Assembly: GCA_031425655.1 (NCBI GenBank)
Contig: JANPJS010000150.1
Span: forward strand, 1 to 42,290
Source of the DNA: Abditibacteriaceae bacterium
Lineage (GTDB): Bacteria; Armatimonadota; Abditibacteriia; Abditibacteriales; Abditibacteriaceae
Direction: 5' to 3'
DNA length: 42,290 nt
Translations under genes and position numbers: made by a program
The notes under the pieces: generated by a model
The model's input: the letters and a program-made list of their open reading frames with translations, nothing else
The model's database searches: none
What the model was told of the DNA's origin: nothing
Shown here: positions 1-42,290 of the stretch, in pieces
Numbering within the stretch: the first letter of the stretch is position 1
How the letters are laid out: each line of letters opens with the position of its first letter

Positions 1-72
1 CCGCTTACTTTCGGCGTTGATTCGACTTTGCAAACTGATTCTTAGAAGCAGTGTCTCGGTTAAAATCGAATC

Positions 73-1749
73 ATGCCCGAACCGTCCGAAGCGGTCGTTA
101 TCACCACGCTGGAAAAGCGCCGCCTGACGGCGCTGCTTGTCGTTTTCACGTTGGCTCTCGCACTACCCTATTTGTGGGCGGCGGCCATCGCGCCTGTCGG
201 ATTTCAATATTTAGGTCTGCTTTTCAGCCCCGACGATCAAAACGCGCATCTGATGTGGGCGCGTCAAGCCGCCGAAGGCCGTTTCTTCTTCGCTGACTTA
301 TTTACCACCGAACATCTCTCAACGGGCGAGAAACCCGTATTCACCAACGCGTTTTGCTGGCTCATCGGCGTGATTTCGGCGCTGACGCATCTGCCTTTGG
401 TCGTCGTTTATCACGCGCTGCGCGTGACTTTTGCAATCCTGGGCCTGTGGTGGTTTTATCGCCTGTGCGCGCGATTGACGCCTGATTCGCGCGTGCGATT
501 TATGGCGACGGCGCTGGCCGGTTTTTCGGCTGGCGGAGGCTGGCTGCGCGATGTGCTGCCGTTTTTGGCCCATCGCACATGGATGGATCGCCCCGATAAC
601 GACGGTTTTCCCATGATGCCGGAAGGTTTCGCTTTTCCGTCGCTGCTGATTTTTCCACTTAATACGGTTTCGCTGGCGCTTTTAGCGTTAATTTTCGACT
701 GCGTGCTGCGCGCTGGTGACGGCGACAAGCGCGCGATCAAAATCGGCGCGCTCGCCGCGCTTTTATTAGCGAATATCCACACTTACGACGCGCTGCCGTT
801 GGGCGCTGCACTGCTGATTTGGGCAATTTATCAACGTGCGCGCAAGCATCCACACTGGCTTTCGCCGCTGTTCATCGCACTGGGCACGCTGCCGCCGATT
901 GTCTATCAGATTTACGTTTTTCAGAGCAGCGCGGAATTCAAAATCAAAGCCTTGACTTTGACGCCGCCGCCGCCATTATTCGACGTGCTGCTTTCTTACG
1001 GCCCGCTGCTGCTGTTGGCGGTCTGGGGCGCGGTTTTGATGCGGAGCCGCGAAAACGCCCGATTGCTCATGCTATGGCCCATCGTAATTTTGGCATTGAT
1101 TTATGCGCCGCTTTCGTTCGGGCGCAAGATGATCGAGGGCTTTCATTTGCCGCTCTGCTTTTTCGCCGCCGTTGCGATTGTGGCCGCAGTGGAGCGCGTG
1201 CCGACCGGCTTGCCGCGCAAAATCGCGGCAACCGCGTTGTGTGGAATGCTCTGCGTTTCGGCAGCGCAGTTTTTGAATTGGTGCCTCGAACGCGCGCCAA
1301 ACACCATCACGCACAACGTGCAGTTTTTGTTGCCGCCGCTTTATCTCGCCGATGGCGATGTGGCCGCGCTGCAATTTTTAAACGCCCGGCAAATTAAGGA
1401 AACGGCGCCGAAAGTCGTGCTTTGTATGAATCTTCTCGGCAATTATGTGCCGCGCGAGACCGGCTATCACGTTTTCGTAGGCCATTGGGCCGAAACGCTA
1501 AATTTCTTCGACGAAAAAACGAAAACCGGCAAAATCGCCGAGGTGCAGAGTTTTTATAGCGGAAGAATGCCGAACGCGACCGCTTTAACGTGGCTGAAAC
1601 AGAACAAAATTGACTACGTCATCGAAGGTTTTTACGAAACGCAGCTTTTTCCGGCGGTCACGCTGCGGCGCTTTGGCTGGACGCCGATTTTCAAAAGCGA
1701 AGCCACCGCGCAAAATCCAAACGACACGGCAATTTATGCCGTGCCGTAG
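73..1749 (+). CDS. Polytopic membrane protein, possibly GT-C-fold glycosyltransferase-like
   Basis: 558 aa, many hydrophobic helices, N-terminal loop with 'SPDDQ' acidic pair, soluble C-terminal domain. Confidence 0.55.
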   Translation: MPEPSEAVVITTLEKRRLTALLVVFTLALALPYLWAAAIAPVGFQYLGLLFSPDDQNAHLMWARQAAEGRFFFADLFTTEHLSTGEKPVFTNAFCWLIGVISALTHLPLVVVYHALRVTFAILGLWWFYRLCARLTPDSRVRFMATALAGFSAGGGWLRDVLPFLAHRTWMDRPDNDGFPMMPEGFAFPSLLIFPLNTVSLALLALIFDCVLRAGDGDKRAIKIGALAALLLANIHTYDALPLGAALLIWAIYQRARKHPHWLSPLFIALGTLPPIVYQIYVFQSSAEFKIKALTLTPPPPLFDVLLSYGPLLLLAVWGAVLMRSRENARLLMLWPIVILALIYAPLSFGRKMIEGFHLPLCFFAAVAIVAAVERVPTGLPRKIAATALCGMLCVSAAQFLNWCLERAPNTITHNVQFLLPPLYLADGDVAALQFLNARQIKETAPKVVLCMNLLGNYVPRETGYHVFVGHWAETLNFFDEKTKTGKIAEVQSFYSGRMPNATALTWLKQNKIDYVIEGFYETQLFPAVTLRRFGWTPIFKSEATAQNPNDTAIYAVP

Positions 1750-1817
1750 AGTGACTTTTGCCTCGCAGGTGCTTGAGAATTCACATTTTTGACATAGCTT
1801 TTAGAAATTCCCTCAAA

Positions 1818-2486
1818 ATGCCTCTTATCGAATGGCACCCGGTTTGGCTGTCGTTGCAATTGTCCGCTGTTGCGCTGGTGCTGACGGCTTGCGCGGGCAT
1901 TTTAGCGGCGCACTTCATGGCCCGTCACGATTTTCGGGGCAAGGACATTCTCGAAGGGCTTCTGCTTTTGCCGCTGGTCTTGCCGCCTGTCGTGACCGGC
2001 TACGTTTTGCTGCTCTTAATCGGCAGACGCGGGCCGGTAGGCGCGTGGCTGGAACACTCATTCGATGTCCGCTTGATTTTCACGCCCGCCGCCGCTGTGC
2101 TGGCCGCGTCCATCGTGGCTTTTCCTTTGATGTATCAAAGCGCCAAAGCCGCGTTTTTAAGCCTCAACCCGTTCTGGCAGGATGCCGCGCGCTCGCTGGG
2201 CGCTTCGCCGATGCGCGTGTTTTGGACAATTACGCTGCCTTTGGCATGGCCGGGGCTGGCCGCAGGCGCCGTTTTGACTTTGGCACGGGCGTTAGGCGAA
2301 TTTGGCGCGACGATCATGGTGGCCGGCAACATTAGCGGACGCACGACGACCATGCCGCTCGCCATTTATACGGCTGCCGAAGGCGGCGATTTACGCATCG
2401 CCGGAATTTACTCCGCGCTACTGGGCGCGTTGAACTTGGTTTTCCTCATCGCGCTTAACCATTGGACGCGGCGACAAAAACGCTGA
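1818..2486 (+). CDS. modB: Molybdate ABC transporter permease
   Basis: LPLVLPPVVTGY, AARSLGA (EAA-like loop), ARALGEFGAT...AGNI.GRT.TMP motifs; ATG at 1818. Confidence 0.92.
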   Translation: MPLIEWHPVWLSLQLSAVALVLTACAGILAAHFMARHDFRGKDILEGLLLLPLVLPPVVTGYVLLLLIGRRGPVGAWLEHSFDVRLIFTPAAAVLAASIVAFPLMYQSAKAAFLSLNPFWQDAARSLGASPMRVFWTITLPLAWPGLAAGAVLTLARALGEFGATIMVAGNISGRTTTMPLAIYTAAEGGDLRIAGIYSALLGALNLVFLIALNHWTRRQKR

Positions 2487-2550
2487 ATGTTTGCCGGAGG
2501 AGACTGATATGCTCACCTTACGCACCGTGCTATGCATCGGTGGTATTTCA

Positions 2551-2746
2551 ACGGGAAGGCGGGAAGAACGGGAAGGCGGGAAGAGATTTGAGTGCTTTGG
2601 ACGAATGGACATCAACATGATCTGTATTGCCTGTTGGGTTTGCGCTTGGATATTGGTGGATATTGGATGAGGGCTGTGTTCAAGCCGCTTTTTCCCCTCG
2701 TCAACTTTCAAGACTTCCCGTCTTCCCGTTCTTTCCGTCTTCCCGT
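2551..2746. repeat. Palindromic element with tandem ACGGGAAG(G/A)C-type arms
   Basis: Left arm acgggaaggcgggaagaacgggaaggcgggaag; right arm cttcccgtcttcccgttctttccgtcttcccgt; related to 3990-4116. Confidence 0.8.
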
Positions 2747-2778
2747 ATAATGCGGCGAGACCGGGTAAGGTGAGTAAC

Positions 2779-3555
2779 ATGAAAAAAAAATTCGCGCTGA
2801 CACGCTTATTCGGGATAGTTTTGGTGTTGATAACGCCGATTATCGCACAATCTGCGCCACAAACGGAATTAACGATTGCGGCGGCGGCCAGTTTGACCGA
2901 AGCTCTGAGGAAAATCGGCGGCAACTATCAGAAGCAGCGTCCTGACGTGAAATTGAATTTCAATTTCGGCTCGTCGGGCACGCTGCAAAAGCAAATCAAA
3001 AACGGCGCGCCGGTTGATGTTTTTGTTGCCGCAGCCGATCAAAACATGGACGAACTGGCAAAGCAGAAAATGATTGACACCGCCTCGCGCCGCAATTTAG
3101 CCGGCAATTTTCTGGTGTTAATCGTGCCGAAAGACGGCAAAATGAAGCTGCGTCGCTTCAAGGATGCCTGCTCGCCCAAAGTAATTCACATCGCCATCGG
3201 CGGCCCGACCGTGCCCGCCGGGATGCGTTCGCAAGAGGTTTTCACCAATCTCGGCATTTGGGAGGCGGTGCTTGCCAAAGCCGTGCGCGGCAAAGATGTG
3301 CGCGAAGTGCTGACACAGGTAGAACTCGGTAACGTCGAAGCCGGCGTGGTTTACGCCACCGATGCCGCCGTTTCCGACAAAGTGCGCGCCGTCGCCACGG
3401 CTCCGGCTCATATGCACAAACCAATTCGCTACCCGGTGGCCGTGGTGAGTGACAGCAAGCAGAAAACAGCGGCGCAAAACTTCGTTCAGTATTTGAGCGG
3501 TTCCGCCGCAAAGAAAATTCTGAAACGCTACAAATTCATCGTGCCGAAGAATTGA
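2779..3555 (+). CDS. modA: Molybdate ABC transporter substrate-binding protein
   Basis: Signal peptide, AAAASL, FGSSGTL, DVF.AA, GVVYATDA, PIRYP motifs; RBS aaggtgag before ATG 2779. Confidence 0.93.
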   Translation: MKKKFALTRLFGIVLVLITPIIAQSAPQTELTIAAAASLTEALRKIGGNYQKQRPDVKLNFNFGSSGTLQKQIKNGAPVDVFVAAADQNMDELAKQKMIDTASRRNLAGNFLVLIVPKDGKMKLRRFKDACSPKVIHIAIGGPTVPAGMRSQEVFTNLGIWEAVLAKAVRGKDVREVLTQVELGNVEAGVVYATDAAVSDKVRAVATAPAHMHKPIRYPVAVVSDSKQKTAAQNFVQYLSGSAAKKILKRYKFIVPKN

Positions 3556-3572
3556 TGCCTTTGTTAAGCGTA

Positions 3573-3775
3573 ACCCGACTTGCTACCCATTGTGCCCTGC
3601 GAATAAATTCGCGGCTCAGGGCGGCTCCGCCGCCGATTGTCACCGACCCGCAAGCGGGTGCCCCGGCGCGGACAAATTCTTGAGTAATTTGTCCGGTTTG
3701 TCCGCGCAGGCGGACAATCGGCCAACGGCCTTGAGCCGCGATTTCAATCGCAGGGCCATAGGGGGCAAGTCGGGT
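3573..3775. mobile_element. MITE with IS982-like ends and 8-bp target duplication
   Basis: TIR acccgacttgc...gcaagtcgggt; direct repeat taagcgta at 3565-3572 and 3776-3783; element is a long imperfect palindrome. Confidence 0.8.
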
Positions 3776-3808
3776 TAAGCGTAGTTAAAGTGGAACGCCC
3801 GCAGCCAA

Positions 3809-3852
3809 ACGAATAAAGGCTCGCTAACTTGCGTTAACGAGCCTTTATTCGT
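3809..3852. terminator. Hairpin, probable terminator downstream of the tRNA
   Basis: acgaataaaggctcg...cgagcctttattcgt inverted repeat. Confidence 0.65.
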
Positions 3853-3861
3853 CTTTAGTTA

Positions 3862-3934
3862 TAGGCCGAGAGGGATTCGAACCCCCAGTCCGGGCGTTAT
3901 GAGCGCCATGCTTTAACCCTTAAGCTATCGGCCC
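3862..3934 (-). tRNA. tRNA with CAT anticodon, probably tRNA-Ile2 (lysidine); elongator Met possible; no encoded CCA
   Basis: Minus strand GGGCCGA TAGCTTAAGGGTTAAAGC...GGCG CTCATAA CGCC...GGTTCGAATCC...TCGGCCT A cloverleaf; lacks initiator features. Confidence 0.9.
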
Positions 3935-3989
3935 GTGCCGGGTTTTGATTTTAGCAAAATGCGTTCATAGACGGCAGGAATTGGAGAAT

Positions 3990-4116
3990 TTAAACGGGAA
4001 GTCGGGAAGGGCGGTAAGACGGGAAGAATTTGATCTTGGTAACGAAATCGCAGTGTTCAAAGACCATACCCTAATTTTTCTTCCCGTCTTACCGCTCTTT
4101 CCGACTTCCCGTTTAA
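3990..4116. repeat. Palindromic element with ACGGGAAG-type arms
   Basis: ttaaacgggaagtcgggaagggcggtaagacgggaagaa ... ttcttcccgtcttaccgctctttccgacttcccgtttaa. Confidence 0.85.
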
Positions 4117-4140
4117 CTTTTCCAATTCAATAGTGCCGCT

Positions 4141-5412
4141 TTATTCTTCGTCGTCGTTACCGAAGGCGTTTTCCAGCGATGTGCCGCGCGTGCGGCGGCG
4201 CAGTTTGCGTAAGGCGCGGATTTCCAACTGGCGCACGCGTTCGCGCGAAAGATGCAATTCCGTGGCGACATCTTCCGCGGCTTTTGGCCCTTCGGAAGCG
4301 TAATCGCCAATGCCGAAGCGTTTGCAAATCACGGTTCGTTCGCGCTCGGACAAGGCTTCGAGCGCGTCTTCGACGCTGCTGTGCAACTCGCCCCGGCTGA
4401 CGCGCATCGCACCTTCGTCCTCGTCGCCGCCCGCGATACCTTCGCCCAATTCCATGTCGTCATCGCCCGCGACCGGCGTTTCCAGCGACAGCGGCGTCAT
4501 CGCCGCGCGCATCGCTTCTTCGACTACAATGACCGGTATTTTCAAAGCGTCGGCGACTTCCTGACGCGACGGCGTGCGGCCCAACTCCTGACTTAACGTG
4601 CCCTGCGCGCGGCGAACTTTCTGCATCACCGCATACATATGGCCCGGCAGGCGCATCGAACGCGATTGGTCGCCGATGGCGCGATTTATCGCTTGACGAA
4701 TCCACCACGTCGCGTAAGCGCCCAATTTTTGGCCACGTTCAGGATCGAAACGCTCGACGGCGCGCACCATGCCGATCATGCCTTCCTGCACCAAATCGTT
4801 GAGCGGCAGCGGCGTGCGGTCAACGTAGCCGCGCGCTAAATAAATCACCAGACGCCAGTTCGACTCAACCAGCGTTTGGCGCGCCGCTTCCTGTTCGGAG
4901 GGGCTGCCGTTTTTGGCCACTCGTGCCAAGCGCAATTCCTCGTCGGGCGCCAAACGCGGCACATGAGCCAGGCGATGCGTGTATTGCTTGTAAGCATCTT
5001 CGAGCGGCGCGTCGGGGTTTTCCTCGTCTTCAAGCGCGGCTTCGGCGGCCAAAGCCTCCTGCCACGCCTCGACTTTGTTTTCCATCACGTCTTCCAGCGA
5101 TTCCAGCGAGGCCAGCACATCGTCTAAATCGCCGTGTTCACTTGAGCGCGGCGGCGCGGGCTTGGCCGGCGCAGGCGTGGCTGCGGCGACGGCGAGCGCC
5201 GCTTTTTTGGCGGCTTGCGCGGCGGCGCGCGGCTCGTCTACGATGGCGATAGAACGCTTTTCCAAGACCTCGAAGAGCGCCTCGGCGGCGTCTTCGTCAA
5301 AGTCGAGAGTGCCCAGAGCGGCGTTGATTTCGTCGTAAGATAATTTTCCGGCACGCGCGCCGCGTTCGATGAGTTCGAGCAATCGGGCGCGATCTGTTTC
5401 TTGTTGATTCAC
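4141..5412 (-). CDS. RpoD/SigA-family sigma-70 factor, divergent and possibly non-primary
   Basis: Region 1.1-like GKLSYDEIN, region 2 DLVQEG..G..RAVERFD...YATWWIRQAI, region 4 LSRERVRQLE.RALRKLR. Confidence 0.9.
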   Translation of the reverse strand: MNQQETDRARLLELIERGARAGKLSYDEINAALGTLDFDEDAAEALFEVLEKRSIAIVDEPRAAAQAAKKAALAVAAATPAPAKPAPPRSSEHGDLDDVLASLESLEDVMENKVEAWQEALAAEAALEDEENPDAPLEDAYKQYTHRLAHVPRLAPDEELRLARVAKNGSPSEQEAARQTLVESNWRLVIYLARGYVDRTPLPLNDLVQEGMIGMVRAVERFDPERGQKLGAYATWWIRQAINRAIGDQSRSMRLPGHMYAVMQKVRRAQGTLSQELGRTPSRQEVADALKIPVIVVEEAMRAAMTPLSLETPVAGDDDMELGEGIAGGDEDEGAMRVSRGELHSSVEDALEALSERERTVICKRFGIGDYASEGPKAAEDVATELHLSRERVRQLEIRALRKLRRRTRGTSLENAFGNDDEE

Positions 5413-5472
5413 ACCAAAGATTTTAACTCAGGAAGCAGGCGGCGGACGGCAAACCAGCCTTATGCCAAATAT

Positions 5473-5690
5473 GTAGGGGCGCAACCTGTTGCATAGGCAT
5501 CAACTTAAGGAATTTCGCCTGTGATCACCCCATTAAAATGGGGCGCTATTCTTACAAAGTCCGCCTGCGCGGACTAAGTTTCGAGTCCGCGCAGGCGGAC
5601 TTCGTAGCCGTAGCCCCCGATTTCAATCGGGGAGCGAGTGGACGATGCCTTAAGTTGATGCCTATGGGGCGCAACCTGTTGCGCCCCTAC
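5473..5690. repeat. REP-like palindrome GTAGGGGCGCAACCTGTTGCGCCCCTAC interrupted by a MITE
   Basis: Removing 5492-5681 restores gtaggggcgcaacctgttgcgcccctac. Confidence 0.8.
5492..5666. mobile_element. MITE with IS4-family (IS231-like) ends and 15-bp target duplication
   Basis: Perfect 19-bp TIR cataggcatcaacttaagg / ccttaagttgatgcctatg; direct repeat gggcgcaacctgttg at 5477-5491 and 5667-5681. Confidence 0.88.
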
Positions 5691-5815
5691 ATATCCGCCG
5701 TCTGCTTGTGAGAAACCGAGTCCACAGCTATAATTAATAGGCTTCATTGGACGCAATCCGGTTTCAAAGCCGAAGCGTGGAACGAAGTGAATTTTTTTGT
5801 GGAGCAAACCCGCTC

Positions 5816-6058
5816 ATGCCGCTGGATAATATTACCGAACTCAAAAAGCGCGTGCCCGGTGGCAAATACGCGTTAGCGCGTGCCATCGCCGAACGTGCCC
5901 GTCAATTGCAAAACGGCGCCACGCCGTTGACCGAAGTCAAAGCGCCCAATCCTCTCAGCGTCGCTATCGAAGAGATTTTGCAAAACAAAGTCACCTTTGA
6001 ATTTAAAAACGAAGAGGAAACCGCTGCCGCCAAAAAATCCGCACCCTCCAGCGATTAG
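5816..6058 (+). CDS. rpoZ: RNA polymerase omega subunit
   Basis: KYALARAIAERARQLQNGA...PLSVAIEEI pattern, 80 aa from ATG 5816. Confidence 0.88.
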   Translation: MPLDNITELKKRVPGGKYALARAIAERARQLQNGATPLTEVKAPNPLSVAIEEILQNKVTFEFKNEEETAAAKKSAPSSD

Positions 6059-6282
6059 GATTCGCTATAAGTGCGACTTTACGGCCCACCCAACTTCTCG
6101 CTGCAAGCACTTTCCCCAAGCAACCCGCACACGCCGCCGCTGTCTTATTTTTCATTAAGCACGGCGGCGCTTCTTTTCCCCATTGCAGTTTTTTGCTTTT
6201 TTTGCATCAAGATCATTGCTTTGGCCCCGTTTGGGTGTCGCCGCCGATGCCGGTTTAAGTAATTCGTTGAAGGAAGTGCCTC

Positions 6283-6981
6283 ATGTCCCTGCGCCTCATG
6301 CGCCGCCCTCGCTACGCCCTGCGCCGAGGGTTCACTTTGATCGAGCTTCTGGTCGTCATAGCGATCATTAGTATCCTCGCGTCCATGCTGTTTCCGTCGT
6401 TTTCCAGAGCGCGCGAATCGGCGCGCCGTGTGGATTGCTCGTCGAACCTGCGTCAAATCGGTTTCGGCATCACCATGTATACCTCGGATTACGATGAGCG
6501 TTTTCCGATTGGTTATCCTTTCTGGTTGCAGCCTACCAGCGACCGCCAACTTTCGCGCACGCTTTATCCATATCTCAAAAGCTATCAGGTGTGGAGCTGC
6601 AAATCGTGGACGGGTGTTTATATCCCGGACTCCGAAGAAGGCAATTACAGTTTCGTGATCTCACGAGTTCCGGCAACTTTAGACAACGGCGTTTTCGGCG
6701 TGCCCAACGACGTTGATCCGACCACGCAGCCGATGGTGCAGAGACCGCGCGCCGATGCTTCACTTCAAAGGCCTTCGACTTATCCGCTGTTGTTTTGCGG
6801 AGCTGACCCGGTTCCGGCCCCCGAATTATTTCACGGCCACACTTTGATGAACGACAGTGCGTGGAGCACCGGAGCTATCAGCGGCACCAACGTGCTTTAT
6901 GGCGATATGCACGTTAAGTGGTGGAAAGGCACGCGCGGCACCTGGGACAATTTTTACAACACGACTTTGGACGGAAATTAA
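6283..6981 (+). CDS. Prepilin-type N-terminal cleavage/methylation protein with DUF1559-like and H-X9-DG region
   Basis: [41 protein letters not shown]-terminal [10 protein letters not shown]. Confidence 0.9.
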
Positions 6982-7002
6982 GCTCAGCGTCTTATAAAAT
7001 CC

Positions 7003-7518
7003 ATGAAACCTGAATTTATTTTGCCGTTTCTCATACGTTTTTTGCCTCCTCTTATTGTGTTGGCGCTCGGATTTTACGCGGCTTCTGACAAAACTTCGCG
7101 TCAACGCTGGACGCAACTGCTTTATCAGGCCGGAAGTCTACGCCCGGAACAAAGAGACGATCCAAAAGCGCAGCAAGGCGTGCGCGTGCCGTTCTTCGTG
7201 CTCGCAGCCTTAATGCTTTTCCTCCCGGCGAAACTTGGCCCGGTCAGTTATTATCGCTGGGCTTCCAGAAAAATCGAGATAAAAGCGGATTTCTCGCAAA
7301 ATAAAGCGATAGCGGGCCGCGACGCGGAGCCGGCGACAGAAGTTGCCACCGAGCCGACACCAACCAGCGCGCCCGTCGTTGTCAATCCTCCGATGCCGCC
7401 GCAACCCGGTTCCCCGGCTTCGCCCAGTGGCCCGGCAAGCCCCGCCAGTCCCGGCGCTCCGGCGCCACGAGCCGCGCCCAGCGCCAATCTTGGACTGCAA
7501 GGTCTCCGCAAAAACTAA
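7003..7518 (+). CDS. Hypothetical membrane protein with Pro-rich C-terminal tail
   Basis: Two hydrophobic segments, PSGPASP repeats; directly follows the prepilin-like gene. Confidence 0.65.
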   Translation: MKPEFILPFLIRFLPPLIVLALGFYAASDKTSRQRWTQLLYQAGSLRPEQRDDPKAQQGVRVPFFVLAALMLFLPAKLGPVSYYRWASRKIEIKADFSQNKAIAGRDAEPATEVATEPTPTSAPVVVNPPMPPQPGSPASPSGPASPASPGAPAPRAAPSANLGLQGLRKN

Positions 7519-7554
7519 AAAGAGCGCGCCTGATAATTTCAGGCGCGCTCTTTT
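7517..7554. terminator. Bidirectional intrinsic terminator
   Basis: aaaaagagcgcgcctga-taatt-tcaggcgcgctctttt between convergent genes. Confidence 0.85.
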
Positions 7555-8257
7555 ATTTTGGCCATTCTAAAAACTGCTCGGCGGCTTCTCGAAGCGCGGC
7601 GGGCGAAACATCATTTAAAAACGGGACGTGGCCAAGAATCGGCAGATTTGTCATTTCAGCGATGATTTCGGGGCTGGTTTGCGCCGCAATGTCGTCATTT
7701 TCGACCGGCGTGGCATCGCAAAAAACCAAGCCTGCGATTTCAGCGCGCCCGCGCAACGCTTCGACGGTTAGCGCGGTGTGATTGATGGTGCCCAACGTGC
7801 GCCGCGCCACGACAACAACCGGCAATTTCCATTCTTCGATTAAATCGCGGCAAGTCAAAATGCGTCCATCGCGCTCACAAATCGGCACCAAAAGCCCTCC
7901 GACACCTTCCACCAAGACGGTTTCGTGCGCGCCAAGCAACGCATCGAAAGCGCGCCGCGCCCGCGCGAAATAATCGCTGCTGTTTTCACTTGCGCGCCGC
8001 GCCGCCGCGAGAGGCGCCAACGGCTCGGCCAATCGCACCGGGTTGATGAGATTCAAAGCGTCTTCGATGCCCGTCGCGTCGCGCAAAAAGCGCGCGTCTT
8101 CGCTGATTAAAGCGCCGTTGGATTCCTCACATCCGCTGGCAAACGGCTTCATCACGCCGATATTTACGCCCCGCGCGCGAAAACGCAGAGCCAGCAGTGC
8201 CGTGACCAAAGTTTTGCCGACGCCGGTGTCGGTTCCCGTCACGAAAAGTGCGTTCAC
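7553..8257 (-). CDS. bioD: Dethiobiotin synthetase
   Basis: FVTGTDTGVGKT, MKPFASG, VEGVGGLLVP, LGTINHTALT. Confidence 0.95.
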   Translation of the reverse strand: MNALFVTGTDTGVGKTLVTALLALRFRARGVNIGVMKPFASGCEESNGALISEDARFLRDATGIEDALNLINPVRLAEPLAPLAAARRASENSSDYFARARRAFDALLGAHETVLVEGVGGLLVPICERDGRILTCRDLIEEWKLPVVVVARRTLGTINHTALTVEALRGRAEIAGLVFCDATPVENDDIAAQTSPEIIAEMTNLPILGHVPFLNDVSPAALREAAEQFLEWPK

Positions 8258-8904
8258 GTCGCGTTCAACTCCGAAAGCGAAATGGAATCGTCTTCATAAA
8301 GCCAGCGCTGAAAATTCGCTTTGCGCCCCGGCCATTCGCTATCGAGCATCGAAAACCACGCCGTGTCGCGGTTTTCGCCCTTCACGACGAGGTGTTGGCG
8401 AAACAAGCCTTCATATTGAAAACCCAGCCGCAACGCCGCTTTTTTGCTGGCCTCGTTACGATTGTTGCACTTCCATTCAGCGCGCCGATAGCCGAGTTCA
8501 TCGAACAAATAACTGAGCAGCAAAAACACCGATTCCGTATTGACTTTGGTGCGCTGCACAATCGGCGCATACCAAACGTGGCCAATTTCGGCGCGTCCGC
8601 ATTCCGGCGCGAGGCTCATCAGCGACAGATTGCCGACGCGATGCTGCGTTTTCTGCTCGGTAACCGTATAAAACAGCGGCTCCGCACCGTTCTGCATCGA
8701 AAACAGCCAATCGCGCATGGCATTTTCGCTTGCGAACGGCCCATACGGCAAATAATCCCACAACGCTTCGATTTCGGGTGCGCCGTGCGTCACCGCATAT
8801 AATTGGGCAGCATCGCGCGCGGCGTCCAACGGCGAGAGAGAAACGAACTCGCCGACGAACGCGCGGCGCTGCGGAACAGGCCAACTTTCGGGAAAAATGC
8901 TCAT
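8254..8904 (-). CDS. GNAT acetyltransferase, RimJ/RimL family
   Basis: AEIGHVW, LGYRRAEWKC...N..S...A.RLGF.YEG.FRQH; 4-nt overlaps with bioF and bioD. Confidence 0.88.
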   Translation of the reverse strand: MSIFPESWPVPQRRAFVGEFVSLSPLDAARDAAQLYAVTHGAPEIEALWDYLPYGPFASENAMRDWLFSMQNGAEPLFYTVTEQKTQHRVGNLSLMSLAPECGRAEIGHVWYAPIVQRTKVNTESVFLLLSYLFDELGYRRAEWKCNNRNEASKKAALRLGFQYEGLFRQHLVVKGENRDTAWFSMLDSEWPGRKANFQRWLYEDDSISLSELNAT

Positions 8905-10133
8905 AATCTTACAGCCTTGCGCGCTTCGCTGAACGCGGCCAGCGCGAAGGCGATTTCTTCGTGTGACAGCGCCGCGCTTGCTGTCACACGCAAACGGCTG
9001 CTGCCAACGGGCACAGTTGGCGGACGAATCGCCGGACACCACACGCCGCGTTCGCACAATGCCGCGCTTAACCCAACAGCCGCTTGCGCGTCGCCAATAA
9101 TCACAGGAATAATCGGCGACGATTGCAAGCGCGCCTCAAAACCCAACTCGCGCAGACCATTCGCTAACTTTTCAGTTACTTCGTGCAGGCGCACACACCG
9201 CTGAGGCTCGCGCCGCACGATTTCCAACGCTTTGAACGCGGCGCCACACGAAGCGGGCGCTAATCCCGTCGTGTAAATAAAAGGCCTCGCGGCGTTAATC
9301 AACCAATCAATCACCACGCGCGAACCGGCGACGAAGCCGCCCTGCGCGCCCAGCGCTTTGGACAGCGTGCCGACGAGGATGAGGGCCGGGTGCCCTCTGG
9401 GTAGGAGATGAGGGATGAAGGATGAATAAGATGCGCTATAATCGCTACTTGACGCCATTGGGCCTTGCGCCGCAGGCGCTTCTTCATCCCTCATCCCTCC
9501 GCCCTCATCCCTCGTCGTTCCCATGCCATGCGCATCGTCTAAAATCTGCACAGCGTCGAATTGCGCCGCAATTTGCGTCAATTGCGGCAAATCAGCTCCA
9601 TCGCCGTCCATTGAGAAAACAGTGTCGGACACGATGAAAAAGCGTTCGTTGCGCCGTTTTGCAGCATAGATTTTCAATAATTCGCGCAGTCGTTCGGGCG
9701 ATGAATAATAGCGCACAATCGCGCCGTTTGCGCTCGCCAGACGGCAGGCATCAATCAGCGAGGCGTGATTGCGCTTGTCGCAAAACAGCACGTCGCCACG
9801 CCGCGCCAACGACGAAACGACGGCTAAATTCGCGTGATAGCCGGACGGAAATACCAGCGCCGCCTCGCACTTTTTATAAGCGGCCAATTCGCTTTCGAGC
9901 CGCGCGTGCAGTGTCGTGTGGCCACTGACGAGGCGCGAAGCTCGCGCTCCGGCGCCAAACTCGCGCACCGCCGCGCACGCCGCTTCGATCACTTCGGGAT
10001 GCCGCGCCAGACCCAGATAATCGTTGGAAGCCAAATCAAGCGCACCGTCCGGCACCGCGCGCAAGCAGCGTCGCATCGAAGCCGCGTCTTTTTCGGCTAA
10101 AGCAGCGTGCAGTTGGTCTTCAAACGCAGTCAT
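8901..10133 (-). CDS. bioF: 8-amino-7-oxononanoate synthase, carrying an in-frame palindromic insertion
   Basis: SNDYLGL, GARASRLVSG, NHASLID, FSMDGD, DDAHG, GTLSKALG (PLP lysine), AIRPPTVP. Confidence 0.93.
   Translation of the reverse strand: MTAFEDQLHAALAEKDAASMRRCLRAVPDGALDLASNDYLGLARHPEVIEAACAAVREFGAGARASRLVSGHTTLHARLESELAAYKKCEAALVFPSGYHANLAVVSSLARRGDVLFCDKRNHASLIDACRLASANGAIVRYYSSPERLRELLKIYAAKRRNERFFIVSDTVFSMDGDGADLPQLTQIAAQFDAVQILDDAHGMGTTRDEGGGMRDEEAPAAQGPMASSSDYSASYSSFIPHLLPRGHPALILVGTLSKALGAQGGFVAGSRVVIDWLINAARPFIYTTGLAPASCGAAFKALEIVRREPQRCVRLHEVTEKLANGLRELGFEARLQSSPIIPVIIGDAQAAVGLSAALCERGVWCPAIRPPTVPVGSSRLRVTASAALSHEEIAFALAAFSEARKAVRL
9372..9516. repeat. GATGAGG-heptamer palindromic element inside the bioF coding sequence
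   Basis: gacgaggatgagggc...gatgagggatgaa versus ttcatccctcatccctccgccctcatccctcgtc; translated as RDEGGGMRDEE...SSFIPH. Confidence 0.82.
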
Positions 10134-10140
10134 GATTTTG

Positions 10141-10274
10141 TCTCTCGTCCTGCCCAAAGGGCACCCGACGCAAAGGCGCAAAGAAGACGTTAAATAAGGG
10201 TTTTGGTGGAAAAAATAATATCTTCCAAATCCTCTTTTACCGTCTTCTTTGCGCCTTTGCGTCTTTGCGAGAGA
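10141..10274. repeat. CGCAAAG(A/G)-armed palindromic element with a 20-bp insert in its left arm
   Basis: Right arm tctttgcgcctttgcgtctttgcgagaga; same family as 23955-24070 and 39923-39982. Confidence 0.82.
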
Positions 10275-10275
10275 T

Positions 10276-10992
10276 TTAATGCTCCGGCGGCTGCCAATCC
10301 GGCACCTGATCTTCGGGAACGGCGCCGTAAAGCGCGGTTTTGCGCCCGCTGCGCAGCGCCCAGCCGGGTTCGCCCCACGTCCAGTGCCACCACTCGCCGG
10401 GGAAATAAGTGAGGCCGGTAGCTTCTAAAACATCGCGCAGCAGCGCACGATTTCTGATGGCGATTTCGCTTAAACCTTCGACGAACATCGGTGCGCTGTC
10501 CCAACCCAGCGCGTGCGGCGAAACCATGTCGAGACGCTCGCCGTTTTCGTCCAGAATGCTTAAATCAACGGCGCCGCCCGTTGTGTGCGGCGGCGGCGTG
10601 TCCCAAATCGGCGGCGCGGAAAACACGTTGATATATTCGGTCAGCAGCTCTTCGTCCCAGTCGGGATGCTTTTCTTTGAGTTCGGCCCGCGCGCGGTCAT
10701 ACATCAATTTTTGAATCGCGAAAGGCCGAAAAGCGCCGATAATCTGCAAATGCCAGCCGTGCGGCAGCGCGTCCTGCGCTTGTTGCAGCATATGCGCGAC
10801 CGACAAACGCGCCAAACCCGAACGCGGAAAATCGAAGCGCGGACTTTGCTCGGCCCAGCGCAAATCGGGGCAAACCTCGAAAATATCCACCAGAGGCTCG
10901 CCGTTGTCTTCGATGGCGATTTTGATTAATTCTTCGACAGGCTCGCCGTAATGCTCGATGATGGGGCGTTCAAACGCTTGCGTTTCGCTCAT
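10276..10992 (-). CDS. M15D D-Ala-D-Ala dipeptidase (VanX/DdpX-like)
   Basis: FRP, H.TGGAVD and EWWHW zinc-peptidase motifs. Confidence 0.85.
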   Translation of the reverse strand: MSETQAFERPIIEHYGEPVEELIKIAIEDNGEPLVDIFEVCPDLRWAEQSPRFDFPRSGLARLSVAHMLQQAQDALPHGWHLQIIGAFRPFAIQKLMYDRARAELKEKHPDWDEELLTEYINVFSAPPIWDTPPPHTTGGAVDLSILDENGERLDMVSPHALGWDSAPMFVEGLSEIAIRNRALLRDVLEATGLTYFPGEWWHWTWGEPGWALRSGRKTALYGAVPEDQVPDWQPPEH

Positions 10993-11627
10993 GATTTCAA
11001 AGTCAACATCCGAATCAGAAACAGCACACTGATGAGCGCAACGCCGATGGTTGTCCAATGCTCTTTGTTGCCGCCGAAGGTTTGGTCGCGGCCCAAAAAC
11101 AAATCTTTGCTCCACGGACGCGGATTGGTGCGGAACGGCGTAAATCGCGGAAAAAGCGGCGGCACGTTCTTGCGATAAGTCGCGTATTCTTCGCCGAAAA
11201 TTTCCAGCAAACGGTCGCCTTCGCGCTGCTCTTTGCGCGGCATATAAACGAAGAAAAAGCCGATAATCGCCACCACAAAAATAATGGTGAGCGCGATATT
11301 ATAGCTTTTGCTGAAGTCGAAACCCACGCCCGACATCACCGCGAAGCCGACAATAAAGAGAAAGCGGCCCAGATAAAACGGATTGCGCGTGTATTCATAA
11401 GGCCCGGAAACCGCGAGGCGCGCGTTGCGCGTGAGGTGTCCGCCGGCCCAAACGCGCCACCACGCGCCCAGCGCCACCAAAACCGCGCCGATGCCGAACG
11501 AAGCCGGCGTGGGCCGCGAAAAATAAATGGCAAGGGCCAGCAGCGCATAAACGAAAATCAAGCGTAGTTTTTCCGCCAAAGGCTTGCTCATCACGCCGAC
11601 AGGGCGAGTTGTTTCAGTTTGTGTCAA
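10989..11627 (-). CDS. Isoprenylcysteine carboxylmethyltransferase/PEMT family membrane methyltransferase
   Basis: L.VSGPY..TRNPFYLG; FGEEYATYRKNVP.LFPR. Confidence 0.85.
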   Translation of the reverse strand: MTQTETTRPVGVMSKPLAEKLRLIFVYALLALAIYFSRPTPASFGIGAVLVALGAWWRVWAGGHLTRNARLAVSGPYEYTRNPFYLGRFLFIVGFAVMSGVGFDFSKSYNIALTIIFVVAIIGFFFVYMPRKEQREGDRLLEIFGEEYATYRKNVPPLFPRFTPFRTNPRPWSKDLFLGRDQTFGGNKEHWTTIGVALISVLFLIRMLTLKS

Positions 11628-12409
11628 TGTTTCTCCTCAAAGTCCGTTTTCGATGCGTTGGGTTCGCTGTTTTGTAACAATCGCTGCACTTCGGCGCCGG
11701 CAAACATCCACTGGCGCGACGGTTTTTTGCCGCGCACAATGGCGAACAAAAAGCGCAGTCGCTTCACGAACCGATAAAAGCCGGACGGCCCGCTCAGCAA
11801 AATTTCGCGCTCGTGCGGCGTGACGCGCTGTGGTGCGTGCAGTAGCTTCAGCTTGGCCAAAGCACGTTCATCTAAAGCGCGCCATTGGGCGAACGACGCG
11901 GCTTTGGCGCCGCGAGGCGTGTCGCCGAAGAACCCGGCTGTGGCCCAATCAATTAGGGCAACGGCGCCCTGCTCGTTTACCAAAATGTTCGCGCCGTGCA
12001 AATCGCCGTGCGTCACGCCGCGCCGGTGCATCGCGGCCACCAGCGCCTCGATTTTCTCTAAAACGCCGGGCGCTACTTCGCCGCGTGCGAATTCTTTAAT
12101 TGGCGTTCCGGCGCGGTGTTCAACGACAATGGCATCGGCATCGGGCCGCGCAATGGCTTTGGGCACTTCGGGCAAATCGTCTAAGGCCACCATCGCGCGC
12201 CATTCGCGCAGCAATGAATAACGCCCGCCCAAAACTCGCACGACCAGCGGACGGCGCGCGAAATCTTTAATTACCACGCGCCGCGCCGAACCCGTCGGCC
12301 ATTCGGCCAGCCAGACATCGGCCTTGCTGCCGTTGCGCGCGACGTGCAACGCCGTTTTCGGCAAGCGTTCGAGCGCGGCTCTGGTCAACGCTAAATGAGT
12401 GTTAGCCAC
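11624..12409 (-). CDS. Protein kinase-like phosphotransferase (RIO1/Kdo-like)
   Basis: VVIKDF, HGDLHGANILV, LIDW. Confidence 0.8.
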   Translation of the reverse strand: MANTHLALTRAALERLPKTALHVARNGSKADVWLAEWPTGSARRVVIKDFARRPLVVRVLGGRYSLLREWRAMVALDDLPEVPKAIARPDADAIVVEHRAGTPIKEFARGEVAPGVLEKIEALVAAMHRRGVTHGDLHGANILVNEQGAVALIDWATAGFFGDTPRGAKAASFAQWRALDERALAKLKLLHAPQRVTPHEREILLSGPSGFYRFVKRLRFLFAIVRGKKPSRQWMFAGAEVQRLLQNSEPNASKTDFEEKH

Positions 12410-12432
12410 AACGATTTTTAACGGCTAAGTCG

Positions 12433-12559
12433 AGCTTTCAATGGAACACGGAGCTTCGCTACACGGAAACAACCACGGATTTGCACGGATTTTTTTGATT
12501 GATCTGTGTAAATCCGTGGTTGTTTCCGTGTAGCGAAGCTCCGTGTTCCATTGAAAGCT
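12433..12559. repeat. Long palindromic element (AATGGAACACGGAGCTTCGC family)
   Basis: About 50-bp perfect inverted repeat agctttcaatggaacacggagcttcgctacacggaaacaaccacggattt; sibling at 29848-29995. Confidence 0.9.
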
Positions 12560-12580
12560 TTACCCTCGTTTCCCAAGGCA

Positions 12581-13564
12581 TCAACCAACGACCATCGGCA
12601 TCATTTCCGCCGAGCCGAAAACGCCGCAAACGCCGCGTTCGCGCAGCCAAATGGCGCGCTTGAGATAGCCCAAAGCCGGGCCGCACACGTTGGCCGCCAT
12701 CGAAGTTTCGTCGCCTAAAATGAACTTGTGCTGCGCCCGTTTGCCCTCGAAAGTGATGCCCGTCAACGTCATCACGGTCGAAACCGGCTTTTTGGCCGAG
12801 CGCGTGTCCATCACGCCGCCGACCGTGACTTGCTTGCGCGAACAAACTCCGGCGCGCTCCAACATGATGTCGTCGGCGTGTTCCATTTCGCGCAGCGTCA
12901 GCTTGCCTTCGCTGAGGCTAAGAAGCGCTTCGACTTCGGCGTCGGTAAGAGCTTTGGCTTTTTCCACATCCCAGCCGGGCAAATGCGCGATGTCTTCGCG
13001 GATCGTCGCCTTGTATTCTTCCCAACACGGAATGCCAACGCCCCAGAATATGTCCACGCCTTCGACTTCGACGAAGCTTTGCGCCGCCAGAGCCGCCGCC
13101 GCCGTAAGCAGGCCGGGCGTCGCGCCGCAGCCGGTTAAATACACGCAACCAGCGGCTTTCACGGTCTCGTCCAACTCGAACATCATTTCCATCGCGCGCG
13201 TGCGCTTGAGAGCGTCCACGAAGCAGCCTTTGAAGCCATTTTCGATAAAACGCCGCGTAATACCGGGAATGAAATCGTTGGGCAGATTCGGCAAGGCCAA
13301 AAACACGCCGTCGAACTTGTCGCCGAGTTTGATGATTTCGCCGATGGAATCGGCGGTAGCGACACCGTTTTCCAACTGCGCCACGCTGCCGCCGGCTTTG
13401 ACGCGCACGATGTCGCTGCCCGCGATGCCGTCGGCGTTATAAAGGTAGCCGCCGGCGTCGCCGACAGCCACCAATGTCATTTCTTTTTTCTGCTCGATGA
13501 TTTGCGCGGCGGCCTTGCCCAGCCCGCCCGCGCCCAAAATTGCGATTTTCATGGGTTGTTTCAT
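12581..13564 (-). CDS. bioU: BioU, the NAD(P)-dependent single-turnover enzyme replacing BioA in biotin synthesis
   Basis: Rossmann G.GGLG, LALPNLPN, VDALKRT, GCGATPGLLTAAAALAAQS, TIREDIAHLPG, MEHADD, LGDETSMAANVCGPA; near bioF/bioD, no bioA in window. Confidence 0.88.
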   Translation of the reverse strand: MKQPMKIAILGAGGLGKAAAQIIEQKKEMTLVAVGDAGGYLYNADGIAGSDIVRVKAGGSVAQLENGVATADSIGEIIKLGDKFDGVFLALPNLPNDFIPGITRRFIENGFKGCFVDALKRTRAMEMMFELDETVKAAGCVYLTGCGATPGLLTAAAALAAQSFVEVEGVDIFWGVGIPCWEEYKATIREDIAHLPGWDVEKAKALTDAEVEALLSLSEGKLTLREMEHADDIMLERAGVCSRKQVTVGGVMDTRSAKKPVSTVMTLTGITFEGKRAQHKFILGDETSMAANVCGPALGYLKRAIWLRERGVCGVFGSAEMMPMVVG

Positions 13565-13658
13565 TGCGTCCTTGTCGAATCGAATGTCTCCAAGAAATAT
13601 ATCAAAAATGGGCCGGATGGCGGCGCGACTCACCGCCCGCTGTTTGCTCTAAGCGTTC

Positions 13659-14972
13659 GTGAAAAACTTCCTCTTAGCCGGCCTTGCGCTGGCGCTTTCC
13701 ACCTCTGCGTTCGCGCAAAACACGCCGCCCGCCGGTTTTACGGCGCTGTTCAACGGCACTGATCTTTCCGGCTGGCGCGGCGGCGACACCAAAGACGACC
13801 GCTGGCTCAAAGCTTTGCCCGACGACAAGCGCGCCGAGCAAATCAAAACGTGGACGGACGATTTGAAGCGCCACTGGAAAGCCGAAGGCGGCGAACTTCT
13901 CAACGACGGTCAGGGCGCCTACGCCACGACCGAAAAAGATTTCGGCGATTTCGAGTTGCTCGTGGATTACAACATGGCGCCACGCGGCGATTCCGGCGTG
14001 TATTTGCGCAATGTGCCACAAGTGCAGATTTGGGATCCAAACGATGCCAAACCCGGCGACGCCAAAGGTCAGGACAAAGGCAGCGGCGGCCTGTGGAACA
14101 ACTCGCCGGGCGCGCCGGGCAAGGACCCTCTTGTTTTGGCCGACAAAAAGCCGGGCGAATGGAATCACCTGCGCATTGTGATGATCGGCTCGCGCGTGAG
14201 CATCTGGCTGAACGACAAATTGACGGTAGACAACGCGATTCTCGAAAATTACTACGACCGCAAAACGCCAATTCCCGCGCGCGGCCCAATTTGCCTGCAA
14301 ACCCACGGCGCGCCGATTAAGTGGCGCAACGTGTTTCTTCGTGAAATCGGCAGCGCCGAAGCCAATAAAATTCTCGCGGCGCACGGCACCGACAACTTTG
14401 CGGCTATTTTCAACGGCAAAAGCTTCGACGGTTGGGCCGGGCCTCTGGAAAATTACGAAGTCGTGGACGGCACGATTCGCTGCAAACCGGACAAAGGCGG
14501 CACGATTTATTGGAATCAGGAATTAAGCGATTTCGTGGCGCGCCTTGAATTCAAAGTGCCGCCCGGCGGCAACAACGGCCTTGCGATTCGCTATCCCGGA
14601 ACCGGCGATACGGCTTACGGCGGCATGACCGAATTGCAAATTCTTGATGACAATTACGACAAAGTGCGCGGCCCGATTGACCCGAAGCAGGTTCACGGCT
14701 CGGCTTACGGCATGGCCGGTGCCTTTCGCGGCTACCATCACCCGGTTGGCGAGTGGAACTTTCAGGAAGTGACCGTTAAAGGCTCGACAATCAAAGTCGA
14801 ACTCAACGGAACGGTGATTTTAGACAGCGATTTATCGAAAATTGACCCGGCGACCTTTATGGGCGGCACGCCGCATCCCGGCAGAGAACGCAAATCAGGC
14901 TTTTTCGGCTTCGCCGGGCACAGCGACCCCGTCGCCTTTCGCAACGTGCAAATTAAGAAGTTGGCCGGATAA
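13659..14972 (+). CDS. Secreted tandem DUF1080 (3-keto-disaccharide hydrolase-like) protein
   Basis: Signal peptide; two repeats of LFNG.DL.GW ... GEWN ... FRN. Confidence 0.88.
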   Translation: MKNFLLAGLALALSTSAFAQNTPPAGFTALFNGTDLSGWRGGDTKDDRWLKALPDDKRAEQIKTWTDDLKRHWKAEGGELLNDGQGAYATTEKDFGDFELLVDYNMAPRGDSGVYLRNVPQVQIWDPNDAKPGDAKGQDKGSGGLWNNSPGAPGKDPLVLADKKPGEWNHLRIVMIGSRVSIWLNDKLTVDNAILENYYDRKTPIPARGPICLQTHGAPIKWRNVFLREIGSAEANKILAAHGTDNFAAIFNGKSFDGWAGPLENYEVVDGTIRCKPDKGGTIYWNQELSDFVARLEFKVPPGGNNGLAIRYPGTGDTAYGGMTELQILDDNYDKVRGPIDPKQVHGSAYGMAGAFRGYHHPVGEWNFQEVTVKGSTIKVELNGTVILDSDLSKIDPATFMGGTPHPGRERKSGFFGFAGHSDPVAFRNVQIKKLAG

Positions 14973-14981
14973 ACTGCGCTT

Positions 14982-16358
14982 ATGCACCTCGTCTGGCACC
15001 GCACCGAACTTCGCACACACGACCACCCGGCGCTTTGCGCCGCACACGAATTGGCAAGGCAAGACGGCACGTCCGTCTTGCCTTTAGTCATTATTGACCC
15101 GAAGATTTTCGGGCGTGCCGATCTCACGCCGCGACGCCGGGCGTGGTTTCTCGAAAACACGTGCGCCTTGCGCGAAAGCTATCGCAAATTGGGCAGCGAT
15201 TTAATCGTGCGCGAAGGCGACCCGACCCAAGTTTTAGACGACTTGGCGCGCGAATTAAAATCCGCCAAGCATCCGCTCCGCACAGCCCATTTCATCCGCA
15301 ATTACACGCCCTATGCGAAAACGCGCGATGCAGCGGCGACACAGGCAATGCAAAAGCACGCCGTGCAGGTTTTCACTTACGGCGGGCAATATACGCACGA
15401 ACCCGGCGAAGTTCTCACCAACGAAGGCGGGCGCTACACGGTTCATGGCCCGTTCATCAAAAAATGGCGTTCTCTGGAAAAACCGGAAATTCTGGCCCGT
15501 CCCCGTAAATTGCCGCCTTTGCCTCCCGAAGTGCTTTGCGGCGAGATTCCACACGTCGAAAGCGACATCGTGCTGCCCAAAACCGGCGAGGCGGCAGCCA
15601 AAAGGCGTCTCGATTGGTTTTTAGCCAACAACGAGGAGAATTATCAAGCGATTCGCAGCCTACCGGCGCTCGAAGACGCCACCAGCAAATTGAGCTACTA
15701 TTTCAACATCGGCGTGCTTTCGCCGCGTTTGGCGCAAAGCAAAGCCACGACTTATAAATGGAATTTCGAGCTTTCGTGGTGGGATTTCTTCGCTGATTTG
15801 CTGGACAAGCATCCCGACAGCGCCAGCGAAGAAGCCGTGCCCGCATGGCGCGGCTTCGCGTGGCGCAACGACAGCGCAGATTTCGAGCGCTGGAAAAACG
15901 GCGGAACCGGCTTTCCACTCATTGACGCCGGAATGCGCGAGCTTCGACAAACTGGCTTCATGCACAACCGCGTGCGCATGGCGACAGCCGAATTTCTAAC
16001 GCGCCATTTACAGATTGACTGGCGACTTGGCGAAGAGCTTTTTCGCGGTTGGCTGCTTTGCGGCGACCGCGCGCAAAACGTCGGCAACTGGCAGTGGGTG
16101 GCCGGATGCGGCCTGAGCGCCAAAGCCTATTTTCGCACCGGAAACCCAATTTCACTGGCCAAAACCGCCGATCCCAATGCCGATTATATTCGCCGTTGGG
16201 TGCCCGAATTGGCCGATTTAACGCCCGCTCAAATTCACGAATTAGGGCAAAGCGATGCGCGGCCCGCAAACTATCCGGCGCCGATGGTGAATATCAAAGA
16301 AACACGCGCACGCTATTCAGAAACCGCTAAAGCACATCTGGCAAAATCCAAAAGCTGA
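14982..16358 (+). CDS. phrB: Deoxyribodipyrimidine photolyase/cryptochrome
   Basis: W.R.ELR.HDHPAL, G.TGFPLIDAGMRELRQTGFMHNRVRM, GNWQWVAG, YIRRWVPEL. Confidence 0.92.
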   Translation: MHLVWHRTELRTHDHPALCAAHELARQDGTSVLPLVIIDPKIFGRADLTPRRRAWFLENTCALRESYRKLGSDLIVREGDPTQVLDDLARELKSAKHPLRTAHFIRNYTPYAKTRDAAATQAMQKHAVQVFTYGGQYTHEPGEVLTNEGGRYTVHGPFIKKWRSLEKPEILARPRKLPPLPPEVLCGEIPHVESDIVLPKTGEAAAKRRLDWFLANNEENYQAIRSLPALEDATSKLSYYFNIGVLSPRLAQSKATTYKWNFELSWWDFFADLLDKHPDSASEEAVPAWRGFAWRNDSADFERWKNGGTGFPLIDAGMRELRQTGFMHNRVRMATAEFLTRHLQIDWRLGEELFRGWLLCGDRAQNVGNWQWVAGCGLSAKAYFRTGNPISLAKTADPNADYIRRWVPELADLTPAQIHELGQSDARPANYPAPMVNIKETRARYSETAKAHLAKSKS

Positions 16359-16395
16359 CGGGTTCTGGCGCAATTCTTTAATGAAAATGCTTTAT

Positions 16396-17595
16396 TTAAG
16401 GCGCCGCCTCGAAAATCAGCACGCCGATGTGCCCGCCAAAGCCGTAATTCAGGCTCATCACGGTTTTCAACGGCAAGTCGCGTCCGCACGATTCACTCGT
16501 GATTGGAATGTAATCCAAATCACAGGCGTCGTCGGGTTCTTCGAGATTCAAGGTTGGCGGCGCCCATTGTTCGCGTAGGGCTTGCAGGCAAATCACAGCT
16601 TCGACGGCGCCCGCCGCGCCTAACAAATGCCCAGTGAGAGGTTTCGTTGAAGAAACCGGCACGCTTTTACCGAAGACGCTTTTGATGCCGCGCGACTCGA
16701 TTTCGTCGTTCAAAAGCGTGGCCGTTCCGTGCGCGTTGATGTAATCAATTTGTGGGTTCCCGGCGCGCTTCAATGCGCGTTCTATTGCCCGCGCAATCGA
16801 ATCGCCCGACGGGCACATCGCGGTCATCGAAGTCGCATCGGCGCCCATGTCCCAGCCTGTTACATATCCGTGAATTTTCGCGCCGCGTGCCCTTGCGTGT
16901 TCTTCGTTTTCCAAGATGAGTGCGCCAATGCCTTCAGATGGCACAAAACCATCGCGCCGATGATCGAATGGATGCATAATTCCACTCTTCGAAAGAGCGC
17001 CAATTTGCCGGTAGCCAGCCGTGACAAGTGGTGTTTGTGCCCTTTCTTCTGCTCCGCACAATACCCAATCTGCCTGTCCCCAACGGATCATCTGGGCACC
17101 GCGCGCAATAGCGTGCGCTCCACTTGCACAGGCCGCGACAGGACACTGAGAGTTGCCTGCGCCCAGCCATTTACACAACAGATAAGCAGGATCGTCACAA
17201 GTCCATCCCAGCCTGTCCATCTGCGCCCTTAACTTCCGGCCTGACCAAAAGCGCTGCCAGTCATCTTGAAGCCAGAAAACATCCCCTTTTGAGGACGAGA
17301 AAACCACAGCAGAACGCTCCGGCAGCACACCAATTTGCAGCAGGGAATCGATATCCCAATTCGCTAATGCCACATAAAGAGCTTTACTTAAGGGGCGTAT
17401 CTTTCTACTGAGAGAACGCTTCAAAGGAATTTGATATTGCCACCAATACCGTTCAACAAGGTAGCGAAAACCATATTCGTTATCGCAGGAATTGATATTG
17501 GGCAAGTAAGCAGTCTGACAGGCGCGGCCATCAGGCCCGCCGAAAAGTGCCATATAATTCGTCACCGCTACGCGCGGTGCGCTTTCGTTTGCCAT
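16396..17595 (-). CDS. Beta-ketoacyl-ACP synthase (FabF-like, divergent N-terminus)
   Basis: AACASG (catalytic Cys), NAHGTAT, STKPLTGHLLGAAG, NYGFGG; start overlaps upstream stop (TGATG). Confidence 0.88.
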   Translation of the reverse strand: MANESAPRVAVTNYMALFGGPDGRACQTAYLPNINSCDNEYGFRYLVERYWWQYQIPLKRSLSRKIRPLSKALYVALANWDIDSLLQIGVLPERSAVVFSSSKGDVFWLQDDWQRFWSGRKLRAQMDRLGWTCDDPAYLLCKWLGAGNSQCPVAACASGAHAIARGAQMIRWGQADWVLCGAEERAQTPLVTAGYRQIGALSKSGIMHPFDHRRDGFVPSEGIGALILENEEHARARGAKIHGYVTGWDMGADATSMTAMCPSGDSIARAIERALKRAGNPQIDYINAHGTATLLNDEIESRGIKSVFGKSVPVSSTKPLTGHLLGAAGAVEAVICLQALREQWAPPTLNLEEPDDACDLDYIPITSESCGRDLPLKTVMSLNYGFGGHIGVLIFEAAP

Positions 17596-18467
17596 CAACT
17601 TAGCTCCAAAATCGCCACGTCCGGCGGCGCGAAAATACGCAGCGGCAAGGCCACAGCGCCCACGCCGCGACTGACGAATAACCATTGGCCGTTCGGACGA
17701 TATAATCCGGCCACATAGCCGTAGCAAAAGGCGCCGCGCCCGATGAGCGGCGTGCCGTTGGGCAGGCAAATCTGGCCGCCGTGCGTGTCGCCGCACAGCG
17801 TCAGGTCGCACTCGTTTTCCGGGAACATTTCGTAAATTCCCGGCGCGTGCGCCAAAAAAATTGTGCAAGCGCCGGGAGGCACATTCGACAACGCGCGTTG
17901 CGGCTGAGCATCGCCGGCGCCATCGTCGTCCACGCCCGCCAGCCAGATGTTGTTCCACGGCGAGGGCAACGCGACGGCTTCGTTTTCCAAAACGCGCACG
18001 CCACATTCGGCGAAGATTTCGCGCAAAGGCTCGATGTGATTTTGGTCGTGGTTGCCCCAAATGGCATAAATGCCCAGCGGCGCATGGCATTGCTTCAACT
18101 GGCGCCGCAGTTCGGGCAAGCCGCGCCGGTCGGCATAAACATAGTCGCCGCCTAAAAGCAGCAAATCGGGGTTGGCGGCCCGCACCGCACGCCACGCTTG
18201 CAGCGGCGCTAAACGCCCGACGGTCGGGCCATAGTGCAAATCGCTGATGAAGGCCACGCGCAGCGGCGGAGCGCCCGGCGGAAAGCGCTGCAAGCGCAGA
18301 TTGTGCTTCACCACGCGCACGCCGCCGAATACGCGGCTCATCTGCGCGTCATAAATCGCTTGATACCATGGCGACAAGCGCAGAGAAAGTTTGCGCGCGA
18401 ATTTGCGCCAGTGACGGCGTTTGTCGCGCGTGACAGCACGTTGTGCGGCATCGTTATCCTTCATCAA
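17595..18467 (-). CDS. Metallophosphoesterase (YkuE-like)
   Basis: SDLH, GGD, GNHD, GDTHGGQI, VSRGVG. Confidence 0.9.
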   Translation of the reverse strand: MMKDNDAAQRAVTRDKRRHWRKFARKLSLRLSPWYQAIYDAQMSRVFGGVRVVKHNLRLQRFPPGAPPLRVAFISDLHYGPTVGRLAPLQAWRAVRAANPDLLLLGGDYVYADRRGLPELRRQLKQCHAPLGIYAIWGNHDQNHIEPLREIFAECGVRVLENEAVALPSPWNNIWLAGVDDDGAGDAQPQRALSNVPPGACTIFLAHAPGIYEMFPENECDLTLCGDTHGGQICLPNGTPLIGRGAFCYGYVAGLYRPNGQWLFVSRGVGAVALPLRIFAPPDVAILELS

Positions 18468-19156
18468 AACATCCGATCATCGCAGTGAATTACTTGGCCC
18501 GAAACACCTTCGCTCAAAAGCCAGCGCGCCGCACTCACGAAAGTGCGCGCGTCGCCCGCATTGCCGCTCACACTTTGACGGTGCAGCGTTGCCAACTCGT
18601 TTCCGCTCATATTCTCCGACAGCGCTGAAGGCACGAACGGAGGGCAAATCGCGTTCACGCACAGCTTTCGCGCCGCACCTTCGCGTGCGGCACATTTCAT
18701 CAAGCCCAAAATCGCTGCTTTGTTCGCGGAATAGGCGCTCTGACCTGTCGCGCCGCGTTCGCCGACACGCGAGGCCACAAGAATCAAGTGCCCGCCGTCT
18801 TCGAGATTTTCCAACGCCATGCGCGTCACTAAAAACGCGCCGGTTGCGTTGATGCGCAGCGTTTCGCGCCAACTTTCGCGCGATTGGCGCAGCAAAAGCG
18901 CGTCGCGCGCGATGCCCGCCGTGTGAATGACGGCACAAATCGGCGGCAGCGATTGAAACAGCGCACCGACAGCGCTTTCGTCGCCAATATCGGCGCGCAC
19001 GATGGCGCAGCCGCTTTCTCGTTGCAAACGCAAGGCGCGTTCTTCGTCACGGAAATAATTGGCGACAACGGCAACACCGTCCGCGCACAACGCGCGCACC
19101 AAGGCGCCGCCTAAGGTGCCGGTGCCGCCCGTCACTAAAATCGCGCCTGTCTTCAC
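18464..19156 (-). CDS. SDR oxidoreductase, FabG-like
   Basis: TGGTGTLG, AGIARD, GQSAYSANK (YxxxK). Confidence 0.88.
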   Translation of the reverse strand: MKTGAILVTGGTGTLGGALVRALCADGVAVVANYFRDEERALRLQRESGCAIVRADIGDESAVGALFQSLPPICAVIHTAGIARDALLLRQSRESWRETLRINATGAFLVTRMALENLEDGGHLILVASRVGERGATGQSAYSANKAAILGLMKCAAREGAARKLCVNAICPPFVPSALSENMSGNELATLHRQSVSGNAGDARTFVSAARWLLSEGVSGQVIHCDDRMF

Positions 19157-19203
19157 GCTTGCAGTTTACGGAATCCGCCGCGACTTTCGGGCAAACTGAC
19201 GGC

Positions 19204-20040
19204 ATGATTCAGTGGCTCAACGGCGCATTTCTTGACGAAAGCAAAGCATTAATCGCGGCAAATGCTTCCGGGATATTGCTCGGTTGGGGCGTGTTTTCGA
19301 CACTCGGTGTGCGCGAAGGCCGCGCCATCGCCGCCGACCGGCACTGCGCGCGATTGCGCCAAAATGCCGCCGCGCTCGACATCGAATTTGCTTTTGCAGA
19401 CGAGGTTTTGTGCGACGCTTTGCGCGAAGTCATCGCGCGCAACGCCGTGCAAAACGGCATCGCGCGCCTGACGCTGACCAATCGCGGCGATGGGCGTTGG
19501 AACCGCGACGAAGGCAACGACCTTTCGATTATCGCGTTCAACGTGCCCGCGCCGCCTTTGAACGACTTACGCCTGATTTTGTCGCCTTTTCGGTTAGATG
19601 CGCGCCGCGCTTTGGCCGGCATCAAAAGCACAAGTTATATGGAACATCAGATGGCATGGATTGGCGCGCAGCAAAAGGGTGGCGATGAAGCGCTGCTTTG
19701 CAACCAGAGCGGCGCGATTTGCGAAGGCGCCCGCTCCAACATTTTCTGGGCGCGCGACGGCGAATTATTCACGCCGTCGCTGGAAACCGGGTGTCTGCCG
19801 GGCATCGCGCGCGAAATCGTGATCGAAGCCGCCGCCAGTCTTGGAATTTCGGCAAACGAAGGCGTTTTTTCATTATCGGAACTCAGCGGCGCCGACGAAA
19901 TTTTTCTGTCTTCGGCGAGCAGCGGGCCGCGCGGCGTGGCCTCGTTCCAAATCGCCGACGACGCACAGATTTTTCCCGCGCCCGGCCCCGTCACGCAAAC
20001 TTTGCAACAATGGTGGCAACAAAACGCGCTGGCGCTTTAG
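19204..20040 (+). CDS. Class IV aminotransferase (PabC/IlvE-like)
   Basis: G.GVFSTL, GIKSTSY, EGARSNIF, CLPGIAR, ADEIFL. Confidence 0.88.
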   Translation: MIQWLNGAFLDESKALIAANASGILLGWGVFSTLGVREGRAIAADRHCARLRQNAAALDIEFAFADEVLCDALREVIARNAVQNGIARLTLTNRGDGRWNRDEGNDLSIIAFNVPAPPLNDLRLILSPFRLDARRALAGIKSTSYMEHQMAWIGAQQKGGDEALLCNQSGAICEGARSNIFWARDGELFTPSLETGCLPGIAREIVIEAAASLGISANEGVFSLSELSGADEIFLSSASSGPRGVASFQIADDAQIFPAPGPVTQTLQQWWQQNALAL

Positions 20041-20243
20041 AAGCTGTCTGAGAATAGCTATTAATCTTGGTCCAGCCGATTGAATAGGACGCGGCGCTTC
20101 GCTTCGCAGAAACGGCTTTGATTTTCGCGGTTTTAAAGAAAAAAAATCAGCGAAAATCCGCGCATGAAATCCGCGTAGCGAAGCTCCGCGTCCTATTTAA
20201 AAAGTCTTCGGTTTTAGGCTTTGACGAATTCTCAGGCAGCTTC
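20040..20243. mobile_element. MITE with IS5-like ends and TTA duplication, carrying an internal palindrome
   Basis: TIR gaagctgtctgagaat / attctcaggcagcttc; TTA at 20037-20039 and 20244-20246; internal aataggacgcgg...ccgcgtcctatt inverted repeat. Confidence 0.75.
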
Positions 20244-20280
20244 TTAAATTTCGACACGACGTAAAGTCCCATTTCCAATT

Positions 20281-21009
20281 ATGAAAACCGAATCGCTTGA
20301 GGCTGGCCGCACATCACACCAAGACTTGAAAGCCGCGCTCGCGGCGGATGTCCCGGATGAGCTTTTAACGCTGGCGCTGACGCATCCTTCGGCGGTCGGC
20401 GAAGGGTTGGAGCGCACTTTGAAGTCGAATCAACGCTTGGAATTTTTAGGAGATGCTATCGTTGGCGCGGTCGCCGCAGAGCATTTTTTCCGCACGCGCG
20501 CCGATTTGCCCGAAGGCACGCTCACGCAATATAAAGCGGCGGCGGTGCGCGGCAGCAGCCTTGCTAAAGCCGCGCTACGCTTGAATTTGGGCGAGTATTT
20601 AATCTTGGGACGCGGCGAAGAATCCAACGGCGGACGCAGCCGCGACACCATTTTAGCCGATGCTTTCGAGGCCGTCGTCGGCGCGATTTTCATCGCGCAC
20701 GGCTTTGAAGCAGCGCGCGATTTTGCGCTGCTTGCTTTAGCACCGGAAATCGAAACCGTCGCACAGCGCGCCGTGAACGTGAAAAACCGCTTGCAGGAAA
20801 CCACGCAGGCCATCGGATTGGGCACGCCGATTTACGAAACCCAGCAAAACGGTAGCGCCGGGCCAGAACGCTTTCACGCCAAAGTCTTGCTGTTGCGCGA
20901 AGTGCGTGGCGAGGGACGCGGCAAAACCAAGCAGGAAGCCGAATGTTGCGCCGCCGAAGCCGCACTGGCTTCGCTCACGGAATCGGTTGAAGCGGGAACG
21001 ACGAAATAG
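20281..21009 (+). CDS. rnc: Ribonuclease III
   Basis: ALTHPS, RLEFLGDA, LADAFEA, C-terminal dsRBD (KNRLQE...G.GKTKQEAE..AA). Confidence 0.95.
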   Translation: MKTESLEAGRTSHQDLKAALAADVPDELLTLALTHPSAVGEGLERTLKSNQRLEFLGDAIVGAVAAEHFFRTRADLPEGTLTQYKAAAVRGSSLAKAALRLNLGEYLILGRGEESNGGRSRDTILADAFEAVVGAIFIAHGFEAARDFALLALAPEIETVAQRAVNVKNRLQETTQAIGLGTPIYETQQNGSAGPERFHAKVLLLREVRGEGRGKTKQEAECCAAEAALASLTESVEAGTTK

Positions 21010-21063
21010 CCGCAAAAAGGCACAAAAGTGAGAGAACGATTTGTTAGTAGGACAATAATCTAC

Positions 21064-21152
21064 TTTCCAATTGAGCTACCGGCGAAAGCGCAGTGAGAAG
21101 GAAAGACCAAGCGAGCGGACTGCAGGCAGTCGGGTGTGGCGCCTTGTTGGGC
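21064..21152 (-). repeat. Degenerate attC-like site
   Basis: Minus strand begins GCCCAAC (RYYYAAC) AAGGCGCCACACCCGAC shortly after a small ORF's stop; far half decayed. Confidence 0.45.
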
Positions 21153-21193
21153 TGCTTGAATGGCAGTCCCGTGATGACATTAATGCGCACAGC

Positions 21194-21406
21194 CTAGTCA
21201 ATGAAAAGTTGGAGGTTGCCGCAGCCGTCGCAACGTCTGGCTCTGACTTTTTGAGATGTGAGATTGGTGAGTTGTGCAAAGAACGATTCGCCCGGCACAA
21301 AATCAATTGAAGAACTGCCGCCATGACCGCGAGCCAGCCCCCAAGTAAAAGATGAACTGCCACAAAATGGGCATATATTTAGTTTGTCAGAGTTGTTGTC
21401 AGGCAT
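21194..21406 (-). CDS. Small zinc-ribbon protein
   Basis: CPFCG ... RARRCDGCGNLQLF, 70 aa, more AT-rich than neighbours. Confidence 0.75.
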   Translation of the reverse strand: MPDNNSDKLNICPFCGSSSFTWGLARGHGGSSSIDFVPGESFFAQLTNLTSQKVRARRCDGCGNLQLFID

Positions 21407-21526
21407 TTAGTTTCCGTATGCAGATAATTATGCCACGCGACCAAGCCGCGCGCATCAGACGAATTATGTATTAGACCACAAAATTATAGAAGGCGGTTGC
21501 TCGTGTTCTAATGCGAAATGGGTTGA

Positions 21527-22684
21527 TTAATCCTCGACGTAAACGCGCGGCAGGTGCGCTCCGGCGCTGAGGCGGCGCATCCAAACGGTAGCGATGTCGC
21601 CGGTTTGCGCGTCCGGCAAATGGGTGATGTCAATCGAGCATTGCTGCATGGCGATGCGCCCGATAATCAGGGCGTTTTGGCCGTTGAGTTTGACTTTGCG
21701 CGCGGCGTCGTCGCCGCGCACGCCATACCATTGCGCGGCGCGTTTGGCCGCGACCTGCGTGGCGCGTTTGACTTCGGAATACGAGACCGTGCGCGCGTGC
21801 GGCTCCATCGTCAGGCCGTCGGCGTAACCGATGGCCAAAGTGGCAATGCGCGACGGGCGCGTGGCTTTCCATTCCGGGCCGTAGCCCAATGTTTGGCCAC
21901 GCCGCAGAGTCTTAATGGCGATGATGCGCGCTTTCACTTCAAAGCCCTCGCGCAGCTTCACGCCTTGATCCAGCGCCGATTCGCCGACCATTGGCGACGG
22001 GAATTGGCCGTAAAGAATGGTGCCGGGCCGCACGCACGACAAGCGCATCGAAGGAAAACGGATTAGCGCGGCGGAATTGGCACAGTGAAACGCTTTTGGA
22101 TTTAGCCCGGTCGCACGCGAAATATGCTGCACCAGCGGCTGAAAGCGCCCATATTGCGCCAAAACAAGCCCCGTATCGCGCTCGCCCGCCGACGCGAAAT
22201 GCGTGTAAGCCCCGGTCAATTCGAGGTTCGGCAGCGCTTGAATTTGCTTGGCAATTTCTATCGCGGTTTCCGGCTCGACGCCCAATCGCCCCATGCCGGT
22301 ATTGATTTTCAATTGCACGCGCGCCGTGCGCTGTTGCCGCGCTGCGGCGTGCGATAAATTCTGCGCGCCCGCTAAATCGCTGATGCAGGCCGTCAAATCG
22401 CGTTCGACAACCTCGTCGCATTCGGCTTGCAGCGGCGGCGCGAGCAGCAAAATCGGCGCTTCGAGGCCTGCCGCGCGCAGCGGCAGCGCTTCGTCAAGGC
22501 GCGTGACGGCCAACATCGTCGCGCCTTCGCTTGCGAACAAACGCGACACTTCAACGCCGCCGTGCCCGTAAGCATTCGCCTTCACGACCGCGATGACGCC
22601 GATATCTTCGCCGACAAGTTGCCGCACCGCTTGAAAGTTATGGCGCAGCGCAGAAAGGTTGATTTCGACCCAGCAGGAATGCAT
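21527..22684 (-). CDS. alr: Alanine racemase
   Basis: VVKANAYGHG (PLP lysine), NTGMGRLG, THF, HCANSAA, VRPG..LYG, GYG, IGYADG. Confidence 0.92.
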   Translation of the reverse strand: MHSCWVEINLSALRHNFQAVRQLVGEDIGVIAVVKANAYGHGGVEVSRLFASEGATMLAVTRLDEALPLRAAGLEAPILLLAPPLQAECDEVVERDLTACISDLAGAQNLSHAAARQQRTARVQLKINTGMGRLGVEPETAIEIAKQIQALPNLELTGAYTHFASAGERDTGLVLAQYGRFQPLVQHISRATGLNPKAFHCANSAALIRFPSMRLSCVRPGTILYGQFPSPMVGESALDQGVKLREGFEVKARIIAIKTLRRGQTLGYGPEWKATRPSRIATLAIGYADGLTMEPHARTVSYSEVKRATQVAAKRAAQWYGVRGDDAARKVKLNGQNALIIGRIAMQQCSIDITHLPDAQTGDIATVWMRRLSAGAHLPRVYVED

Positions 22685-22687
22685 AGT

Positions 22688-22778
22688 AGGTGGTTAGGTT
22701 GTCAGGTAGTTAGGTGGTTGGGTGGTTCGGTGGGCTTACGCTACCTAACCACCTAACTACCTGACAACCTAACCACCT
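22688..22778. repeat. Octamer (AGGTGGTT-type) palindromic element overlapping the rnd 3' end
   Basis: aggtggttaggttgtcaggtagttaggtggtt / aaccacctaactacctgacaacctaaccacct. Confidence 0.85.
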
Positions 22779-23952
22779 GAATAGCCGCTTCGCCGGGCGT
22801 GGCGTTAAGCGCTAAAGCGCGACGGCCTTCCAGTAAATCGAGTAGCTCGTTGCCGACAATTTCGCGGCGCCAATCGGACAAAATTGCTAATTCGGGCGGC
22901 GGCGAGCCGTCGCGTTTGAGCCACCACGCGGCCAGCGCCGTGACTTGATCGCGCGGCGCCAAATACGGGCGCGCGATGTCGTCTTCGAGAGAGCGCATTT
23001 GCGTAATCACGCCGAGCATCACCGCGATGTTATCGGTTTGCGGGTCGGGACGTTCGCCGAAATTGCGTTCGGGCAGCTCGTCGGGCGGAAGCTGGGCGGC
23101 GCGTTGCAGGGCCGTTACGAAAATTTTCGCCTGCGTTTCGGGCATTCCCGGCATCCCGCGAATGCCGCGAAAGGCCGCGATGCTTTGCGGTGCTTCTTTG
23201 GCGGCCTGCGACATCGCTAAATCGGCCATGATGAAACTCGGAGGCTTGTCTAATTCGCGCGCCAAGATTTCACGCGCCGCAGCTAATTCGCGCAGATTTC
23301 CCAGTTGGCGACGCGTCAGCCCCGACAAGTTGAATTTGCGATACAACTCCGTGTCATCGGCGACGCGGCAGGCTTTTTCTTCGGCGCGGCGAAATTCGGT
23401 TTGCGCCCACGAAAGGCGGCCTCGTCGTTCGAGTTCGCCGCGCAACTCGTTGTAAAGCGGCGTCAAATGCAGCACGTCGGCGATGGCATAATCCATTTGC
23501 GCCTGCGATAAAGGTCGCGCCGCCCAATCGGTGAATTGATGCGTTTTCGACAATTGCGGCCCTTTGACGGCGCGCCGCACCAAGTCGGCGTAACCCACTT
23601 GATGCCCATATCCTAAAAACGCAGCCGCGATTTGCGTATCGAAGACGTTACGCAGCGCGGTGCCGTATTCGGCCCAGAAAATCTGCAAATCCTGTCCGCC
23701 CGAATGCACGATTTTCACGACGCTTTCATCGCTGAATATCGCCAAAAGCGGCTCTAAATCGAGGTCGAACGGGTCAATTAGCGCGTCGAGCGGGCCGTCC
23801 GGCGTTTCGGCGTAAACCTGCACCAAACAAAGCCGCGCGAAGTAGCGCCGCTCGGTCATAAATTCGGTATCGAAGCCGACCGGCGCATTGGCGGCACGCA
23901 ATTTCAAGCAAAAGTCTTCGAGTTGTTCGGGCGTATTAATCAGCATTTTCAT
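22753..23952 (-). CDS. rnd: Ribonuclease D
   Basis: GFDTEF, LCLVQ, FDTQIAAAFLG, TDW.ARPLS..Q.DYA.ADV, HRDC-like region. Confidence 0.92.
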   Translation of the reverse strand: MKMLINTPEQLEDFCLKLRAANAPVGFDTEFMTERRYFARLCLVQVYAETPDGPLDALIDPFDLDLEPLLAIFSDESVVKIVHSGGQDLQIFWAEYGTALRNVFDTQIAAAFLGYGHQVGYADLVRRAVKGPQLSKTHQFTDWAARPLSQAQMDYAIADVLHLTPLYNELRGELERRGRLSWAQTEFRRAEEKACRVADDTELYRKFNLSGLTRRQLGNLRELAAAREILARELDKPPSFIMADLAMSQAAKEAPQSIAAFRGIRGMPGMPETQAKIFVTALQRAAQLPPDELPERNFGERPDPQTDNIAVMLGVITQMRSLEDDIARPYLAPRDQVTALAAWWLKRDGSPPPELAILSDWRREIVGNELLDLLEGRRALALNATPGEAAIQVVRLSGS

Positions 23953-23954
23953 GG

Positions 23955-24070
23955 TCTCTCGCAAAGACGCAAAGGCGCAAAGAAATAAAGAAAAGCTGAT
24001 GTTTTTAGGCTGAATTCTCTCATCTTTGACCATCTCTTTTTTCTTTGCGTCTTTGCGTCTTTGCGAGAGA
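23955..24070. repeat. CGCAAAG(A/G)-armed palindromic element
   Basis: tctctcgcaaagacgcaaaggcgcaaagaaa ... tttctttgcgtctttgcgtctttgcgagaga. Confidence 0.88.
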
Positions 24071-24072
24071 AA

Positions 24073-25131
24073 TTATTTCTTCAATTTCTTAAGCACCGCC
24101 ACTAAGCGCGGACGGCCCGTTGTCCACGCCCAATACCACTTTGGGTCAATCGGCAAATCCCACTCGCCACAGTATTCAACAAGCTGGGCACCGAAACCGG
24201 CTTTAAAGCGCACGAGGCCGTCGGGCGAATCCATCAAGTTATCGAGAATTTTGCCGTCTTCGCTGCGAATGTCATGCACGCCGCGAAAATCGTAAATTTC
24301 GGCGCCCTGCGCTTTGGCCCACTTTATCATGGCCCACTGCATCGCATGATTCGGCATCAAATTGCGATGCTCGTTGCTCGATGCGCCGTAAACATACCAG
24401 CATTGCTTGCCAAGCAAAAAGCAAATCGCCGCCGACAATGGCTGGCCTTCGTAAGACGCCACGAAAAACTTCGCTAATCCAGCCGCGACCAGCACGTCCC
24501 ACATTTTAAGGAAGTATTGAAGAGGCCGCCCGGTAAAGCCGTCGCGCTCGGCGGTGACGCGATAAATTTCGTGAAAAATCGCTACGTCATCGCGCGTGCA
24601 ATCGGTTTTGACGACGATGCCTTTTTTCTCCGCGAGGCGAATATTATAGCGCCACTTTTGATGAAAACTCGCCATCACGTCGGCTTCGGACGCGCTGATG
24701 TCCATTTTCATGTTGAAGCGCGGCTGCGTGCCGCCAAAGCTATTATCGGCATCAACGGACGGCACAAAACCGAGACTTCGCAGCGTGTCTTCGATGCCAG
24801 GCGTGCTAATCGGCACACACGGGTCAACTTTAATGAGAATCGCGCGCTGTCGTTTGGCTTCGGCGCGCAGCTTTTCGACTAAGGCGCGGGCGATTTCAGG
24901 CCGGCTCCAATCGAGAATTGGGCCGCGCGGCACATAAAAGATGCACCGTCCGGTGCGCGGAATCGAGCGGCGCAAAACCAGCGCGACGGCGTCGGGGTTT
25001 GCGGGCGTGCCGAGCAAAATCGGCAACGGTCGCCAGCCGGGCTTTTTAATTTCGCCCCATTCGAGGCATTGCAGCACGTCGCCAAACGGCGAAGCGGCCA
25101 CGAAATCGTCCCAGTGCGATGTGTCTTTCAA
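24073..25131 (-). CDS. FemABX family tRNA-dependent peptidoglycan aminoacyl transferase
   Basis: LQ..EWG..K, YVPRGP, K.RYNIRLAEKKG, YVYGASS, YDFRG, GLVRFKAGFG. Confidence 0.9.
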   Translation of the reverse strand: MKDTSHWDDFVAASPFGDVLQCLEWGEIKKPGWRPLPILLGTPANPDAVALVLRRSIPRTGRCIFYVPRGPILDWSRPEIARALVEKLRAEAKRQRAILIKVDPCVPISTPGIEDTLRSLGFVPSVDADNSFGGTQPRFNMKMDISASEADVMASFHQKWRYNIRLAEKKGIVVKTDCTRDDVAIFHEIYRVTAERDGFTGRPLQYFLKMWDVLVAAGLAKFFVASYEGQPLSAAICFLLGKQCWYVYGASSNEHRNLMPNHAMQWAMIKWAKAQGAEIYDFRGVHDIRSEDGKILDNLMDSPDGLVRFKAGFGAQLVEYCGEWDLPIDPKWYWAWTTGRPRLVAVLKKLKK

Positions 25132-25230
25132 GAGCGCCGGGGGCGCGAGAGTTTCAACGGAAGTCAGAATCAGTCACCGGCGGGGAAGTTTAACGGATGA
25201 GGAAGTTTAAGGACGGGCCACACATAAATT

Positions 25231-25980
25231 TCACCGTTCCAAAAGCGAAAACGTGGCTTGTCCACCGACGGTTTTCAGCGTCATGCTGTTGTTATTGACC
25301 TGCGGGCTGACCGTAGCTGTGCCGGCTCGAAACCATTTCACATGGCCGTCGGCAAACTGCAAATTGGTGCCGAAACCACCATAATGGATGGGCTGATTCG
25401 GGAAAACAGCCAATCCCCACGGCGACGGCGCGCACGTCTGCGACGCGGAGGTCAACGAAGTGCCGTCGCCGCATTGATTATGAGTCGCATCGAAACCTCC
25501 GCCCGGAGCCATCGAGCCGCCGCAGCCGACCAAAATTGTCTGCCCCGGCGCTTTCAATTGCGCCAGACGAACAACGGCCACGCCGCGCGGCGTTTTGCGC
25601 ATCACGTTGGCGTTATACCAATAGTCTGAAAACCCGGATTGAGAAGGTGAAGAACTGCGCCGCGTTGCATCAAACGGACATTCAAACGGCCACGACGAGA
25701 TGAAAGGGCCGGAAATGGAAGTCTTGACATAGGGCTGCACGGCGCCGGCCCAACCGACTTGCTCCGGCCCGGAAAAAACCGGCGGCAAAGCATCGTTTGC
25801 ATCGCGCGCATAAAGTTTCAGCGCCAGTCCCATGTCTTTTAAATGCGTCTGACAGGTTGATTTGTTTACCATATACCAAGCGCGGTCATAGGGCGGTTTC
25901 AACAGCACATAACCGCCGATTAGCAGCACGCAGGCCACTAAAAAACCTCTCGGAATCTTCCTACGCTGCTGAGTTGGCAT
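25231..25980 (-). CDS. DUF1559-like / H-X9-DG domain membrane-anchored protein
   Basis: STCQTHLKDMGLA..LY..D; H.....TNLQFADGHVKW; no canonical GFTLIE. Confidence 0.8.
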   Translation of the reverse strand: MPTQQRRKIPRGFLVACVLLIGGYVLLKPPYDRAWYMVNKSTCQTHLKDMGLALKLYARDANDALPPVFSGPEQVGWAGAVQPYVKTSISGPFISSWPFECPFDATRRSSSPSQSGFSDYWYNANVMRKTPRGVAVVRLAQLKAPGQTILVGCGGSMAPGGGFDATHNQCGDGTSLTSASQTCAPSPWGLAVFPNQPIHYGGFGTNLQFADGHVKWFRAGTATVSPQVNNNSMTLKTVGGQATFSLLER

Positions 25981-25984
25981 ACCT

Positions 25985-27994
25985 TCATTCTACATTCTGT
26001 CGCACGCGAATTTCGCGCGCGGCGCCCTCGGCGACTTTGAACGGCACTTTGAGGCGTAGCGCGCGGACTTTGCAGACGCCGCCGGCATCGGTGCAATAAA
26101 ACAGGCCCGCCGACACGAAAATCGTGCCTTCACCGTTTTGTGCGGCTTCAATCGGCACGCGCAGCGGCAAGATCACGGATTTGTCGCGCAGGTCGGTTTT
26201 GCCGACTTTGGCGCCGTTTCCTTCGACGCGCAGTTGCACGCGTTGCGGCGCGTCCGCGTTGAGATGATGGCCTGCAGGCAGCGCGAAATCGAGCACGAGT
26301 TCGCTTTTGCCGGGGGCGACGGTTTGCGCGGCCAGCGTAATTGTGCCGTCTTCGGGGTTGATCGGGCGAATCGGGCGGTCGGGTTCGGCGGGCGCCGGCT
26401 GCGGCACGTTTTGCAGCGCGAAAGTCGTCGCGCTTTTAGAGCCAAAATCAACCGCGCGGATTTTGTGATTGTTAGTGTCGGCGACGAAAAGTGTGTCGCC
26501 GGAAAACGCAATTCCGCCCGGCTCGTAGAATTTCGGCTGCGCGCCGTCCGCATCGCCTTTGCTGCCCAGCCACGTTTTCACTTCGCCGGTTTTGGGGTCG
26601 AGCGTTTTGATTTTGGAATTGTAAGTGTCGGCGACGTAAAGCAGGCCATCCTTGAACGCCAAACCGAGCGGATGCTGCAAACGCACCGCGTTGCCCTGCC
26701 CGTCTTTGTCGCCGAAATCGAACAAGTCGCCGCCGGCTAAAGTGCGGACTTTGTCACCAGTTCCGGGCAAATCTACGGCGCGAATGGCGCTGATTTCGCT
26801 GTCGGCCACGAAGAGAACTTTGCCATCGGTAGCAAGGCCCGAAGGCTGCGCGAAAGCCGCAGAACTGAGCGTGCCATCGGTGCGCGCTTCGCGGCCCGAA
26901 CCGGCGTAAGGCGCGAACTGCTGCGTTTTCAAATTCATGCGCCAGATTTGATGCGGCCCGGCCATCGCGATGAATAATTCGCCGCCGTGCAGCAGCACGT
27001 CCCACGGCGAAGCCAATGCCGCGCGTGTGCCGGTTCCGCCTTTGCTGCCCCACGCGGCCTGTTGTCCGGTTCCGGCGATGGTTGTGACGGTCGCTTTCAT
27101 CAAATCAAGGGCGCGAATCGCGTGATTGTTGGTGTCGGCGACGTAAAGCGTGAGGTTGTCGCCGTCGCGTTTGAGCGCCATGCCTTGCGGATTCGAGAAC
27201 TGCGCTTCGGTGAAGGCGCCGTCTTCCAAACCGCGTTGTCCGCTGCCTGCAACCGCGACGAGTTTGCCGTCCTTATCGCTGATAATAATGCGGTTGTGAT
27301 TGGAATCGGCGGTGAAAACGAAGCCGGATTTGGCATCCGCTAACACTTTTCCGGGATACCAGAGCGTGGTTTGCGGCGCTTTGGCGGCGTCCAAAGCCAA
27401 TTTCAGCGGCGTTTCGTCGAGCAAGCCTTTATCGCGGAATTGCTTGGCGACTTTGCCGATGGTTTTGTCGAGAATGTCATAGTTTCCCTCGCCCGAAACC
27501 GTGCCGACGACGCGCGCAGCCGGGTCAATCAGCACTAAAGTCGGCCAGGCGCGCACCGCGTATTCTTCCCAGACGCGCATATTTTGATCCACCAAAATCG
27601 GATGCTGGATATTGTAGCGCTGCACGGCGTTGCGGATGTTTTCGGCGTCCTGCTCGTGAGCGAACTTGGCCGAATGAACGCTGATAATCACCAGTTCTTT
27701 GGCGTATTTGGTCTCCAACTTGTGCAAATCCGGCAGGATGTGCATACAGTTGATGCAGCCATACGTCCAGAAATCGAGAAGCACGATTTTGCCCTTCAAC
27801 GCGCGCAGCGACAGCGGTTTGTCCACGTTAAGCCATTGAAATGTGGCGGGAAATTCGGGGGCGCGCAGATTGTCGCCTTGCGCTATCGCAGAAGCCATCA
27901 GCTTTTCTCCTTGCGGCATTTTCGGATGAGACAAAACGCCGACCGCCAGTAATAAACCTAAAATCGAAGTCAGTGATCGAAGCGAACTTTTCAT
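25985..27994 (-). CDS. Thioredoxin-like plus NHL-repeat protein (NHLRC2-like), probably secreted
   Basis: LLDFWTYGCINC, HSAKF, repeated VADT.N..IR NHL motifs, N-terminal hydrophobic signal. Confidence 0.9.
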   Translation of the reverse strand: MKSSLRSLTSILGLLLAVGVLSHPKMPQGEKLMASAIAQGDNLRAPEFPATFQWLNVDKPLSLRALKGKIVLLDFWTYGCINCMHILPDLHKLETKYAKELVIISVHSAKFAHEQDAENIRNAVQRYNIQHPILVDQNMRVWEEYAVRAWPTLVLIDPAARVVGTVSGEGNYDILDKTIGKVAKQFRDKGLLDETPLKLALDAAKAPQTTLWYPGKVLADAKSGFVFTADSNHNRIIISDKDGKLVAVAGSGQRGLEDGAFTEAQFSNPQGMALKRDGDNLTLYVADTNNHAIRALDLMKATVTTIAGTGQQAAWGSKGGTGTRAALASPWDVLLHGGELFIAMAGPHQIWRMNLKTQQFAPYAGSGREARTDGTLSSAAFAQPSGLATDGKVLFVADSEISAIRAVDLPGTGDKVRTLAGGDLFDFGDKDGQGNAVRLQHPLGLAFKDGLLYVADTYNSKIKTLDPKTGEVKTWLGSKGDADGAQPKFYEPGGIAFSGDTLFVADTNNHKIRAVDFGSKSATTFALQNVPQPAPAEPDRPIRPINPEDGTITLAAQTVAPGKSELVLDFALPAGHHLNADAPQRVQLRVEGNGAKVGKTDLRDKSVILPLRVPIEAAQNGEGTIFVSAGLFYCTDAGGVCKVRALRLKVPFKVAEGAAREIRVRQNVE

Positions 27995-28102
27995 GCTCTT
28001 TTAATGCCTCGCAAAGCGTAAAAGTTCCCCTGAATCGGCCTGTGATCGTTAATTGAAAGCACCCCGCGCAGAGGGCTAATCGCATATAATTTTGTTCGCC
28101 TT

Positions 28103-29818
28103 ATGCCCCGCTCCGCGCGCTCTTTTCGGTCTTTTCGCTCCACGCTTTTGCCGCAATTAGTCTGGGCCATGCTGTGGCTCGGCCTGACGCTGGGCACCGG
28201 CACACCGCAGGCCGCGCTGCGATGCGGGCCGAAAATCGTCAACTACGGCGCAGCGCTGCTGTTTTTGCTGTTCGCTTTCACGCACGTCGTCGGACGCACG
28301 CCCAAAGGCCGTCCGATTCTGCTTTTCACCGGCTTGATGCGCGCGTGCGGCACGGCGCCCGTCGCGCTGTGGCTGGCGGCGACGTTATGGATTGGCGGCT
28401 TCGCGTGGTCGGTGGCGCAAGCGACGATGCCGCGTCTGGCGCTGGAAAAAGCCGGCGAATTCGGTTGGCGACTGCTGCTTTGCGCTCTTGTTTTCGGCTA
28501 CGCCGCACAAGGCTGGCGCCGCTTACGCCGGGTGTTGGGCGGCATTATGGTAGCTGGCGACGGCGTGCTGCTGTTGTTTTGCGTCGGACAAGCGGCGCTG
28601 GTGTTTCCCAATCGCGTTTACGGCGTGCTTTACGCCGCGCTGTTGCTGCCTTTAGCCGTCTGGGAAGCCGGGCGCACGCGCCGCTCCGAACATCCGGCGG
28701 CGTTGACCGCTTACTTTTGGAGCCGGCTGCGCATCGCGTTATTGTTGCTGTTTTTCGCGCTCTCGCTGCCGCCGTTTTCGACGTGGACGGGATTGGGCGC
28801 GGCTTGGCCGGGCGTTCAAAGCCTCGCCGGGCAAAAGCCTGTGTCGGGTTGGGGGCCGGGCGCCTTCGATTTCGTTTTCCCGCAGTTCATGGGCGAAACC
28901 ACGCCGCGTTTGCCCGGCTTGCTTTTTCCCGGCCTGTGGGCACGCATAGCCGTGGAAAGCGGCTGCCTTGCGATGCTGGGATTGCTATTTTGCGTAGTCG
29001 TCATCGTGGCGGGTGGCGCAGCCAAAAGCAGCGCGCATCGTGGTTTGGGCCGAGCGCTGCGCGTTTCCATCGCGCTTTTTCTGGTTTTCGGCCTGTGGCT
29101 TTCGCCGGACGGCGCGCCGGCTTTGCAGGTGACGTTTTTGGCTTTGCTGGCGCTGATGGCGGCGCTGCGTTGGGGGCCGGGCCTGAGCGTTTACAGCGAA
29201 AAAGCGTGGCCGCACGAACGAAAAGCACCCTTGTTGCGGCATAGCTCGCTCAGTTGCGCCTTCGCCTTGTTTTTCACTTTGGCCGGACTCGGCTTCGCGT
29301 GCTGGCGCGTGCCGGCAGCGCTGCGCCAAACACGCGCTCACTGGTTAGACGATCAAAGTCAGGCGCAAAGCGTGGCGCAAAGCGATCCTGAAGCGCAGTT
29401 AAAACTGCTGCGCGCCGCCATCGCCGCCGACCCCAATCAGCCGGCTTATTGGATTCACTTGGCGCAGGCCCGTTTGCAGCGTGACGGGTTGGCTTCGGCG
29501 CGTGTTGGGGCCAGTTATTTGCGAGTCGCCTTAGATCGCGCCGTGCCGCACGCACAGGCGCCGGACGCCGCATTGTGGCACCAAATCGCGCAACTGGCCT
29601 ACCAAGCCGGCGACTACGACCGCGCGCTGTTGATGGCGCAGCGCGCGGTGCATTACGACCCGTTTTGCAGCGATTATCGCTTGTTTTTGGCGGATTGCTA
29701 CCTTAGAGACGGCGCGCGAATCAAAGCCGAAACCGAGCGGCAAATCGCGCTGCGCTGCCTGAACAACGCTCCGGCGCACCCGGCGCATCGCTATCTCCGT
29801 CGCCTCAAAACAGACTGA
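28103..29818 (+). CDS. O-antigen ligase-like membrane protein with C-terminal TPR region
   Basis: Multiple TM helices, P..GWGPGAF...FP, AVESG; TPR-like helices at C-terminus. Confidence 0.62.
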   Translation: MPRSARSFRSFRSTLLPQLVWAMLWLGLTLGTGTPQAALRCGPKIVNYGAALLFLLFAFTHVVGRTPKGRPILLFTGLMRACGTAPVALWLAATLWIGGFAWSVAQATMPRLALEKAGEFGWRLLLCALVFGYAAQGWRRLRRVLGGIMVAGDGVLLLFCVGQAALVFPNRVYGVLYAALLLPLAVWEAGRTRRSEHPAALTAYFWSRLRIALLLLFFALSLPPFSTWTGLGAAWPGVQSLAGQKPVSGWGPGAFDFVFPQFMGETTPRLPGLLFPGLWARIAVESGCLAMLGLLFCVVVIVAGGAAKSSAHRGLGRALRVSIALFLVFGLWLSPDGAPALQVTFLALLALMAALRWGPGLSVYSEKAWPHERKAPLLRHSSLSCAFALFFTLAGLGFACWRVPAALRQTRAHWLDDQSQAQSVAQSDPEAQLKLLRAAIAADPNQPAYWIHLAQARLQRDGLASARVGASYLRVALDRAVPHAQAPDAALWHQIAQLAYQAGDYDRALLMAQRAVHYDPFCSDYRLFLADCYLRDGARIKAETERQIALRCLNNAPAHPAHRYLRRLKTD

Positions 29819-29847
29819 TAAACTGCACCTCAAGCACTGGCATCAGG

Positions 29848-29995
29848 TTTTCAATGGAACACGGAGCTTCGCTTCGCGGAAACGACACAGATTTTCACGG
29901 TTACAACACAGAAAATCAGTTTGGGCAAGTTGCCTTAAAAAATCCGTGTTAATCCGTGTCGTTTCCGCGAAGCGAAGCTCCGTGTTCCATTAAAA
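29848..29995. repeat. Palindromic element (AATGGAACACGGAGCTTCGC family)
   Basis: aatggaacacggagcttcgcttcgcggaaacgacac ... gtgtcgtttccgcgaagcgaagctccgtgttccatt. Confidence 0.88.
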
Positions 29996-30030
29996 ACGCT
30001 ATATCCGCCCGATTAAAGAAGGATTCTCCC

Positions 30031-32685
30031 ATGACGCGAGAACGCATTGTCGCGCCCGAAGCGACCGCAGACGAAACCGAATGGAACTGGGGCTTGCGGC
30101 CTCGGCGCCTGGACGAATATGTCGGCCAACTGGAAACCGTCGAACGCTTAAAAATCGCCATCGAAGCGACCAAAGCGCGCGGCGAAACGCTCGATCATCT
30201 GCTTTTGCATGGCCCGCCGGGTTTGGGCAAATGCATCACGGCGGACAGCTTGATTCTCACAGACGGTGGTTTGATCAAGTTCGCCGATTTCATCCCGCCG
30301 GACATGGAGCCTGAATCTGCGAAGCCGGTTGAGGCGTGCGTTTACGGCCTGAAAGGTTTGGAAGCGGCCTCGCACGTTTACGCCAGCGGGCGCGTGCCGA
30401 CGCGAAAAGTCGCCACGCGCTCCGGCTTCAAAATCGAGGGCACGCATCGCCATCCTTTATTGGTGGCCACGCCGCATGGCCCGCAATGGAAGCCGCTGGG
30501 CACACTGAGTCCGGGCGATTACGTCGCCGTCGCGCGCGGCTGCGAGGTTTGGGGGCCGCGTCAGGTCACAACATGGATGCCGGACGCCAATTGGCATCGG
30601 CGGCGACGCAGCGAAGCCATCGTTACGCACTTGCACGCCACCTTATCGCAAACCCTGCAACGGCCTCCGGCTACAATTGAATTACGCAGCGCTTACGCCG
30701 AAGTCTGCGGCGGAGGCGCAACGCCCACGCCCGAACGCACCGCACAGCGTTTGGGTTTGATGCTGACCGATGGACGCAAAGTGCCGACAGCCATGCGGAA
30801 CGGCGCGACTTTGCCCCGCCCCGCTTTTCTGCCGGATGGACTCTTGGACGCACCGCACCCGCTGGAATTAAACGCTGACCTCGCTTATTTAATGGGCGCA
30901 TTTATCGGCGACGGGCACATGGAAAAGGGCGCCAACGCCCCAGCCTTCACCATCACCTGCGACGAAAGCGAAATGCAAAGCGAATTGCAGCGCGTCAGCC
31001 TCGCCTGCTTTGGCGCGGCGCCGATTGTGAACCATTATGATGAGCGCGCCGCCAATTTGCGTTGGAGCCAGAACATCGGCAAAGCTTTGCTGAATCTGGG
31101 TCTGAGTTCGGCGGGCGCTTTTGACAAAACCGTTCCATCCGGCATTTTGCGCGGCCCACGCGACGCCGCGATTGGCTTTTTGCAAGGCTTATTCGACGCC
31201 GACGGTTATGCCACCGACGATGGCGTCGGACTTGGCAGCCGCTCCGAACAGCTAACGCGCCAAACGCAATTACTGCTGCTGAACTTGGGCATCGTGGCGC
31301 ACCGCACCTGCAAAGAGGCGCACGGCGCCGCTTTTTGGATGCTGTTCATGGGCGGCAAAGACGCGCTGCTGTTTCACGACATCGTGAGCTTTCGCCTGAC
31401 GCGCAAAAGCGCGCGACGGGAAACCACAAAGATCACCGGCGACGGCTGGTGTCGCAGTGACTTGGTGCCGGGCGCTAATCCTTTGCTGCATTCACTGCTT
31501 AAAAAATCGGGGCCGCATCCGCGCGCCGTTCACAAAACATTCGACCACGCCAAACGCGACGACCGCGTGCCGACGCGCCGGAAAATCGAGGCGCATCTCA
31601 ATCTGCTGCCCGACGCCGCGCAACGCGAACCGGAATTCGCGGCGTTGCGCGCCCTGATGAACCCGCAATTCCACTGGGATCGCGTCGAGAGTTTGGACGA
31701 AAGCGAGGCCGAAGCCTTCGATTTCGTGGTGCCGGGCACGCATTCGTTCGTGGCCAACGGCTTTTTCAACCATAACACCACATTGGGATTTATCATCGCC
31801 GAAGAATTGGGGCGCGATATTTCCCTGACCAGCGGGCCGTCGCTGGAACGCCCCGCCGACTTGATGCCGTTTCTCATCAACGCCAAAGAAGGCGACATCA
31901 TTTTCATTGACGAAATTCATCGTTTGCCGCGCATCGTCGAAGAATTTCTGTATTCGGCGATGGAAGACTGGGTCGTCAATTTCACGCTGGATAAAGGGCT
32001 TTATTCCAAGCCTTTGCCGATTCGCTTGTCGAAATTCACGCTCATCGGCGCCACCACGCGCCCGGCCATTCTCACGCGGCCTCTGCGCGACCGCTTCGGC
32101 ATTCAACAGCATCTCGATTTCTACAACGTCGAAGATTTGACGACCATCGCGCGGCGTTCGGCGAAATTGCTGGACACGGAAATGGATTTGGAAGGCGCCA
32201 AAGAACTCGCGCGGCGTTCGCGCGGCACGCCGCGCATTGTCAACCGCCTGCTTCGCCGCGTGCGCGACTTCGCTCAAGTGCGCGCCGACGGCACGATTTC
32301 GCACGATGTCGCCAACGACGCGCTGAAACTCGAAGGCATTGACGCGCTCGGCCTCGACCGCCTCGATCACGCCGTGCTGCGCGTGATTAAAGATGTTTAC
32401 AATGGCGGCCCGGTCGGCAAAGAAGCCTTAGCCGCCACGCTCAACGAAGAAACCGACACCATCGAAGACGTAGTTGAGCCTTATCTTTTGAAAATCGGCT
32501 TTCTCGCGCGCACTCCGCAAGGCCGCCGCATCACGCGCCAAGCCTACGAATATCTGGGCGAAACCCCGCCCGCCACGGCGTTTCAAGCCCAGCCGTCGCT
32601 GTGGGAAGAAGTGCGCGATGCTGAGCCGAATTTGAAAGCGCGGAGTAAATCTAAATCTCCGAAGGAGATTGATGAAACTTATTAA
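30031..32685 (+). CDS. ruvB: Holliday junction branch migration helicase RuvB, intein-containing
   Basis: LRP..L.EY.GQ, GPPGLGK|TT, TSGP, FIDEIHRL, LIGATTR, PLRDRFG, SRGTPR, GGPVG, EPYL, RTPQGR. Confidence 0.95.
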   Translation: MTRERIVAPEATADETEWNWGLRPRRLDEYVGQLETVERLKIAIEATKARGETLDHLLLHGPPGLGKCITADSLILTDGGLIKFADFIPPDMEPESAKPVEACVYGLKGLEAASHVYASGRVPTRKVATRSGFKIEGTHRHPLLVATPHGPQWKPLGTLSPGDYVAVARGCEVWGPRQVTTWMPDANWHRRRRSEAIVTHLHATLSQTLQRPPATIELRSAYAEVCGGGATPTPERTAQRLGLMLTDGRKVPTAMRNGATLPRPAFLPDGLLDAPHPLELNADLAYLMGAFIGDGHMEKGANAPAFTITCDESEMQSELQRVSLACFGAAPIVNHYDERAANLRWSQNIGKALLNLGLSSAGAFDKTVPSGILRGPRDAAIGFLQGLFDADGYATDDGVGLGSRSEQLTRQTQLLLLNLGIVAHRTCKEAHGAAFWMLFMGGKDALLFHDIVSFRLTRKSARRETTKITGDGWCRSDLVPGANPLLHSLLKKSGPHPRAVHKTFDHAKRDDRVPTRRKIEAHLNLLPDAAQREPEFAALRALMNPQFHWDRVESLDESEAEAFDFVVPGTHSFVANGFFNHNTTLGFIIAEELGRDISLTSGPSLERPADLMPFLINAKEGDIIFIDEIHRLPRIVEEFLYSAMEDWVVNFTLDKGLYSKPLPIRLSKFTLIGATTRPAILTRPLRDRFGIQQHLDFYNVEDLTTIARRSAKLLDTEMDLEGAKELARRSRGTPRIVNRLLRRVRDFAQVRADGTISHDVANDALKLEGIDALGLDRLDHAVLRVIKDVYNGGPVGKEALAATLNEETDTIEDVVEPYLLKIGFLARTPQGRRITRQAYEYLGETPPATAFQAQPSLWEEVRDAEPNLKARSKSKSPKEIDETY
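30232..31776 (+). mobile_element. Intein (515 aa) with LAGLIDADG homing endonuclease, inserted in the RuvB Walker A motif
   Basis: Starts CITADS after GK; block B GTHRHPL; LMGAFIGDG and FLQGLFDADG; ends FVANGFFNHN then Thr+1. Confidence 0.95.
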
Positions 32686-32712
32686 TCGAATCCCCAGTTA
32701 CACTTGCAGTCA

Positions 32713-33840
32713 ATGAAGTCTTGTATGCCAAAATCCACCACAAAATTCGACTTCGTCGACTTATTCGCCGGAATCGGCGGCTTTCGCCTTGCATTTGAAA
32801 GTCTCGGCGCGAACTGTGTATTTTCGTCGGAGTGGGATAAATATGCACAGGAAACCTATCAGGCGAACTTTGGCGAGTGCCCCTCCGGCGACATCACTCA
32901 ACTCATTCCGAAAGAAATTCCAAGACACGATATCCTCACGGCGGGTTTTCCCTGCCAGCCTTTTTCCATTGCTGGAGTCTCGAAAGCGAATGCTCTGGGC
33001 CGGGCGCATGGTTTCGAGCATGAAACTCAAGGCACCCTTTTCTTCGATGTTTGCCGTATTATCGCTCATCACCAGCCGCGCGCCTTTCTGCTGGAAAACG
33101 TCCGCAACTTGGTTTCTCACGATAAAGGGAATACCTTTCGAGTGATTAGACGAACATTAGAGGAAGACCTCGGTTATCACGTTAAAGCTCAAATTCTGGA
33201 TGCGCGTAAAGTCGTGCCGCAGCATCGCGAACGCATTTACATTGTGGGATTTAGGGAGGTGACCAACTTTGACTTCCCATTAATTCCTGATTTAAAACCG
33301 CGACTGCGCGACATCCTTGAGCCAGAGGTTGACGGTAAATATACACTCAGCGACCACCTCTGGACTTATCTCCAAGACTACGCGGCAAAACACAAAGCAG
33401 CAGGCAACGGTTTCGGCTTTGGGCTGCCGGACTTTGAAGGCACAACGCGCACTCTTTCCGCCCGCTATTATAAAGACGGTTCTGAAATTCTGATCCAGCA
33501 ACCCGGAAAAAACCCACGCCGTTTAACTCCTCGCGAGTGCGCCAGGCTAATGGGGTTCCCTGATTGGTTTAAGATTCCAGTCAGCGACACACGCGCTTAC
33601 AAGCAGTTTGGCAACTCCGTCGTTGTGCCAGTCGTGCGATTACTTGCTCAACAGGTTCTCCAATGTCTGCAACACCAAAAGCCACTCGCCAACGGGCAGC
33701 TCCGCTTAATAGATGTGCCCAGACCAAAAGCCTCGACTGTGCCATTGTTCGACGAATCCGGCGACGAATCCGAAAGTGGGGGATGGAAAATTACCGAGAT
33801 TTCCCCTGGCGGAATCCGCGCCGTATCTGGCACGCGCTGA
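32713..33840 (+). CDS. dcm: DNA (cytosine-5)-methyltransferase, Dcm/M.EcoRII-like; start may be 32725
   Basis: [68 protein letters not shown]. Confidence 0.9.
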
Positions 33841-34424
33841 TAGCCGAAGTGCTCTTGCAGCGCACGAGAGCAAAAAATGTCGTGCCCGTTTACGAAAAAT
33901 TCATCGCACGGTTTCCAGAAGCCGCTGATTTGAAAACGGCAAGTCTTGAGGAAATCGAAAGCCTGATTTATTCGCTTGGCCTGAAATGGCGGGCGCCTCT
34001 TCTAAAACAGCTTTGCGACCGCCTTGCCGCAACAAACGGCAAAATCCCCAACACTGTCGAAGCGTTGCTGCAATTACCAGCAGTCGGGCCATACGTTTCG
34101 GCAGCAATGATGAGTTTCCATTGCGGGAGACGCGGCTTAATAATTGATGTCAATGTAGTGCGGTGGCTTTGTCGCATGGTTGACAGGCCAATGGACGGCG
34201 AAACGAGACGCGATCTGTGGCTGATTGAATTAGCAGACAGCGTCACTCCCCGGCGTGAAGTGAAGCAGTTTAATTACGCGCTCCTCGATTTTTCGATGGA
34301 AATTTGCGCGAAGGTTCCAAAGTGCGAGCAGTGCCCTTTGCTTGACTTATGCGCTTATGGCCAGCGTCGAGGTCAAGCGCCTGACCCGGCCCCACGTTCA
34401 GAAAACTCTGGAGAAATCGTTTAA
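33663..34424 (+). CDS. HhH-GPD Fe-S DNA glycosylase, Mig-type (T/G mismatch) candidate
   Basis: RDFPWR, EVLLQRT, LPAVGPY, IDVNVVR, four-Cys Fe-S cluster [13 protein letters not shown]; no MutY C-terminal NUDIX-like domain. Confidence 0.82.
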
Positions 34425-34425
34425 A

Positions 34426-35742
34426 ATGCCCATATCAAATTTACAGCAGATGCGTTCTGCTATGGCTCAAAACGGCGCTGAACAGATTTACGTCAAGCGC
34501 TTAGCAGCAAATGACAACTCTAAGCAGCAGGTGTATCTCGGCTCTGACTTCTCCACGCTAAACATTATTCCGCACGCAGAGATTATTGCCTGCCCGGAAC
34601 CTAAAGAGCCGAATTTTAAGGCGGCGCTTAACTTTTTCTGGATTACTCCTGAGGGTCAGGCAGAACCTGCACCACACGCACAGCTAATTCTTTATCCCGA
34701 TTACCCGGAAGTCCGATTATCAGGCTTTCTTCTGGGATGCCGAGAGAAGCCTTCTCAATTGATGCAAAACCGCGAAGCGGGGCGTCTGTTGTTTCTTGGT
34801 GTATCAAAAGACGGGCGCGTTTTGGCTTATGCCGCACCGCATGACAGCCCGATAGTTCAAGAACTGGATGCGCTCGGCCAATTGGAAACAAGTGGTGTTT
34901 TTCAGGTCATTGCTCCTCCAGAAGTATCCGTTACCGACACACGGGAAGCTCTTTTACAGGAATTAGGAAGAATTCATCGTCTGGGATGGGTTGCAGCGCA
35001 AAAGCTATCTACGGATGGGACCACGATTACTTACGCCGGACAGAACGGCGGAGGATTTACTTTGGAATCGTATCTCGGCATCGGTGCGAACAGCCGATCC
35101 GAACCTGATTATCTCGGATGGGAAGTGAAACAATACGCTGTCTCGAACCTGGCTTTTCCTGAACGTGGTAGCGCCATCACGCTCATGACCTCAGAGCCGA
35201 ATGGTGGCGTTTATTCAAGAGACTTCTCTCAATTCATGAGAACGTATGGCCGCATGAGCAGCAAGACACCCGACAGGATTGATTTCACGGGCAAGCACAT
35301 CGTCGGCGAGCAGAATAAAACTACGGGGCTGACTCTGGAATTGCGGGGTTACGACGTTGGCACCAACAAAATAACGGATATAAACGGCGGCTTGCATCTG
35401 GTGGACACACGCGGAGAATCGGCGGCGGCGTGGAACTTTAGCGGACTACTCGATCATTGGAGCCGGAAGCACAATCAGGCGGTATATGTTCCCTGTCAGA
35501 GTGACAAAGAATCCACAGGAAGCCGTTATCGCTATGGAGATACCGTTCGGCTGGGCGAAGGGACAGAAGCCCTTTTGTTCATTCGAGCCTTGTCTTCAGC
35601 GTGGGTTTATTATGATCCCGCGCCCAAAATAGAACAAGCGTCCAGCGTGCGCCCGAAAGCAAAACGCCGCAACCAGTTTCGGATTTTGTTCAGACACCTC
35701 AGCCCGCTTTACCACCAATTTACGATAGCCAGAGTGCTTTAA
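34426..35742 (+). CDS. MvaI/BcnI-family restriction endonuclease with N-terminal accessory domain
   Basis: G.TLE..LGI.ANS...PDY.GWEVKQ, ITLMT.EP, HW.RKH..AVYVP, RNQFR; N-terminal YVKRLAANDNSK.Q.Y. Confidence 0.8.
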   Translation: MPISNLQQMRSAMAQNGAEQIYVKRLAANDNSKQQVYLGSDFSTLNIIPHAEIIACPEPKEPNFKAALNFFWITPEGQAEPAPHAQLILYPDYPEVRLSGFLLGCREKPSQLMQNREAGRLLFLGVSKDGRVLAYAAPHDSPIVQELDALGQLETSGVFQVIAPPEVSVTDTREALLQELGRIHRLGWVAAQKLSTDGTTITYAGQNGGGFTLESYLGIGANSRSEPDYLGWEVKQYAVSNLAFPERGSAITLMTSEPNGGVYSRDFSQFMRTYGRMSSKTPDRIDFTGKHIVGEQNKTTGLTLELRGYDVGTNKITDINGGLHLVDTRGESAAAWNFSGLLDHWSRKHNQAVYVPCQSDKESTGSRYRYGDTVRLGEGTEALLFIRALSSAWVYYDPAPKIEQASSVRPKAKRRNQFRILFRHLSPLYHQFTIARVL

Positions 35743-35750
35743 GCAACGCA

Positions 35751-35784
35751 AAAACGCCCCGCGAAAATCTTCGCGGGGCGTTTT
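35751..35784. terminator. Bidirectional terminator, copy 1
   Basis: aaaacgccccgcgaa-aatc-ttcgcggggcgtttt. Confidence 0.8.
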
Positions 35785-36007
35785 GCTTTATGCGGTTTAC
35801 GGCGTTGGAGTGGCGGGTTTGCAGTGGGACAGAAAACGCCTCCCCAAATGGAAGGCGTTTTCGTTACTTTTTCTACGAGTGGTAGATAAGCTGATAATAA
35901 TTTTACCTCAATTCCCCCGTTGATAACTACGTCGCAGCGGTTTTGAAGCGGTTGATTAGACGCTGTTTCCCCTATCGGCGTTGCCTTCCGGCAGAGCCAA
36001 GCATCGT

Positions 36008-36043
36008 CAAAACGCCCCGCGAAGATTTTCGCGGGGCGTTTTG
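36008..36043. terminator. Bidirectional terminator, copy 2
   Basis: caaaacgccccgcgaa-gatt-ttcgcggggcgttttg. Confidence 0.75.
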
Positions 36044-36236
36044 CTGTGTGGTTTTATGGCGTTCGTGGCGCGGCGGGTTTGCGGTGGGCGCGGGTGTTGC
36101 GCAGGAGTTTGGTTTCCTGCCATGCAGCGAGTTTGTTTTTGTCGCGCGCACTTTACTCACCTAATGATGCCTCATTTTCGTGCGGCGAATTACATGGGCG
36201 CCGATTAAACTGAAAGGGCACCCGAAAGCGAAGATT

Positions 36237-36527
36237 ATGACTCTGACTTTGGAACTTAGCCCCGACGCCCAGCGCGAATTGGAAGAAGCGGCGCGCATCG
36301 AAGGCCGCACCGTCGCCGATTACGCCGCGCGGCTTTTGCACGAAGCAGCTTTGGCGCGGCGCCATGAGATTACAGCGCGATTGGCGGCGTTGGAAGAATG
36401 GGACAAGGAAATCGCGGCGCGTCCCGATTATCGCGCGCAGGCAGGCTTGCCTCCACTTGGCGATACCAGTCGTTCAGCAGAACCGGACATTTACGGCTAC
36501 TCAGAGCGTGAGGATGCTCAGTTGTGA
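36237..36527 (+). CDS. Putative RHH-type antitoxin
   Basis: MTLTLELSPD..RELEEAARIEGRTVADYAARLL; overlaps downstream PIN gene. Confidence 0.72.
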   Translation: MTLTLELSPDAQRELEEAARIEGRTVADYAARLLHEAALARRHEITARLAALEEWDKEIAARPDYRAQAGLPPLGDTSRSAEPDIYGYSEREDAQL

Positions 36528-37018
36528 TTTTCTCCCCAGCGCCTGCCGTGCATTATCTTGTGGATGCCAATGTTCTGCTCAGGAGAGTCGAACCGACGCA
36601 CCCACATCATGCAGCCGCGATGCTGTCCGTAACTAACCTCATTAAATCCGGCGCGACAATTTGCATCGCCCCACAATGTCTTTACGAATTCTGGGCCGTA
36701 GCGACGAGGCCCGTCGCATCACGAGGTTTGGGACTTTCTTCTCTACAGGCCGACCGCGATCTCGCACGCGCTGAGTCGCTGTTCACGCTTCTGCCCGATG
36801 GCCCGACGGTTTATCCTCACTGGCGCCGGCTCGTTCGCCAATACAACACGCAGGGAAAACCTTCGCACGATGCACGCCTTGTCGCGTTCATGTTGACGCA
36901 CGGCATTTCGCATCTGCTGACCTTTAACGGCAGCGATTTTCAACGCTATATTTCTGAGGGAATTACGATTGTCAACCCGGCCAGCCTATCGGCTGTGCCT
37001 TCACAGGAACAACTATGA
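36524..37018 (+). CDS. PIN-domain (VapC-like) toxin
   Basis: YLVDANVL, Q.LYEFW.VATRP, HDARLVA, LLTFN..DF. Confidence 0.88.
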   Translation: MIFSPAPAVHYLVDANVLLRRVEPTHPHHAAAMLSVTNLIKSGATICIAPQCLYEFWAVATRPVASRGLGLSSLQADRDLARAESLFTLLPDGPTVYPHWRRLVRQYNTQGKPSHDARLVAFMLTHGISHLLTFNGSDFQRYISEGITIVNPASLSAVPSQEQL

Positions 37019-39921
37019 ACACCATTCACGGCTTTGAATTGCTGCGCGACGAGCAGATTCCCGAATTCAACTCGCGCGCCAAACTGTTTCGCCACGTTAA
37101 AACCGGCGCGGAACTGCTTTCGCTTGAAAACGACGACGAAAACAAATGCTTCAGCGCCAACTTTCGCACGCCGCCCGAAGACTCCACCGGCGTCGCGCAT
37201 ATTTTGGAGCACTCGGTGCTTTGCGGCTCGCGCAAATATCCGCTCAAAGAACCGTTTATCGAGCTTGCCAAAGGCTCGCTCAAAACCTTTCTCAACGCTT
37301 TTACTTATCCCGATAAAACCTGCTATCCGGTCGCCAGCACCAATTTGCAGGACTTTTACAACCTCGTGGATGTGTATTTAGACGCGGTTTTTCATCCGAA
37401 TTTAACGCCGCACACACTGGCGCAGGAAGGCTGGCATTACGAAGTGGAAGCCGCGGATGCGCCGTTGGAGTATAAAGGCGTGGTTTTCAACGAAATGAAG
37501 GGCAATTATTCGTCGCCGGACAGCGTTTTGGGCGAATATTCGCAGCAATCGCTATATCCCGACATAACCTATGGGCTGGATTCGGGCGGCGATCCCAAAG
37601 CGATTCCCGACCTGACTTTCGAGCAACTGAGCGCTTTTCACCAGCGCTTTTATCATCCCTCGAACGCGCGCTTGTTCTTTTACGGCGACGATGACGCCGA
37701 AAAGCGATTGCAAATTTTGGATGAATGGCTCAGCGAATTCGAGCGCGCCGAACCTAACTCGGCTGTGCCGTTGCAGCCGCGCTGGAGCGAGCCACGCCGC
37801 GCGGAAAAAACCTACGCTTCGGGCGATGAAAGCGAAAAGGGCTACATCACGGTCAACTGGCTGCTCGATGAGCCAAAAGACATGGACGAAGCCCTTGCGC
37901 GGCAAATGCTCGGCTATATTTTGCTTTCTACGCCCGCTTCGCCCGTTCGCAAAGCTTTGATAGATTCCGGCTTGGGCGAAAACATCACCGGCGGTTTAAG
38001 CGATTACCTGCGCCAGCCGCACTTCACCGCGGGACTGAAAGGCATCGCTGTCGAAGACGCTGAAAAAATCGAAGACCTTATCTCCGCAACGCTGCGCGAA
38101 CAAGCGAAAAGCGGCATTGACCCGGAAACCATCGAAGCCGCCGTTAACACCTTCGAGTTTCATCTGCGCGAAAACAATTCGGGCGGTTTTCCGCGCGGTT
38201 TGGCGCTGATGCTGTGGTCGCTCGATACTTGGCTGCACGACAAAGACCCGATTGAACCGCTGCGTTTCGAGGCGCCTTTGCAAAAACTAAAGGCGCGTCT
38301 GCAAAACGGCGAGCGCGTTTTTGAAGAGATGATCGAGCGCGAAATTTTGAGCAACGCGCACCGCAGCACGATTATTCTCAAACCCGACGCAGCCTTAGCC
38401 GAAGCGCAGGAAGCCGAAGAAAAAGCGCATTTAGAAAAAGCGCGGTCAGGTTTCGGCGACACGGAAATAAAGCAATTCATGGCCGACACCGCCGAGCTAA
38501 AACGCAAGCAGGAAACGCCCGACTCGCCCGAAGTGCTGGCCCTGATTCCCAGCTTGAAACTCGGCGATTTGGACACGCAAAACAAAATCACGCCCAAAGA
38601 AGAGCATCGTTTGGCGGGCGCGCCGGTTTTGCATCATCCGCTTTTCACCAACGGCATTATCTACGCCGACATCGGCTTTAATTTGCATCAGGTTCCGCAG
38701 GAATTGCTGCCTTATGTGTCGCTTTTTGGCCGCGCTTTAACGCAAATCGGCACCGAAAACGAAGATTTCGTGCGCCTGACGCAGCGCATCGGACAAAAAA
38801 CCGGCGGCATCGGCGCGCAAAGTTTCGTTTCGGCGCAGCGCGATCAAAGCGAAGCCGCCGCGTGGCTGTTTTTGCGCGGCAAAGCCGTTCCCGAACGCGC
38901 CGGAGAAATGCTGAACATCTGGCGCGACGTGCTGCTCACCGTCAATCTCGATAATCAAGAGCGATTCAAACAAATGGCGCTGGAAGAAAAAGCATCACTG
39001 GAATCGCGTCTGGTGCCGGGCGGCAGCGGCTACGTTTCCACGCGATTGCGCTCGCACTTTTCCGAATCAGGCCGCCTCAGCGAACACATGAGCGGCATCA
39101 GTTACCTGTTTTTCCTGCGCGAACTGTGCGAAAAAATCGAATCGAACTGGAAAGAGGTTTTAGCTTCGCTGGAAAGCCTGCGTGATCACTGGCTGAATCG
39201 TTCAACGGCCATCGGCAACGTGACCGCCGATGAAGCTTTGTGGAAGCAGTTTGCGCCGCAGTTTGAAGACTTTATCGGAGCGCTGCCGCAGCACGATCCG
39301 GTTCCCGCCGCGTGGGATTTGCCGCGCTTGCCGTCGCACGAAGGTTTAACCATTCCGGCGCAGGTGAATTACGTCGCCAAAGGCACGAATTTATTCGACC
39401 TGGGCTACGCACGCAATGGCTCGGCGGCGGTGATTACCAATTATCTCAACACGACATGGCTGTGGGAGCGCGTGCGGATGCGCGGCGGCGCTTACGGCGG
39501 CTTTTGCGGCTTCGACCAACTCACCGGCGTCTTTAGTTTTGGCTCTTACCGCGACCCGAATTTGCTGGCCACATTGGATGTTTACGATGGGACGGCGAAG
39601 TTTTTGGAGGAAGTCGAGATCGGCGATCAGGAACTGACGCGCAGCATCATCGGCGTGATTTCCGACATGGATTTTTATCGCCTGCCCGACGCCAAAGGCT
39701 GGAGTTCCTTGATGCGCCACATCATCGGCGAAACCGAGGAACTGCGCCAGCAACTGCGCGAGCAAGTGCTTGGCACCAGCGAGCAGGATTTCCGCGATTT
39801 CGCCGCAATTCTGGGCCAAGCCAACCGACACGGCGACGTTGTGGTGATGGGAAGCGAAGCCGACATCAGCGCCGCCAACGAAGCCAAACCTTCGTTTTTG
39901 AACGTGACGAAGGTGCTATGA
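37015..39921 (+). CDS. M16C metallopeptidase (presequence protease/insulinase family)
   Basis: STGVAHILEHSVLCGS.KYP, FLNAFTYPDKTCYP, VR.RGGAYG, SYRDP. Confidence 0.93.
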   Translation: MNTIHGFELLRDEQIPEFNSRAKLFRHVKTGAELLSLENDDENKCFSANFRTPPEDSTGVAHILEHSVLCGSRKYPLKEPFIELAKGSLKTFLNAFTYPDKTCYPVASTNLQDFYNLVDVYLDAVFHPNLTPHTLAQEGWHYEVEAADAPLEYKGVVFNEMKGNYSSPDSVLGEYSQQSLYPDITYGLDSGGDPKAIPDLTFEQLSAFHQRFYHPSNARLFFYGDDDAEKRLQILDEWLSEFERAEPNSAVPLQPRWSEPRRAEKTYASGDESEKGYITVNWLLDEPKDMDEALARQMLGYILLSTPASPVRKALIDSGLGENITGGLSDYLRQPHFTAGLKGIAVEDAEKIEDLISATLREQAKSGIDPETIEAAVNTFEFHLRENNSGGFPRGLALMLWSLDTWLHDKDPIEPLRFEAPLQKLKARLQNGERVFEEMIEREILSNAHRSTIILKPDAALAEAQEAEEKAHLEKARSGFGDTEIKQFMADTAELKRKQETPDSPEVLALIPSLKLGDLDTQNKITPKEEHRLAGAPVLHHPLFTNGIIYADIGFNLHQVPQELLPYVSLFGRALTQIGTENEDFVRLTQRIGQKTGGIGAQSFVSAQRDQSEAAAWLFLRGKAVPERAGEMLNIWRDVLLTVNLDNQERFKQMALEEKASLESRLVPGGSGYVSTRLRSHFSESGRLSEHMSGISYLFFLRELCEKIESNWKEVLASLESLRDHWLNRSTAIGNVTADEALWKQFAPQFEDFIGALPQHDPVPAAWDLPRLPSHEGLTIPAQVNYVAKGTNLFDLGYARNGSAAVITNYLNTTWLWERVRMRGGAYGGFCGFDQLTGVFSFGSYRDPNLLATLDVYDGTAKFLEEVEIGDQELTRSIIGVISDMDFYRLPDAKGWSSLMRHIIGETEELRQQLREQVLGTSEQDFRDFAAILGQANRHGDVVVMGSEADISAANEAKPSFLNVTKVL

Positions 39922-39922
39922 T

Positions 39923-39982
39923 TTTTAAACGCAAAGGCACAAAGAAGATTTTCTTTGTGCCTTTGCGTCTTTGTGTTTAAAA
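39923..39982. repeat. Short CGCAAAG-type palindrome between convergent genes; may act as terminator
   Basis: ttttaaacgcaaaggcacaaagaa ... ttctttgtgcctttgcgtctttgtgtttaaaa. Confidence 0.75.
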
Positions 39983-40657
39983 GCCGTTTATACGCAACAG
40001 AATCTCACTGCGCACGGCATCGCGCATGGTGTCGAGTTTGGCGAGTTGCTCCGGCGTGAGAATCGAAGCGAGTTGTTCACGCGTGCTCTGGCGAAGCTGC
40101 ATCAGCTTGGCGCGCTTTTGCGGAAACGGCACCGCCGCGTCCTGAATAATGGCGCGGGCCTGCTTCGCGGCGGTTTCGATGATGGGTTTCGCTTCGGCGC
40201 GCTGCGAGGCGGTCATTTGCAGCTCGTCGGCGATTTCACGCAGCGTGTTTTGGACGCGGCTTTCGCGCTGCGCGAAGAGCTTTTGTGCCGCCGCCTGTTG
40301 TGCGGGCGAAAGTAGCTTCTCGATTTTGGCGCGCGTTGCAGCGCGCAACGCCTGCACTTTTTCCTGCTTTTGCGCGCTGTTCAGGTCGCTGCGCTGCCCG
40401 ATGGCGCGGCCTTGCCCGAAAGCATCGCGCAAAATGCCGCCGATAGCCGTCTTTTGCTCGTTCGAGAGATTCAACTGCTCGGCCAGAGCATCAAACTTCG
40501 CTTTGACGGCGCTCTGATACGGATTTGCGGCTTTTCCTGCGCCTGCTGCTTCGCCTGCGGCCCACGCCATGCGCGGCTGCCATTCGATGCACACGCCTGC
40601 GGCGCCGCACACCATCGTCGCGCCGAGCGCGGCCACCAACCATTTTTTGCTTTTCAT
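39977..40657 (-). CDS. Spy/CpxP-like periplasmic protein with two helical repeats
   Basis: Signal peptide; LNLSNEQK, LLSPAQQ, MTASQR, ILTPEQ (LTxxQ motifs). Confidence 0.75.
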   Translation of the reverse strand: MKSKKWLVAALGATMVCGAAGVCIEWQPRMAWAAGEAAGAGKAANPYQSAVKAKFDALAEQLNLSNEQKTAIGGILRDAFGQGRAIGQRSDLNSAQKQEKVQALRAATRAKIEKLLSPAQQAAAQKLFAQRESRVQNTLREIADELQMTASQRAEAKPIIETAAKQARAIIQDAAVPFPQKRAKLMQLRQSTREQLASILTPEQLAKLDTMRDAVRSEILLRINGF

Positions 40658-40766
40658 CGCTTCTCCTTGGGCGTTTTTTCGCCCTATGGCGCTTTCGCGC
40701 CTTTGTTGTATCAGTAGCTTTGACGTGCGGCGGCGCTTGCGCGATGGTCAAGGCGCGTCATTTTAT

Positions 40767-40806
40767 GGTCAAGAATCGTGGTGGCGCGCTGACAATTCCT
40801 GACGAA
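40767..40806 (-). promoter_or_regulatory. Putative CpxR/OmpR-type box and promoter, copy 1
   Basis: Minus strand GTCAG-N5-GTCAG followed by CACGAT; block conserved with 41339-41378. Confidence 0.6.
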
Positions 40807-40840
40807 AAAAGAGGACGCCCGTTTTGGGCGTCCTCTTCTT
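40805..40840 (-). terminator. Intrinsic terminator
   Basis: aagaggacgccc-gtttt-gggcgtcctctt with a T run on the minus strand. Confidence 0.8.
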
Positions 40841-40854
40841 CGGCTAACAACAAC

Positions 40855-41256
40855 TTAGCGTCCGCGTTGGCCCCACAGAGCCGCCTGCACCTGCTGACGA
40901 ATCACATCGCGCTTCACTTCCAGCTCGTCAAGCTGCGGCGGCGTGAGAATCGAGGCCAGCTTGTCGTGCGAGCTTTTGCGCAGCGCCATCAGCTTGTCGC
41001 GCTTTTCGAGCGGTGCCGTGGCGCTTCCGACGATGCCTTTGGCTTCTTTGACGGTGTCTTCCAGAATCGGCAGAGCCTCGGCGCGTTGGGCGGGGGTCAT
41101 TTTCAGGTCGTCGGCCACCGCGCTGAGCGCTTCTTTTAGGGGATCTTTTGCAGCGGCTTCCGGCTTGCCCTCGGCCAAAACCGGGTGGGACGTGAGACTT
41201 GCGCCTCCCAGCATTGCCACGCCGAGCGCGGCCACCAACCACTTTTTGCTTTTCAT
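40855..41256 (-). CDS. Spy/CpxP-like periplasmic protein with a single repeat; paralog of neighbour
   Basis: Same MKSKKWLVAALG start; MTPAQR and ILTPPQ motifs. Confidence 0.75.
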   Translation of the reverse strand: MKSKKWLVAALGVAMLGGASLTSHPVLAEGKPEAAAKDPLKEALSAVADDLKMTPAQRAEALPILEDTVKEAKGIVGSATAPLEKRDKLMALRKSSHDKLASILTPPQLDELEVKRDVIRQQVQAALWGQRGR

Positions 41257-41338
41257 CGTTTCTCCTTGGGCACCGAAGTGCTTTTGTGTTCCGACATTGA
41301 TTCTGCGGTATTGCGGCGGCAATGGTAACCCTGGGCCG

Positions 41339-41378
41339 GGTCAAGAATCGTAGCGGCGCGCTGACACTTCTTTACGAA
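41339..41378 (-). promoter_or_regulatory. Putative CpxR/OmpR-type box and promoter, copy 2
   Basis: Minus strand GTAAA-N5-GTCAG followed by TACGAT. Confidence 0.62.
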
Positions 41379-41410
41379 GCGAAGAAAACAATCGGATTAA
41401 ACTGGCAGCC

Positions 41411-42097
41411 ATGAATCGCGTGCTGCTGATTGACGACGACAGCGAAATGTGCTCGCTGGTCAAGGAGTTTTTGGAGCCGGAGTTTCACATCGAAGCCATC
41501 GGGCGCGGCGACGATGGCGCCAAACGCGCTTTAGAGGCCGATTTCGCGCTGATTGTGCTGGATGTCATGATGCCGGGCATGGACGGCTTTGGCGTGCTGC
41601 GCCATTTGCGCTCCAACGCCTGCGCGACACCGGTTCTCATGCTCACAGCGCGCGGCGACGATGTGGATCGCATCGTGGGCCTTGAACTCGGCGCCGACGA
41701 TTATTTGCCCAAGCCTTTCAATCCGCGCGAGCTTTCGGCGCGCATTCACGCCATTTTGCGCCGTGCGCAACCGCCACAATCCGCCCGCGAAAAACTGCGC
41801 TGCAACGACATCGAACTCTATGCTGCCGCGCGCTCGGTGCGCCGCGCCGGAGAGGTTGTAGAACTGACCGCCGTGGAGTTCGACGTGCTGGCGCTACTGA
41901 TGAAAAACGCCGGAAACGTGGTCACGCGCGACGAAATGGCAAGTCGCGTCCTCGACCGCAAACTGCTGGCCTACGACCGCAGCATTGATATGCACGTTTC
42001 CAATCTGCGCAAGAAACTCGGCCCGGCACCCGGCGGCGGCGACCGGATAAAGAGCATCCGCAGCGTCGGCTACATCTTGATTAATTATGAGTTTTAA
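41411..42097 (+). CDS. OmpR-family response regulator, CpxR-like
   Basis: LLIDDD, LDVMMP, MLTARG, GADDYLPKPF, DRSIDMHVSNLRKKL. Confidence 0.92.
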   Translation: MNRVLLIDDDSEMCSLVKEFLEPEFHIEAIGRGDDGAKRALEADFALIVLDVMMPGMDGFGVLRHLRSNACATPVLMLTARGDDVDRIVGLELGADDYLPKPFNPRELSARIHAILRRAQPPQSAREKLRCNDIELYAAARSVRRAGEVVELTAVEFDVLALLMKNAGNVVTRDEMASRVLDRKLLAYDRSIDMHVSNLRKKLGPAPGGGDRIKSIRSVGYILINYEF

Positions 42098-42152
42098 GTT
42101 TTTAGTTTTGAGTTAGGCAGACCGCCCAACTCAAAACTAAAAACTCACAACT
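42089..42152. repeat. Heptamer (GTTTTRA-type) palindromic element containing the regulator's stop codon
   Basis: gagttttaagtttttagttttgagtt ... aactcaaaactaaaaactcacaact. Confidence 0.78.
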
Positions 42153-42177
42153 ACCTACCGGACAGTTTAGGTAAGGC

Positions 42178-42290
42178 ATGAAGTGGGACAAGGGCTTTTG
42201 GGAGATTTTGTTGGGCCACAAGCCGTTCGAGCCAGTTCCAGCCGATGCGAAACAGGCTCAGGTCGCGCCGGTCGTTGCGGTCAACGAGAC
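42178..42290 (+). CDS. 5' fragment of a downstream gene, possibly the cognate sensor kinase
   Basis: ATG at 42178, frame open to window end (MKWDKGFWEILLG...); identity inferred only from position. Confidence 0.4.
   Translation, partial: MKWDKGFWEILLGHKPFEPVPADAKQAQVAPVVAVNE

Follow-up and report, generated by a model that had tools for sequence, protein, structure and literature searches.

Two copies of a 20-nt sequence, one inside a bioF-like gene and one just upstream of it, lie in opposite orientations in the 42,290-nt stretch of DNA analysed here (the window). What is this sequence, and how has it entered two different palindromes? The first-pass annotation had proposed a micro-element that replaces 5 bp in one arm of each. 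Its account of the positions, the inverted orientation and the 18/20 identity holds, the copies forming inverted arms 741 nt apart (pair I6), as do the placement in one arm each of two different palindromes, the in-frame translation of copy 1 as LLPRGHP in BioF and the absence of target duplication at both copies. These are the only two matches in the whole window at ≤3 mismatches, and two matches were obtained in 0/100 shuffles. The 5-bp substitution (caaag in one case, ggagg in the other) is borne out by the opposite arm of each palindrome, which keeps the 5-mer, and by homologues throughout the source genome of the window (G000): the flanks of copy 2 show a 5-nt gap, CAAAG, in 19/19 matches, and those of copy 1 a 5-nt gap in 68/81 and a 12-nt gap, corresponding to one extra heptamer unit, in 13/81.

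Table 1. Features around the two copies of the micro-element, in window coordinates.
Feature	Position	Strand	Description
Micro-element copy 1	9387-9406	-	20-nt form, one hairpin-stem substitution, in frame inside bioF
Micro-element copy 2	10148-10167	+	20-nt form, just upstream of bioF start
Host palindrome 1	9372-9516	.	Heptamer-repeat arms and spacer, in frame in variable BioF loop; inverted-repeat pairs I4, I15, I21
Empty site CCTCC, opposite arm of host palindrome 1	9496-9500	+	GGAGG on the other strand
Host palindrome 2	10141-10274	.	Octamer-repeat arms; inverted-repeat pair I1
Empty site CAAAG, opposite arm of host palindrome 2	10263-10267	-	Read on the - strand
bioF-like PLP enzyme gene	8901-10133	-	410 aa, open frame; Pfam Aminotran_1_2, E 3e-49

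The names bioF and bioD are our reading of the predicted Pfam domains Aminotran_1_2 and AAA_26/CbiA, the latter encoded near the bioF-like gene. One point of the first-pass account needs correction: copy 1 is inside the gene and copy 2 outside it, upstream of the ATG (10133) by 15-34 nt and near where bioF orthologues start. The orthologues in three congeners are open frames of 380-382 aa from which the whole of host palindrome 1 is absent, and the loop that carries it measures 48 residues here versus about 15 in congeners. Two congeners (L006, L008) carry different, unrelated heptamer repeats in this same loop, which is thus a tolerant, repeat-prone and recurrent landing spot. The bioF-like gene is a bystander that tolerates the insert, and the finding of the element is incidental to bioF. 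A search of positions 9200-10400 against Rfam gave 9 matches, each of them to a miRNA-precursor model, located on the host palindromes and scoring far below gathering.

The sequence belongs to a large family, as the search of the genome and its relatives proposed in the first-pass annotation reveals. In G000, 318 matches to a 16-nt core are found at ≤1 mismatch, 261 of them exact, versus 0 for the reversed control and 2 for the shuffled control. The exact core is present in 44/301 genomes of the phylum, including 22/26 other genomes of the taxonomic family (at most 137 copies), with a maximum of 13 per genome outside that family. G000, G001 and G002 hold 261, 137 and 50 exact cores at 97, 85 and 93% completeness, respectively. 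In genus g2 the 16-nt core occurs in 11/13 genomes, although an 18-nt pattern had suggested near absence. Of six Chloroflexota-labelled genomes, five hold 63, 54, 63, 112 and 71 exact cores and one has 28. A scan of the collection gave at least 87 stretches with the element, labelled mostly Abditibacteriaceae and Chloroflexota, and there is no cyanobacterial record among the 80 listed; the assignment of G000 to Abditibacteriaceae relies in part on these labels. Verrucomicrobiota- and Gemmatimonadaceae-labelled genomes have 1-5 copies, and single copies in Rhodobacteraceae-, Bacteroidia-, Streptomyces- and Vicinamibacteria-labelled genomes were treated as chance. Among the matches listed in a k-mer screen of G000 there is no other family of this kind.

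This family also bears on the idea that the two window copies are recombination sites inverting the 5' part of bioF. Their inverted orientation and the 741-nt spacing are what this idea has in its favour. Pairs of elements 200-1000 nt apart number 7 in G000 versus 9.5 expected by chance (95% range 4-16, copies collapsed to 277 loci and placed at random); the bioF pair is most probably a coincidence of two repeats hit separately. The copies moreover differ at 2/20 positions, their flanks share no further symmetry, neither copy nor host palindrome 1 is present in the congeners and in G011, and a flip would split bioF with no alternative 5' end present. Four contig sets aligned over 8600-10800 gave 7 joints, none of them a strand change, in assembled contigs that drop rare alleles and with one set (X1) possibly from the same source, so that this result does not speak against an inverted allele; sets X2-X5, which hold only 0.05-0.06 of the words, were left out of habitat and strain claims. 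An invertible bioF segment, one of the readings offered at first pass, is highly improbable.

The element is composed of the invariant 16-nt core GCCCARAGGGCRCCCG, which has a 4-5 bp stem, a 3-nt loop and a short tail, preceded by 1-4 variable left bases, giving forms of 17-20 nt. Its two junctions are of different quality: the right one is sharp, information content falling from 1.57 to 0.18 bits, and the left one is ragged (1.3-1.7, then 0.25). Among 245 NCCT copies of G000 the first base is T in 130, C in 61, A in 51 and G in 3. Left 4-mers are of 33 different kinds, shortened forms included, in 161 contexts from about 1.66 Mb of Chloroflexota-labelled genomes (parts of G042-G045 and loci), and further left-end forms, shortened ones included, occur in other genomes of the taxonomic family. 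At the base of the stem, the top strand tolerates a T-A/T-G polymorphism. Which first base is present depends on the base that precedes it (permutation p 0.0045), A coming after C or T and hardly ever after a purine; positions -5 and +4 give similar values (0.01 and 0.0025), and host relatedness may explain this dependence. In G000 the second base of the insert equals the first base lost (C in 131/132 cases), and in the Chloroflexota and phage classes with a 5-nt gap the match holds for C in 6/8 and for G in 5/7, for A in only 2/9.

The alignment of filled with empty sites, also suggested at first pass, gives a modal value for the replacement. The 300 copies of G000 with enough flank reduce to 226 distinct flank pairs, 168 of which have an empty homologue and 58 none. 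The gap is 5 nt in 132 of the 168, 6 nt in 14, 4 nt in 7 and another length in 15, and mock windows used as a control had any homologue in 16/223 cases and a gap of 5 in none. Independent anchoring gave a net gain of 15 nt in 136/178 cases and of 14 nt in 26/178, the latter class being largely the 19-nt form. The G000 sites fall into 81 classes with 32 different lost 5-mers, the first lost base being C in 131/132 pairs, 80/81 site classes and 31/32 distinct 5-mers, in flanks with 29% C. The 42 Chloroflexota and phage site classes with a well-matched empty site have a best gap of 5 in 25, 6 in 12, 7 in 3 and 4 in 2; many of the gap-6 classes would be 5 with the first letter assigned to the host, and a few sites in other genomes of the taxonomic family read as 6-nt losses. 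In one Chloroflexota repeat, the commonest empty form has CATTG where filled copies have the element, and in another the 5-mers lost are G-first. The rule of a first lost C is thus lineage-specific and fails outside G000. No target duplication was seen at the copies examined.

The bacterial empty alleles are paralogous repeats and not true pre-insertion alleles; true orthologues were therefore sought in phages. Five viral contigs carry the element, and among tailed phages related to one another copies are present at 3/38 loci and absent from 35/38. The portal gene has the 20-mer in L144 versus CGTGA in L142; in addition to L137, eight more relatives are likewise shorter than L144 by 15 nt. At the second L144 copy, L145-L148 have matching flanks with GGCAG instead, which begins with G and shows again that the C rule is not universal. 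The 5-nt swap is thus seen directly and, together with the G000 pairs, supports the initial proposal that a very short sequence has been written with precision into other repeats by a constant 5-to-20 replacement with no duplication. The excision scar or recombinase site that had been suggested finds no support, the empty phage orthologues keeping an unrelated 5-mer and no half-site.

Copies in IMG/VR phage contigs are far denser than in bacterial hosts, with three in 8.4 kb of L137 and two in 6.9 kb of L144, which suggests bursts during passage through a carrier. The L137 protease gene contains a 72-nt palindrome with the element inserted in frame, absent from L138-L140 and L153: host repeats too jump into phage genes.

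Most copies lie in short tandem or palindromic repeats, and others in a tRNA gene and in phage genes. Several host-repeat families of G000 form arms around GxxExxY, DUF559 and Y1-transposase genes, which gives the element the look of a parasite on other repeats; the repeat family of host palindrome 2 itself flanks, as inverted arms, a GxxExxY (PDDEXK_3) gene at C143. As an observation in its own right, abundant repeats stand as inverted arms on either side of GxxExxY (PDDEXK_3) and DUF559 genes on contigs C143, C298, C215, C45, C54, C228, C126, C144 and C244 of G000. The same repeats also occur without a gene, an arrangement that resembles REP/RAYT pairs with other nucleases, and a literature search on this link gave nothing relevant. 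On many contigs of G000 lies a repeat with 32 occurrences and fixed flanks, which resembles a CRISPR repeat. Copies at G000 C281 near 18280 and at L119, in two genomes, have apparently hit the same motif of one transposase, which we take to be ISAs1-type. The tRNA-Arg(TCG) gene at G000 C61:602-690 (-), which belongs to a seven-tRNA array on a 4.2-kb contig, is interrupted by a copy between the D stem and the anticodon stem; the cloverleaf geometry implies that this copy would have replaced 5 nt starting at C.

A strict preference for hairpins, as first supposed, is not observed: over 79 reconstructed site classes the mean pairing is 0.40-0.66 with no peak at the lost bases and no fixed pairing position, and copies also sit in tRNA and phage portal genes. 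Strand bias relative to crude gene calls in G000 is likewise not detected, with 49 versus 44 copies between co-directional genes and 21 versus 24 inside long ORFs.

The copies do not all reflect separate insertions. In one host doublet family with 36 arm pairs, 23 are empty/empty, 7 mixed and 6 filled/filled, versus 19.5, 14 and 2.5 expected (p 0.003). In G000, 24 copies share one site class, and in G014 many copies are close inverted pairs. Many copies have spread with their host repeat or have been copied from arm to arm, which inflates the count. Some filled sites in the G014 loci L318, L324 and L339 seem to show a longer loss of host repeat, such as recombination between two neighbouring copies would produce. 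One could go further and suppose, on the same correlated arms, shared site class and close pairs, that the element has no mobility of its own and that a few old insertions were spread by amplification of host repeats and gene conversion. The 81 site classes of G000, the tRNA gene, the non-repeat phage sites and the different sites used in congeners, where the element lies in their own repeat variants, would however need many separate events; G001 loci align to G000 at 68-83%, mostly breaking at repeats. The phage orthologues contradict this explanation as a full one, which we consider improbable, and such spreading remains a contributor to copy number.

We favour, with a probability of about one half, a non-autonomous micro-element, similar to the small dispersed repeats (SDRs) of cyanobacteria, that would be inserted into DNA breaks in a cut-and-patch manner by an enzyme acting in trans. 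This putative enzyme would make two breaks in exposed DNA, 5 nt from each other. A polymerase would copy a short single-stranded template from the sharp end (CGGG, bottom strand), and rejoining at the far side would add an untemplated base and, in many cases, a single base that matches the target. T on the top strand is A on the other strand, the usual untemplated addition, and we take the excess of T at the first base as support for this last step. Several observations do not fit well: the one-base match to the target fails where the second base is A (2/9), the gap is 5 in only 25/42 Chloroflexota and phage classes, the presence of the same core and its two A/G variants in two phyla is a persistence that cut-and-patch does not account for, and the copy-rich genomes are not set apart by NucS, reverse transcriptase, topoisomerase IB, DUF559 or PDDEXK_3. 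More tentatively, and with less confidence than in the cut-and-patch insertion as such, a so far undescribed DNA-writing pathway might be common to Armatimonadota and Chloroflexota and active on infecting phages, exchanging an excised 5-nt segment for a fixed 16-18 nt hairpin plus an untemplated base with no transposase or reverse transcriptase of a known type.

Candidate enzymes were considered one by one. NucS makes 5-nt staggered cuts; its gene was found in 3/41 genomes, and in none of G000-G003. Topoisomerase IB is present in 20/41 genomes and does not track copy number; its match is partial in G000 (136-aa frame, C157:7865-8188), partial or missing in G001 and G002, and full length in most of the taxonomic family. 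Topoisomerase IA prefers C at -4, one base off the C observed here. DUF559 (28/41) and PDDEXK_3 (29/41) are too widespread to discriminate. As to the recombinase or reverse transcriptase genes bounded by the motif that were to be looked for according to the first-pass annotation, 0/6 Y1_Tnp genes of G000 have a copy within 400 nt, and reverse transcriptase matches are lacking in G000-G002.

In the main rival to cut-and-patch, the element would be a REP-like unit that a Y1/HUH transposase, of RAYT or IS200 type, moves in trans in single-stranded form. The bottom strand reads as the tetranucleotide CGGG and then a short hairpin whose loop is T-rich, much as REPs are palindromes preceded by a conserved tetranucleotide; six Y1_Tnp matches are present in G000, and no reverse transcriptase would be required. 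According to passages of one study, TnpA-REP cuts between C and T and requires a 3' C as the attacking end for strand transfer, which echoes the C rule (PMC8266576). This rule is however lineage-specific, the tag is neither GTAG nor CGTC, and, as just mentioned, none of the Y1_Tnp genes has a copy close by, any repeats flanking them being other repeats. Strand transfer by IS608 is not known to involve a variable added base or a 5-nt deletion, and neither would be expected of pure strand transfer. We regard this rival as possible but rather unlikely.

The asymmetry of the two junctions also brings to mind a minimal retroelement in which a tiny RNA is copied by target-primed reverse transcription, since a precise 3' junction, a variable or truncated 5' junction and a target deletion would fit both the asymmetry and the shortened left ends, and the T-A/T-G polymorphism tolerated on the top strand is in line with it. 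Such a process would call for a reverse transcriptase and a source RNA. PF00078 gave no match in G000, G001 and G002 and a weak, broken one in G003; 27/41 relatives have one, and it is missing from the richest carriers, in assemblies that are incomplete and where divergent reverse transcriptases could be missed. The best source-RNA match in G000 is 14/19, the disrupted tRNA aside, and no source was found among 68 tRNA/tmRNA calls, the rnpB candidate and the 16S-containing stretches. Given also the lack of sense bias noted above, this explanation is a doubtful one, well behind a Y1/HUH transposase.

Whatever the mechanism, the element is a very small mobile repeat that is real and stands well above chance, and its insertion leaves an unusually testable signature. 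To our knowledge, how elements of 20 nt move has been an open question since the cyanobacterial SDRs. What is added here is that the loss is fixed at 5 nt, that the junctions are asymmetric and that there are phage orthologues. Such measurable rules, namely the 5-nt loss, one sharp and one sloppy junction, the lineage-specific match of the first base and the before/after alleles in phages, constrain the chemistry and permit a target assay on a plasmid or phage. The net gain of 15 nt adds five residues in frame, so that protein loops are remodelled, as in BioF and the phage portal, and a tRNA can be broken. The element thus behaves as one of the smallest mobile elements on record, and no enzyme is known that moves it.

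A literature search, covering mostly open-access papers and their main texts, gave no description of the element. Comparison with known systems separates it from several of them. Unlike MITEs, it has an internal hairpin and no terminal inverted repeats, and its targets lose 5 nt with no duplication. Likeness to a retroelement fails on the lack of a PF00078 match in G000-G002, which are incomplete assemblies. With IS200/IS605 it shares the lack of target duplication, a subterminal hairpin and possibly a one-base choice of target, as in a guide mechanism, but it is 20 nt long, has no transposase, deletes target bases and adds a variable base. The likeness to REP/RAYT systems, as these appear in passages of PMC8266576, PMC3733652 and PMC3116915, lies in a short hairpin, a 4-nt tag on one strand, a high copy number and some copies in frame in genes. 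It differs from them by its foot (CGGG / NCCT, and no GTAG or CGTC), a shorter stem, a single unit in place of a self-doublet, the 5-nt target loss and the lack of a flanking RAYT (0/6 Y1_Tnp in G000). REP-like repeats are here the hosts of the element. A few REP families are nested in other palindromes, an example given in part of PMC3733652 being the GTAG-tagged GTAG-23 of T. roseum, and the origin of REP-like repeats is left open in the relevant passages of PMC3116915 and PMC6006769.

The first-pass statement that no standard feature type describes the element is roughly right, with the qualification that the cyanobacterial SDRs are a precedent. Elhai and colleagues reportedly described, in 2008, SDR1-8 of heterocystous cyanobacteria, of 21-27 nt. 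The 17-20 nt of the present element is slightly under this size, and the high copy number (318 in G000) is alike. Its filled and empty sites show the same precise insertion into other short repeats, and it occurs in other phyla than the cyanobacterial SDRs, to which it is likened by description and not by sequence. Such small dispersed repeats are cited also in a passage of PMC2884548. SDR5, of 21 nt, is placed precisely inside HIP1 in passages of PMC5861425, PMC4390886 and PMC13756078; the first of these reports that, among HIP1-rich genomes, the SDRs were not found outside Nostocaceae, and the last, a 2026 paper, still calls the function of SDR5 unknown in the part concerned. As far as these passages go, the SDRs and the element have in common a length of about 20 nt, a dispersed distribution, precise insertion in other short or palindromic repeats and no known enzyme, and they differ in that SDR5 has one 8-nt target whereas the element has taken the place of at least 32 different 5-mers.

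What the first reader, a model, noticed from the sequence alone, without database searches (positions are those of the whole stretch)
32713..35742. Restriction-modification island with a Mig-type glycosylase in place of Vsr
Seen: an overlapping three-gene unit of Dcm-like C5 methylase, HhH-GPD Fe-S glycosylase and MvaI/BcnI-like endonuclease, visibly more AT-rich than its flanks and directly after ruvB. The glycosylase reads EVLLQRT, with Arg where MutY has the second Gln of MLQQT, and has no MutY C-terminal domain. Known: Dcm/EcoRII-type methylases target CCWGG and are often paired with Vsr to repair T:G mismatches from 5mC deamination; the archaeal Mig.MthI (LLRRT motif) does this by base excision next to a C5-methylase RM system. 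Inference: a bacterial RM module carrying its own T:G glycosylase, or a glycosylase that acts on modified phage DNA as a third defence component.
Basis: partly seen in the sequence, partly recalled or inferred. Interest (0 to 1): 0.78.

Follow-up and report, generated by a model that had tools for sequence, protein, structure and literature searches.

The report
Repair glycosylase replaces Vsr beside methylase
This is a restriction-modification cassette whose middle gene, in the slot that related cassettes give to the repair nuclease Vsr, encodes a Mig-like DNA glycosylase that likely removes the thymines formed when methylated cytosines decay; the pairing is known from an archaeal plasmid, so this is a tidy bacterial variant rather than a new system.

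Summary
32713-35742 is a low-GC cassette behind ruvB, not found in close relatives. It holds a Dcm-type C5 methylase (51% to E. coli Dcm), a short Fe-S HhH-GPD glycosylase, and a two-domain endonuclease built like UbaLAI (B3 + MvaI/BcnI). The glycosylase keeps the Mig.MthI residues F27, R30, E42, R47, A50, Y126 and D144 but has Tyr for L187. It falls outside MutY (AU p=0.0003), and the genome has its own MutY. In its clade, 55 of 56 evaluable loci have a C5 methylase within 1.5 kb (0 of 35 MutY controls), and methylase fusions exist. Of 67 Dcm-type loci found through the methylase, 39 had Vsr, 5 a Mig-like gene and none both. The endonuclease is interchangeable (EcoRII type commoner), so the conserved unit is methylase plus glycosylase, not a triad. 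Best reading: CCWGG restriction-modification with base-excision repair of T:G/U:G in place of Vsr; no activity was tested. I found nothing pointing to an anti-phage glycosylase. The pairing is known from plasmid pFV1, and this scan has noted it before in other genomes. New variant of a known kind; interest 0.3.

The parts
32713..33840 (+). Dcm/M.EcoRII-type C5-cytosine DNA methyltransferase, 375 aa, predicted target CCWGG; a 55-aa tail runs over the glycosylase gene
   Evidence: Pfam PF00145 E 8e-93; TIGR00675 above cut-off; best PADLOC model DrmMII; 51% identity to E. coli Dcm over 352 columns, including the target-recognition stretch
33663..34424 (+). Mig-like monofunctional HhH-GPD [4Fe-4S] DNA glycosylase, 253 aa. 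The start is ATG 33663 rather than ATG 33783, because the first predicted helix and a conserved Trp lie upstream of 33783.
   Evidence: Top PDB hit Mig.MthI 1KEA by sequence (E 1e-32) and by fold; residue map; model with pLDDT 92 and helix 26-43; start position conserved in 46 of 71 methylase-glycosylase pairs
33663..33840 (+). 178-nt out-of-frame overlap: the glycosylase start codon lies inside the methylase's last helix, 56 nt after the start of motif X
   Evidence: overlaps of 28-178 nt in the 46 pairs with this start; no shared slippery heptamer
33697..33711 (+). QLRLI in the methylase tail, resembling beta-clamp-binding motifs; binding untested
   Evidence: pattern chosen after seeing the data
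34426..34929 (+). Endonuclease N-terminal B3-like effector domain (about residues 1-168)
   Evidence: fold matches to BfiI-C Z 10.7, UbaLAI-N (5O63) Z 10.5, EcoRII-N Z 9.2; Foldseek E 1.5e-4 to 3.9e-4
34930..35742 (+). Endonuclease C-terminal MvaI/BcnI-type PD-(D/E)XK domain, with E214, D228, E233 and K235
   Evidence: Pfam PF15515 E 3e-38; BcnI Z 17.5, MvaI Z 14.9; the four residues are invariant in 120 of 120 alignment rows
35743..35790 (+). Strong hairpin right after the endonuclease stop, terminator- or REP-like; a second copy at about 36001-36050
   Evidence: -32 and -34 kcal/mol; similar elements on three other contigs; not called by the terminator scan

Best explanation
The cassette is a Type II restriction-modification module, likely acquired horizontally, in which a Dcm-type methylase is predicted to mark CCWGG, a UbaLAI-like endonuclease is predicted to cut unmarked CCWGG, and the middle gene encodes a Mig-like glycosylase that likely removes T (or U) from the T:G (U:G) mispairs left when the marked cytosine deaminates. 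Shown: gene identities, folds, catalytic and pocket residues, linkage to C5 methylases, and that Vsr usually holds the slot. Inferred: the methylase writes Cm5CWGG; the endonuclease binds one site through its B3 domain and nicks both strands of a second site in turn; the glycosylase flips the mispaired T (Arg67), binds it with Glu62/Phe47/Arg50/Ala70/Tyr144 and releases it by hydrolysis (Asp162). It has Tyr, not Lys, at the lyase position, so it would leave an abasic site for the host's AP endonucleases, polymerase and ligase, after which the methylase re-marks the restored C. The embedded start codon would couple production of the repair enzyme to that of the methylase. The glycosylase is thus a safeguard for the host genome and for the cassette's own sites, not a weapon.
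For: Residues: Mig F27, R30, E42, R47, A50, Y126, D144, N146 and four Cys correspond to F47, R50, E62, R67, A70, Y144, D162, N164 and C215/221/224/230, where E. coli MutY has L22, Q25, Q42, V45 and S120. In the 111-row alignment R67, Y144 and D162 are invariant, A70 is in 101 and F/Y47 in 111. PMC2714593 (passages) names A50/L187 as specificity residues and F27, R30, R47, Y126 as thymine-pocket residues. Tree: MutY is a 100/99 group without the query, and forcing the query into it is rejected (p-AU 0.00026). The genome has a separate MutY on C92. Linkage: 55 of 56 main-clade loci with at least 2.5 kb on both sides have a C5 methylase within 1.5 kb, against 0 of 35 MutY loci. Four of the five evaluable loci without one in view have one 7.6-10.1 kb upstream. 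Partner methylases fall into several unrelated clusters and partner effectors vary: EcoRII-C, MvaI type, Eco29kI, DISARM DrmA/B, HNH. Three methylase-glycosylase fusions exist, in both orders. Vsr pattern: Vsr in 3 of 160 glycosylase loci, each of which also holds a second methylase. The same methylase-endonuclease pair carries Vsr in 7 of 9 plasmid regions fetched, three with the order dcm-vsr-endonuclease, and none has the glycosylase. Of 67 methylase-anchored loci: 39 Vsr, 5 Mig-like, 0 both, 23 neither. The genome's two other C5 methylases each lie next to a Vsr. Xth and Nfo are present.
Against: No activity was measured. Position 187 is Tyr (109 of 111 rows), neither Mig's Leu nor MutY's Gln, so the pocket differs from the characterised enzyme. 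Monophyly with Mig.MthI is weak (91/72), and a sister relation of the whole clade to MutY is not rejected (p-AU 0.34). Identity to Mig.MthI (36.4%) is no higher than to E. coli MutY (36.1%). PMC2714593 shows that such residues do not predict activity reliably: MutY V45A/Q182L gained no T:G activity. The exclusivity test (Fisher p 0.010) is confounded by phylum and kinship: in the two phyla with Mig cases the counts are 5 Mig, 6 Vsr, 8 neither (p about 0.11 by hand), and 23 of 67 loci have neither gene within 1.5 kb. The genome has two Vsr genes elsewhere, so the glycosylase may not be the only T:G repair route. CCWGG specificity rests on homology; the genome's CCWGG depletion is shared by a relative in which the methylase was not found, so it is not evidence for this cassette.
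Confidence: 0.82

Rival explanations
1. The glycosylase is still a methylase-linked repair enzyme, but the Tyr205 pocket has shifted its main substrate away from plain T:G, for example to oxidised 5mC or thymine products opposite G (thymine glycol, hydroxymethyluracil) or mainly to U:G made by the methylase itself.
For: Tyr replaces L187 in 125 of 134 main-clade locus proteins and 109 of 111 alignment rows, and a sister clade has Trp there. Mig.MthI itself is promiscuous: U/G = T/G > G/G > T/C = U/C > A/G (PMC2714593 passage). The host genome already has two Vsr genes.
Against: All other named thymine-pocket residues are kept. The near absence of Vsr from these loci (3 of 160) fits replacement of T:G repair best. 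Leu occurs at this position in a few clade members with the same neighbours (5 of 134).
Confidence: 0.09
2. The glycosylase is a third defence component that excises modified or unusual bases from phage DNA that escapes the CCWGG endonuclease.
For: It always sits in defence loci: RM, DISARM-like and Mza-like. Glycosylases and EndoIII-like domains do serve in defence (Brig1 and END nucleases, PMC12191111 passages). In the sister clade it can lie 8-10 kb from the methylase, next to a large DndH-like ATPase.
Against: The one constant partner is a C5 methylase, whatever the effector. It is fused to methylases and alternates with Vsr. END nucleases use a catalytically dead Ogg/EndoIII domain fused to a nuclease, whereas this protein is a free-standing mismatch-type enzyme with intact catalytic residues.
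Confidence: 0.06
3. It is a truncated MutY paralogue that removes A opposite G or 8-oxoG, and its place next to the methylase is incidental.
For: Best NCBIfam model is mutY, though at 141 bits against a cut-off of 286.5. Sources label homologs 'A/G-specific adenine glycosylase'. Ten of 111 rows have the MutY-type Val at position 70.
Against: Excluded from the MutY group (p-AU 0.00026). It lacks Q42, V45, Q182 and the 8-oxoG-binding C-terminal domain. The genome has a full MutY. MutY loci show no methylase link (0 of 35).
Confidence: 0.03

Closest known systems
Mig.MthI (PDB 1KEA) with the MthTI restriction-modification genes on Methanothermobacter plasmid pFV1
   Same: Short Fe-S HhH-GPD glycosylase without a MutY C-terminal domain; same F27/R30/E42/R47/A50/Y126/D144 set; encoded near a C5 methylase and an endonuclease; best PDB match by sequence and fold.
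   Different: Only 36% identical; Tyr for L187 and Gln for R46; a separate 100/99 clade, almost all bacterial; overlaps the methylase in one operon, whereas mig is on the opposite strand about 1.4 kb from its methylase; partner is Dcm-type, not M.MthTI-type (30% identity).
Dcm/M.EcoRII-type methylase plus Vsr (very short patch repair)
   Same: Same methylase family (51% to E. coli Dcm); same arrangement of a repair gene overlapping the methylase's 3' end; same inferred purpose.
   Different: Repair would start by base excision rather than by a nick; no Vsr in the cassette; the overlap is 178 nt against 20 nt for E. coli dcm-vsr.
R.UbaLAI, monomeric Type IIE CC/WGG endonuclease (PMC5766183)
   Same: N-terminal EcoRII-N-like B3 domain of about 165 residues joined to an MvaI-like catalytic domain; similar length (438 against 405 aa).
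   Different: Only 16-20% identity to UbaLAI-N in structural alignments and no sequence hit, so it is a distant family with the same architecture; site and Type IIE behaviour untested. The family is large (3162 hits among the 7998 candidates scored).
MutY adenine glycosylase
   Same: Same fold and Fe-S cluster, E/D catalytic pair, 34-36% identity.
   Different: No C-terminal 8-oxoG domain, different pocket residues, separate clade, and methylase linkage that MutY lacks.

Membership tests
Mig (T/U:G mismatch glycosylase, type Mig.MthI) | HhH-GPD fold with four-Cys Fe-S cluster and no MutY C-terminal domain | tested here: met
Mig (T/U:G mismatch glycosylase, type Mig.MthI) | Catalytic E42, D144, N146 and Tyr126 at the lyase position (monofunctional) | tested here: met
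   E62, D162, N164, Y144; invariant in 111 of 111 rows
Mig (T/U:G mismatch glycosylase, type Mig.MthI) | Thymine-pocket and flipping residues F27, R30, R47, A50 | tested here: met
   F47, R50, R67, A70; residue roles from PMC2714593 passages
Mig (T/U:G mismatch glycosylase, type Mig.MthI) | Specificity residue L187 (MutY Q182) | tested here: not met
   Tyr205, in 109 of 111 rows; hence called Mig-like, not a strict member
Mig (T/U:G mismatch glycosylase, type Mig.MthI) | One clade with Mig.MthI | tested here: inconclusive
   best tree groups them at 91/72; alternative not rejected, p-AU 0.34
Mig (T/U:G mismatch glycosylase, type Mig.MthI) | Genetic linkage to a C5 methylase | tested here: met
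   55 of 56 evaluable main-clade loci; fusions
Mig (T/U:G mismatch glycosylase, type Mig.MthI) | Excises T and U opposite G | not testable with these tools
   needs an enzyme assay
MutY | QQT motif with V45 and Q182, C-terminal 8-oxoG domain, place in the MutY clade | tested here: not met
   QRT, Ala, Tyr; no C-terminal domain; p-AU 0.00026; TIGR01084 141 bits against cut-off 286.5
Endonuclease III (Nth) | Lyase Lys120 | tested here: not met
   Tyr144 at that column; TIGR01083 50 bits against cut-off 211.7
Dcm/M.EcoRII-type C5 methylase | C5 motifs (FxGxG, PCQ, ENV, motif X) and Dcm-type target-recognition stretch | tested here: met
   51% to E. coli Dcm with the stretch conserved; below the cut-off of the enterobacterial subfamily model PRK10458 (390 against 710 bits)
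Dcm/M.EcoRII-type C5 methylase | Methylates the inner C of CCWGG | not testable with these tools
   inferred from homology and from pairing of the same methylase clade with EcoRII-C proteins; word counts not specific
UbaLAI-type Type IIE endonuclease | B3 effector domain fused to an MvaI/BcnI catalytic domain | tested here: met
   definition from PMC5766183
UbaLAI-type Type IIE endonuclease | Intact PD-(D/E)XK centre | tested here: met
   P227-D228...E233-x-K235 invariant in 120 of 120 rows; that this spacing equals MvaI/BcnI's is recalled, not from a call
UbaLAI-type Type IIE endonuclease | Monomer, cuts CC/WGG, needs two sites | not testable with these tools
   needs biochemistry
DISARM class II | drmA, drmB, drmC, drmE beside drmMII | tested here: not met
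   only the methylase matches DrmMII; the neighbours are ruvB, vapBC and a peptidase-like gene

The most novel reading that the evidence does not exclude
The Tyr205 clade is not only a T:G repair enzyme: its altered pocket lets it excise modified pyrimidines from invading phage DNA that resists the CCWGG endonuclease, making it a base-excision defence module that cytosine-methylating systems (EcoRII, UbaLAI-like, Eco29kI-like, DISARM-like) swap in for Vsr.
Probability: 0.06. Interest if true: 0.75.

Novelty: new variant of a known kind. Interest (0 to 1): 0.3.

Why it matters
If right, bacteria that methylate cytosine have two interchangeable remedies for 5mC deamination, Vsr nicking and Mig-type base excision. 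The second, characterised in thermophilic archaea, would be common in Armatimonadota, Chloroflexota, Acidobacteriota and others, where sources label it MutY or hypothetical. This gives a clean swap test (glycosylase for vsr in E. coli dcm+), corrects annotation, and offers T:G/U:G glycosylases from hosts that are not all thermophiles, of possible use for measuring deamination damage. It opens no new mechanism. PADLOC already scores the protein against a 221-position 'Type II nicking endonuclease' model, which I infer is built on Mig.MthI as an RM accessory gene.

Tried and rejected
(1) Programmed frameshift making a methylase-glycosylase fusion, suggested by the long conserved overlap: rejected. 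Only 3 of the loci listed had a slippery heptamer, at different places, while 46 of 71 pairs have a start codon at one fixed position. (2) Genome-wide CCWGG depletion (ratio 0.36, rank 3-4 of 1024) as evidence for the target: rejected, since a 400-kb sample of relative G003 is as depleted (0.15) and no Dcm-type match was found in it (79% complete). (3) An apparent Mig-Vsr fusion in L051: the two are adjacent genes in different frames. (4) Complex prediction of the methylase tail (35 residues) with the genome's DnaN gave no verdict (0.28, mark 0.34); it is not used either way. (5) Two scans of viral contigs found no relative of the glycosylase; these are pattern scans, so weak. (6) Sequence search of the endonuclease against PDB found nothing; the fold search did. 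(7) The promoter and terminator scan gave counts at chance level. (8) The first 108-row careful tree did not finish and a quick tree was returned; conclusions rest on the 34-row careful tree, for which I picked 12 clade, 6 Mig-like, 5 sister-clade, 9 MutY and 2 Nth rows. (9) Literature searches returned no paper on bacterial Mig-like genes in the Vsr position, nor on clamp motifs in Dcm-type methylases. The library lacks most subscription papers; PMC12962327 (HhH review) and PMC5739279 (DISARM) were not held. PMC3089477 passages gave no catalytic residue numbers; passages of PMC8307549, PMC10273834 and PMC6116569 added nothing on this question. No supplements were read.
Full report
What is there. 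The window is contig C150 of the genome. After an intein-containing ruvB (stop 32685) come three co-directional genes: a C5-cytosine methylase (32713-33840), an HhH-GPD glycosylase (33663-34424) and an MvaI/BcnI-family endonuclease (34426-35742), then two copies of a strong hairpin and a vapBC-like pair. The cassette is 51.1% GC against 56.7% for the genome, in the lowest 2.5% of 1835 windows, with third-position GC of 0.51-0.53 against 0.69 in ruvB. No orthologue of the glycosylase was found in 40 relatives: their best matches were far weaker, and the 29 fetched all carry the MutY signature. No Dcm-type methylase was found in 23 genomes of the same family, and the ruvB regions of five relatives hold none of the cassette genes (three read for 11-14 kb, two cut short by contig ends). 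Recent horizontal gain is therefore likely.

The methylase. It is 51% identical to E. coli Dcm over 352 columns, including the target-recognition stretch, and 30% to M.MthTI. The same methylase clade is paired elsewhere with EcoRII-C proteins, and EcoRII recognises CCWGG (PMC5766183, passages). CCWGG is thus the likely target. The genome is poor in CCWGG (ratio 0.36), but so is a relative in which this methylase was not found, so I do not count this.

The endonuclease. The model (pLDDT 95) has two domains: residues 1-168 match the B3 domains of BfiI, UbaLAI and EcoRII (Z 9.2-10.7) and residues 169-436 match BcnI and MvaI (Z 17.5, 14.9). This is the architecture of UbaLAI, a monomeric Type IIE CC/WGG enzyme (PMC5766183, abstract and passages), at only 16-20% identity. 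The PD...ExK residues are invariant in 120 of 120 rows. The family is common.

The glycosylase. Its best solved relative is Mig.MthI by sequence (E 1e-32) and by fold, narrowly ahead of MutY. I fetched Mig.MthI from pFV1, and MutY and Nth from E. coli records. The query has the Mig residues F27, R30, E42, R47, A50, Y126, D144, N146 and the four cysteines, and Tyr at L187. PMC2714593 (passages) reports that A50V plus L187Q shifts Mig from T/G to A/G (citing Fondufe-Mittendorf 2002, not read), names F27, R30, R47 and Y126 as pocket residues, and also shows that the reverse change in MutY gave no T:G activity. [quoted passage not shown] In an alignment of the query with 110 of the 120 listed homologs (454 found; the self hit and nine short ones left out), R67, Y144 and D162 are invariant, A70 is in 101 rows and Y205 in 109. 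In a 34-row tree MutY is a 100/99 group, the query's clade another, and placing the query inside MutY is rejected (p-AU 0.00026). The grouping with Mig.MthI is only 91/72, and a sister relation to MutY is not rejected (p-AU 0.34). The genome has its own MutY and three Nth-like genes.

Neighbourhoods, from the glycosylase. I fetched 160 loci (the best 80 of 147 in genomes and the best 80 of 449 in metagenomes). The scan patterns required the LLQRT-type motif in part, and some loci are duplicates. A C5 methylase lay in 133 of 160. In the main clade (139 loci), 56 had at least 2.5 kb on both sides, and 55 of these have the methylase within 1.5 kb. In a sister clade with Trp at position 187 (21 loci with one archaeal row, 16 evaluable) 12 have one within 6 kb. 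Of the five evaluable loci without one, four have it 7.6-10.1 kb upstream on the same strand, and one genome showed none. None of 35 MutY loci (29 with 1.5 kb flanks, 6 with 2.5-4 kb) had one. Of six plasmid Mig-like regions read, five had a C5 methylase and one (Gloeothece) did not. Of 131 partner methylases of 200 residues or more, 79 carry the Dcm stretch; the rest form several unrelated clusters. Effectors vary: a cluster matching EcoRII-C in 46 loci (single linkage, a few may be shadow frames), the MvaI type in 16, and Eco29kI, DISARM DrmA/B, HNH and Mza-like genes in others. Three proteins fuse a methylase and such a glycosylase, in both orders; each is on record from one or two contigs.

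Vsr or Mig. A Vsr profile built from the genome's own two Vsr genes recovered E. coli Vsr and the annotated plasmid ones. It found Vsr in 3 of the 160 loci, each with a second methylase. The same methylase-endonuclease pair on plasmids (17 records) has Vsr in 7 of 9 regions fetched and the glycosylase in none; five further records list Vsr under the match. Searching 1855 genomes of five phyla with the methylase gave 70 loci besides the query; leaving out three centre genomes reached through the glycosylase, 67 remain: 39 with Vsr, 5 with a Mig-like gene, none with both and 23 with neither within 1.5 kb. Fisher's p is 0.010, but kin are not independent, and all five Mig cases lie in two phyla where the counts are 5, 6 and 8 (p about 0.11 by hand). 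One of the five (L232) is a divergently placed gene with Mig.MthI's RRT motif, which suggests a separate recruitment. In the query genome the two other C5 methylases each have a Vsr nearby.

The overlap. The glycosylase start lies inside the methylase's last helix. In 46 of 71 distinct pairs an in-frame ATG, GTG or TTG stands exactly 56 nt after the start of motif X, giving overlaps of 28-178 nt, with no shared slippery site. The database's 213-aa call of this gene would cut off a predicted helix and a conserved Trp, so 33663 is the better start. The methylase tail in the overlap often carries QLxL/QLxF (15 of 72 tails here, 9 of 47 in Dcm loci without Mig; shuffle means 0.5 and 0.3; pattern chosen after seeing the data). 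It resembles the clamp motifs QL(S/D)LF and QL[SP]LPL (PMC9690074 and PMC3836487, passages). It is a trait of some Dcm-type methylases, not of this pairing, and binding is untested.

Mechanism. Shown: parts, folds, residues, linkage, alternation with Vsr. Inferred: 5mC is written at CCWGG; the endonuclease cuts unmarked sites; deamination gives T:G; the glycosylase removes T or U and leaves an abasic site for Xth or Nfo, both present; C is restored and re-marked. I put this at 0.82. A shifted repair substrate (0.09), a defence role (0.06) and a MutY-like role (0.03) remain.

Novelty. Mig beside an RM system is the founding case (pFV1; Horst and Fritz 1996, seen only as a citation). Eight searches found no paper on the bacterial clade in the Vsr slot, within a library that lacks most subscription journals. 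Earlier notes of this scan reached the same reading on other genomes; I had stated my reading before opening them, and they are not independent support. What is added here is the UbaLAI-type partner, the methylase-anchored count and the fixed internal start. New variant of a known kind; interest 0.3.

Noticed in passing
window 30232-31776 (+), inside ruvB 30031-32685: RuvB carries a 515-aa intein with a LAGLIDADG domain, inserted in the Walker A motif. Relative G003 has it at the same site (59% identity); the ruvB loci of G001, G002, G005 and G007 showed no match.
   Followed up: partly
window 33697-33711 and methylase tails in L008-L167, L229-L319: Many Dcm-type methylases end in a tail with a QLxL/QLxF motif like the beta-clamp motif, far above shuffles, with or without the glycosylase. 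It may tether methylation to new DNA; untested.
   Followed up: partly
L067, L068, L070, L079, L082, L085: A sister clade of the glycosylase with Trp at position 187 often lies directly behind a giant (1868 aa in L070) DndH/HerA-like ATPase gene, with the C5 methylase about 9-10 kb upstream in L068 and L085 and none found in the genome of L067. Possibly an undescribed defence operon.
   Followed up: partly
L273:1856-3787 (P0243); P0244; P0245: Single-chain fusions of C5 methylase and Mig-like glycosylase in both orders.
   Followed up: partly
L297 (and L028:3596-5938): A Dcm-type methylase runs in one 781-aa frame into what looks like a degenerate UbaLAI-like endonuclease.
   Followed up: no
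whole genome G000 and sample of G003: Extreme avoidance of GTAC (0.01), CTAG (0.03), GGWCC (0.09), CCWGG (0.36) and GATC (0.44), shared with the relative: a lineage-wide footprint, perhaps of long exposure to restriction systems.
   Followed up: partly
window 36234-37018 (+): vapBC-like toxin-antitoxin pair (PIN domain) just downstream, overlapping the start of a 968-aa gene that looks like a zinc peptidase by my reading; may belong to the same variable region.
   Followed up: no
L222:4376-6870 (G003, downstream of ruvB): In the relative, ruvB is followed by a sugar-kinase-like gene and an adenine-methylase-like gene on the other strand (read from the translation), so the ruvB 3' side seems a variable spot.
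   Followed up: no
L051, L119, L132: The only glycosylase loci with Vsr each hold two C5 methylases, as if each methylase brought its own repair gene.
   Followed up: partly
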